From: Phyllobates terribilis
Lineage: Eukaryota
DNA length: 64,000 nt
Direction: 5' to 3'
Assembly (NCBI RefSeq): GCF_046119375.1
Contig: NW_027366878.1
Span: 1-64,000 of the forward strand
The position numbers and the translations under genes were made by a program. The notes under the pieces are model-generated. The model worked only from the letters and a program-made list of their open reading frames with translations. It did not search any database and was not told where the DNA came from. Each line of letters starts with the position of its first letter. Position 1 is the first letter of the stretch. Shown here one piece after another: positions 1 to 64,000 of the stretch.

Positions 1-3000
1 TTGTCCCGTCATGAGTAAGGATTTGCATTTGAACTTCCATGCTACGTTTGTTTATGCTCGGAATTGTCGGGTTGCTCGTCACTTGTTGTGGTCTGAACTG
101 CATGCTCTCAGTACTTCTCTTCATTCTCCGTGGATTGTGCTTGGGGATTTTAATTGCATCTTACTTACTAGTGATAAACTTACTTTCAATCATCAAAGTC
201 ACTCTATTGATCGTGATCTTTGTGGTTTCATGAGCTCCTCCAATTTGGTTGACCATCACTACTCGGGAGCGCATTATACTTGGAGTAACCAGCAAGAAGG
301 TAATAGTCATGTGGCTTGCAAGCTTGATAGGGTGATTATTAATGATGAGTGGGTGCTGGAGTTCCCTTTATCTCAGGTTTTCTTTGATGACCCAAGCTTT
401 TCTGACCACTCCCCGAGTATTGTTTGTATTAATCCGTCTTCATGTCCTAAGAAAATCCCTTTCAAAATTCCAAAACTTGTTGATGGAGAAACTGGACTTT
501 CTTGCTTTGATTGATAACACTTGGAGGGATAGATTTGTGGGCAATGCTCAACAAAGTTGAAAAAGATTAAGGGTGTGTTGAAAGCGTGGAAAAAGGGTCA
601 GTTTCGGAAACTTCAGCTTATGGTGGAGGAATGCTCGGATATTTTGCGTAATACCAATAGTGCTCTCCATAATGATTTCTCGTGTCTTGAAAAGCAGCGA
701 GCGGTCTCGGTTGCGAAGGGTAATCTTGAACTACGCATCTCACAACTTCATAGATTCATTGCCCAAAAATCAAAGATTGTTGGATCAAGCTTGGGGAAGA
801 AAATTCAACATTCTTCTACTATGGTATCCAGCATAGGCGTTGTCGGTCCACTATTTACCGACTAAAAGATGTTGCAGATAATATCCTTGACTCGAGGACC
901 GATATCAACTCGGAAATCATTGATTTATTTCGGGGTTTGTTTGGCACAAGGGATGATACTGCTGATTTGGTTGCGGACGACCTTCTAGGGGATGTCATCT
1001 CACCGGACCTCCATTCTTCTCTATGTTTTGGCTGCTCGTATGAGGAGATCCATTCTGCTCTCTTTAACATTGGTAATATTAAAAATCCGGGTCTGGATGG
1101 CTTTGGAAGTTGCTTCTTCAAGAGTTGTTGGAATTTCATAAAAGACAATGTTTGATTGGCTGTCTAGGACTTCTTTAGAAGGGGAAGGTTTCTCCGTCAA
1201 TCTAACGCCACCTTGATTAGCCTTATCCCTAAGATTGATTCTCCTTTCTCCATTCGTGAATTTTGCCCGATTGCGTGTTGCAATGTCGTGCAAAAGATAT
1301 TCTCCAAGATCCTTGTTGATCGCATTCGGCATATCCTTGATGACATCATCTCTATTAATCAAGGTGCATTTGTTCCTCATCGTCGGATTGTTGATAATTT
1401 AGCTGTTGCGCAAGATCTTGTTAAAGGTTATGATAGCACGTTCACCTCTCCTAGATGCCTCATCCATATTGATCTTCAAAAGGCATATGATTGTGTTAGT
1501 TGGAAGTTTCTTCATGGCACTCTTGAGTACTTCAATTTTCCCAACCAAATGATTGGGTGGATCATGTAATGCGTGTCTAACCCTTCCTATTCCATCATTA
1601 TTAATGGGAGATAAAGGGATTTTTCAAAGGGGAGCGAGGGTTGCATCAAGGGGATCCACTTTCACCTTTCTTATTTGTGCTAATTATGGAAATGTTCAAC
1701 CGGCGGTTAAGTAGGCGGCTGCTCAGACTGGGTTCTACTATCATCCTCGATGTAAGCAAATCGGTCTCTCTTCTCTTGCCTTTGCAGATGACCTCCTCAT
1801 TTTTTGTAAACCAGTTAAGTCTTATCTTAAGATCATAAAAGAGATACTTATATTGTTTGCTTGAGAATCCGGGATGATTGCTAATCCAAGCAAAATGTGT
1901 ATGTTTTTCTGGGGAGTTGACTCTGTTCGGTGTTTGGAGCTGGCTGCTTTCATGGGCTTTCAAACTAGGCGGTTGCCAGTTCGTTATCTTGGTATCGTGC
2001 TGCACTCTAAGAGGCTAAAACGAGGTGACTTCCAACCTATTCCGAATAAGATTCAGAGTGCAATTGCCGGGAGACAAGCTAAGCTTCTTTCTGTATTAGA
2101 GAGTATTGTGGGCTTTTGGATGCAGGTTATCAAATTCCCGAAGTGTATCATTTGGTGAATTGAGTCCATGTGTCATTCTTACCTTTGGACCGGTGATGTG
2201 GGAAACAAGCGCTTTCTTGTTGCGTGGAATTCGGTTTGTAGGGGCTTTGATAATGAGGGGCCCGGTTTCAGGGAATTGTTATCTTGGAACAAAACCCTTC
2301 TTTTCCGGCTTGCATTTGATGTTATTGTTGATCGTAAAAGTATATGGACGGTTTGGGATCGTCGTAATCTGCTCAAACGTTAGGACATGCGGACGATTCT
2401 TGCAATCAGGGTGCGTCTTGTGTTTGGAGGGGTATTCTTCATGCGAGGGATTTGGTTCTGCAGCGGTTCAATGGGGTTGCTCCTTCGGTTGATCGCATTG
2501 GTTCGGCTTCAGGTGTGTTGGACTCGGCTGCCACCTATCAGGTTATTTCTCCCCCTCTTGCCCCTATCATTTGGTGTGGAGTTATTTGGCATGGTATTCA
2601 GCCGCGGAAGTGGGCGTTTATTACTTGGCTTGCTACCTTAAATCTCCTCCCAACTAAATTGAATCTTATTCGTTGGGGGCGGTGCAAGATGAGAGATGCG
2701 TTTTGTGTGGCAGTGATAATGAATCAGCTGCCCATCTATAGTTCGGTTGTAGTGTTGTTGTTGCTATTTTAAAGAAGGTTATGAAGTGGAAAGGTGTGAC
2801 TATTCAGCATGGCACGATGCATGATTGGTGGACTTGGTTTGGTGCATGTACTAGGAGAAAGAACTCAATCTTCTTGGGACGGCAGCTTGCCTTCATTGGG
2901 GGTTTTACTACACATGGAGGTTGCGAAATGATGTGGTCTTCAACAATAAAAGTGTTAATGTTGACATTGTGTCGAATGAGATTATTTCTGTTTGCAGGTT

Positions 3001-3123
3001 TCGTATGATTCATAAGCTTAGTACTACTAGTAGATGGGGTAGAGCCATGTTGAGAAGGTTGTATGTGAACTGAGTTTGGGTACGTTGGCCTCTTTATAAT
3101 TTATTACCATTTGGCAAAAAAAA
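1..3123 (+). mobile_element. Decayed L1-type LINE (ORF2: APE endonuclease, RT, zf-RVT), 5' part outside the window
   Basis: Frameshifted ORF pieces carry L1 motifs: WIVLGDFN / YTWSN / KLDRVIIN (endonuclease, 11-514), PGLDGF, RPIACCNVVQKIFSKIL-like, [22 protein letters not shown] (RT, 937-1840), and WAFITWLATLNLLPTK (zf-RVT, about 2600). Ends in TTACCATTTGGC followed by an A8 tail at about 3104-3123. Confidence 0.93.
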
Positions 3124-3125
3124 TT

Positions 3126-3667
3126 GTGAATCTTTTATTGGATACATTATTCGAGATCATTTAGGTAATATTGTTCATATTAATAATCAAAAGATAAATT
3201 CATCTTCTCCTTTACAAGTTGTAAGTCTTGAAGCCTCAAATGGTATTAAACAAGCTCTTCATCTTGGCCTTCATAATTTAATTATTGAAGGAGATAATCT
3301 AATATTAATAAATCCAATCAGAAACATTTGGCAAGTACCGTGGAGCATGTAGCATCCAAACAATTGCCAGGGATATAGACGTGCACATCAGCAAATTCAG
3401 GGACGCCAAGGTCTATTACTTTTTAGAGAGAGAAATAAAGCGGTTGATCTTCTTGCCTCAAGGAATGCTTCAGATATTGATATTCATGAGTTTTTTTGTA
3501 TCTTAAATATAGTTCATGTACCTGATGTGTATATCAGGGCTCTGCGAGAGAGGTTAAGGATTTCACAATCCTCTCTCTTTAGTTTTTCAGTTTATTTTGT
3601 AAGCATTATCCGTTGTGATAATGCGGCATTGCCTCCTGGTTAAGGAGGATTGCTAGTGTTAACCGTT

Positions 3668-3698
<31 letters not shown>

Positions 3699-3701
3699 AA
3701 G
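3126..3701 (+). mobile_element. 3' fragment of a second LINE with RNase H-like domain, ending at an (AAG)n tract
   Basis: Manual translation from about 3126 gives GYIIRDHLG...LEASNGIKQALHLGLHNLIIEGDNLILIN...WQVPW, matching the G-x-I-R-D / E-A / I-I-E-G-D pattern of plant LINE RNase H-like domains. A T-rich 3' region and (AAG)11 follow. Confidence 0.72.
3669..3701. repeat. (AAG)11 microsatellite
   Basis: 33 nt of perfect AAG repeat. Confidence 0.97.
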
Positions 3702-4968
3702 CCAATGGTGAGTCAGGACTTTGGTTTAGGGGAAATTGGACACTTAAGGGTGTGTTTTTTTAAATTGCCCTAAGAATTATATGTTATCTCTTTTATATAT
3801 CTTGAAGGTAATTCTTGGTGTTAATATTTATAAGATAAATGTTCCCAAATAAAGAAGATGTAGGTTCTAATGAACGTACGCACATGATTTTGTTGGTTAT
3901 TTTTACCTATTAAAGATGAAGAGTTCGTCAATAGAGGTTTTTTATTCGTTCTTTGTTTGAGATTCAAAATTTAGGGTTTACATCAATATTGAATTGATTT
4001 TGGTGGATTTGAGTGTTGATTTTGGTTGAATAATCATCTTAAGCTCACATGTAGAGTCAAACTCGTTAGTTTTATGTCTTTTGGTTGATTTGAGCATTGA
4101 TTCCATTGAGTTTTAATGGATCTGTTGTTGACTATATTATATCTGTCTAGGATTCATGTTCTAAGCTAAGAAAAAAACGTGTACTTAAAGTTCATAACTA
4201 ACGACACTATGTTCATGTTTAAAAGCTAATTTTTTATCTGTTTTACCAATTCCGGTGAAGATGATGCTCGATGAATATGTTTAAGATTAATGTTCACAAA
4301 TAAGAAAGATATATGCTATAATGATGATAATAAAGACAAACACATAATACAACCTTGACTTATCGTTTATTTTTGTTTTTATGATTATAGTTGGTTATTA
4401 TGTGTTTGTATGATTGAACATTTAGAGTTTATGAACATAAGGTTTTGCTAGGTTGTTTATTGAAGTTTGAGATTTAATCGTATTTAGAGTAGATTTCTTG
4501 TGTTTGAGTATCTTACCAACTTATAATGTTGATTGATTTGTATTAGTAATTTCCGGTTGTGCCTCTCACTCTCTTGTTTGTTTTTTTATTACAACAATCA
4601 TACTGAAGTCCATGCTTGATTGTCTTGATGCCTAATATTGGTTAATAATTGTTTGGAGATTGTTCTTTAAATATTGTTATGCTTGTAGTGCATGTTTATG
4701 ATACATGTTCTTAGTTAAGGTCTTGATATTTAAATTTAAAGTCATTAGGTTCATAATTAACTACTGAGATAGTAATTGATGATTTACTACTAAGATTGAT
4801 TATTTGAGTTGATGTGATACATGTTCACATTTAACATTGTTAGGTTCATAATTATTGTCATTAGGTGCATAAATACTTGCACCAAAGTCATTGTTATTTT
4901 GTAGTTTGTTCACTATCATTGATTGATATATGTAGATTCTATTGGTGATTTATAAAGAGAGCACATAG

Positions 4969-5147
4969 AGGACGTGAAAAATGAAGTTGTAGATGGTGAG
5001 AAGAAGGATGAAAGTGGTGAAGATAATGACAACGAAAATGGCATTGACAGTGGCAGTGACAAGGAAGATGAAGATGTTAATGGTCAAAAGGAGGATGAAA
5101 GTGAAGAAGATTATGATAGTGACAATGTCAGCAGAAGTAGCATATGA
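4969..5147 (+). pseudogene. Orphan acidic terminal-exon-like segment, probably TE-borne
   Basis: After CATAG at 4964-4968 the frame reads EDVKNEVVDGEKKDESGEDNDNENGIDSGSDKEDEDVNGQKEDESEEDYDSDNVSRSSI-stop. No upstream coding exon was identified. Confidence 0.35.
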
Positions 5148-8100
5148 ATTCGGTTGTAATTTGATTGTCAAATATTGTTTTTATTTTGATACTATAAATG
5201 AAGCATTTAGAAAACATTAGCTAGTGTTGTTTTGTTTTTTGATACAATTCCGAGTGAAATGTTTGCATTGGATATCATTTCCCTGGGTTCAATCACAATA
5301 ATAAATATAAAGGAAGGTCAATGAGTAACATTATCATCCATCTCGGTTTATGGTACTCCAAGATGTGCACAAAAAATTATAAGTTTTTGTATGTCTAATA
5401 TTGAATATGGTCGATTCGATCTAAGGAAATTTCCTTGTTGTGGGAGATCTCAGATTTATTTTTTGGAAAGGATATTGTTCCCAAATACCTTCATGTGGTG
5501 GAGGAGATTGATCGGGAAATAGGGCAGGTTAGATAGAGGATCTTGTATCGTGTATATGTAGACGATGGTTCTGCATAGGGCGGTTTGAATTAGTTGGCGA
5601 ACAAATAAAAGCACATGCCATAAGGAAGAATAATAGAACTACTAACAAAGTATAAGAATGGATTTTATTGTAAATCATGGAGGTAGAGAAGATGTAATGA
5701 TGTAAATGTAGTCTATATATTTAACTTTTTTTTAGATGAAGTTCTCATCTCATCCTTTTGAAGCAAGGTAAGGACGAGTAAGAGAATCCAACAATATGAA
5801 CTCATAAGATAAGAGGAAGTTCAATACTAACATCTAGACATGAGTAAAAGACGATGTCATTGAACCTAAATACATGAGCATCATAACATGAATCACAATA
5901 ATTAATATTGAATTGAAGGATAATGGCGCACCAACCCCAAGGAATCAAGCCCCACTAGCGACAGACTTTCCTTTATCCATGGCTAGCGATTGAAAGAAGA
6001 TGAAACTAACGAAGGAATGAGAACTGAGAATGAGTTAAACGTATGAGATGCCATATTTAAAATAAACCAATGAAAATTAGTGAAGCGTTATAATTTATCA
6101 CCCTACTATTGTCTTTGAAGAGAATTAAAGACTTGATTAGGGAAGCGTAACAACTAGGAAGGTATGGAGGTAAAGGTTGTGTTTTGATACTCTTTAAATT
6201 AAAATTGAAGAAGAGTGATGGTGAATTTTTAGACTATTAATAATTATCAAAGGAATTCTATTTTATGTAGATTAGATTTAGGGTTTTGTAATTAAGTTGT
6301 AGTTGAGTTTAGAGGCATTTAAGAACTTAAAAAACTAAACTTTATAAGTATTATGATGATTATGATTAGGATTAGGATAAGATAAGATATATAAGTTGCA
6401 TAAGTTCACATTATAAGTTTTGTAAAGTAGTGATGCAATGACATATTAGTTTTTCGTGAATTAAATGACAAAGGCTTGTCAATCAGTATCAATTTAAAAT
6501 GTATTTACATAGTATTGGTATATTACAAGGGGAAAACAAGTCCTACAAAAAAAGAAAAAATAAGTCAAAACATTATACTTTACAATTTCTAAATACAATT
6601 GTTTAGCTTGATCATCATAACCTTACTCTTCCATTCTTTAAGCACCCTTGTAAGAATAAGATTTAGTATTCTTAAATCCTTACAACGTGTTGAGTTGTTC
6701 GTATCATTCTTCAACACCCTTAGCCTTTCCAAACTCTTGTCTAAGAAAGCTATCCCCAATTTCACATCTTCTACGAATTCCTCCTTCTTGGCTAGAAACT
6801 CTTGAGGGACAACTTCCAACCTTGAATTGTTTGTAAGAATCTAAGAAAATCTTGGCCTTATTAAGCTCATAAAGATACTTTTAAACTCAGGTTTATACTA
6901 ATTACATCTAAAGTTCACAAAAGGTAATCTCTCTATAATATTACATCAAAAGATACAAAGATTTAGCTGTTGGATTGTATGATATAAGAGTAGTATCATA
7001 CTAATTTTGGACAAATTGATGCAATTGGTGCTTGATTTGACCAACTCAAAATTAAATGAGTACAAATGTCTCGTGAACATAAACATCTCTTGTAGGCACT
7101 TCATCAAACACCTTGTAACAACTAATACAAATTCATATAATATATCCAAACATTAATCTTCTACACCATGAACAATGACTACTGGAGGAAACATAAATCT
7201 AGGAAATGCGGGCAAATTGAAAAAAACAATTCGAAAATCAAATAGAATAAAGCTTAAATCCTAGAAATCTCCATCCATAGAATTTGAGTGGAATTTATTC
7301 AAATTGAGTAAACAAATTGAAGAAACGTACATTTTATGATGAAAGAAGTATGCACATAGACCGATTCAGATACACAAACTATAAAATTTGAAAGAAAATA
7401 CCACATAATTCATGGAGGTTCAGTGAAGGCCCGTGACAATTTTTTTCTCGAAGTGACGTGAGATGCAAGGGAAACATCTAGATCTTGGAAATGCAAAGTC
7501 AATGGAATCGATGAAGCAACCTAATAAGGAAGATTATAGAAATGCAGGAGTGCATCCTGGTGAGGGAGATGGTTAATAGAAGCAGGTTGTGAAATATAAC
7601 TATATAAGGGTAAATTGACCAATTGCCTTTAATGAATTAAATTTTCTAAAAATGAGCGAGGCAGATCTGACCATTGGATTCTAAATCAAACGGTGTATAA
7701 TGCTTTGTATTTCATACCCTACAACTAATTTGTACCAGATCCTCTTTCCTCATAACTATACTTAATATCTAGACGTCGATATCGAATGGGTCATGTAATC
7801 ATTTTTTTATTACCGTTGTCTAGATGTGGATTTCATAAATTGAATGATCGAAATGTTAAAATATGAGTTTGATATGTCTTTCTAGTAAAAATAATGCCAA
7901 AATATTCATTTTTTATCACATGAGATCAATATTAGTATCATGCATGCATAATTACAACGATTACGTGATGGTTAGTTTAAAATTTAAAAAATTCGAAAAT
8001 GAAAAAAAGATATTATCTTTAAGTATTATATCCTCCAATCATCAATCTAAACAAAAGTTAAATGTTTTATATTATAGTTTGATTTTAGTTTAATATTTTG

Positions 8101-8254
8101 CAATATGAATACCAAATCATTCGCCCTTTGTGCATGTAAACATTTCTCTTCTTTGTATGCACCCTAAATAGCATTGGAAAATAAATTTAGGTAAAAAAAT
8201 CAAACGCATAAACAATTAAGTAAAAAACTTCAAGTAAAATTGGAAAATCATCAA

Positions 8255-8432
8255 CCAGGATCAGGGTCGTAGGATTTTATGATCCTACATGTCCGAACCT
8301 ATGCGATACTATCCGATATTATACGATCTAGCGCCTGATCTGACATGAGTCCGATCCTACATAAGATCAGGATCGTGTTGTAAATTTTGGATTGTAGGAT
8401 CGTGCGATCCGTATCGCGATCCCAACAACAAA
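8255..8432. mobile_element. GATC-rich MITE fragment (possibly hAT-derived)
   Basis: Dense GATC/GATCC/GGATC motifs in a CpG-containing island within AT-rich DNA; composition resembles the element at 60508-61078. Confidence 0.4.
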
Positions 8433-10347
8433 GTCATAGTCTAATTTTTATATTATCAAAACAACTCCTTTTTTCTTTGAAAATATATACACTTTTTCTC
8501 AAGACAAACAATTTATATGTTCTTACATGATTACAAATTTAAATATTGAAGTACCACAAACATAAGAAAATAAAATAACAATCTTTTCCAAGAAAACCAT
8601 GAATCATGTTCATTACATATGACGCTTCTACATACCTTCATTTTCTTCTTTGTTGTTTCAATACACAATTATCTACGAAGGGGCCTACTCATTCAGACAA
8701 GTTTCTAGGAGGAAGATGATCATCTGATTCATTAGATTGCAGACGACATATAATCCATTGTAAATCCTATTTGCATCTATCTTGATACAGTACTCTAAGG
8801 CCTCGTTCGGTAGGGAGCTTATTGGGGGGGAAAGCTAGCTTAATGGCTAGCTTGTTCACCCTTCCCTTCCCGAACGCATTTTTGGCTCCAAAAACCATCT
8901 CCTCCACATTTCAGCTAGCTTGGGAAAATCCAGCTGAAAATTCCCATAAGCTGCCAAGCTAGGGGGTGGGGATTGTGGGTTTTCAGCTAGCTTGTGTGCA
9001 ATTTTTTGGTCCAGTTTTCCATCCAATTTGTTCATTATTCTCACTAGCAGAGCACCTCTCTTTCGATTGACGATTCGAGTGGAGATTCAAGGGTCCAGGT
9101 GAAGCTCCAATTTTCCTCTTCTGTTTCTCTTTCTCTTCCTCTTTCGGTTTCTCATTTGTGTTGTTGTTGTTGATTTTTGGTTCAAATTCCCTAGTCACTG
9201 ACCAGGTGACCACAACCATTCTCGTCTCCTTCGAATTTCCATCTCGAGTGAACACGTGAACCCTAATTTCCCCATTTTTCGACTGCTTCTCTATCGATTA
9301 TTCCCATATTTTATGAATTTCTGCACTGGAAATCCATGGTTGGTAATGGCGTTGTGCTCTTTCTTGTTTCGATTTTCTACACTGAGATCTTTCTTGTAGA
9401 AAATCGAAAGGGGGGGATGTAAGAGCTCAGCCTAAATTGTTGAGATTGATGAATGACCAATTACCCGAATATTAGGCTGAGACTGAGAGCTCATATGTTA
9501 TTCCATTTTGTTGTTGAGATTGAGTGGTGAAGGAACTATCAGTTAGGGTGAGATTGAAGGACCATCTAAGTGTTGAGATTTACCATCTAATTGTTGAGAT
9601 TGAGAGAAACTATAATTAGTTGTTCAACAATTAGAAGGAACTATCACTTATCAGCTATAAGTTAAGTGTTAAATATATAATAGTCAGTTACAATTTCAGT
9701 TAACTTAGAATTGGATATGGTAGTGTTCTTACTATTCTTCTCTGTAGAATATTTCTATTACACTTGGAGAAACATGGCATGTTAAGTGCTATACTATTAG
9801 CTTTAGATACAAGACTCTGTATGGTAGTTGGAAGGATTTTGTAGTGAATAATGATGTGTAGTGGGAAATTCATGTGTATTTGAGTTATTTCCTAAAAAGC
9901 CAAATCACTAGAACACTACCATATCCAATTGTGTTTGACCATCACGTTTAAATTAGCCATTAAGTTGTGTTAGAAGTTAATAAGTTTGCTTTTAATGTAT
10001 TTAAGATCTATTGTATAAACATGTTTAGGACATCTAGCTGACCCCAATCCTTTATATGAAATATTAGCAGAACTTGTTAAGAGTGAATCAAAACTTTCTC
10101 GTTCTTAAGATCATTCTGTTTTGTTTGTCTGTTAGATGAACAACAATAAGACACCCCTGTCAATTGGGAGTTGTTTCTCTTGAACTATTAGTCACTTAGA
10201 TTTTTGCTTCCTTAAAGCATCTACAAAACTAAAATCTAGGCAACTACTTGATCAGCTTGAAAATAATTTCCTACATCAGATTCATATACTTTAATATTTC
10301 AGGATGTGTAAACTTTGATCAGTTTCATATACTTTAATATTATCAAG

Positions 10348-10755
10348 ATGTCAAACACATCGGATTCATTCAGTGTACAGTATGAGGCAATGGCTTTGCT
10401 TGAGGAAGAAGAAGAATTTCACCGTCAGTTTCGAAGGTTGCCAAGTGAAGTGCTAGAAACAATGACCAACTACAGTCCGGATTCAAACGGGTCTCTAAGG
10501 TTTTTTAACGAATTTGTAAGTCAAAATAAGGAATGTTTTTTCCATAAACAAGTTTGTTTAGGCTTGTAGATTTTTAGGTAATATTTTGGAGATATCTTAT
10601 TTAGGCCTATATTGAATTGTTTGTATTATTTTGAACTGTGGTAGGAGTGTGACATGAATGGTTCATCGACACCATCTCCACCCCACCCACCCAGATTGAC
10701 TTCTTCCTTTAGCACAAATGAACTCAGTGATCAGATGTATGAGCAAGAACTATAA
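10348..10755 (+). CDS. Putative 92-aa acidic protein, two exons (10348-10515, 10645-10755), inside the PIF-like element
   Basis: ATG directly after a CAAG acceptor; GTAAGT donor at 10516; GTAG acceptor ending 10644. Spliced frame stays open: MSNTSDSFSVQYEAMALLEEEEEFHRQFRRLPSEVLETMTNYSPDSNGSLRFFNEF/ECDMNGSSTPSPPHPPRLTSSFSTNELSDQMYEQEL-stop. No family recognised. Confidence 0.45.
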
Positions 10756-11020
10756 AGGAATATGTATTTGGAATCTAAACTGGTGGTTGTTGAGAAGACG
10801 AATATGATCTTGCTAACACCGTTAGCAAGATCACAACTGCCCATGTAATGGTTTGTTTGGAGCGTGACAAAATGAAGAGGTTTATGAAGTGTTTTGTGTG
10901 GACCGGTAGCCTCATAATTATCGTATTACTTGTAGTGATTTTATACCTCTTGTATGTTGTTTTCTTCATCTAGGTGTGTAATGCGTAGCTGGACAAGATG
11001 TAGGTTCTCATTGCGTCTAA

Positions 11021-11150
11021 TGTAGAACATGTAGCTCCTCATTTTGGGTGTTTTGTAGAACATGTAGCTGCTCATTCTGGGTATTTTGTAGAACATGTAG
11101 CTGCTCATTTTGGATGTATTGTAGAACATGTAGCTGCTCATCTAATAGTT
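11021..11150. repeat. 33-bp tandem repeat, about 4 copies
   Basis: Unit TGTAGAACATGTAGCTGCTCATTTTGG(A/G)T(G/A)T(A/T)T; a further partial copy near 11200. Confidence 0.92.
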
Positions 11151-12284
11151 TGTAATGTAGCCGGACAAGATGTTGGTTTGTTATTGTGTGTTTAATCATT
11201 GTAGAACATGTACCTGCTCATGAAATGGTTTGTAATGCTTAGTTTGTATGAAATCTACATGATTCACATTGATGTGTGAGAGGTGATAATTGTTCAGAAC
11301 TCTGTGATTTCACCAACAGTTTAATATGATAACTCGTATAGTTGTATTGCTGATAACTCGTTTAGTTTACTGGATTTTCTTTGCCATTTTCATGACTTTG
11401 TTTATCAAAACTAACAGATCAATGTGTTTTTTGTAGGTTTGACAGTGATCAGAAACAAGGTTGCTCTAACAAATAGGAAACACCCGATATCCCAAACAAG
11501 GTTGTTAACTTGTCAAAGCTTGACAAGAAAAATAACACATGTGGTGAACAAATTGGGCTCTCATCCCTTCTCCTTTGTCTCTTACATTCTCCTTCGTTTC
11601 TTCCTCTTCGCAACTTCAATCCCCGATTTTCCCTTGAGGTAACTACTAATCTATCATCCTTTCTTTAAATTTGTCGATTATGTGTTGATTTGGTGAAAAT
11701 CGGCTTCTAGGGTTATGTAATTTGTGGATTAAGTGTTGATTAGGTTGAAATCTTGTTGAAATCTGATTGCAATCGGTTTCTAGGGTTACATTTGGGGAAA
11801 ATCAGGTATGTATTTGGGATTATAGGGTTCATTGAAATTAGGTGATATTTAGACCGATTTTTTCAAGAAATTATGTTATTGCATATTCGAATTGAAGGAA
11901 TTGTTTGTCTTGTTTTATTGAGGAGTGGATTCAAAGCTTCATCTGAATTAGGTTGTGAATTTAGGATGTGAATTAGGTTGTGTAATGGTTCGCTGTCGAA
12001 ACTTTCTGAGCATCTCGACAAATATTCAACAATATGTTGAGTAATGGTTCAGTCCGTACTGCCTTACTTTTACTATCATTCTCTACTCCATCATCATTTC
12101 ATGTTTCATCTCCAGCTGACTGTCTTTTGCCTCTTCCTTTACCTTTACCCTTCTCCGTCTCCCTTGGAGGTTTAGATGCCATGTTTGTGAAATATGTTGC
12201 TTTCTAACTCGATAATAATGTTGTAATTGCACAATCAATATGAGAGCAAATCATCCACTATTAGAGTACAAAGATAACCAAAAG

Positions 12285-12690
12285 AAGTAGACTTCAAGTT
12301 CTTCCTCAAATTATAAACTGAGACCATTCAAGTAGACTGAGACCATTAAAGTAGACTAAAAACCAAAACAAAATACCTATTCTACCAAAAAAAAGACTAA
12401 GACCATTCAAGTAGACTTCAAGTTCTTCCTCAAATTATAAACTGAGACCATTCAAGTAGACTGAGACCATTAAAGTAGACTAAAAACCAAAACAAAAATA
12501 CCTATTCTACCAAAAAAAGACTGAGACCATTCAAGTAGACTTCAAGTTCTTCCTCAAATTATAAACTGAGACCATTCAGGTAGACTGAGACCATTAAAGT
12601 AGACTAAAAACCAAAACAAAAATACCTATTCTACCAAAAAAAGACTGAGACCATTCAAGTAGACTTCAAGTTCTTCCTCAAATTATAAAC
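12285..12690. repeat. 124-bp tandem repeat, about 3.3 near-identical copies with internal 19-nt subrepeat
   Basis: AAGTAGACTTCAAG recurs at 12285, 12409, 12533 and 12657; each unit contains repeated CTGAGACCATT(C/A)AAGTAGA. Confidence 0.95.
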
Positions 12691-14120
12691 TCTATCAACA
12701 TACTCCTAAGCATCCCACAAGAAGTATCCATAAGCAATGGACTCCAAAACCAACAAGTGAAACCAAAAAAAGTTCATAGGAGTCTATTCCACTTGCAGAT
12801 TGCAGTGGTGACCCATATGAACTGACCAAATATTCACTTCGATCTTAGCTGCCAATAGATGCTACAGATCTAATTCAAGAGAAACCAAAAGAAACAATAG
12901 AATAATACTCGATGAAGTCCTCCTCAATTCGTTATACTAGCAACCCAGTACAGCTGATCTATACTGACAGAATACATAACAAACAAATCAAGAACTGCAG
13001 TATGATGAAGTCCCTGTACATAGCTAATAATACGTAAAGCCAGTTCCATTTCCACCATTGTTGAACCTTATACATGCAGATAACCACAAGACAATGAATA
13101 AGACCTCTAAATCCTCAATCGAAAACAAACAAATTCAATTATCTTGAACTAGGCACAATGAAACCTTAGACCTCTTAGAATGGAAGCACGAACTGCAGTA
13201 TGAGCTATGGCAGCCTATGCTTTGGAATCTCAACACCGGTTGTAGCTAGGGCAAATAGAAGGAGCAAGCCTTTAGGTGTTAGAAAGGGTACCTTGATTTG
13301 TGTCGTCGGGAGAGAGCAGAACTCGACCGTCGTGGCCAAGGAGCTCTTCGTCGCCTCCGTTCAACCTTCTGGCGCCTATCGTGATACTGAATATCGCCCA
13401 GGTGCGTGCCAAAGAAGCCCAAATGATGTACTGTTATGTCATGTGCAAGTCACATGCTAAATGAAGGCTTTTTTGTAATTCTATCCTAAACCTTATACAA
13501 TTCATCTACCCATTTTGCCGAACACTATTTTAAAAACTCAAAAAATTCAGCTAGCTTATTTAATTTCATTTACCATCACAATTCAGCTACTTTTCAGCTA
13601 TTTAGTTTCAACTAGATGAAAATTTAATTTCAGCTACCTTTATCGAACGGACCTTAAATCACCATCGAAAAAAAGAGATTGAAATCCACCGTAACTAAGG
13701 ACCGAAAATCACCACAATTCTGTAAAAATATATAAAACAACTACTACTAATATTTTTTTTTGAAAAAAAACAACTACTTATAATATAAAGAATAAGGATC
13801 CGGTGAAAACAATCCTTACGGTGTAAAGTGCGAACTTTCTCGGGTACACATATAACACGCTAATGTTCACATATAACACGCTAATGTTCATATCTAAAGG
13901 GATAGAAAAATTACCCAGAAAACGTAAAAATAAAATAAAATAACAATTCACCATTAATTACAAAAATGTCACCGCGTGGGTTCATTAAAAAAACCCATCT
14001 TTTAATCTCAGCCCTCCATTTTCTAATCTAATGGCTCAACATGCTTCACACTTCACACCATAAGGGTTGTTTTCACCGGAACTCACCTCATAATATAAAA
14101 CACCGTAGATCACGCGGATT

Positions 14121-14295
14121 TGGGCCGACAAGGCAAACAGTCGCTGGAGCCGATTATAACCCACACACGGAGCCTAGCCCAAAAAACGAGCTTTGATAAG
14201 AAAAAAAAGGTGACGGGCAAGGATAACCCGACCGTTTACTTTCATCTTCCCAAGTCCCCAACTACAAATTGCAATCAGAAAAACCCTAAACCCTA
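14121..14295 (+). promoter_or_regulatory. NOP56 proximal promoter: site II motifs plus telo-boxes
   Basis: TGGGCC at 14121, AGCCCA at 14176, AAACCCTA at 14281 and 14288. This combination is established for plant ribosome-biogenesis genes. Confidence 0.7.
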
Positions 14296-14375
14296 CTCCA
14301 GCCTCTTTCTTCGTGTTTAACCCAACCCGTGGATTGTCTCTCAACTCTCGGAGTGGAGAGTAGTTACTTCTTTCC

Positions 14376-17262
14376 ATGGCGACCTATTTGCTGTACGAGT
14401 CGTCCTCCGGTTACGCGCTACTACAAGCACACGGTATCGATGAAATTGGGCAGAACACTGAAGCAGTTCGGAACTCCGTTACTGACCTTAATCGCTTCGG
14501 CAAGGTCGTCAAGCTCGAAGCATTCCAAAACCCTTTGAGTCTGCTGTCGACGCTCTTAATCAAATCAACGCCATCTCTGAAGGTACGGTTTTGGGTGGAG
14601 ACAACAATGTTCTTTCATTTGTGGTATCCCTCCTTATTTCACTGCTTGGAGTTTCATCACTTACGTCATTATCATAGATTGGATTTTCTTTCATTCTATA
14701 ATGGTAAACTAGGGGAGTGGCTTATGTAACGGACACTGTTTCTTTTGGTTCATGATAACTATCCACTGAAAAACTAAAATATTGAGCTATCAAATGAGAA
14801 GTGATTGGAATTTCAGCTTATTTACATGGTGTTACCTTGAGTTAGGTATGAGGTTGTATTTGGTGTTTAGTCTTGAATAATGTTAAAATAGTTTGATAAT
14901 GGGCTTCAGTTCTGATGAATGAAATACGTTCATGTGAGTGTATATATAAGTTTCTTTTAGGTTGTATTTTGTTTTTTTCACTGTAATATGATGCAATAGT
15001 ATATATAAGTGATGTATGTTCTAAGTTGCTCTATTTTTTGGTAGGAATTGTGACTGAAGAGCTGAGGAACTTCTTGGAGCTGAATCTTCCAAAACCAAAG
15101 GCAAAGGATGGTGAACCAAGCTTTGTTCTTGGCGTTTCCCATACAAATATTGCATCACAGATCCACGAAGAAACCAAAATTCCGTGCAGACATAATGACT
15201 TCATTCTTGAGCTTATACGTGGTGTGAGAACTCACATAGACAGGTTCATCAAGGATTTGAAGGTCTGTAGAATTTGTAAAATGTTATATAGTAGGATTAA
15301 TGTACCTTGTCTAAACTGTGGTTTTATAAATTTCTGTAGCCTGGAGATTTGGAAAAAGCCCAACTGGGTTTGGCACATAGTTACAGTAGAGCCAAGGTTA
15401 AGTTCAATGTTAACAGAGTGGATAACATGGTTATCCAGGCTATATTCCTTCTTGACACTCTTGATAAAGATATCAATTCATTCTCTATGAGAGTAAGGTC
15501 TGTACATGGTTCTTTGTTGCCTGTTTTCTTAATTATGAGTTAATGTTGATAATATAAATATCTTGGAGTAATCTTTCTGTCATGCAGGGAATGGTATGGT
15601 TGGCATTTCCCTGAATTGGTCAAGATTGTCAATGACAATTATCTGTATGCAAGAACATGCAAGTTTATTGAGAACAAGGCAGAGCTTTCTGAGGATAAAC
15701 TAGCTGGTTTAACTGATATTCTCGGAGATGAAGATAAAGCAAGAGAGGTTATTGAAGCTGCTAAAGCGTCAATGGGTAAAGATTTTAACATTTTCTATCT
15801 TTTGCAATGTATTTCTGTTTCCTTATCTGATCTCTATTGCTATTGTTTAACTTTAGGTCAAGATCTTTCTATCGTTGACTTGATCAATGTTCAACAGTTT
15901 GCTCAGAGGGTAATGGATCTTACTGAGTACAGGAAGAAGCTTTATGACTATCTGGTCACAAAGATGAATGACATTGCCCCTAATTTGACCTCTTTGATCG
16001 GTGAAGTTGTTGGTGCTCGTCTAATTTCTCATGCTGGTAGTCTTACTAATCTAGCAAAGTGCCCTGCTTCTACACTTCAGATTCTTGGTGCTGAGAAGGC
16101 ACTCTTTAGGTATATAAATGTTTATACCAAATATGAGTTTGATGAAGAACCTTTATATTAATACACTGTTCATACTTCAGGGCTCTGAAAACAAAAGGAA
16201 ACACTCCTAAATATGGACTTATATTCCATTCTTCTTTTATTGGACGCGCATCTTCTCGCAATAAAGGTCGCATGGCTCGCTATTTGGCCAACAAATGCTC
16301 AATTGCCTCTCGTATTGATTGCTTCTCAGGTTTGTTTAAATATATTGTTTTATTACCTCAGAAATGCTGCTTTTGTTTTGTTATATGCATGGCATTATTG
16401 TGTTGTTCAGAGAGTGCTACTACCGTTTTTGGTGAGAAACTAAAAGAGCAAGTGGAGGAGCGATTGGACTTCTATGACAAGGGGATTGCACCTAAGAAGA
16501 ACATTGATGTTATGAAAGCTGCTATTGAAGTTGTCAACAGTAAAGGTAAAACTAAATTATTTAGAACAACATTGATATTGCTATGGTAGTGCTAAGGGTT
16601 CGTTTGATATCCATATCAAATTTGATATCTTGTGTTTGGTATGGGAGTATATGGATATCAGTATATCAAAATGATATCTTTTTGTGTATTTAGAGTGTTG
16701 TTTGATATCTCCTTGTGAATTATTATGTCAAAGGTGTCACTCATATCCATACGCCATACCGTATATCTCTGATATTCATACCAAACTAGCCCTAAATGCA
16801 TTGTAGTGTATCTTTTCGTCAAAAGACTTAGTACTTTCTGAACCCTAGCACATATGCAACTACTAACTGGTGATGAAATTCATTGCAGATGATGATGAAA
16901 TGGATGTTGATGAGACAGTGAGTGAGAAGAAGAGCAAGAAGAAGAAATCCAAGGGTGAAGTAGAAGAAGAGGCTGCAAATGTTGATGGTGCTAAATCTGA
17001 GAAGAAGAAGAAAAAGAAGAGTAAGAAAGAGGATGATGATGAGGAACCAAAAGAGGATTTGAAATCAGAGAAGAAGAAGAAGAAAGAGAAGCGAAAATTG
17101 GAAGAGGAAGCAGAGCAGGCACAGAGTGTTGAAGCTGATGAAGATGGAGGTTCTAAGAAGAAGAAAAAGAAGAAGAGTAAAGACGCTGAACAGAGTAATG
17201 ATGCAGAGGAAGGAGAAGGTACTAAGAAGAAAAAGAAGAAGAAATCTAAAGGTGATGAATGA
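14376..17262 (+). CDS. NOP56: Nucleolar protein 56 (box C/D snoRNP core), 8 exons; reading frame broken in exon 1 as written
   Basis: Exons 14376-14582, 15045-15262, 15340-15497, 15588-15775, 15857-16109, 16181-16329, 16411-16545, 16889-17262, all GT-AG. Motifs [74 protein letters not shown] and a KKE/D-rich tail. Exon 1 is 207 nt where 205 is needed. Confidence 0.95.
16596..16792. mobile_element. Tourist-like MITE (197 bp) in the last NOP56 intron
   Basis: TAA TSD at 16593-16595 and 16793-16795; TIRs GGGTTCGTTTGATAT and (reverse complement) GGGCTAGTTTGGTAT. Confidence 0.85.
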
Positions 17263-17844
17263 ATAGTATGATCTAGGGTTTTTTGCTGTCTATTAGGATG
17301 TTGTAAGCATCGGGTTAACTTTTGTTTAAGCTTTCTGTCTAAACCCGAAATAGAGTTAAGAATTCTTGATTCTGTTCAACTCTTTTTGTGTATTTTCTGC
17401 CTATCAAGTTATGTTTGATTATGAAATCGCTCAATTTTGTGACCACAGTTTTATGGTTGTTGGCAATGGGATTTCAGCCCTTCACTCATTTGGCTTACTC
17501 TACCAACCCTTTACCTAATCTTCTTGGTAATAGTGGCTGTGTCGGATGGGTCAGATTTGGTGGAAGGGTCTAGAGGTTATTGATTTCAATACTATAATTA
17601 TGTTTTAAGGAGATCTGATTAAGAATATATGTTCCATGAATCAAATCATTGACTTGAATTTTTCATCTTCAATCCAAAAACAAGTACATACACATCTCAC
17701 ATTTACAGAAATTCAGCAAGAATGCTTTGTATGTTTAATTCAACTATAAGGATGTTTCTCAATATAAGTGATTATTTTTGATAACTTAATCTCTTATGAG
17801 GGTTAATTAAGGTGTGGATTATATAATCTGTGTATTAATTATTG

Positions 17845-18005
17845 TGGAGTGCACTATTAAATGTACTCAAAACTTACGAATATATACTATTGAGAAATGC
17901 ACCCTCAGGAGTGCACCTGGCAGTGCTCCAGTAGTGTGCTGAGTAGTTCACTTGGTAGTGTGCTGGAGAGTGCACCGATAATATGTTGAAAAGTGCACCA
18001 GTTGA
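17845..18005. repeat. GTGCAC-motif-rich interspersed repeat (MITE-like) between NOP56 and ADK
   Basis: Cluster of AGTGCAC/GTGC motifs; a similar cluster lies at 38935-39150. Confidence 0.5.
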
Positions 18006-18466
18006 GATGAGCCCGCATGAAAAATTAGTCCGCACCGGAAACATTCTCAATCTTATAATATTATTATAAAAGTCATTTACTAGTTTTTTGGGACAAGTTT
18101 CAAAGCTTCACATATTTATTTTCAGAAAAGTGTTATTATAAATGAAAATATACTTTTAAGTCTTTTAAATTAGACCATACAGATGTATGGTAAGGCACGA
18201 ATGTGCATGAAATATGATGATGGTTGATAATTTGATATCTATCTGCTTTAATAAAACATGTGAAACAGTGAAAGGGTACATTTGTACTTTCAAGTCCCCT
18301 TGATTGAGAGAACCAAATGAGAAAGAGTTGGTGATTTGGTTACTACTGAACTGACTGAGAGACTACAAAAGAGATCTCCCACTTTACCCAAATTCCAATC
18401 CCAACAACAAGCCATTCTTCTTCTTCTTCTCTCTTTCTATCTCTAACGAACCAATTGCCGGCGAAA

Positions 18467-20417
<1,951 letters not shown>

Positions 20418-20893
20418 ACATCTTTTTAGCTTTGGCTAAAACAAATTGCTGATATTGGAATTGTATCTCATATATTTGGATCTTGCAAATCCATCGGCTT
20501 TTCTTTTTTATTTTCTCCTCTATTTTACCTTCCTGCAATGCCTCAAGGCTGAAGTTACTGCAAATTTACATGCAGACAACTCTTAAGCTTTTGCAAAGAA
20601 TAATTTATTATTTTGCACATGCTTTTTACCTCTTAGAAATTTCATCATTTAGCTTAGATTATGATTTGAGTACCAAACTCAAATATTCTTTCAAATGACA
20701 ATAAGTTCTGCACATTTTGTCACTTTTTGGAGTGGAGAGGTTGATAATATTATTTTATCACGTCTTATGCCATTTGGCTAATGATATTATATCATATTCG
20801 TGTGATAGCACAATTTCAGACGTCTTTAACCAATTTTGTCTGTTTAAATTTATTCGACATTTTTAGCTATATTTCATGCTTAATCCTTCAACA

Positions 20894-21910
20894 ATGGCGT
20901 CCGGAGAATCCAAAAACACAAGCACAGGCTACTGCTCCGCCACCGGAATCTATCAAAACCTACACCCATCCATCCCTCTACCCCCGGAATCCGACTCCAT
21001 CTCCATTTCGGACTTCATCTTTTCCTTCTTCAGCTCCTCCTCTACAACCGTCGACGTTACCACCCACAACGCCTTCGTCGACGCCGTCACCGGCGACTTA
21101 CTCTCCTATTCCGACTTCTTCCGCCAAGTCCGCTCCCTTTCTTCCACCCTCCGCCGCGGCACCTCCATTTCCCCTCCAATCAACTCCGGCGACGTCGTTC
21201 TAATTCTCTCCCCTTCCTCCCTCAAGATACCCGTCCTCTACTTCTCCCTCTTCTCCCTCGGCGCCGTTGTCTCTCCCGCCAATCCGCTACTCTCCGCCTC
21301 CGAGCTAGCTCACATAATCGGAATCTCTAAGCCGAAAGTCGCATTCGCCGTCTCCTCCTCCTCCAGCAGACTCCCCACCTCCCTCCCAACCGTCATACTC
21401 GACTCATCAGAATTCGATTCTCTCTTACATCGCGACGTCTCGTTCGCTGAGCCGGTGGTTCTCGCACAGTCAAATCCAGCAGCGATTCTCTACTCCTCCG
21501 GCACGACAGGGAGAATCAAGGGAGTAGAGCTCACGTACCGCAACCTCATAGCGATAATTACTATCCAGTACCATACGCGCCGCATCCGCGACTCGCCGGC
21601 GGTGGGGTTGCTCGGATTGCCGCTGTTCCACGTGTTCGGATTCTCACTGGTGCTGTGTGCGGTGGCGTTGGCGGAGACGTCGGTGCTGTTGCCGAGGTTC
21701 AGCTTGGAGGGGATGCTGTCGATTGTGGAGAGGTATAAGGTGACCTACATTCCGGTTTCCCCGCCTGTAGTGGTGTTGATGGTGAAGTCGGAGCTGACGT
21801 CACAGTACGATATCCGGTCATTGGACCTAATCCGCTGCGGCGGCGCCCCACTGAGTGAGGATGTTTCTCGCCGCTTCAACGCCAAGTTCCCTTGGATCCA
21901 ATTAGTTCAG
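20894..21910 (+). pseudogene. 4-coumarate:CoA ligase-like acyl-activating enzyme, exon 1 only (339 codons)
   Basis: N-terminal GYCSATGIY, AMP-binding YSSGTTGRIKGVELT, LPLFHVFGF, CGGAPL, and a GT donor after IQLVQ. The expected next exon (GYGLTE...) was not found downstream in the window. Confidence 0.8.
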
Positions 21911-23658
21911 GTTAAACCCTAAACAAATTAACATTTCTGTTTTGGTACGTAATATTTTTTTTTCACCAAAACTTAAATCATATAGATGAACCTGCTTTGA
22001 TTGAAAAATGCAGTTTACACATTTATTTTATTAATCGTATCTTTTCTTATTATAAATATTAAAAAGCCCACTCTAAGTTATCTGATTACACATATATTGT
22101 TGGTATTTATCAGCCAAAATAGGTGAGTTCAGGATTATAAATTTATTAGTGCATGATAATGAAAGATCCTTGTTCGAACATGATTAGTAGTGGAAATAAT
22201 TTATAATAAAAAATCCATTGAAACATAGCTGGATCATGTAGCGCCTTAAAGGAATCTAATCATGGAGATATTTGATGTCAAATATTTGGTAAGTTCTTCA
22301 TTTATTTTTCTATTTTTTTATATTTGTTAATAGATTGGAAACCGCCAAGTTGTCAAGGACGACATATTTTATATCGTATATATCTCTAAATGTATTTATT
22401 AAAATTTTTTAAAAATTTGATATTATTAAAATATTTATTGAGACCAATTAAACAAGACCATTTACCATTATATTTTTGCTTTATATATTGTGAGATATTA
22501 ATAAGATTTTTTTAATCCGTGAACAATGTTAAAAAGTGTTAAAAAATAGTGAGACGATAGATAAAGCAGAGAGTAGATAAAACTAGTTTAACCCATGTGA
22601 TGTGCATGTGATTTATTCAATATTTTAATTTAAAATAAAATAATTTATATATATTACAATTTTTAAATATAAATAAATAAATAATATTAATAAAGATATA
22701 TTGAGTCTCATTGATAATAAATAAATTCTGTATATCTAATATTTTTTGTAATTGTGATTGTATGCATTAATTATTTTAGTCATTTCCTTTTTATCTTTAT
22801 TAAATATCTTTATAATAAATATAAAAGATAATGTTAAAATTTTAATAATGCTAGATTTTATTTCTATAAAATTGAAGATTATAGTTCCTAATAAAAATAA
22901 GAATATTAGGAAAAATGATAATTTTCTAAATTATTGTTTCTTTTATTAAATAAGAATATCCCAGTCCCAGTCATATAATAATAAGAGAAATTTTTATAAT
23001 TTCTGTTACATGTCTGTCAAATCGGATGATATGTGACTATATTAAAAAGTACTCACTTTAACACGTGTAAAAAGCTGTTCAGAATTAATAAAAAATGATA
23101 TTTAACAAAACTAATGAGAGCCGACATATATGATTGTTTTTCATATTGATCTGATATTATATAGACATATTTCTTTTCTTTTCTCTATTAGCTTCAACTC
23201 TTACACCAAGTTGAGTACTTACTTGGTAGTGCTACTTAGAGATCAACTTGAAACCAACTTAAACATATATGATTGCGAATTGTTAAACTGAGAATGGTAT
23301 AAAGTATATTGAAATGCCTTGATAATTACTCCCTCTGTCCCGAAAAGTTTGAATAATTTGAGCAAAAGTATACAATTTAAGGTGTATTTAATGAGGAGAG
23401 AGGTATAGAAATGTGGGGGATTAAATTAATCTCAGCCAATCAAATTACAACATTGAATTTTCTGTAGCCAATGAGAAATCAGTATAATGGTGCCTAGGAT
23501 AACCAACATGGCATTAAATTGTTCTTACAACTTTACCCCTGTGTACTTATATCATCTTCAACAATCCATATTCCCTCTACCTTAACTGTCATTGTAAGTG
23601 AAAAAACAGAGAATATTTAGAGTGAAAACATAGCATTAGGGGGACTTTTTATGGAGGT

Positions 23659-25256
23659 ATGGCTTCAGCATTTTTAGACTTAAATGAGCTGCCAATAAGT
23701 GATGAAGAATACAGTTTATTACAGCATACAACTGGGAGTGGGGACCAACCAACAGAAGCTGTGGCAAACTCATCTGAACAGAATAATGAAGGCAACCATA
23801 AAACACAACAATTGCATCATCAACCAAACTCCAGGCTAAACAACAAGCAACGTATGCAGGTATTGAACACTATTCTCTCAAAATCTCAGGGGGGAAGTTA
23901 TCACATGGTGCAATAAAGCAAATATCAGAAGAATTAAATCTGTCAAAAAGAGTAATTGGAAGGATCTGGGCAACAGCTAAGCAACAACAAGCAGAGGGAC
24001 AGAGTTTCAATGTGAACAACAAGTTCAAAAACTGTGGGAGAAAACGAATCCAAGTTTCTCAAGAAGACATTATGAGTTTAAGCATGGGGGACAGAACATG
24101 CCTGAGGGATCTAGCAAGCAAGTTAGCAATTTCAAAGAGCACATGTCACAGAATGACCAAGGCGGGAGTCATAAAGCCACACACAAATTCCCTACATCCA
24201 GGCCTATCACCGGAGCACAAATTAACAAGACTGAGGTGGGTGCTCAGCTTGTTGCGGGGCAAAACATTACAAGAAAAGAGTCAGTACTACCCTATGTATG
24301 ACTTCGTCCACTTGGATGAGAAGTGGTTCTATCTCACAAAAAAGAGCACCAGAGTCTACCTAGCACAAAATGAGAAAGGCAAGTATAGAGCAGCCAGTTC
24401 GAGCAAATTCATCCCTAAGGTAATGTTTACAGCTTGCGTTGCTAGACCTAGGTTCAATGCACAGGGGGAATGCATATTTGATGGGAAGATTGGAATCTTT
24501 CCATTCACATACAAAGAGCCAGCCAAAAGGAGTTCAAAGAACAGAAGCAAGGGGACAGTTGTAACAAAGCTAGTGGACAGAGTCAACCAGAAAGTAACTA
24601 GAGCTATGCTAATTGAACAAATTCTACCAGCCATTAGAGCAAAGTGGCCTACTGATGGGATTCACAGAACAATTTTCATCCAACAAGACAATGCAAGGGC
24701 ACATATCACTCAGTCAGACAAGGAATGGCAAAACGTTTTTGTCCAAGGAGATTTCACTTTCATCCTAATTCAACAACCAGCAAACAGCCCAGACTTGAAC
24801 ATCTTAGACCTAGGTTTCTTTAGAAGCATTCAGTCCCTAATGCATAAAAAGATGCCTAAGGATGTCGATCACATGCTAGAATGTGTAACTGATGCATTTT
24901 ATGAGCTAGACCCCCTAACACTAGGCAATGTTTGGATGTCATTGCAAATGGTTATGAATGAGATACTCAAATGCTAAGGGGGCAATGGGTATGACATGCC
25001 ACACATCAGCAAGAAGAGGCTTGGATTAGAGGGGAACAAGCCAACAGAATTGATGGCACCTACTTGGGCTATAGTAGAAGCATGGAATGCAGTGAATGCA
25101 GATGCAAGTGCAGCGGGGACATCAAATACAAATGAGTCAATGAATGCACATGCAGCTAGTACGTCTAATGCAAATGCAAACAGGAACATAAACAGTCAAG
25201 AAGAAGAAGAAGAGTTGCTAGATGATGAGTTACTTGATGATGACCATGAACTATAG
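23659..25256 (+). pseudogene. DD39D mariner transposase with one frameshift and one in-frame stop
   Basis: Motifs HLDEKWF, IQQDNARAH, PANSPDLNILDLGFF, with 39 residues between the second and third Asp. Frame change at the G6 run 23889-23894; TAA at 24975-24977 followed in frame by GGNGYDMPH. Confidence 0.92.
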
Positions 25257-26719
25257 ATGCTTAGCTTAGATTATGCTTATGAATGCAATGTAATGAATGT
25301 CAACACTGAGATGAAATATCATAACCACTTGTCAAGTTATGATACTCATCTCATTGTATTTTGTTCCTATATGAACCTATTAATGTCTAGAAAGTGCAAA
25401 AACATATTCTCAGTGTCCCCAAATGAATCATTCCTCTGGCCCTAATCATACCCTAACCACGCCCAAAATGCCGCCTGAGTCATAATGACTGGTATCATAT
25501 TGGGAGGTTAGACCATAATTGTTGCTCAACAGAACCACAGCTCATTCTTAAAAGGGTGTCATCATTGAATAAAAAAGAAAATTTTAATCTCATAAATCTC
25601 CTAAAGTCCATCATTGATTTAGATCTATCAGTTGCCTAACTTCCCCAATACCATCCTTAGTCGTATTGACTGGTTGCATAAGGGAAGGTAGGCAATTGAA
25701 TATAAAAGAAAGAGGTCTAAATCTCAGTTCATAGAGATATCATCATTGATCATGCATGAATACAGCTACATGTTTTCCTAAAATTGTTCATACATCTCGG
25801 GACACAGGCAGTAAATAGGACATGGTCATGCTAATTCACAAGGTTGTATGCAACAGAACATCTCAAGGGGACATTTAAGCTTGAATAGATAAGGAAGGCA
25901 AAATGCAACTCATAAAAAGGATCATGCAAGACAACAGACAATGGGGATCAAGCACGCAAACAAGCAACTCATACTAGGGACCACTAAGCTTCAACACATA
26001 GGCAAGCAATAGGCAACTGATACTAGGGGACATTCAGAGCTTAGGCAACAGATAACTAGCACAAAAGTTAGCATGGGCAACCAGTTGTGCCCTTGCAGAA
26101 TCAGTTATAGCACAAAAAATGGTAAGAGCAACCAGTTGTGCACCTACCACGACCAATTTATCCGATACAGACCATTAGAAAGTAAAATTTACATGCAACA
26201 ACACAGGGGGACTAATCAAAATACCCAAAATACGTTGAAGGGTTAAAGACTTAGCTACTGTACGCTTGAATCATCATCATCACTGATGATGATGATTTCC
26301 TTGAAGCCTGGTGGGGGACCACTCCTCGGTTGAGTAGGCTTTGGCAGAGAGGGTGGGGGGACAACCCTCTTCTTCTTCTTTGTTGGCTGCTCCACCTCCA
26401 CCGAGGTCTCAGGTGAGACGTGGTTACCAATTCGGCCGTCACGATGACTGCACGAGTAGCTGTGTTTGCCCTTGCACGTGCCAGCTATCCAATCGCATCT
26501 CGGCTCCCGTAGTATTGGGAGCAGACATCACTGGCGCTGGGCTGCTTATCCTTGACCTTCTCCTGTGCGCGCCGCTCATCAGAGGTTGTCCACGAGCAGT
26601 CATACGGGCCTGAGACATGGCTTCCTGTGACCAACACAAACACAAAACTATTATAAGAACAACACAAATAACACAAAGAAACACCAATGGAGACTCAGAG
26701 ATGAATGTCAATATAAGGC

Positions 26720-27132
26720 AACCATGTGGGAGATTGACATTCATCCCTTCTCATGATCAATGGGGACTCAGAGATGAATGCCAACCTCCCAACATATCAT
26801 GACAAACCGTAAGCAACCAATCAAGGGACAGAGCAACCAATCAAGGGACAGAGCAACCAAGCAAGGGACAGAGCAACCAAGCCAAGTGTTAACAATCCAT
26901 GTGGGAGATTGACATTCATCCCTCAACATGAGCAATGGGGTCTCAGAGATGAATGTCAACATCCCAACATATCACGACAAACCGTAAGCAACCATGCAAG
27001 GGACAGAGCAACCATGCAAGGGACAGAGCAACCAAGCAAGGGACAGAGCAACCAATCAAGGGACAGAGCAACCAAGCAAGAGACAGAGCAACCAAGCAAG
27101 GGACAGAGCAACCAAGCCAAGTGTTAACAATC
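26720..27132. repeat. Hierarchical tandem repeat: duplicated block containing 20-bp arrays
   Basis: Unit GCAACCA(A/T)(T/G)CAAGGGACAGA, about 3 copies at 26813-26880 and 6 at 26988-27107. Each array is preceded by CATGTGGGAGATTGACATTCATCCC...CAGAGATGAATG and followed by CCAAGTGTTAACAATCC. Confidence 0.93.
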
Positions 27133-28979
27133 CAAGATAGTGAAAGATCACAATGTAGGGGAAAGGACAGTAAATCATGCAAAAGACATACACATGCAAC
27201 TCATCCAGTATTTAACAAAGCAAGGAATAGAGCGATCGACATCGATCTATCAACAATCAAGGGAAAATCGAGTGATCACACAACATGAATAACAAATGCA
27301 ACCCAGCCAGGGTGTTTAACAAAGCAAGTTTTGCAGAGATCGACACCGATCTGGTAACAATCAAGGGGAACGACAGCAATCACACAACCCAATTACACAT
27401 GCAAAACAGCCAGGGCTTTTGACAAATCAAGACACAAACAGATCGCCATCGATCTAGCCAGAATGAAGGGGAAACGAACGACAGCAATCACACAACAAAT
27501 AATACGCATGCAATCCTGCGAGGGCAATGTAGCAAATCAAGACACATGGAGATTGACAGCAGCAATAAAGGGGTTCGACATGAAAGAACAACAAGGTAAT
27601 CGATCCGATCTTGAACTCAAATTTGAACTGCAAACACTCAAGATCGGTTTAAATCACCCAAATCAAGCCAAAACACCGATTTCACAATCAGTACCAATAT
27701 TGGGGACGAGAAACAGAGCACCGTGAAAGAAGTTCAAAGAAATTAACATAAACAGAGCAAGATTTTTGGGGATATCATCGAACACAATTCCCAAAGGGTA
27801 AGATCGAGATCGGATTCAACCTTCATCTCAGGATCTAGTTCAATCACCCACAAGCTCCAACAAAAAAGCACCCAAATCAACCGCAGCAAAATACAGAACT
27901 GGGGACGATTTTAAGGACCCAAATCAAGCATAAAAACTACCCAAATCAAGCGCATCAAAATACAGTATTGGGGACGATTTTAATCACAAAAATCAAATAT
28001 AAAAAGCAGTTTTCAAGTTCAAGATCGTGATCAAATGCGACCACCGAGAGCCAGATGAAGATCGAGGATCAAGAACAAGATCAAGATCATCGATCAAGGG
28101 GAAGATCTGGATCAGATATCGGAGGCCCAAGAAAAAATTTTGATCAACACACATAAAAAGAGCTAATCCGGGGACGAGAAAGAGGTAGAAGAAAGGATCA
28201 GACCAAGATCCATGACAAGAGAGGCGGGGATCAAGCAACGAGAGCGGCGGTGTAGGGAGTGAATTAGGGTTTCGGAGGGGGAGAGAGTAGAATAAGAGAG
28301 TTCTAGATAGTGAGGGAGTGAAGAGTGGGAGAGATCAGAATAAGAGAGGGGTAGGGATAGATTTAGGGTTTCGGTGGGGAGGGTTTTTGGGCTGGGTTTG
28401 GGTTTGGGTTTGGGTTGGGTTTGGGTTGGGTTGGGTTAGGGAATGGGTTAGAGTAGGATTAGATTGAATGTGGGCTTTTGGGGTAGGTTTTTGTTTTTCT
28501 TTTCAGCCCAATTAATCTATGTGTAAAAATAACTAGTGTTTCTTTACAAAAAATTTTAATTTTAAACCTACAATTAATTTTAAATTGGATTTTTCAAATG
28601 TAATTAGTGAAGTTAAGTATAGTTCATGAATATAAATTCTGTTGAAATTTGAAGATGAAATGGTTTTGGTGGGAGAAGTAGTTGGAATATATGGGTAGTT
28701 GGGTCCGATTTGATAGTTAGAGAGAGAAATAAATAAAGTGAAAAGTGATGATGAGTATGAATAAAATATGTAAAGAAATAGAGTTATAGGGGTATTAAGG
28801 GGAGAAAGAGTATGTACAAAAGAGGAAATTGTTCAAATTCAAGGGGACAACCGAAATGAAAATTGTCCAAACAAAATGGGACGGAGGAAGTATATATTAA
28901 AATTAAGATTAGATAGATGTTCTTTGAAGTACATATTAAATATCAAAGATTAAATGAACCTGATCACACAAATAAACCA

Positions 28980-30103
28980 TCTACATCTATATATATACTT
29001 ACAACTTGGCCTACTTTCAAGTAAACGTGTCATCAATGCTCCAATATTTTTATCTTCCATTTTTTTCTTGAAAGCATATATCCTATTACATACTAATGGG
29101 CCTCTATTTTTACTTATATGGATCGTACACACCATTTAATAGGTCAATGTGATCAGGTCATTTCTGTAGAGTTCTGTGAAAATCAACATTGTTCTCTTCT
29201 GTAACCTCCGTCTAAAAATCAAAATTGTTCTGACGGTATGTGGTTGACATTAAACTAAATCATTATGCTATGATTTTGTTCTAAAATGATCAAGTCTTCT
29301 TTTTTGGAGCTAAATCAAAATCACTATTGTTCTCTCTTGCAATCTCCATCTAAAAATCACAATAGTTCCGACGTTTAATACTATGATTTAGTTTTACGTC
29401 GATTCAGCCTCTTATATGATTTTAGTTTATTCTCTCATTATTAATAAAATGTATATCAATAAATCAAAATTTTAATACAATGACATATTTAAATGTCAAG
29501 AGTTTCGTACAAAATAAAATTTTTGAGATAATTCTATAAGTTAAAGTCAAAATATTATTAAGTTCTAAACCCGTCGAGTTCCAAAAAAAGCATCGTGTAC
29601 ATGATAATCAAGTAGTACTAATTCATATAGTTATGTTAAAAATAAATAAAAATTATTAACAAACTATACACAATGACCTTGAACAAAATAAAACTAAAGA
29701 AAAATGGTTCATAGTCAAGTATTTGACATGTACAGAATAATATTTATGAATAAATAAGCAGTTCCATCAATCTATATATGTATGTAAATCATTTTAACGA
29801 TATCAAATTTGATAATTCAACTATATGCATAAAAATAAAATTTCTCAAAAATATTAAAGGCACAAATATATGATGATAATGATGTAGTAGCAACTGATAT
29901 AAGTTGTGTAGCCCTTCACCCATAAATATATTGTCACAAACAAAAATACAAACAAAACATTTATAACATTATGATATAGATCATATAGAATATAGCACGG
30001 AAATCCCCTTTTCCCACCAAAAATACAAGTATTTACAGAATATAAAATAATAATAAATAAAAATAATTGATAGCCCGTGCGAACCACGGACATCAAGTAC
30101 TAG
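28980..30103 (+). mobile_element. Non-autonomous Helitron (about 1.1 kb)
   Basis: 3' end: hairpin CCGTG-CGAAC-CACGG (30075-30089), then CTAG (30100-30103) followed by T. Candidate 5' A|TC at 28979-28981 (TCTACATCTATATATAT); the 5' boundary is less certain. Confidence 0.6.
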
Positions 30104-30147
30104 TATTATACAATGAGAGGCCTGAACTCACTAAGAAACCCTTAAAT

Positions 30148-31497
30148 TTATTTGTCAATTCCCTTCAAGTTATTGTCCATAACGACCCTTTCATGTATTT
30201 CTGGAACCAAATCTGCCTTCTGAAACTTCTTATATATATCAGTCGCATAGTACTTCCTTGTCCTCACCACTAGAATCAACGATATAAACATGGCTATGGC
30301 CGTCGCTGCCGTTATAATGAAAAAAGCTGGCTTAAAACACTGAACTCCATCACAATTCAACTCCTCCCCCTCTTTCCTCTCCAACCCTAAAACCTCCATC
30401 TGTCTTAGCGCCTCCTTATCATACAGTCCGCCTGTTACCCTCACATTTAAGATGTAACCCCCAACAGGGCTCGCCAATGGCCCAACATTGAACAATGTAG
30501 AATAGTATTTGAGTCCGAAGATTTCAGAGATTATGGATAACAAAAGGGGCCATTGGGCCCCGTAGCTAAATCCGATGATAACCGATGCAACATAGATCCC
30601 GTTCGTTGGCCCAAAAGCGATTAGAAGGTGGCCAACACACGATAGGAGCAGAATAATCGTCATCATCAATGGCCTAGGGATCTTGTACTTGGTTAGAAAG
30701 TACTCAGAGAGGACTCCCATTACTACTCGACCAAGATAATTCCATATGCTCACTAGGGATACGAATGTCGTTATACTCTTGGCTGGGTACCCAAGAGACT
30801 TCCCTATCTGGCCCAAGTTATCAATAGCGGTCAAAGTTCCACCTAACCCACAAGTCATAATGATAAACAGTATGATCATGTCGATACTAAAGAGTGCTTG
30901 TAAGATAGTGTGGTCTTCTCCTCTCTGTGGTGGTCTGAACATGTTTTGATACCATTTATCCACTTCCCTCCCATTCTGCTCAAGGGTGGTATATTTGGTT
31001 GTCATGACATCGATCTGAGACTCATTGTTGGCATCCATGTTGGATTCTTGTTGATATAGTTTAGCCTTCCATAGTGCAATCTCTTGTTTGTAGACAATGT
31101 AGAGAGGCAGGCAGATGAGGAAGATGACGACGACCATGCTTCCAATGTATTCGTTATGTGAAAATGTGATTCGGGTTTCAAGTAGAATCATGATAAAGAG
31201 AAAGGATGCAAGGCCAAGAGACATGTAGAGAAGCTGGTAGAAGACGTTGACCTCTTTAGGGTTAGAGGCAGTTTTGATGACGCGGATGGAGGCGATGAAG
31301 ATGAGACAGATACCTGTTGGGAGGAAGCCGATGAAGAGGATCAGAGCTTTGGGATTTTGGAAAAAAATGGCCCGATAGAGTTGAGTTATGATGGCACCGC
31401 TTAAACCAACGAAGCCCTTTAATACGCCTAAGATTACGCCTCTTCCCTCTGGAAAGTTTATCACCAATGTCACCAATGCTGCTGTGTTTGCAAAGGC
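30148..31497 (-). CDS. Nodulin-like / NFD4-type major facilitator superfamily transporter, terminal exon only (449 codons plus stop)
   Basis: CAG acceptor then AFANTAALVTLVINFPEGRGVILGVLKGFVGLSGAI, RGEDHTILQALFSIDM, GGTLTAIDNLGQIG, FVSLVSIWNYLGRV, SEIFGLKYYSTLFN. Frame uninterrupted. The N-terminal nodulin-like exon was not found in the window. Confidence 0.85.
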   Translation of the reverse strand, partial: AFANTAALVTLVINFPEGRGVILGVLKGFVGLSGAIITQLYRAIFFQNPKALILFIGFLPTGICLIFIASIRVIKTASNPKEVNVFYQLLYMSLGLASFLFIMILLETRITFSHNEYIGSMVVVIFLICLPLYIVYKQEIALWKAKLYQQESNMDANNESQIDVMTTKYTTLEQNGREVDKWYQNMFRPPQRGEDHTILQALFSIDMIILFIIMTCGLGGTLTAIDNLGQIGKSLGYPAKSITTFVSLVSIWNYLGRVVMGVLSEYFLTKYKIPRPLMMTIILLLSCVGHLLIAFGPTNGIYVASVIIGFSYGAQWPLLLSIISEIFGLKYYSTLFNVGPLASPVGGYILNVRVTGGLYDKEALRQMEVLGLERKEGEELNCDGVQCFKPAFFIITAATAIAMFISLILVVRTRKYYATDIYKKFQKADLVPEIHERVVMDNNLKGIDK

Positions 31498-32340
31498 CTG
31501 CGTGAAGCAAAATTGCGAAACTAAAATCCAATTAACATATTTATAGACGTTATATGAACTTATAATTTTTGATGTCATAGTAATTTAAGCAAATTCTTTA
31601 TTGAAACAATCATCAAGCGGCAGTGACATTTGATATTGGAAAGAGGGATTTAAGTCATTTAACCTTGTGTCCCAATATTATGACTAATTTCAAGCTAGAA
31701 TAAGTAATCTATCTCTCTTCTATAATTTATATAAATCAGTTTTCCTATGTAATTAATATACTTCTGTGTTAAATTGTTAGCCTAAATTGAGTTGGAATTG
31801 TGTACTTAATGCACAGTAATGTATACCTAGTAACGATTCGGATCAACTCTATTATCCTTTATTGACATGTAAGCACAGTATCTACTCATTTTCCATATCA
31901 TTATCTCCCTCGATTAATTTAATGATTTTAACTCTCTGGCACCCCAACAAATTTCTTTGCAAACCCCTACGTCTTTTTTTACTTGAACAGATTCAGATTT
32001 AGTACTAACACTAATAATATAAATGATAAATAATTCGGCGGTCTAAAAGTTCTCAGACGCCTACAATGTCCATTAATCTCCTGACGAGCTACACCATGCA
32101 TAAATTGTAGAGGATCCGAAATCCTAGATCTACAATGCCAAGAGCCGGTTCCAGTTTGATTGAAATGTTTCCTGCTTGCTCACATTCAGGAAGATAAATA
32201 ACCGATCAGAATCACCGGTCAGAGCTCTTCCTCTGAACTGTTGTTTAAGGGAAACTAGGTCTTGTCAATGTTCCGGGCTATAATGTTAAGCAATTTCTTT
32301 TATTATCTCTAATCATGCGTTTAGAATATAACGATAGTGA

Positions 32341-32661
32341 ATTTAGGCTCGCCAATACTTAAAATCAAATGAAAGTAGATTAAAGTAGCTGAAATTTCAG
32401 CTTTTCCATCTAGGTCATTGTCGAACGCCCTTTTTTGAGCAAAATTCCATCTATAGAAATTTTCATCTACCTTTTACAAATTCCATCTACTTTCATCTAA
32501 TTTCTCTTAAACTTTCCATCTCCCAAATCCTAGATGAAAAAAATTCCATCTACCTTAAATTCCATCTACCCTTATTTCATTTACCATTCCATCTATTTTT
32601 TTCATCTACCACTTTTCATCTAGATGAAATAAATTTCATCTAGGTGTTGCCGAACGGAGCC
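32341..32661. mobile_element. Terminal fragment of a PIF/Harbinger/Tourist-family element
   Basis: Right end reads (reverse complement) GGCTCCGTTCGG, followed by TTA; many TTCCATCTA/TTTCATCTA subterminal motifs. The same TIR sequence occurs at about 52588. Confidence 0.6.
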
Positions 32662-34514
32662 TTAGTAGAACTAACTTTTGTCATTCCGTCTTTTACATGG
32701 GTTTCATAAACGTGATCAAAGCAATACTCAACTAACTGGGTTCTTCTAGAAGTTCAGTTCTTCTAGAAAAGTAGAATGTACAACTTCATAACATTTTCTG
32801 CACTCAAGATTTATGACTTGAAGAATACCTAGCTGATACGATTTTCTTTATAGCTATATCCTTGATTAGTCTTAAATTTTTTTTTTACTTTCAGTATTTC
32901 ATTTGTAAATTATCGCTTATTCAATGTCAATGATGTAATATATTTGTGTGTTTGAGTTGAGATAAGAGCAATTATAAATTTGTAATTAAGACTAAGAGCA
33001 TTTTTTATTTCTTGTTCCCTTACATAATTTTGGAAGCAAGTTATATAAGGTCGCGGAGCTAGCTAAAAGAAACCAGAGAGAGGAAGAATTGAAGATGAAC
33101 GTTGTAGGCTTTAGTCTATATGATGCTGCCTAATGTGTTAGATCATATAGTTATACGACAAGGGAGGGTGGTACATGGTGAATGATTATAACCATCTTCA
33201 ATTGGCTAATTGAAATTAAGAGGAAGATATTATGTCACTATGTTAAGTACTGATAAACTAGCTGCCCTAACTAGGGATTAATAAGCTCACTAGTAGTGAT
33301 CGGACATCCTCGATAACCCCGCCCAAAAAATATTATGTCACCGCATAACATGTATTGCCTAGCAACAAATATGAAGCTTCATACACAATTTTTAACTTAA
33401 ATTTAGATACCAAACTGTGATTTCTGATGCATATAATATTAAAACAGTTCAAGCATTAATAGTTTAAATAGAAACACAAGCTAAGATACTTCCAAATGTA
33501 GTGGATGATATAATTATAGTACGCGGGAGGGTGGTACGTAGTAGAGGATTATAACCATGTTCAGGTAGCTAATTGAAATTAAGAGTAAGATATTATGTTA
33601 CTGTATAATATATATTGCTTAGCAAAGGATAAGAAACTTGATAGGCAATTCATAACTTAATTCAGATACTAAATTGAGATTCCAAATCTATATAATATCT
33701 AGACATTTCAAATATTAACAGTTTATTTTTCAGTAAATAAAAATACAAGCCGATCCGTTAAAAAAAAAAATACTAGCACAAACGTAAGAAGTGAATAAAG
33801 AGAAGTTATGTGATTGTAATATCCAATATCTTTTAAGATATTATAGCACATTCAAAATAAACTAAATCCCTTAAAATATTAAAATCATAAAATATAATAA
33901 TATTGTAATAGGTTGTTTTAATATGATATAATAACATTCTTTTTGATCGGGCCAACATTAAAATAATAGAATTGATTCTCACAAATATCGAACCTGGAAT
34001 AAAGGGGCGGGGTGACACCCCTACCATCCAAGCAACTGACTTCTAACATATGATATATTAACATTGAGTATTACATAGCGTAAGTATGGGGTGGCCAGTC
34101 GTTTCCTAAACCCTTTTTTAAATTTTATGTCATGGCTAATGCAGAGTACGGGTCTTACACATACAATTGACTCTCTTTTTTTACCTTCAAAAAAATATAC
34201 AATTGAGTTTTTCAATTAATGTTTCCAATTTAATATTCAGAAAAGTAGAAAGTTTAATGTAAGAAGTAATTTTTCATATAGAGCCTATAAAAATTATGAT
34301 GTAATATGTGAGATAGTTAGACTTAAATCTTTGATATACATAATTTTATGTAGACGAATATTATACAGTCTTCGTCATTAATCAATAGTAATATTCATAA
34401 AATGAAGTAAATTTAATGTAGAAAGAAGCAATTTCTTTTATAGAACGTATATATACACACTAAAACATTTAGGGTCTTTCATACACATAATTCAATGTAG
34501 AAAGATGCAATTTA

Positions 34515-35195
34515 ATAAGGATGCGTTTCAGGTGTAAACAAATCGTATGGTGTAAAATAAGAACAAATCTAGATCGTTGGATCATTCAAGAAAATGCAAT
34601 TCGGATGTTAAAAAATGCATGTTAATAAAAAAAATACATGTCGGGGGCAAAAAAATGCATGTCAATAAAAATGCATGCTGGATGCCCAAAAATACATCTA
34701 TATTTTGCATGCAATTTTAATATATTAGCATTCACTTTTTCACATAAGAATGCATTTTTCGCACATAAGCATGCACTTTCGACACATAAACTTACATTTG
34801 ATTTTAAATGCATTTTAAGCTGAACTTGAATGCATTTTCAAGAAATAAACATGCATTTTAAAGAAATAAACATGCATTTTTGAAATATATGTCTGCATTT
34901 TTGCATGCTTATTTTTAAAATGCATTCAAGCCAACTCACAATGCATATTAATCAAAATACAAGTTTATGTATTGAGAGTGCATGCTTATTTGCTAAAGTG
35001 CATGCTAATGTGTTAAAAATGCATGTAAAATATAGATGGATAAAAGGGCCTCCGACTTGCATTTTTATTGGGATGCATCTTTGGGCCTCCGACTTGCATT
35101 TTTATTGGGATGCATTTTTGGGCCTCCGATATTCATCTTTATCTGTTCTCATTTTACACCATAAGATTTGTTTACACCTGACGTTTTTTCTTTTA
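34515..35195. mobile_element. Non-autonomous long-TIR element (Mutator-like MITE), ATGCAT-rich
   Basis: Inverted repeat TCAGGTGTAAACAAATC(G/T)TATGGTGTAAAAT(A/G)AGAACA at about 34528-34566 and 35143-35181; boundaries approximate, TSD not resolved. Confidence 0.7.
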
Positions 35196-35334
35196 TTAAC
35201 ACCCACTAAAACATCTAAAGTAAATTTAAATAATATAACATTGAACCTATGAATAGTAAAAAATATTAAGTATTATTTTCAAAAATAAATGGTTATTAAA
35301 AATTGAAAAGTTTCATGTAAGAAAGTTTCTCTTG

Positions 35335-36650
35335 GGTGAGAAGTGAGAATGAATTCTAGTCATTGGGTTTGAAAAAATTCAATCACTAGAAGTCAACCTT
35401 ATTTAAAATGAGTTGACTATCGCTTACCACTTTTGACTGGTCGCTGACCGGTGTTGAGGGCCATTAGCTTCATAATTCTTTAGCTCAATAATCTATTTTT
35501 TCACGGGATATTTTTATTTTCACATGAAATGTGCAATATTTTTGTTTAGATTGTGTGATATTTATACTAGAATGTGTTATAAATTTACATATATAATGCA
35601 TGGGATGTCTAAAGACAAAATTTATCATATTCTTAAATGTACAACATTTTTTACTAAAAATATGCAATGGTTTGAACGTGTAAGTGCAATAAAATTATAA
35701 ATATTTTGTATTGCATTTCGATGATAATATTTTAAATATTTCGCATATATTATTAGCATTTACATGTAAATTTACTTAAAAAACCTAACACATATATATG
35801 AAACCGATGCACATATGATTAAGAAGGTTATATACTAAAATTTTCAATCACATTTAATAATAACAATATTGTTAGTTTACTTAGAATACTTTGCATATTT
35901 ACTTAGATGATCCTGTAAAATTACTCATAAAACCTTGGACATTTACTAAAAATATCTTGGACATGTGTAGAAAACTTACGTATATTAGACGCACATTTAC
36001 AACAACCAAATTCGTTAGGCTTTTCACATTGTTAAGAAAAACGGTGTATATTTTGTAAGAGAACCTCACACAATAATGATATTTCAATACACATTTATTT
36101 TATAAAAAAATTAATTAAATCTAATCACTTTCTAATGCACATTTACTTATAATACTCTATAGATTCAATCAACCTTGCACAGTCACTTATAAAATCTTGC
36201 ACATTTACTCATACGATCTTGCGCAACTACTTATAAACATTGCACTTTATTCATATGATTTTGCACAATTACTTATAAAAGCTTGCTCATTTATGCATAA
36301 TATCTTGCATATGTATTAAAAATTGATGCATATTTGATCATAAAAAAAATCAACTAAAACTACTCACATTCCAATACACATTTACGCAGATTTTGTTACA
36401 CATCTACGTAGATTTTATTGTAGATTAACACACAAAATGTTGCATATTCTCCGAAGAAAAAATTTATGCTTAGAAAAAAAATTGGTCAAAATTTATTTTT
36501 TTAAAAAAAGGTCAATGTCGGTGTTGACCATGACCTTTGACTATGTTGACCATTGACCTTGACTGTATGATTAATCCTAATCATTGAATTCAAAAATATC
36601 CAATGACTAGCTTTTGTTCTTATTTCTCAGAAGTAAGAAGTTTTTCACTA
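35335..36650. mobile_element. Non-autonomous long-TIR element (Mutator-like), degraded
   Basis: About 50-bp degenerate inverted repeat (GAGAA..AGAA....CTAGTCATTGG...AATTCAAT.A.TAG) at both ends; AT-rich interior. Confidence 0.5.
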
Positions 36651-38564
36651 GAACCTTATCGTCAAAAATACTACATATATTAGCCAGCTACTCGTGCAAA
36701 GGACGATAAACTCGCTCCTAGTATATTAACATTTCTAGAGTTAATATTGTATTATAACAACTAGAACCCTTCGGGTAGACATAGCTTGTGTTTCGCATAT
36801 ATCACTATATTTATTTATAGTGTTTGTTTGTGACTATATTTATTTGATAAGGTTGGTTTGATCAATTGCGTTGCTTAACAGATTCTTTTATTATAGTAAA
36901 CATTTTCAAATGAACATATTAGATATAATATGTTACACGATTTCTAACAATAATGTGTTTGGTTTATTCTATTATTACGTACTAATGTTATAAAACTTGT
37001 TCAAACTAAATGCTAGATGTATGTCGTCATTTTTTTACATCATTTTTTCCTTTTGACTATTTTTTTTGCAAGTTTCAACTGGATTGATAGGTATTCTTAT
37101 GCTCAATAAATATAATTGCACACGCATTCAAATCACATATAATTATCTTGAATATTTTATACCAGTGATTAAGCATAAAGTATATATAGTTCTGTTAAAC
37201 TAATAAGTATGTTTTAAATTTGGAATCCAAGTCTTGAAAACCGGTGAATTTATCCTGGTGTTTTAGACTTGTGTGTCAATCAATTGAGATTTGTATAAAT
37301 TTAACTACTAATATTGTTTTACATTAAATTTGCTTATATGTTTTTTGATCTTTCTTTAAAGTTTGATAAAAACTACAAAATTATGGATATGTGTCTATAT
37401 TTTAGTTTTTTTTCCTTGTGATGGGTCTAAATTTTAAGAAAATTTAAAGATATACCGTGTATCACAAATATTTCTATTATGATCTCGATCGATATAGCGT
37501 TTTATCTATAGTTATATAAAACTTAAAATTCTATAAATTTAACATGATCATATATAATTCTGTTTGATTGTTTTATATTTAAAAGAATGTATAAATAATA
37601 TGATTAAAGAGAGATTTTTAGTTTTGCTTTTTGTTATTCAACTAAATGAGTTTAGACATGATATTTCAATGAGTTAAGAAGAAGATATATAGCTCTACTT
37701 CAATAAAAAAAATTGATTAAAAGTTTTAATGGAGATATTTCATGATTTAGAACCCACCTAGACTTTAATGATACTAGGACCTTCAGGCTCATCCTAAGCA
37801 CGACCCATTTCTTTTTTCACTCTTTTGTGCGTTTTATGTTGGTTATACATTATTTTATTTTTTATTTTTTGACTCTCCATTTTTATCAGCCTATTGTATT
37901 ATGGTGCCTCTTTTTTAAGTTTTTTTTCTCTTTTTTATTTTACTTGTCCTCTTTTGTTACCATGGAACCCTTTTTTGTGTGTTTTATACTTCATCCATTA
38001 TTTCATAACAATTAAATCCCATAATTAAATAATAAGCTTGTTAGTAACACTGTCTTATTTTATCTGAATGACATTTCTTTGTTTAATTTTCTCAAGTTCA
38101 CACCTTTTTTCTTCCCTTAAGTATCGTGTACCTCATCTTTTTTTTTTCTTCTAATTTTTTTATTGTATGTTCATTTTAATTTTTCTTGTGTTTCTGAATA
38201 TTTGTTTGTTTTTTGGAGGATTTTTCTTGTAATTTTTTCTCTATTCCTTTTTTCTTCCCTTAATAGAACCATGTAGTACTACCCTTCTTTGCGTTGGCTA
38301 TGTCGTCTTGCTTATTGTATTCTCATTTTTTTTCTATCTGTGCACCTTACTTTGTTCAATGTCATTAATTATTGCCATCACGGAATAAAGATATATGAGG
38401 GTTTAATGAATTCAACCGATAGTAGGAAGATCAAGAGTCACAGACGTTTAGAATTCGAAGAATTGAATGGATTTGGATTGTTCAAAACGGCAGCTAAGGG
38501 TAATGTGGATTGATCGATATTGACTATTACTTCGGAATCTTAATTAGGAATCTTAAACACCACA

Positions 38565-38779
38565 ATTTCCAGCAAGGGGTTTTAATGAGGCCCGGGGTTG
38601 TCTTTCACCCTGCTCGTATAGCTGCACTATGATCTTGATGTTTTGATTTGTTTTTCTCTTGTTGGATTGTCACAGCCTGGGGGCTTGTTTTCCTCCGTAT
38701 GTGCTTTGTTTTGACGTTGTTTTGTATCACTCTATCCCTTTATATGACTATATATCCGATTTTACCTTTGGCAAAAAAA
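38565..38779 (+). mobile_element. 5'-truncated LINE 3' end
   Basis: Ends TTACCTTTGGC plus A9, the same terminal signature as the L1 ending at 3123; T-rich 3' UTR-like body. Confidence 0.6.
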
Positions 38780-38934
38780 AACCAATTATTTTTTCTCTCT
38801 ATATATATATATTAGAATTAGGATAAGATTAGATTAGATGGATATGGTTCCATATTAACTAAGTAACCTATTTAGTAGTATAGAGGGTTAATTCGGTGGG
38901 GGCTAATTTTGTGGAAGGACTGTGAGCACTATGA

Positions 38935-39150
38935 TAGTGCACTACTGTATTACTAGATAGGGCAGCAATGCACTACTAGAAAGTGCATCGGTGCATTAAT
39001 GTAGAGTGCACTTCATAGTTCACTTAAAAATGAGGAGTGCACTAGTGCACCATCGAGTAGTGCACCAGTATTGTACTAATGAGTGCACCAGTGCACTAAT
39101 AAAAGTGCACCCTAGTACACTAATGAGTGCACTAGTGGTGCACTCGGAAT
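38935..39150. repeat. GTGCAC-motif-rich interspersed repeat
   Basis: About ten AGTGCAC/GTGCACTA motifs in roughly 200 bp; similar to 17845-18005. Confidence 0.6.
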
Positions 39151-41240
39151 ACAATTGAAAATTTGTCGGTCGGAATACAGCTGTAATATATGTTCTCATA
39201 TAATCCAATTCAACCATGCACAACCTTATATGAAAGTTTGTCGGTCGAAATACATTCTCAATTGTAAAAAGATACCGAGTAAAAGAAGATTAGGTTATTT
39301 TTCTATTCCTTTTACTTTTCTCTCTCTACTTCTATTTTTTAATGTATCTATTTCATTTTACAATTGAAAGTTAAAACCTGCATTGTAAGATTTCAACGCA
39401 CTGAATATTTGAAACGTACTATTAAAAACCTAATCTTCTTTTACTCAATATCTTTTTTCTCCATCTCAATTATTCTACAACTGATTTCTTGCACATAATT
39501 TTATCTATGATCTCCGCTACAATTGATGCATTTGCAAAATCAATGAATCTCCGCTACAATTTTATATATACTCTTTTCGATAATCCAGTTCTTGAGAAGA
39601 AATAGTGAATTTACATGCAAATTTGAAGAAACACCTTCATTTGATCAGTTTCAATAAATTTTTTTACTAAAATAATCTTTTCTATATTGAGAATTTGTGG
39701 ATAGTAATTTATATTGGATAAATATAGTTAAGCAAGTTCATTTCTTTTCTATGTTGATAATTTATGGATACTAATTTAAAATTTATGGGGTTGTAGCCCT
39801 CTCGTAATTTTGGTAGACTTTAATTTTGTTAGCAATTATGATAAATTGTAACCCTCTGGTAATTTCGGTATATTTTAATTTTTTTATCAATCATGGTTCA
39901 CACTTTCATAATTATTTTGACTAATTTGTATCACGAGATATAGTTGGAAAATCTGTTTCCAACTTTGAAAGGCAGGAGGATCATGTGCAGAAAAGACATC
40001 CAAGAATCACGAACCTCGTTGATGCAACCAAATGCTTGATGAAATCCAACTTAATGATTTGTTACTACCGAATTTGTAATAATCAACATGACCACAATAG
40101 AACAATAATTGAAGTGAGAACCTCGGTCAATTCGTTTGCTAATGTTACTACATAAGTGGAAGCTAACACTACTAAAAGACAGCGTTTTAGCGTCGAAATT
40201 TAGCGACAAACGCGGGTTTGCATGCTAAATATGAGAAAGTCCATAATTAGCGTCGAAATTTAGCGACAAACCGATTTTCGAAGATAATTGTTGGCGGGAA
40301 TCATGGCGGGCAACTTTTGCGTCGAAATTTTCGACGCTAAAATTAGCGTGCAAATGTTTCGACGCTAATATCGTCGCTAAACATTAAAAATCCCGATCGA
40401 AGATTAGCGTCGAAATGTTCGACGCAAATTCGACGCTAATGAGTAGCTGCTGGCGTGTATTAGTGAAATTTAGCGTCGGAAATTTTCGACGCTAAATTTC
40501 GACACTAATTTTGAATTAAAACACCAGAATTCAGTCGACTCCCTAGTTGACAGCAGAGAAGTGCGAATCGGCGAGAAGTGCGAATCGGCGACGGCGGAAT
40601 AAGAGGGGCGACGCGAGAGCTAGGGCGAACGAGCTAGGGCCGAATCAAAGGGACGACTTCAAGGGTACTTCCTCCTCCTTTCTTCTTCCTTCTTTCTTCT
40701 TGTTAACTACAAATTGGGGGAAAATTAGGTTTTGATTGAATTAGTTAGATTCGAAGCTTTATGTTCAAATTAGTCTTCTCCTAGCTTTCTACAACGTCAT
40801 AGTACTCTTGCATGTTGATTTTGACTATGATTTGGAGTGAATTGATGTTATATGAATTATTAGGGTTGAGAATTTGTGAATTTGTGAATGTTGTGTGAAG
40901 TTGTGAATTTACGAATTTGTCGATTTGTGAAATTGGTGGAAATGTGAATTTGTAGAATCAATTGTGATTGGTTGAATTTGGGAATTTGGAAACTAAATTG
41001 AATTTGTGAAATTACGAATTTGTCGATATGTGGATTTGGTGGAAATGTGAATTTGTAGAATCAATTGCGATTGGTTGAATTTGGGAATTTGGAAAATAAA
41101 TTGAATTTGTGAATTTGCAAATTTGTCGACTATAGGAATTTGCGAATTTGTTTATATGAGTTATTTATTGAATTTATTGGTCCATTAATAGAATCTCTAT
41201 AGTTATATACAGGTTAAGGAGTAATAAAACAATTCAAAAA

Positions 41241-44200
41241 ATGAGCTTTGATCGTAGTTGGATGTATAATAGAATATTAGGAGATGGCATGCTCTCATTA
41301 GAGTTCGTAAGTCATCTTGACAAGTTCGTTGAATTTGCTATGCAACATCCTGAGTGTATGGACGGCGATCGGATGAAGTGTCCATGTAGTAAGACTACAT
41401 GTCAGAATACGTTTTATCGAAGCGTCGATGAAGTGAAGTTACACGTCATGACTAATGGGTTTGTGCGAGAGTATTTTGTATGGATTCATCATGGTGAGAA
41501 TGGTGTGCAACAACCGTCTGAAGATTTCGAGTATGGAAATGTGGAATACAATTCAGTTCAGAGAATGGTTATTGATGCAGCTGGGCCAGGAATGTTTGGA
41601 GAAGAAGGTGTGAATGAAGAAGCTCCGAATGAAGAAGCTCAGAAGTTTTATGATATGATGCGTGCAGCTGAAGGAGACATATGGCATGGTAATAAGAAAC
41701 ACTCACCTTTGTCTGCAGCTGTTAAGATGTTAGAGATTAAGTGTCGACATGGAGCTTCTGTGTCCTTAGTAGATGATGTGAGTGACCTAATCCAGGAATT
41801 GTTACCTGATAACAACAAGATGCCAACCAACTTTGCTAACATCAAGAAGTTGGTGAAAGGTCTCGGTTTGCCATATGAAGTAATTGAATGTTGTATAGAC
41901 AACTGCATGATTTATTGGGGGCAAGATGAAAATGCCACACAATGCAAAGTATGCGGCAAGCCAAGGTGGAAATCCAACACAAAAAAGAAGAAGAGAAGAG
42001 TTAATGTGCCGTACAAGAAGATGTTCTATTTTCCTCTAACTCCGAGGCTACAAAGGTTGTATGCTTCAAAAGCAACAGCGAAGTATATGAGATGGCACGC
42101 CGAACATGAAATGATTGATGGGAAGATGTGTCACCCATCTGATTCACCAGCTTGGAAACAATTCAGTGAGTTACATAATGAATTTGCAGCAGAAGTGCGA
42201 AATATCAGACTAGGATTATGCACTGATGGATTCCAACCATTTGGTAGCTTTGGGCAGCAATACTCTTCATGGCCAGTAATTGTGACGCCGTATAATCTAC
42301 CTCCAGGGATGTGTATGAAAGACGAGTTCATGTTTTTGACAATACTTGTCCCCGACCCTCGAAATCCAAAAAGCCGGATGGACATCTTTCTACAACCGTT
42401 GATAGCCGAGTTGAACCAACTATGGAGTCAAGGTACGATGACATATGACATCCATATGAGACAAAATTTTCAAATGAGGGCTGCATTGATGTGGACAATC
42501 AACGACTTTCCTGCATATTCTATGTTGTCTGGTTGGAGCACACAGGGAAAACTTGCATGTCCATATTGCATGGAGGATACTGATGCATTCACACTCCCCA
42601 AAAGTGGAAAACAATCATGGTTTGATTGTCACAGAAAGTTCTTAGTCCCAGGTCATCCTTACCGTCGGAACAAAACTGATTTCCGAAAGGGAAAAGGAGT
42701 GAGCAAGAGATTTGGAAGAGTGAAAACAGGAGAAGAGTTAATAGAAGAAGTGGAGCGTTTGGGGTTCATGAAGGCATACGAATATGAGGCTGAGAAGGTT
42801 AATGCTCAGAAAGCTAAGAGTCATGGCTGGAACAGGAAGAGTATATTTTGGGATTTGCCGTATTGGAAGACAAATATGATTCGACATAATCTCGATGTGA
42901 TGCACATTGAGAAAAATGTCTTTGACAATGTTTTCAATACCGTGTTAAATGTCCCCGGGAAGACGAAAGACACTGCGAAATCTCGGGAGGAATTGAAAGA
43001 TATTTGTGATCGTCCAAGTCTAGCAAGGAATGAAAGCACCGGTAAATATCCAAAGGCGTTGTATGCTTTAGATAAAGAGGCAAAGAAGATTCTACTTGAA
43101 TGGGTTAAGTCCATAAAGTTTCCGGATGGCTATGTGTCAAACTTGTCGAGGTGTGTGGATTTCAACAATCTGAAAATGATTGGAATGAAAAGTCATGACT
43201 GTCATGTCTTTATGCAACGCCTTCTGCCAATTGCTTTTCGGGAGCTTCTTCCAAAGGAAGTTTGGGAGCCGATAACGGAGTTGAGTATTTTTTTCAAAGA
43301 CTTAACTTCTACAACGTTAAAGGCTACCGATCTAGAGCGTATGGATCTTGAGATCCCAAAGATACTTTGCAAGTTGGAACGCATATTTCCACCAAGCTTT
43401 TTTGATTCAATGGAACATCTCCCTGTACACCTTCCATACGAAGCTTTAATGGCAGGCCCTGTGCAGTATCGATGGATGTACCCATTTGAAAGGTACTTGT
43501 TATCTACTTTAAAGGTAATGCCAATTACTAACAATGCTTAGTAACTATATTATTTTTTATGGGACATATATTTAAGAAAGCTGAAGAAAAAGGTCACAAA
43601 TAAAGGTCAAGTGGAAGGAAGCATTCGTAACGGTTATTTGCTAGAGGAAACCGCAAAATTTGCTTCCTTTTATTTTACAGACGGTGATCCCAGGTTACCT
43701 GAGAGGTTGCAAAGAAATGTAGTGTATGATATGGATGTCGATGACGACGCGGACAAGTTATCCATTTTCAAGTCTGCAGGAAGACATGTAGGTGCTTGTG
43801 GGAAAAGGTATTTGGATAACAAGGAGTTAGTCGCTGCCCACAGTTATATTCTTTTGAACTGTCCTGAAATCGAATCATACAGAGAGTAAGTGTTCAAGTC
43901 ATTTCAATGGATTCCTTTTGATTGGATCATCGGTTAATTTGATTCATTTTTTTGCATCGATGTCAAAGTGACTTTGTGGATGGATTGTATGAAATCAACC
44001 CTGAGATAACGCAAGCTGAAATTGAAGCGAAGTTGGAGAATGATTTTGCATTATGGTTTAAGGAACATGTAAGTATTGTGCGACAGTATTTATTAATGGA
44101 ATCGTTTCAAGAGTGAGGTGACCTAAATATTTCATTTTTGTATTTTAGGTACATTCTTCCACTACAGTCATAAATCCTTATATTCGTAGTCTGGCTCAAG

Positions 44201-44844
44201 GGCCTCTCCAACGAGTGTCTACATACAATGGATTTTGTGTGAATGGGTTTAAGTTTCAAACTCAAGCATATGGAGAAGACAAAGTCACGATGAATAGTGG
44301 TGTCTGTGTGAAAGGATCTCTCTATGCCCCGAGAGAAAGCGACTTTTATGGAGTGTTGGTTGATGTTGTTGAGTTGGAGTACCCAGCCTTGCCAATCAAG
44401 AGGGTCATGTTATTTAAATGTGATTGGTTCAATCCAACACCAAGTGTCGGTATGACAGTGCATCAAAGCTATAATATGGTGGATATTAATCATAGAAAGA
44501 AGTACAACAAATATGAGCCATTTATTTTAGCAGAACAAGCTGCTCAAGTCCATTACTTACCATATCCAAGCAAAAGACGAGATAAAGTAAATTGGTGGGC
44601 TATGTGTAAGATAAAGGCGCGAAGTGAACTTGACATGCCAGAGACTGTTGTTACGGCTTTTCAGGATGACGTCACAGAACATCATCTCATTGTTACGACA
44701 TCTGACGAGGCACCCATACTTGTTGATCCAACTGACGAAGCAGAAGAAGTTGAGATTCCATCATCATCATCTGAGGAAGATGAAGAAGTTGACATTCCAT
44801 CTTCTTCTTCAGAAGAAGATGATTCTGATTCAAATTATGAATAA
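41241..44844 (+). CDS. CACTA TnpD-like transposase, 4 exons (41241-43492, 43568-43885, 43969-44068, 44149-44844)
   Basis: MSFDRSWMY...CPCSKTTC, RNIRLGLCTDGFQPF, DVMHIEKNVFDN, MKSHDCHVFMQRLLP, QYRWMYPFER, NSGVCVKG, YEPFILAEQAAQVHY. About 1120 codons with no internal stop. The exon 2 acceptor reads CAT instead of CAG. Confidence 0.9.
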
Positions 44845-44998
44845 ATAGCTAAGATGACGAGTAGCTAGTATTGTTGTAATGAACATTAGATTATGCGTTG
44901 TTATTTTTGAATGTTGATGAAGAAATTTATATTACACCATCTTTAAATTATGACAATGAATTATATGTTATTTTTTATGCGTTATTGTAAAATTACAG

Positions 44999-46678
44999 AT
45001 GAGAGGACAGCCCAACAATAGAGGTAGGGGTAGACAAACCCCTGTCACCGACGAACCTGTAGAAGAGGTTAACGCAGAAGCAGGGGAAGGTACACAAAAC
45101 CCTGTCACCGACGTATCTGTTCATGAGGAGCCACGTTCTCGAGTTCCATCCGAGAGGACGCATATTTATCCTCAGGGGTACGTCAATGTGTAATCTTATT
45201 TAACATTAATTAATTATTTGAGCCGACTTATAGTTTTTAATGCACACAGAAACCGTCTTCATGATTCTCAGAATCATGATTCTGGGACGGTATCGAGGCA
45301 TATGCTTCGAATATACAGACAACGGTGGTATCTCGAAGGCCACCAATGGAAGGGTCTTAGTCACGACCAGATTGGTTTCTACTTTGAGGAACTGAAGGTA
45401 ATTATCATATTTTCTATTATATTAATGTCTTGTTATTCTAACTTGTTTGTTTACTTTGTTTAGAAATACTTTTGGTGGGACCAGTGCTATAGTGAACAAT
45501 TCATTAGAAGCGTCTTCGAAAAGCATGCTGCTATACGGTATTCAGACACATTAACTAAAATGAAGAAAAATAACAAGAAATGTGCGACCGTTCCCGATGC
45601 GATTTGGCAAGCCTGGCAGAGACAATGGACAACACCAGAAGCACAACAGCTGTCAATCACCTACCGTGCATATAGACGAAGCGCTCCAACAGGACATGAA
45701 GGTCCAGTGAAGCATACTGGAGGGTCTCGGTCTTCTTTTAAGCTCAAAAAAGTTTTGGTATGATTGAAAAATATTCTTACATAGAATCTCTTAAGTTTTA
45801 TGAGTAATCAATTGTTTTTTGTGATAGGCTAAGGAGCTTGGACGGGAGCCGACTCTCCCTGAGCTTCATGTGCGCATGCACACGAAGAAAGACGATCACT
45901 CTCATTTCATTGACCAGAAATCCAAAGATGTTCATGTAAGTCAATTCTAATTTATATTGGTTTTGATTTCCTTGAAGGAAAGACATTTGTATTGTGTTTG
46001 TGTGTTGCATTTGGGCATTTTGTGTATGTGATAAATGTTATGAATGGTGGGTAGCGTTTATAGGTTTGCAGGTCACTGTTGAAAAATGGGTAATGTTCGT
46101 AATATAGGGGAAGTGCTGTCAAATTTTTAAAAAATATTTAATGTACATTTATTTAATGTGCATTTCTTGAATTGCAGGATCGATTTCAGGCTGAGCGTGC
46201 TCTTGCTGAACAGTCTCAACGCACTGGCGAGGTCGAGGGTAGCTCAACATCAGTAGCGGTAGACGATAACGAGTTGTTCTTGTCTCTGGATGGAGTGAAG
46301 GGGCACCGTATTTACGGGATAGGCACATCGTCTTCATCATATCAGTTATCCTCTCATCAGCGTCGTCGTGCCTCCACCAGCCACTCACAAGAGAAAGAAG
46401 GACAGACAAGCATGGACGAGCGCCTTAAGGAGATTAGGGAGCAGATGAGGGCGGAGGTGCAGGCGGAGGTGCAGGCGGAGGTGCAGGCGACGAGGGCGGC
46501 GATGCAGGAGAAGATGAGAGAGTTCCAATCCCGCTATGAAATGCAAGCGGAGGCCCAAGCTAGACTCCAGGCTACACTTCAGGGGCACATAGCACAATTG
46601 ATGTCCACATTGCCCCCCGAGCATCGTCCAAGAGATCAGAATGAGGACCATAACGTTCCAGATCAGAGTGACAAGTGA
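44999..46678 (+). CDS. CACTA TnpA-like protein (Transposase_24 type), 5 exons (44999-45177, 45250-45397, 45464-45757, 45828-45935, 46178-46678)
   Basis: All GT-AG junctions splice in frame (1230 nt). Motifs KHTGGSRS, LGREPTLPELHVRMHTKKD, KGHRIYGIG, C-terminal coiled coil. The ATG sits directly after an acceptor at 44998. Confidence 0.85.
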
Positions 46679-47439
46679 TAGATATGGTTCGAACTTGTCG
46701 GTTACTCGAAACAATTACTTGTTTGTTACTTGAAACAATTACTTGTGGGATTATGTTTTTTATTCGAACAACTATTCCTTAATTACTATTCACTTTTATA
46801 ATGTCTACATCTTTTCAGTATTAAATAGGTTTAACAGGAAAATAAATATATATAAATCTGAATTTGTAAAAAAACCTAAAATTAGCGTCGAAATGGGTCA
46901 ATTAGCGTCGAAATGGTGCTCGCTAAATGCTCGAATTATAATTGTTTCGTCAATAATTAGCGACAAAATGGGTAAATTAGCGTCGAAATGGGTCGATTAG
47001 CGTCGAAATGGTGCTTGATAAGTAGCGACGAAATTTGCTAATTAGCGTCGAAAATTAGCGTCGAATCTTTGCATGCTAATCCGGATTTTGAATTTCGACG
47101 CAAGGCAGCTGGGGTTGGAAGGCGATTTAGCGACAAAGTGTTCGACGCTAATTGCGTCGAAAAAAAAATTCGACGCTAAATTTGGTTTGCGACAAGGGTA
47201 TTACCGACAAACCGTTAGCGTCGAAATATAGGAGATTAGCGTCGAAAAATTTCGACGCTAATCTCCTGTTTTTTAGTAGTGATTGCTGTCAAACTTTCTC
47301 GTTTTGTTTTTCGCGAATTCTCTATTACGAATAACTCAATTTCAATGTTTACAAATTCTTTTTTCGCGAATTTGAGTAATGATTTTCGAGATTGGAGTAC
47401 TGATTTTCGGTTGTGTTTTTCCCGGAAATCAGATGCGAA

Positions 47440-47900
47440 TGAATAAGTCTGATCATGAAAAACAATTTGGGATCATGAAAAACACGTCTTAGAGTGTGAA
47501 AAATACGTCTTAGAGCGTGAAAAAATAGTTCCTATAATTTATCGACTCTTTTTTATTATGAACAACAAATCTTAGATAGTGAAAAATAAGTTTTAGATTG
47601 TGAAAAACAAGTTTGGGATCGTGAAAAACAAGCTAGATCAACAAATTTTAGATTGTGAACAATGAATCTTAGATCACGAAAAAACAAGTTCCAGACTATG
47701 AAAAACGAGTTTCAGATCGTGAAAATAAATGTGAAGTGTGAATAAACAAGTTTTGGATTGTGAACAATGAATCTTTGATCATGAAAAACAAGTTTTTGTA
47801 TGTGAAAAACGAGTTTCGGATTGTGAAAACATGTGTAAATTATGAATAACATCACGAAAAGCAAGTTTTAGAGTGAACAACAAGTCTTATATCGTGAAAA
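47440..47900. repeat. Degenerate array of (GA)TCGTGAAAAAC-like motifs
   Basis: Many copies of GATC(G/A)TGAAAAAC/TGTGAAAAAC at irregular 20-40 bp spacing; probably the subterminal region of a non-autonomous DNA transposon. Confidence 0.6.
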
Positions 47901-49289
47901 CGAGGATAACCAAAATTCAACCAGAATTAGAGAACATAACCACAGTGCACCAAAAATTGCAACAAATATAGACAAACCCAAAACAGTGGCCAAATATGCA
48001 GAATTTCATCCCTCACAAATATCGAACCATAAATTTCAAATTAAATAACTATACATGCTTAATCTATCCGATTAAAGAATCTCAATCTGCAATAGATCTC
48101 AACAATTTTTTTTTGAAATCATCATAATCACAAGAAAGTTCTAAGAAGTTACTGAAGTTCAAAAGAAAAGTAATCACAAAAATGCAGTATTGTTGGAGCC
48201 TCTGCCTTGCTTACTCCTTGCAGTTAAACTCAATCTTGTTAACGTATACCTGCAAATGACTTGATAAACCAAGAAACTAGCATCCATAAATAAAAAGATG
48301 GGATCAACATAGAGATAAGTTTAACTGCACTAAGTCTGCATACCGGAATGAAGCCCCATTATCCCCAGATGAAATGATTTGCAAGGGAGTACTTTTCTGC
48401 TCATTCAACTAATTCATCTACTTCTGACTCACTTGGTTCCTCACTTAAGAAATAACAATCATTATCAAATGAGTATGATCTTTTGCGATACAAAAAAATA
48501 TTTGAAGGGATTCAAGGAGTATGTTATTGATTTTGTAAGTAGTGAATTTACCTGAAACATCAAATCAGTAAATGTCAATCCGAGAATCACAAACAACAGA
48601 AAAATTCTCAAATCTTTAACAATCACGTCAAAGGAAGAGGCCATAAATCGCGAATTTCATAGTCCAAACTGTAACTGGAAAAGAAAAACGACCAGCAAAC
48701 AAATAATTGCCGAAAAGAGAGAGATTATCCAATAAACAACAAAGATCGGTTGATTGAGCGAGACAGAGATGCGGTGAACCGAAGAGAGCGGCATAACAGC
48801 GATAGCCCTTTCATTAGTAAACGCAGCATCACAATTTCTAATTAGCCAAAAATGGAGGATATAAGATTCGACAACAACAACCGAAGCCTCTATTGAAGGT
48901 GGAGATCTTGAGATAGGAAGCGAATCTGGAAGCCAGTAGACTTGATGCCATTGGAAAGAAAGCAGATATGCTTGAAGGAGAATCAGATCTGATTATGCCT
49001 CAGCCTCGTTGTTGCCGATCAGTAGTTATCAGCCGCCGGATAAAGTGAGTCTCCGGTTAGAAGGATGGATCCGGAGGAGAACGAGTACCCTTGCGATAGG
49101 AGAAAGGAAGTGAGGGAGTAGGTAGTGCGATCGACGAACCCAATTAAGCGGCCCAAAAATGATAAGTTGGATATGAGAGAGGTTAAATCCCTAAACTTAG
49201 GGAAGAGATCTTAATTTACTTTATTATTTTCTGTTTTTATTATTAGCTTTTAATCTCAACCCTAAAATGTAACTCAATCTGACGGTTTA

Positions 49290-51952
49290 TGTAATAACCC
49301 TCTATTTCTGAAGGTTATTTTGGTACTTTGATATTCAGTTGATTTTATGAATGTTATCTTTTGGATGAATTGAGCAGATAGTCTCCCAGAGACTATCTGT
49401 TATACGTATCTCTGTAACTGTCGTTAGATTCTCGACGAGCACGTTGGATAGGTTCTCGACGAGCGTGTTGGATAGGTTCTCGACGAGCGTGTTGGATAGG
49501 TTCTCGAGGAGCATGTTGGATTGGTTCTCGACGAGCATCTTGGAGAGATACTTGACGAGCAGATAGTCTCCCAAAGACTATCTGATCTATGTGTCTCTTT
49601 GGCCGTCAACAGATACTCGACGAGCACCTCATGGAGATGCTCGACGAGTAGTATCTGTGATCTGTGGTGTATCAACCATAAAGTGGTTCCATAAATTTAA
49701 TTAGATTAAATTTTGTTTATTAGTGATTTCCTTAATTAAAATTAGGGTTTGGAGGTATCTATTCTACCCCTATATAAACCCACCTCCGTTCCACATATTT
49801 TTATATCTCTTTAAACGGCCGCACAAATAAACGAAACAGAGGTTTCGTTTACTCCCCCAGCCGTCTTCCTCCTCTGTTTCGGTCGTCGCTTGCCAACCAC
49901 CGCAGCACCTCCTCCCTCCTCCGGAGAGAGTGCCTCCCTTCTCGGTAAAGTCGACGACGCTCCCCTGTTTCGGCGCCGACGAAAGCTGCTCCGCGCCACC
50001 GGTTCGTCCGCTATCATAGTCGTCGACGGCATCGTCGAAGTCGGTTCAGTGGTCGTCTTCACCGTGGCTCCGCCCCCGTCGTCGTCGACCGTCGGTAAAG
50101 CTCCGAGCTTTCAATGTTTTTAGTTTGTATATATAGCTCTGGTGTGCTAACCTTTCCGGTTCCGTTCCCAGCCCTATCCATCGCCGTCGTGCCGCTGTTG
50201 TGCCACCCGCAGTCACCGCCGTCGTTCGTCATCCTCCGGTGAGTTGCTGGGTTGCCCTGTTTCATTGAATTGCAGTTGTTCACTTCCTCTGTATAAAGAG
50301 AACGAAGGTGGAGACTGAAGACAATCCTTATATCACTTATGATTTGTATATTTGGTTCATCTAATTTATACTTATGATGTGATTAACCATATATCACATA
50401 TGTATACACGAAGGTGAAGACAAATTCATACATACTATTACATTCTCCTAATTTGTAAACTAATCATATATTTATTTATAAATATATATTGAGTATAATA
50501 ATATTCAATAAGGTTAGTTTATTTTGTAATTGACTCCTACTTAAGATTGATATAATTTAATGAGATAATTATATCAAACAAAGTCTAATTATAATCTTAT
50601 TCGTGTGTTTGGGTACCGCGTTGGATCGGAATTCTTGAAGATCGAGTTCGTTGACAAGGCTCCAAACTCCATCTGAGATCCCGATAAATTCCCGTAACTA
50701 AGGCAAGTGGCGGTTCGCTCTTGCTTATCTATTTGCTTTTATTCCATATTTGTCTTAATTAACAATGAATCGATTGTTATATTAAGTTGGGTAAAATATT
50801 ATTCTCTTGTGTGTTGGGAACTTTAATAACCTAAAATAAATGTTATTTAGGTTTATGCATATAGTGGATATACTATATATATGATGATATTTATATTATT
50901 ACCTTAGGGTGATAGATGGACTTGTTGTGGATTGTTGTGGATATGTATACTATATAGTTAGAACGAGTATTCGTAGGAACACTATGTACCTCACGAGGTC
51001 TAGTGGTTTCTTTATAACTGGTATTAGGAGGATTTTGCCCTAATAGCCTTTTTGGTCATGATCATACCCTTATCCTTATATGAGGGTGGTGCACACAGCT
51101 GGTGCCGATTATCGGGATTATTCCCTTGTTCTCATTGCGAGACATCATTAAAAGCTTCAACGTAAATCGTTTTGGAAGTACGAAAGATAAGCACTTTTGT
51201 GCATAATTAATGTGTTCCGGACAATTAGTACAACTTGGAAAATTGTCTGGCCTCCTGGGTAAGTAAGCCATCTTTCCGATCTGAATTCGCACAACACGTA
51301 TGCGGTGAGGTTGGTCGTTGACCCAATTATTCATGGGGGTGATTTCAAAACCTATTGCTTGAATTATATAAAATGTTCCCACACAGTTATTATATTAATA
51401 TTATATTAATATCTTCCCATAAGACTCAACTTTTTGGAGTCTTCTCTTGTTATATATACATACATATATATATATAGTATTATATCTCTTCCTTATTCCG
51501 TGGAAGTGTCGGAGTTGCCTTGGTTATCGGCTTTTTATTCGAGAAACCGTTAGGTTTAACTAGATACGACTACATAGAGCATCACATAAATCCCACTGCA
51601 TAGTCTCTCGACTAACCAACCACTATTTTTTCCTTATGGTTGGCTGGTGTCATCCGTCTCTTTACGGCACATCAGGTGGTAGCTTCAAGGATTGAAGATT
51701 TCGGGCGCAGGGCAGTTGAAGATTATTTGTTTTGTTTGTTTCAGTTTCAACAAGGTTACGATCTGTTTATGATTAAGTCTTCCGCTATATTATTATTTTT
51801 GGGATTTGGTTTTGCATTGTAAGACAATTATTTATTATTAATACATTGAGTATTTGTTTTTTTTTCATTTAATGTTCTAAGCCTTAGTAACTTCGGGTCG
51901 ATGATTCGGGGTTACTGGCGGTAATATTCCAAGGTAATTTGGGGGTGTTACA
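49290..51952 (+). mobile_element. Solo LTR (2663 bp), Gypsy/Tekay-like termini
   Basis: Begins TGTAATAACCC, ends GGGGTGTTACA; perfect 5-bp TSD GTTTA at 49285-49289 and 51953-51957; no gag/pol inside. Confidence 0.9.
49428..49560. repeat. 24-bp tandem repeat inside the solo LTR
   Basis: Unit TTCTCGACGAGCGTGTTGGATAGG, about 5 copies with decay. Confidence 0.9.
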
Positions 51953-53067
51953 GTTTATAATAGTACTACTATTTTACCATAACTCACTGTTTTACGTGAA
52001 CCTAAATCTATCTTCCATAATCTATTTTTTTAAACTAGATATGTCCGGTGATCCAAGATTTGGACTGACGGGCTAGAAAAATACGTGAAGTATTATTATT
52101 TGGTATTTCATAAACGAGTAGAAATTATATCACGTGATTTTTTTATCTAATATTCTTATACGTAAAATAGAATATTCATATACCTATTCCGGATATAAAT
52201 ACATGTCTTTAGACAAAAGTTCACACAAATCAAGCTAGAAATTACTTATCTAAATAACCCTAGTAAAGTACATTGGAAATGTAAAAAGGTAAATAAAGTA
52301 GCTTTAATGTAATGATTGCATAGAGGTAAATATGGTAAAAGTAGGAAAAAGTTGGTAAAATGATATGTATTTGTATCCAAGAAAAGTGATATAAAATGAC
52401 ATGTATTTGTATCCAGAGGGAGTATATATTATAAATATTAAAATACGCATAAATAATTGATGTGATGAAAAATGTCATATTGAATCACAGTATAATGATA
52501 TCTTGGGATAAGAACTAGTTTAATTCGTGTTTCATGCAAATGTTTATCCAATATTTTTATTTTGAAAATAATAATTGTGCTTATATAGGCTCCGTTCGGC
52601 CGAGTTTTTTGGAGCTTAAAATAGCTCTTTTTTTCTTAATTAGCATCTTGAGTGTTCAGTAAAATAAAATAAAACTAGCTTAACAAGCTTAAACAATACT
52701 ATTTGTTTACTATTTTATACGAAACTCGTTATATATCATCAAATCACAAACTAAATGATAATAAAATTAAAAATTATTCCAAAGTCTAACATATTTCATA
52801 AAATTTGAAAGTCAACAATTAAGAAAAATACAATATCAAAACATATTAGATTATTCCAAAATTTTGAAAAAGTAATAGTATAGATCAATTGATAACATAA
52901 TCTTCTACCATTCCACATTCTTAAAGCAATTGTATATATGATGTTCTTTATTCTTTTAACTAACCATCTTCGCCTTCCTTTACAAAAAGCGATATAGGAT
53001 CTCGATCATATCATTCTTCAAGATAGGAATCATTAAAAATATGCTTGAGTTATGCTTATATAATCAA

Positions 53068-53098
53068 CTAGGTTTTTATTACCCATGCTTCGCATGGG
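53068..53098 (-). mobile_element. Helitron 3' terminus (minus strand)
   Basis: Perfect hairpin CCCATGC-GAA-GCATGGG followed about 10 nt later by CTAG|T on the minus strand; 5' end not located. Confidence 0.6.
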
Positions 53099-53594
53099 TT
53101 TTATCATTTTAGGAGATTATATATAGATTGAACATTATTTATATTGTATGCGTTTAATATAAATAATTAAGCAACACACAAATGTGTTACCCCTCATGTT
53201 CTGATTAGTTAATATTGTAGTTTATATATTCGTGCTTAGCTTTTGGCAAGTTGAGACAAACTTTGATTTATTCATGTAAAAATTTTGATCAATCTAAATA
53301 TTGATATACAAATATATAAATGAAATGAGAATAATATTTTTGTCAAAATGAATAGGTTATAGATACTGTGACATGGACATGTTTAAAAATGCCACATACC
53401 CATAAGCACTTAGATACAACAATAAACCGAATCAAAATATCTTTAAATTTTAAATTGGAAAATTAATCATTGGGCTTATGTTGTTCCGCCATTATGCATT
53501 TAGAAATCATCGTTTGATTTTTAATTCTATTTTTTTCTGTATAACGATATCTTTTATATTTGTGGCAAACTATTTATATGTATTAGTCTAAACA

Positions 53595-54925
53595 GCTTGG
53601 TCGCAAGCCGAGTGTCCCAGATATGTATAGCCATCTACACACCACGAAGAAGGACAAGAACCTCTTGGTGGACAAGAGGGCCCAGAACATGACGGTAAGT
53701 TGTAGACTAATAACATGTTATGCGTTTTTACTATCTAACTGATATGTTTTTCAATCTTACTATAGGACGCGATCGCTCAGAAGCTTGTTGCTAGCGTCCC
53801 ATTCATCAATCGGAGAGGTGGTTGCTCGAGCATAGAAGACGTGGACGAGACCAAGTTGTTTTTGGATATCGAGGGAACCAATAAGAAGCATCGAGTGTAT
53901 AGACTTGGTTCAACGACCAATGCATATATCAATACAGCTCACAACAGGGCGTAACCTGGCTTATCACGACCCAACTCATATTCACAGTCTAACGTAGAGA
54001 AGGTTCATTGGTGTGTTCAAAAAATCCAGGAGAAAATGCATAAGAAAATGCAGGAGAAAATGCAAAAAACGCAATTGCAAATGCAAATGCAAGCACAAGC
54101 ATAGGCACAAACGTAGGCATAAATGGTCGAGCTTGTTCGGGAGGAGGTGTCGAAGTTGATGCTGAACCTTCCTCTATAGCATTGCCCATCATCAAGCGAT
54201 GACGACGATACTACAACAATGTAGTATTTTTATGTTTTATTTCTTAACAGTTATGATCTGGATGAACTTTGTTTGTGGTGTTTTGTATGTTATGATCTGG
54301 ATGAACTTTGTTTGTAGTGTTTTGTATGTTATGATCTGGATAATATAACTTTATGTTTGTGTAAACTTTGAATACCGTGTTTGAATATGAATGTAAATCT
54401 TGAATTACCAGGTTTTTGTTGGAAAACGACAAAATGACGTAAAACCAAAAAAACCTTCCTTTTCGCGACGGATTTAGACATAAATTGAGATGAATAGAGG
54501 TTTCCAAATGATATATTCCAAAAATATAGGCGACATATTAGCGATGGAGTGGTGACGGATTGGCGATGGATTTAGTAACGGGTTGGCGAGAGATCTAGTG
54601 ACGTGATAGCGACGAAATTGGAAAATGCCTTCAAATATTACCATTTTGTGACGGAAATCCTTCGCCATTTATAAAAAAATTATCGGCAAAACGTATCCTA
54701 CTAGTCTCAAGGGGGACTGGGATTTGCGATGGACAGTTTATATTCGCGACGGATGATCCGTTGCTAAATCCGCGACGAATAACCGATTCCGTCACTGAAA
54801 GTGATTCACGATCACAATGGAACTGGTGGACAAGGTCCATCGGGAATCCGTCGCTATCTGTGATTGGCGAAGGATTGCTGGTGATTAGCAAAGGACTATT
54901 GGTCCATCGGAATTTTCTAGTAGTG
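53595..54925 (+). mobile_element. 5'-truncated CACTA remnant (TnpA C-terminal exons plus right TIR)
   Basis: Translation PSVPDMYSHLHTTKKDKNLLVDKRAQNMT|GTAAGT and DETKLFLDIEGTNKKHRVYRLGS parallel TnpA exons 4-5 of the full element; CGACGG/CCGTCG-type subterminal motifs; ends CTAGTAGTG. Confidence 0.8.
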
Positions 54926-55559
54926 CCTATTTTACATTGTCAACAACAGTCAACATAAAATTCAACTATACATTTGTTTCAGTTTCTTCCCAACTCTCTT
55001 CTAGCTCCGTTTTATTTTTTCCTGGAATAGCCTATGGGGTTGTAGGAAGTGAAAGGAATATTATGCTAAATTTGCAACAATCAATAAGGATAGATACATC
55101 ATTGTGCTTGGCTCTTTGTGGTGATTAAATGTACTGAGGGTGAGCCGGAAGTTTGTTAAGTCTTAGGAGATCCCATTCTTGCACAAATTGAGAGAATGAT
55201 GACAAGCCATGAGAACCTTAGTGACTAGCTTCTCTGTTGTTCAATGCACAAGAATTCAGAAACAATAGACTCTTATTTTTGAATTAGTTTTGCTACGAAT
55301 CCAACATCAACAGGGGTTGCGAATCCAACTTTCTCAAGCCTTTCCCATCATTAATGGCGGAAGGCCAAGCTTTGAGATTAACTTAGCTGAGAATAGAGAT
55401 GTGTCAACTTCAAGTGGTTTCTTTGAGGGCACTTTTTCTTTCATTTTAGTGACTTCAATGACAAAAAACATACAAAAGGCTTTGAAACATCAAAAAAGGC
55501 TGTTAGACTTGTTCGAAAAAAAAACATTTTTTAGAAATAGAAAAAACAATGAATACAGG

Positions 55560-57850
55560 AAAAAACCATAAAATTATATGTAAGAATTACAAACATTCAA
55601 TATAAAGTTAATAAACCTTCAATTTGAAATTTATGAACCTTTGATATAAATTCATGGACTTAAAGTAAAAAACTCATGATCCAAAATAAAACATTCTTAT
55701 AGGCTTAAGAAATCATAGGTGACTAAATTATATCATAAAGTTCAAAAGAAAGTTTATCAATCTTAAAAAACGTGAACCTTCAACTGGAATTTTGTAAAAG
55801 AATCTTCAATCTAAATTCTATGAATCTTCAATATAAAATTTACAAACCTTTACTATACATTATTGAACCTAAAATATAAAATTCGTATCTCATAACAATG
55901 ATTCAAATTGACTTGCAAACTCTCATAAATATGTGAATGAGCTTATTAGAGAAAACTCATGAATTTACTATAGAAAATTCATGAATTTGAAAAAAAATAT
56001 TATAAACTCATGAACTCACTATAGAAAATTTGTGGACCAGAAAAAAGATCAACGACGTTCATTTTTTTTATGAAAGATGTGAACCTCCAATATAATTTAT
56101 TAAAAACAATTTATTAACATGTAGTATAAAATTTATCAACTTCAACATAAAATTCACGAACCTTTGATATAAATTCATGAACCTAAAATATAAAATTTAT
56201 GCACCTTACATATAGTTTTGTGAACCTCAAGTATAAAACTTTAACCTATAACAAAAAAATCTTTTAGACTTGCAGAATCTCATAAAAATCATGAATCTTT
56301 GAAAAGGTTTTTGAACTTGTAAAGAATCTTCAAAACAATATCTTAGACATCTAGAAGAAAATTCATGAGTCTGAAAGACGTGAACTTTCAATAAAAGTTT
56401 CGTGAAATTAATTTATGAACTTGTAATATAATATTAATAAACCATTGATATAAATTTATGAACCTAAAAATATGAACTTGTAAAGAATCTTCAAAACAAT
56501 ATCGTAGACATCCAAAAGAAAATTCATGAGTCTTATAAACGTGAACTTCAATAAAAGTTTCGTGAAATTAATTTATGAACCTGTAATATAATATTAATGA
56601 ACCATTAATATAAATTTATGAACCTAAAATATGAAATTGATAGCCCGTAAAACAACATGGATTGAAATGAAAAAAAACTTATGAACCCGCAATATAAAGT
56701 TCTGAATATACAATACTAAATCATGAGCCCATAATATAATATTCATGAATCTTGAAAAAAGGCTTCTCCATCTATCTTCTTTTTCAACTCTTCTATAATC
56801 TTCCATTCTTCAAATTCATCATTCTTTTTACAATTAGAAAACTACCAAATCCTTGAAAACTTCCCCCAACGTTGCTCTACGCAACCTCAACAAAACTCAC
56901 GATATAAAAAATTCATATTTTTATAAATAGGTGAGTTAGTCCATGAGTCAAACTCATGAACCAGAATTTTTTTAATAGAAATCCAAAAGAAAATTCATGA
57001 TCAAAAAGACGTGAACCTTCATTTAGATTTTGTTGATTTTTTGATGAACTTTCAATATCAAAAACTTGCAAATATGAATTCATGAAGCTACAATATAAAA
57101 TTCACGAACATATTATAAAAACTCATTAGTCATTAAAAAAAGTATCTTGAACTCGCAAGAAAATAGTAATAAATTAAAAATTAAATCGACTAACACAAGG
57201 GAAAATTATTAAAATATTTAAAAAACCAATAGAATTAAATGAAAAACTTATAAACCTGCAATATATATTCATGAACCTAAAATATAAATTCATGAACGTA
57301 TAATACAAAACTCAATAGTATTTAAAAAGAAACACTTGAAATTTATAGAAAAAATATTCATAAATCAAAATAAAAAAAATCTGATTAACTACAAGGAAAA
57401 AACATAGATTTTATAAAAAAAAACAACAAAATTAAATGAAAAACCTTTGAACCTGCAATCAAAAGTCATGAACCAACAATATAAATTCATGAACATATAA
57501 TAAAAAACTCATTAGACTTGATAAAGAAGCTCTTGAAATTGCTAGAAAATATTCTTAAATTACAAATAAAAAATTCAATAAACTACAAGGGAAAAAAAGC
57601 ATAAAATTAAATGAAAAAAACAATAGAATTAAATAAAATAACTTGTGAATTCTCAATATACATTCTTGAGCGTATAATACAAAACTCATGAACCTTCAAA
57701 CAATACTTTTGAATTTGTGAGGAAAAAAACCATGAAATACTTAAAAAACAAACTTAAATAAAAAATTATGAACCCGCAATATAAAAGTCATGAACCCACA
57801 ATATAAAAACCATGAACCCATAATCTAACACTCTATTACGAAAAACTATA
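55560..57850. repeat. Long AT-rich degenerate motif array (AAATTCATGAACC-like) with a roughly 158-bp tandem duplication at about 56313-56630
   Basis: Dozens of (T/A)TCATGAA(C/T) motifs; two near-identical consecutive blocks starting AACTTGTAAAGAATCTTCAAAACAATATC. Confidence 0.65.
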
Positions 57851-59329
57851 AACCTAGATAAAACTTGTGAAGGGAACAAAAATCTTTATAAATTTGCAAA
57901 ATCTCATATATAGACCATGAGGAATTTGAACCCACATTAACACAAACACGTTGCCCTGCTGTTTGAGCTAATATGCTACCACCTATACAGAAAACATCAT
58001 TATACAAGCCATTTATATCTCATGCACAAACAACCATACAACCTAAGCTTCAACAAAAACAAAAAACAAACATACAAGTTGCACGATGTAGCAATAACAA
58101 GGCACATAGAAAATTTGATGCAATAACATACAACAATGACCATTCTCGCCAACAAATTGAACAAGCTAAAGCATGAGCACATCAAACACCTCATGTAGAA
58201 CAACATTAGCTCTTCAAGATGCCATGGACAACTAGCAAAACATGAGTAGCAAAAGAAGCATCATTTCTTGGAACAATGCACACCTCACTATGGTACAAAA
58301 TATGCAGTTCTTGTATAGAACATGATGTAGAACACTTAGAAGGATGCCTCTAAAACAATATCAGATCAACACCTATATCACAATGACTATACCTTCTGAT
58401 GGACCAAGGCTTGATCTGTGGAAATGTCTAAGAAAAGAAATGTTAGCACTACTAAGAAAGCTTCACTAAATCTAAACAAACTCTATAGACCTCTATTAAG
58501 AATGTATGGAGCCTTTCAGACCATTATTGAAGTCAAATCATGATAGAAACTCAAACATATACAAGGGTGGAAGGATAAACTAATCTGCAGCTGATGTGGA
58601 ACTTCCACAGAGCTTAGGGTGTGATGCTTGCAAATTAGGTGCTATATGGTCTGAGATGAAAAACAAATAACAAAAAGCTAACGACAACGAAAAAACAACC
58701 TTCAAAATACCATCCATTACTTTTAGAAGCATTTATTCCATTCATTACTCTGCATAGCCAAGAAAATAATTCAATAGGAACTTGGTCAAAATATTATCTC
58801 AGGATGTTATAACTTAGAGCATAATTCTTTCTAAAAAGGGAAGAAATTAGAAGCAATGGAGAAGTACGTGATAGACTCAGCCAATCTATGAAAATGTGGA
58901 AAACTGCCTTCATGACACTGATAACTAGGATCTACAAGGACATTTGTTGTCACTACTAGTACCTACAACACAGTTTAAAGATATGAAAATATGCTTAATT
59001 TTGATGTCTAGAGTGTTAAATAAGCCACATTACAACACATCATTAATAAATAAGCCACATTACAACACATCATTAATAAACTTGGCTTGTTTAAGTGCTT
59101 AATCTGAAAAAAATAACTTTCTAGCTCTATATAACAAAGTATATACTAATATCACTCATGAAAATGTGTTTAAATAAATGTTTTTTACCATCAAAACTAG
59201 GGAATCTTAACAGCCTTCTAGTTTATGCAAACAAGGTCGAATAAGTTACAACAAGGGGATTCAAATACACCTTGTTTCCACCACAAGGAAGACCAACGTC
59301 ATGCTACTAATCGCATCAAGGGCCTTTTC

Positions 59330-61497
59330 AATGCGAATGGTGTGTGCATACAATATAAAGTTGGAGTCGAAAATTTTTACTTTCTATGACAACTTGTTCA
59401 AATCCGAAGCATGTATTGACTTGGATGAAACAATCTATAACATCTCGTGTGCAATTTCGGAGGATGTGAGTGGTGAACTGGATTGTATGCCTACTATGGA
59501 TGAGATTCGGGTTGCCTAATTTCATATGCATCTCACCAAAGTACCTAGCATTGATAGTATACACGCTATATTTTTTCAACGTTTCTACGAGATTATGGGG
59601 AACAAATTTATTGCTTATGTACAATGTTGGTGGAAGGGGGAGAGGTCTCTAAGGGAGTTAAAGTATAATTTTGCGACTCTGACTCCAAAACTTAAGGACC
59701 CAAAGAAAGTTAGTGACTGTAGGACATTAGGCTATGTACCGTGCTTTATAAAATTGCTTCCAAAATATTGGCAAATCAGCTCAAACCTGTGTATAGTGCT
59801 TTTATTCCAAATAGGATGATTACTGATAATTCCACGATTGCCTTTGACGCTTTCCACAAGATGAAATAACGAAAAATCAGGGAAGGGACTTGGTGCTAAA
59901 CTTGATATGTATGAAGGCATATGACCGTGTGGAATGGGCGTTTCTTGAGGCTGTTATGAGTAGAATCGGTTCCTCACGTGCATGGGTTAAACAAGTTCTT
60001 AGCTGCCTCAACATGGTCCAGTTCTCATTCAAATACGTCTATGGACATCTTACTCTAACCCGTGGTTTGCGTTAGGGATGCCCTCTCCCGCCTTATCTTT
60101 TCATCATGCATGTGTGAAGAAGGACTGTCTTCTTTGATTTATAAAGCTGCTGGCTTGGGGTTGATACATGAGATTCAAACTTGTCATTCGGGCCCACCAA
60201 TCACGTACCTCTAATGGCAGCTGGCACTTTGCTAAACCGAATTTTTTTGAGTTCTCGGTTATAACTGACATTTTCAGTGTATATGAGACAAAAGGTCAGT
60301 ATGTCGAAATTGGGAACTTTCTTTCGTGCCAATGTGAAAGTTGTTGTCCGCTTGAGTTTCTAAGATCTGTTGGGTGTGAAGGAAGTAGTTTGTTATTCAA
60401 AATACATGGGGTTGCCAACTATTGCGGGGAGGTCGAAAAAGATTATCTTTGATGGAGGTTAAAAAGAGCATTTAGAAGAAAGCTAATGGTCGGAAAGAAA
60501 AGCTAGTCAAAGTTATTAAAATCTAGATCTGGATCTTAAACACTTATGATGTTACGATCCAAGATAGATATCTGATCCAGATATATCGCTATACTCTATT
60601 TGTATCAAAATTTTATTGTGGATCTTATTGGATCTCTTAATATCAATAGGATCTTACGATTTTATCATCCGTGTAAGATTCTAATGTTGAACTTTTGTGA
60701 GACACTAACGCCTGTATGAATCTTATTATTCTATATTTTATTTTTCATATGATTAAAATCTCTATATATGTGCATCTCTCATATAGTAGTATTAGATCAA
60801 AATCCTATGATTTACTCATTTGTGATCTACAACTAAAACAATCCATACGTGATTGTTTATAATTTGCAAAGAATAATCATCCCTTTGAACCAATGCTTTA
60901 AATTTTATTTTCTAGACTTCAAATTTAGAATAGATTTTTTGTAGTACAATGTTTATAATTGAATATCAAATTGTCTTTTATTAATTGTTAAGTCTTATGA
61001 CACTAAGATCAAATTATACGATCCGATCTCAATGATTCTTCATGATCCGATCCAAAAATCTCGATTTAAATAACTTTAAGGCAGGGGCGAGAGGTACTTT
61101 TTAAATCTGTGCTACATGCGATACCCTTGTATGTACTGAGCATTTTCCACTTGCGTAAGACCTTATTTGACAAGATCAATGTGATGCTAGCATGGTTCTC
61201 GTTGGGATTGTGAGATCGGGAACATAAAGCACACTAGCTTTCTTGGGCTAAGTTGTGCATGCCGAAGAAACATGATGGATAGGATACCAGGATCTCAATG
61301 TTATTAAGTATTAACCATCTTAATTGGTTGGCGGGATGAGTCCTGGGTGCACAGTATTTCTGATGGTCTACTTTCTTAGAAGCACAATTGTGGTGATCAT
61401 CCGAGTTACTCTTGGGTGAGTATCTGATGAGTAAAACGTCTGCTCCTTGGTGGACTTTATCGGTGTGTAGGCACTAGTGTGATTATAACTGCTCTAT
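59330..61497 (+). mobile_element. Heavily decayed LINE RT region, interrupted by a MITE and bounded on the right by an LTR element
   Basis: Remnant motifs DEIRVA...IFFQRFYEIMG, KAYDRVEWAFL, RGLR-x-GCPLPPYLF, then KEKL | MITE | AGRE...KSVLHAIPLYVLSIF and SWAKLCMPK. Confidence 0.8.
60508..61078. mobile_element. GATC-rich MITE (hAT-like TIRs) inserted in the LINE
   Basis: TIRs CAAAGTTATTAAAATC and (reverse complement) TAAAGTTATTTAAATC; LINE coding remnants resume on both sides; TSD not recognisable. Confidence 0.65.
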
Positions 61498-62468
61498 TGA
61501 TAGAAGACTTTTGCCTGGTCATTTATAGACATGCAAAAGTGCGCTATGAAAAATAGAATTCTTTAAACTCTTAAACAGACTAAAACAAACTAACCCAAGG
61601 GCAGTCTAGTGGAAGTACGGGTCAAAATCTCGGGAGATATAGATACGTAATAATTATAATTTATGCCAATCTCAACAATAACAAATCACAAGAATGCAAG
61701 TCTTGTCAGGACCAACATTCATGTGAACACATCAGGGATTACAGAAAAAGTCACACAAATAAACAAAGAACAAAAAGGAAAAGAACAAAGCAATGCGAGA
61801 ATGAAATATGCAAAACACTTAACTGAGTCTATACATCTCCAGTAGAAAAGTTGATCATAGAAATTCATCAAATACCCAACACGCAGTTGAGTTCTTACTC
61901 CTATACTAATTTAACTAGAACATCAAATAGAGCATAATAGTCCTATCCATATTAGTTGACCACGACAAACCCATCAATGATTCAAACCATATGAGGCATT
62001 AAGCAAAGAGCATCAAGATATGAGCATGAGCGACTAGCCCTAAATATCAATTCTCTACAAGAAAACCCTAACACAAACAAATACTAGAATAACATGCTAG
62101 ATTTTAAGGAATAGAAAGCATTAAACAAGCACAATCTATCCGAGCAGTGGATATAATCAACACATAGACTAGTTGGTCAAACTAAAAAATATATCAATCA
62201 ATCCTAAACAACTAAGCTCAAGATAAAAGATAACATCATGAAAGCAATAGGTAAGGGTAGAAAATCTCCCAACTTAATCAAACTGAAAACTTCATAATCC
62301 GGCTAAGCGAAAGAGCTTAGCACATGTTCATATTGTACAATAATGGAAAACTAGGGCAAAATCCCCCTAGGTAGAAATTACCAAGGAAGAAGTCATGAAA
62401 TAGAAATAGAAGTTCTCCTTAAATACTAAAACCTAAAATCAAATCTTCCAATAATAAGATAAGGAAAC

Positions 62469-62526
<58 letters not shown>

Positions 62527-64000
62527 TACCTTAATTAATTCATCTAGAATAACAAAGATATGAAAACTAATATTAAACTATGCAGAGAATCTCGGCCAAA
62601 CTCCAATCATGGAAATCTAGCAATGGCGGCCAACTTGCAAGGGAAATCAACGAACATTAAGAAAGGACCACCAGCGGGCACCTAAGACCCGTAGATGGGC
62701 GCCGCCATTCCATATATGGGAATCTTACGTGGACATCACCGGCGGGCGCCAAAGGATGGAGGCGGGCACCGCGGGTCACAAACACATCTCATGAACTTCA
62801 ACTTCTCTTCTTATGAACCTTGATCTTCATCTCTCGTCTTCTCTTCGGTTATTCTAATATCTTTGTCTTTGGCTTCTTGACTCGGTCTTGATCTTCATTC
62901 AAACTCATCAAAGTCTCGCAAGCTATCATTATATCTAAATCACTCTAGATAACTTTATCTTGCACATATTATATAGAACAAGCAATGTATCCAAATATGC
63001 ACTAATTTATCTCATATGGTACCAATAATACCATCAAATCCTTAAATAATAAAAATATATGTGTCATAGACGTGCCTATCAAGCTCCCTCACACTTGAAT
63101 TCCACTCTTCTCGAGTGGAATGCGCTACCACTTTATATGACATGAAAATCATGTAGAACTATAAGTGAAAAGTCATTAACAAGAAAAAGGACACAATATG
63201 CTCAAACCAACCTAAACTCCACTAAATGATCTCAACTCATAAATATCATCCAATCTCATCTTCATCAAAGATCAATTCCTAGGAAAAATCTCCATAGTTC
63301 AATAACATCAATATACATCAAACAGCATATGAGAACAAATATAACCTAGACTACTCCATGCCATCATCAAATGTGCACCAAAATGCCATATTAATATCGA
63401 AATCTCTACTCTACCACACTTCAACACAACCAAGTCCTAAATATGCAATAAAGTTCCACAAGCACAATAAAATGAAAATACATAACTAACCTTCTTCAAC
63501 AAGCTCGAAACGTGAGTGAATTCATAGATACTACACTTATCTCTCCAATTGAAAACCTACACGAAAACACTCCGATACACCGTACACTTATATCTCTGCT
63601 CTAGGTAAAATCAAACATCCTAAGACACTCAATTCTTTTAGACTCCAATTCTTTCTTAGGCGCCCTTTCGGGTTTTCGCCTAACACACTCATAAAACTGT
63701 GCTCACCAACCTCACTATCACTATGAATCTTGTTTTTGACATGCATATTACCCGCGAGATACTTGCTTATTACCTGAGTCACCCTTTCGGGTTTTCAACT
63801 CCTCCCTAGATTTATGCTCTTTAAATATTTTAAAAAATAATATGTAGAATACCCAACTCCTCTCGCACACTCAAAGTAGACATTATCCTCAATGTATGGA
63901 CATAAAAGATTAGGGAAAAGAGAGCGATACCCAAAAGTTAAGGTAAAAGTCTTGATGAAAGGAACTCAGAAAACACTCATCTTTGTCTTGAATGGACACT
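61498..64000 (-). mobile_element. Athila-like Gypsy retrotransposon: 3' LTR (61498-63081), PPT and internal 3' region continuing past the window
   Basis: Minus strand reads AAGTGTGAGGGAGCT (PPT) then TGATAGGCACG..., with a candidate LTR end ...AGTCTTCTATCA at 61498 where the LINE remnant stops. Confidence 0.72.
62469..62525. repeat. (TAA)19 microsatellite within the LTR
   Basis: 57 nt of perfect TAA repeat. Confidence 0.97.

Follow-up and report, generated by a model that had tools for sequence, protein, structure and literature searches.

Plant mariners are described as single-gene elements (PMC4423477), and gene capture of the mariner type is known mainly from small, low-copy, non-autonomous elements. 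The window analysed here, a stretch of 64,000 nucleotides, contains a mariner with a second, gene-like unit between its ends, convergent with the transposase gene, and raises the question of whether a plant mariner has acquired an accessory gene. Such a gene had been proposed in an earlier note, which described its product as a Cys/His protein with NLS-like and SUMO-interacting-motif-like sequences. It is probable, though by no means certain, that the locus is instead a composite Pack-type plant mariner-like element, enlarged by end fusion, whose short frame is most likely a passenger without function. Although the assembly is labelled as that of a frog, the contig is plant DNA; in the neighbouring gene the nearest annotated relative, at 80%, is Rumex salicifolius.

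Ends, transposase and copy number of the element

The two outer ends and the transposase gene are placed as follows.

23327-23359, plus strand: TA target-site duplicate (23327-23328) and left terminal inverted repeat (23329-23359), which begins CTCCCTCTGTCCC
23659-25256, plus strand: DD39D mariner transposase gene, broken in this copy
28826-28892, minus strand: right end, with an end-like direct copy on the inside (28826-28856), followed by the outer terminal inverted repeat (28860-28890) and TA (28891-28892)

The mariner element occupies 23329-28890 and is a mobile unit of 5.56 kb with Stowaway-type ends and a TA at either side, so that the target-site duplication of plant mariners is present at 23327-23328 and 28891-28892. 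The outer right terminal inverted repeat (28860-28890, minus strand) opens with CTTCCTCCGTCCC at 28890, and terminal inverted repeats starting CTCCCTCC, as expected of a mariner, are matched twice in the window, where chance would give 0.04. The possibility that the right end is a whole Stowaway MITE was considered and rejected, no inverted partner of the right end being found within 28450-28900.

The transposase gene has a frameshift inside a G-run at 23886-23891 and an in-frame TAA at 24975-24977. Counted on the translation, the third D of the triad (in LDLGFF) lies 40 residues past the D of QQDNA, that is with 39 residues between them. The closest annotated relatives are from Beta vulgaris (73% identical) and spinach (72%), and among the 1,343 relatives found at E<=1e-10 several are named mariner or Tc1-like transposase. 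Pfam gave weak DDE_3 and HTH_Tnp_Tc3_2 matches and nothing else. By its TA duplication, ends and DD39D triad the element is a plant mariner-like element of the Stowaway type. It has the TA duplication, CTCCCTC-type ends, DD39D transposase and N-terminal HTH of Soymar1, Osmar5, Vulmar1 of Beta vulgaris and Ppmar1/2, but unlike these it has reached 5.56 kb by way of an extension, its working ends are identical at only 22 of 31 positions, and a second end-like copy lies inside the right end.

Approximately 1,090 contigs from each of two DNA runs align to 23329-28890, with identities from below 90% to above 99%, and the summed contig depth drops from hundreds to less than one past 28912. Pieces of the transposase and of the extension were both present under a third organism label. 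The whole composite, gene-like unit included, is multi-copy in three organism labels and is no private accident of the locus. Within the window no second copy of the element was found. A scan of metagenome contigs with the transposase returned one contig of 1.2 kb at 66% identity, too short to reveal cargo, and a scan with the peptide of the 90-codon frame returned no match. The use of contig depth along the element as a measure of conservation was rejected, as depth cannot rank parts of the stretch.

The vestigial inner right end and the extension

Between the transposase gene and the outer right end two further features divide the element.

25781-25811, minus strand: vestigial original right end, its core mutated to CTGCCTG, followed by TA at 25812-25813
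25812-28890, minus strand: extension (cargo) of 3.08 kb, which carries the gene-like unit and is closed by a different, related end

The inner end at 25781-25811 matches 22 of the 26 specified positions of the 31-nt end consensus, and in the remaining 58 kb only one other site reaches 17/26. Together with its TA it can be aligned with the left end over ~42 nt, and the left end resembles it more (25/31) than it resembles the outer right end (22/31). These observations fit an original mariner of 2.48 kb at 23329-25811, likewise a one-gene unit, with the gene-like unit outside it in the 3.08-kb extension; lying beyond the original right end, that unit would therefore be acquired cargo. The earlier note had placed the unit inside the terminal inverted repeats, which holds for the outer ends, but relative to the vestigial inner right end the unit lies outside. 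Its wider claim, that a DD39D plant mariner carries a convergent gene-like unit between its mobile ends, is supported, and the arrangement is multi-copy.

The extension is strongly marked by one short motif. GTCCC occurs 21 times on its minus strand and not at all on its plus strand, against 2.5 on average and at most 9 in shuffles, and its density of 6.8 per kb compares with 0.2 per kb per strand outside the element. Eight of the copies lie within a 20-nt repeat and two in the Pro codons of the short frame. The oriented copies are most simply transposon subterminal repeats and may bind transposase. A plant pogo-like transposase binds subterminal repeats (PMC1636448), and the subterminal binding motifs of Lemi1/Emigrant (PMC1636448) resemble the present arrangement in that a short motif also present in the ends recurs in many oriented copies inside the element. 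Unlike those of Lemi1/Emigrant, the candidate binding motifs here are spread over 3 kb and include tandem arrays.

In a published mechanism, neighbouring insertions fuse after their inner ends mutate or are deleted, and Pack-Mariner elements are known in rice and maize (PMC8903248). Under the preferred reading a complete 2.48-kb DD39D mariner (23329-25811) would have adjoined another element of a related family. Its original right end would have decayed, the core changing from CTCCCTC to CTGCCTG, and transposase would then have paired the left end with the right end of the neighbour at 28890, the intervening 3.08 kb having since been mobilised and amplified within the element. The inner left end of the neighbouring element was looked for and none was found. 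The short frame would be either an exon that was captured and has decayed or a frame that opened up in GC-rich DNA derived from repeats; because no parent gene was found, we infer capture from structure alone.

The Pack-TYPE or Pack-Mariner elements of rice and maize (Gisby & Catoni 2022, PMC8903248; model: Catoni et al. 2019) have in common with the present element Stowaway/mariner ends, the TA duplication and extra DNA between the ends, here the 3.08 kb from the vestigial inner end to the outer right end. In the Pack-TYPE model two neighbouring insertions are mobilised via their outer ends after inner-end mutation, and here the mutated inner end can still be seen at 25781-25811. However, Pack-TYPE elements are defined as non-autonomous, whereas the present element has a full-length transposase gene, albeit frameshifted and stopped, and because of this gene it is an element that works like a Pack-TYPE element and not a strict member of the group. 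Pack-TYPE cargo consists of identifiable host gene fragments, whereas none of the frames tested in the 3-kb cargo here gave a protein relative, and the cargo abounds in end-core motifs; and Pack-Mariner elements are mostly low-copy, whereas this one is multi-copy. The copy in the window would be a transposase-bearing mariner that grew by switching to the end of a neighbour, left the discarded end recognisable, and was then amplified together with a cargo that bears a promoter and faces back at the element's own transposase. As such it offers a clear, datable example of the fusion model, and it is well suited to the questions of whether cargo of this sort is transcribed and whether end-core motif arrays favour or impede transposition.

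The gene-like unit in the extension

On the minus strand the extension reads like a small plant gene, with site II motifs, telo-boxes, a leader, a repeat interval, a GC-rich island and a stop. Its parts, in the direction of reading, are these.

28265-28476, minus strand: promoter-like zone with telo-boxes, site II-like AGCCCA and degenerate AACCC repeats
28202-28213, minus strand: first ATG past the leader (28213-28211) and candidate phase-1 donor G/GT between 28204 and 28203, a reading of the sequence
27190-28005, minus strand: repeats of the intron-like interval, with 69-nt repeats at 27859-28005 and 104-nt repeats at 27190-27496
26722-27117, minus strand: tandem repeats of a 175-nt unit containing arrays of a 20-nt unit
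26626-26625, minus strand: candidate splice acceptor AG, after a T/G-rich tract
26624-26488, minus strand: upstream frame in the exon-like island, one base out of register with the 90-codon frame
26527-26255, minus strand: open frame of 90 codons followed by TAG, translation confirmed

The promoter-like zone of the earlier note was found with all its parts in place. The two telo-boxes (AAACCCTA), both on the minus strand, occupy 28265-28272 and 28364-28371; 10 occur in the window as a whole, where 2.6 are expected. Site II-like AGCCCA is at 28388-28393 and 28471-28476 on the same strand, and degenerate AACCC-type repeats cover 28386-28449 and are followed by the CT-rich leader. Genuine pol II promoters have their site II motifs upstream of the telo-boxes (PMC3022908), a motif topology that is seen here too. 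A captured promoter of this kind would be of the ribosome-biogenesis type, and there is a small chance that it expresses a small nuclear protein from intact copies to the benefit of the element.

The splice acceptor that had been proposed at 26625 corresponds to an AG at 26626-26625, and the candidate donor between 28204 and 28203 would fit it in the upstream frame. This coherence of the gene model, with a phase-1 GT after the first ATG that fits the acceptor, counts against the preferred explanation. What had been described as a repeat-filled, intron-like interval is indeed filled across 26722-28005 with tandem repeats, of 175, 20, 104 and 69 nt. Every full 20-nt unit has CTCTGTCCC, which is positions 5-13 of the left end, and the 69-nt repeats (27859-28005) contain CGTCCCCA motifs. 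An Rfam run for snoRNAs and miRNAs in the interval gave chance-level matches only and no known RNA family. The exon-like island that follows has a GC content of 56% against ~42% around it.

The layout could also stem from plain capture of a lineage-specific host gene, a small orphan gene having contributed its promoter, 5' intron and last exon as an inert passenger while a single-copy parent lies elsewhere in the plant genome. The gene-like layout, the GC-rich island and a place between two transposon ends, which fits the Pack-type model, are consistent with this. However, no homologue was found in any annotated plant, and in the 'intron' and 3' region oriented end-core motifs and tandem repeats abound, which gives them the look of transposon DNA, not host DNA; plain capture of this kind is unlikely.

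The 90-codon frame

The minus-strand frame at 26527-26255 translates exactly as had been quoted, as does the upstream frame, whose quoted translation corresponds to 26622-26488 on the minus strand. An alternative ATG at 26618 starts a third frame of 59 codons. The suggestion that one added base near 26490 would join the two frames is borne out by the coordinate arithmetic, by which one extra base within 26488-26527 would fuse them. In this copy the minus-strand frame is frameshifted, as is the transposase. One family contig has 250 letters over 249 positions (26282-26530), one base more than this copy, and elsewhere in the family the frame may run unbroken.

A frame of this length is no more than chance would give. 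Counted over both strands, the 3.08-kb extension has 10 stop-free stretches of 80 codons or longer. Shuffling of the GC-rich island (26255-26625) produced 90 or more open codons in 40% of cases and 120 or more in 6.5%, and in the island as it stands four of the six frames stay open over 55 codons or more. Codon-position composition, computed for the three minus-strand frames, was indecisive. Among the four best-supported differences within the frame, which come from short contigs of other copies, that at 26297 is silent and those at 26331, 26452 and 26488 change a residue.

The motifs from which a nuclear, SUMO-binding protein had been read are present as patterns, but they are encoded by trinucleotide repeats. 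The NLS-like KKKK is encoded by (AAG)4, and a perfect palindrome, (ATC)4-AGT-(GAT)4, encodes the SIM-like IIIISDDDD, a putative SUMO-binding motif by its pattern. The two Pro runs of the frame are copies of the pervasive GTCCCC motif. Pfam, run on five minus- and plus-strand pieces, gave no match for any of them, the two frame pieces having none at E<=1, and the CCCH zinc finger profile (PF00642; three Cys and one His at canonical spacing) matched neither frame piece. All contigs aligned at 26450-26452 have Gly in place of one proposed ligand Cys. The structure prediction that had been called for as a check on a zinc-binding fold was run with AlphaFold2 and gave a model of low confidence (pLDDT 58.9, pTM 0.21). 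Language-model recognition in the ESM Atlas was 1396, under the 2300 mark, with no usable match.

Searches for relatives of the frame, which like the structure model used the separate pieces as they stand in this copy, were equally negative. A word search with the 90-residue piece found none among 5.8 billion clusters, and HMMER against 1.84 billion representatives found no true relative, annotated Beta, spinach, carrot, celery and Rumex proteins included; two HMMER matches, to a multihaem repeat protein and a repeat protein, were rejected as spurious on reading. The peptide had no match among the annotated proteins of related mariners from Beta, spinach, carrot and celery, and no orthologous frame in related elements of other taxa was found among the databases searched. 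No run on record as RNA matched the stretch, the data being too few to show absence.

Accessory genes are known from other transposons as a second transcription unit inside the ends, namely ORF1 of PIF/Harbinger, TnpA of CACTA, mudrB of MuDR and VANC of VANDAL, and mudrB is convergent with mudrA just as the present unit is convergent with the transposase. All four are conserved in family members and related families, with expression and function shown, whereas the present frame had no relative in the searches and is broken in this copy. A true accessory gene would here be driven by the telo-box/site II promoter and spliced to 26624, the copy in the window being a frameshifted dead one, and we think this very unlikely. 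It is hardly more than a slim prospect that intact copies specify the corresponding product, a nuclear protein of ~125 residues with a CCCH-like cluster, an NLS, a Pro-rich linker and a C-terminal SUMO-interacting motif, and quite improbable that such a protein helps the element, for example by chromatin targeting or anti-silencing. In its favour, the gene model hangs together and its phases agree, its promoter has the expected motif topology, the unit is kept in a multi-copy family under three organism labels, and one family contig is a base longer where the frame would have to be repaired. Against these stand the position of the unit outside the original mariner, a frame of chance-level length with repeat-encoded motifs, the loss of the ligand Cys, the preponderance of residue-changing differences (three of four) and the want of relatives, domains, a confident fold or matching RNA. 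The short frame is probably not an accessory protein, and as the evidence stands it is an ordinary passenger of the composite. Were the frame functional it would show how a transposon acquires a second gene, and, if it specified a true accessory protein, it would give plant mariners their first described accessory gene, seen not long after end fusion had brought it in.

There is likewise little probability that the unit is a non-coding convergent transcription unit, a captured promoter driving minus-strand RNA toward or into the 3' end of the transposase gene, where antisense or double-stranded RNA would tune or silence the family and the open frame would be incidental: the promoter-type motif cluster faces the transposase, the exon-like island ends ~1 kb from its stop codon and no coding signal was found, but the proposal is drawn from motifs, and neither a transcript nor a known Rfam family was found. 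One run guessed to be RNA had a sole match, which was telomere-like and lay at 28400-28437.

Ends of the element and origin of the extension

The DD39D plant mariner with Stowaway-type ends at 23329-28890 is a composite that probably gained a gene-like, promoter-bearing and end-core-rich cargo by end switching and was then amplified. Its left end begins at 23329 with CTCCCTCTGTCCC and its right end closes at 28890 with the complement of CTTCCTCCGTCCC, each adjoined by TA. The transposase gene of the element and a gene beyond its right end were recognised from protein relatives.

Genes recognised from protein relatives
23659-25256, plus strand, mariner transposase gene
30151-31578, minus strand, nodulin-like MFS gene of the NFD4 type

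The transposase has 1,343 relatives at E<=1e-10, the closest being those of Beta vulgaris (73%) and spinach (72%), and the spacing of its second and third catalytic Asp, counted on the translation, is 39 residues. Two defects were found in the window copy, a frameshift inside the G-run at 23886-23891 and an in-frame TAA at 24975-24977, past which the alignment with four relatives continues straight.

A BLAST comparison of the left 300 nt of the element with the window revealed an inverted match at 25773-25808, where the minus strand of 25781-25811 reads CTGCCTGTGTCCC followed by the inner motif as in the left end (…GTATGAACAATTT), with a TA adjoining at 25812-25813. Against a 31-nt end consensus this inner end scores 22/26 and both working ends 24, and in the remaining 58 kb of the window a single other site reaches 17. 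The inner end is also closer to the left end (25/31 identical positions) than is the outer right end (22/31). The original mariner would thus be the 2.48-kb stretch 23329-25811, complete with its single gene and decayed at two core positions of the right end, and 25812-28890 would be an extension whose outer end apparently stems from another, related element. According to the model published for Pack-type elements, mutation or deletion of the inner ends of two adjacent insertions lets the outer ends mobilise both of them together with the DNA in between, and Pack-Mariner elements are reported from rice and maize (PMC8903248); a decayed inner end, DNA beyond it and an outer end, as found here, are the structure which that model predicts. 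Mariners have been described as single-gene elements (PMC4423477), and the present evidence does not make this element a new kind of system.

Three bases inward of the right terminal inverted repeat, the end motif occurs again in degenerate form (…TTGTCCCCTTGAATTTGAACAATTT; 28826-28856, minus strand); with the outer copy it makes the right end a direct repeat, unlike the left end. The idea that the right end is a whole MITE was rejected, as no inverted partner was found nearby.

Mobility and makeup of the composite

The whole composite, 23329-28890, is a mobile unit. Two DNA runs, filed under different organism labels, each cover it with ~1,090 contigs at identities from <90% up to >99%; contig data of this kind speak to presence and diversity and not to how many copies there are or which parts are better conserved. 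Summed contig depth was in the hundreds on the element and <1 past 28912, and pieces of both transposase and extension were present under a third organism label. An extra G restoring the transposase frame at 23886-23891 was seen in a minority of family contigs (depth 91/466 and 42/585 in the two runs), and from its rarity most family copies may descend from a frameshifted, non-autonomous founder.

The extension is rich in GTCCC, the core pentamer of the ends, which occurs 21 times on its minus strand and 0 times on its plus strand (block shuffles averaged 2.5 and reached 9 at most). The density of the pentamer there is 6.8 per kb, and in the rest of the window 0.2 per kb on each strand. Eight copies lie inside a 20-nt tandem unit as CTCTGTCCC, the 69-nt repeats carry the pentamer as CGTCCCCA, TGTCCCC recurs downstream of the 90-codon minus-strand frame at 26527-26255, and two copies within that frame encode both of its Pro runs. 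Given this oriented surplus, both the 3' region and the repeat-filled interval that was called intron-like resemble the subterminal repeats of transposons and not host DNA. A plant pogo-like transposase binds subterminal repeats cooperatively (PMC1636448), and the mariner transposase may likewise bind the GTCCC repeats of the extension. In each full 20-nt unit (26812-27117) CTCTGTCCC is identical to left-end positions 5-13, and the tandem repeat is possibly a minisatellite born from end sequence.

Status of the minus-strand gene-like unit

An earlier note had proposed that the element possibly carries an accessory gene, convergent with the transposase, for a protein with a Cys/His cluster, an NLS and a SIM-like motif. 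The sequence features were all found at their sites, while the interpretation is only partly supported. The frame translates to exactly the 90 residues quoted, followed by TAG, and the upstream frame (26622-26488, minus strand) to the quoted 45; by their coordinates, the two would be joined by a single added base between positions 26488 and 26527. A candidate splice acceptor (minus strand tcacag followed by GAAGCC, AG at 26626-26625) lies behind a T/G-rich tract, and tandem repeats with periods of 175, 20, 104 and 69 nt fill 26722-28005. Likewise present on the minus strand are two telo-boxes AAACCCTA at 28265-28272 and 28364-28371 (the whole window holds 10 against 2.6 expected) and site II-like AGCCCA at 28388-28393 and 28471-28476, adjoined by a degenerate AACCC array (28386-28449); the CT-rich leader has no ATG until 28213.

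We favour, with moderate confidence, the reading of the frame as a passenger without function. Counting both strands, the extension contains ten runs of 80 or more codons without a stop, and four of the six frames of the GC-rich island (26255-26625) are open for at least 55 codons; shuffles of the island gave at least 90 open codons in 40% of cases and at least 120 in 6.5%. No minus-strand frame stands out in codon-position composition. A single-sequence AlphaFold2 model of the frame gave pLDDT 58.9 and pTM 0.21 with two short strands, and Atlas recognition of its peptide was 1396, short of the 2300 attained by most real families.

That the unit is a plain captured orphan host gene appears unlikely. 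Plant pol II promoters of ribosome-biogenesis genes are recognised by site II motifs that precede telo-boxes in the 5' leader, and this signature has been proposed as a means of finding cryptic promoters (PMC3022908); the presence of this arrangement here favours a gene, as does the GC content of the island (56% against ~42% in its surroundings). Further support comes from the first post-leader ATG (28213), which is followed by G/GT at 28204/28203 in phase 1, compatible with the acceptor in the upstream frame; such a phase match is expected in 1/3 of cases. A further ATG at 26618, just behind the acceptor, begins another frame, 59 codons long, which is a competing candidate. Searches with the frame pieces, each taken by itself, found no Pfam match in either piece or in other frames, and no match to the frame peptide in a word search or a metagenome scan. 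The only two matches among 1.84 billion representatives were set aside as repeat proteins and not relatives.

A true accessory protein encoded by the convergent unit is very unlikely. One family contig, with 250 letters on 249 positions (26282-26530) and one gap, has one base more than the window copy, which favours a gene; the extra base may lie where the frame needs it and may equally lie elsewhere, e.g. in the G6 run at 26352-26357. The three attractive peptide motifs are encoded by simple DNA, since besides the Pro runs the NLS-like KKKK is specified by (AAG)4 and the SIM-like IIIISDDDD by a perfect (ATC)4-AGT-(GAT)4 palindrome. Of the four best-supported differences within the frame between the window copy and family contigs, that at 26297 is silent and the others change Gln to Leu (26331), Ile to Leu (26488) and Cys to Gly (26452), the Cys being a proposed ligand. 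A non-coding convergent transcript, for which the same promoter signature would speak, is quite improbable too: Rfam found no known RNA on the element, no run on record as RNA included the stretch and the sole match in a run presumed to be RNA was telomere-like (28400-28437), neither of these being proof of silence.

Neighbouring genes and source of the DNA

The NFD4-like protein is 100% identical to one labelled Phyllobates terribilis (frog) that is encoded on a 64,736-nt contig, and its other relatives are all from plants, Rumex salicifolius at 80% and then other Caryophyllales at ~60%. From these relatives the window reads as plant DNA, contaminant-like in a frog-labelled assembly, and its source is probably a relative of Polygonaceae. 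This placement would account for the lack of a close family copy in annotated protein sets. Upstream of the element, a GC-rich open stretch (21000-21900, plus strand) resembles an exon from a gene of the AMP-binding (4-coumarate-CoA ligase-like) type, and the mariner occupies the AT-rich spacer between it and the NFD4-like gene. Two overlapping telo-boxes AAACCCTA at 14281-14295 (plus strand) adjoin site II-like motifs at 14121-14181, and together they may mark the promoter of a host translation-apparatus gene.
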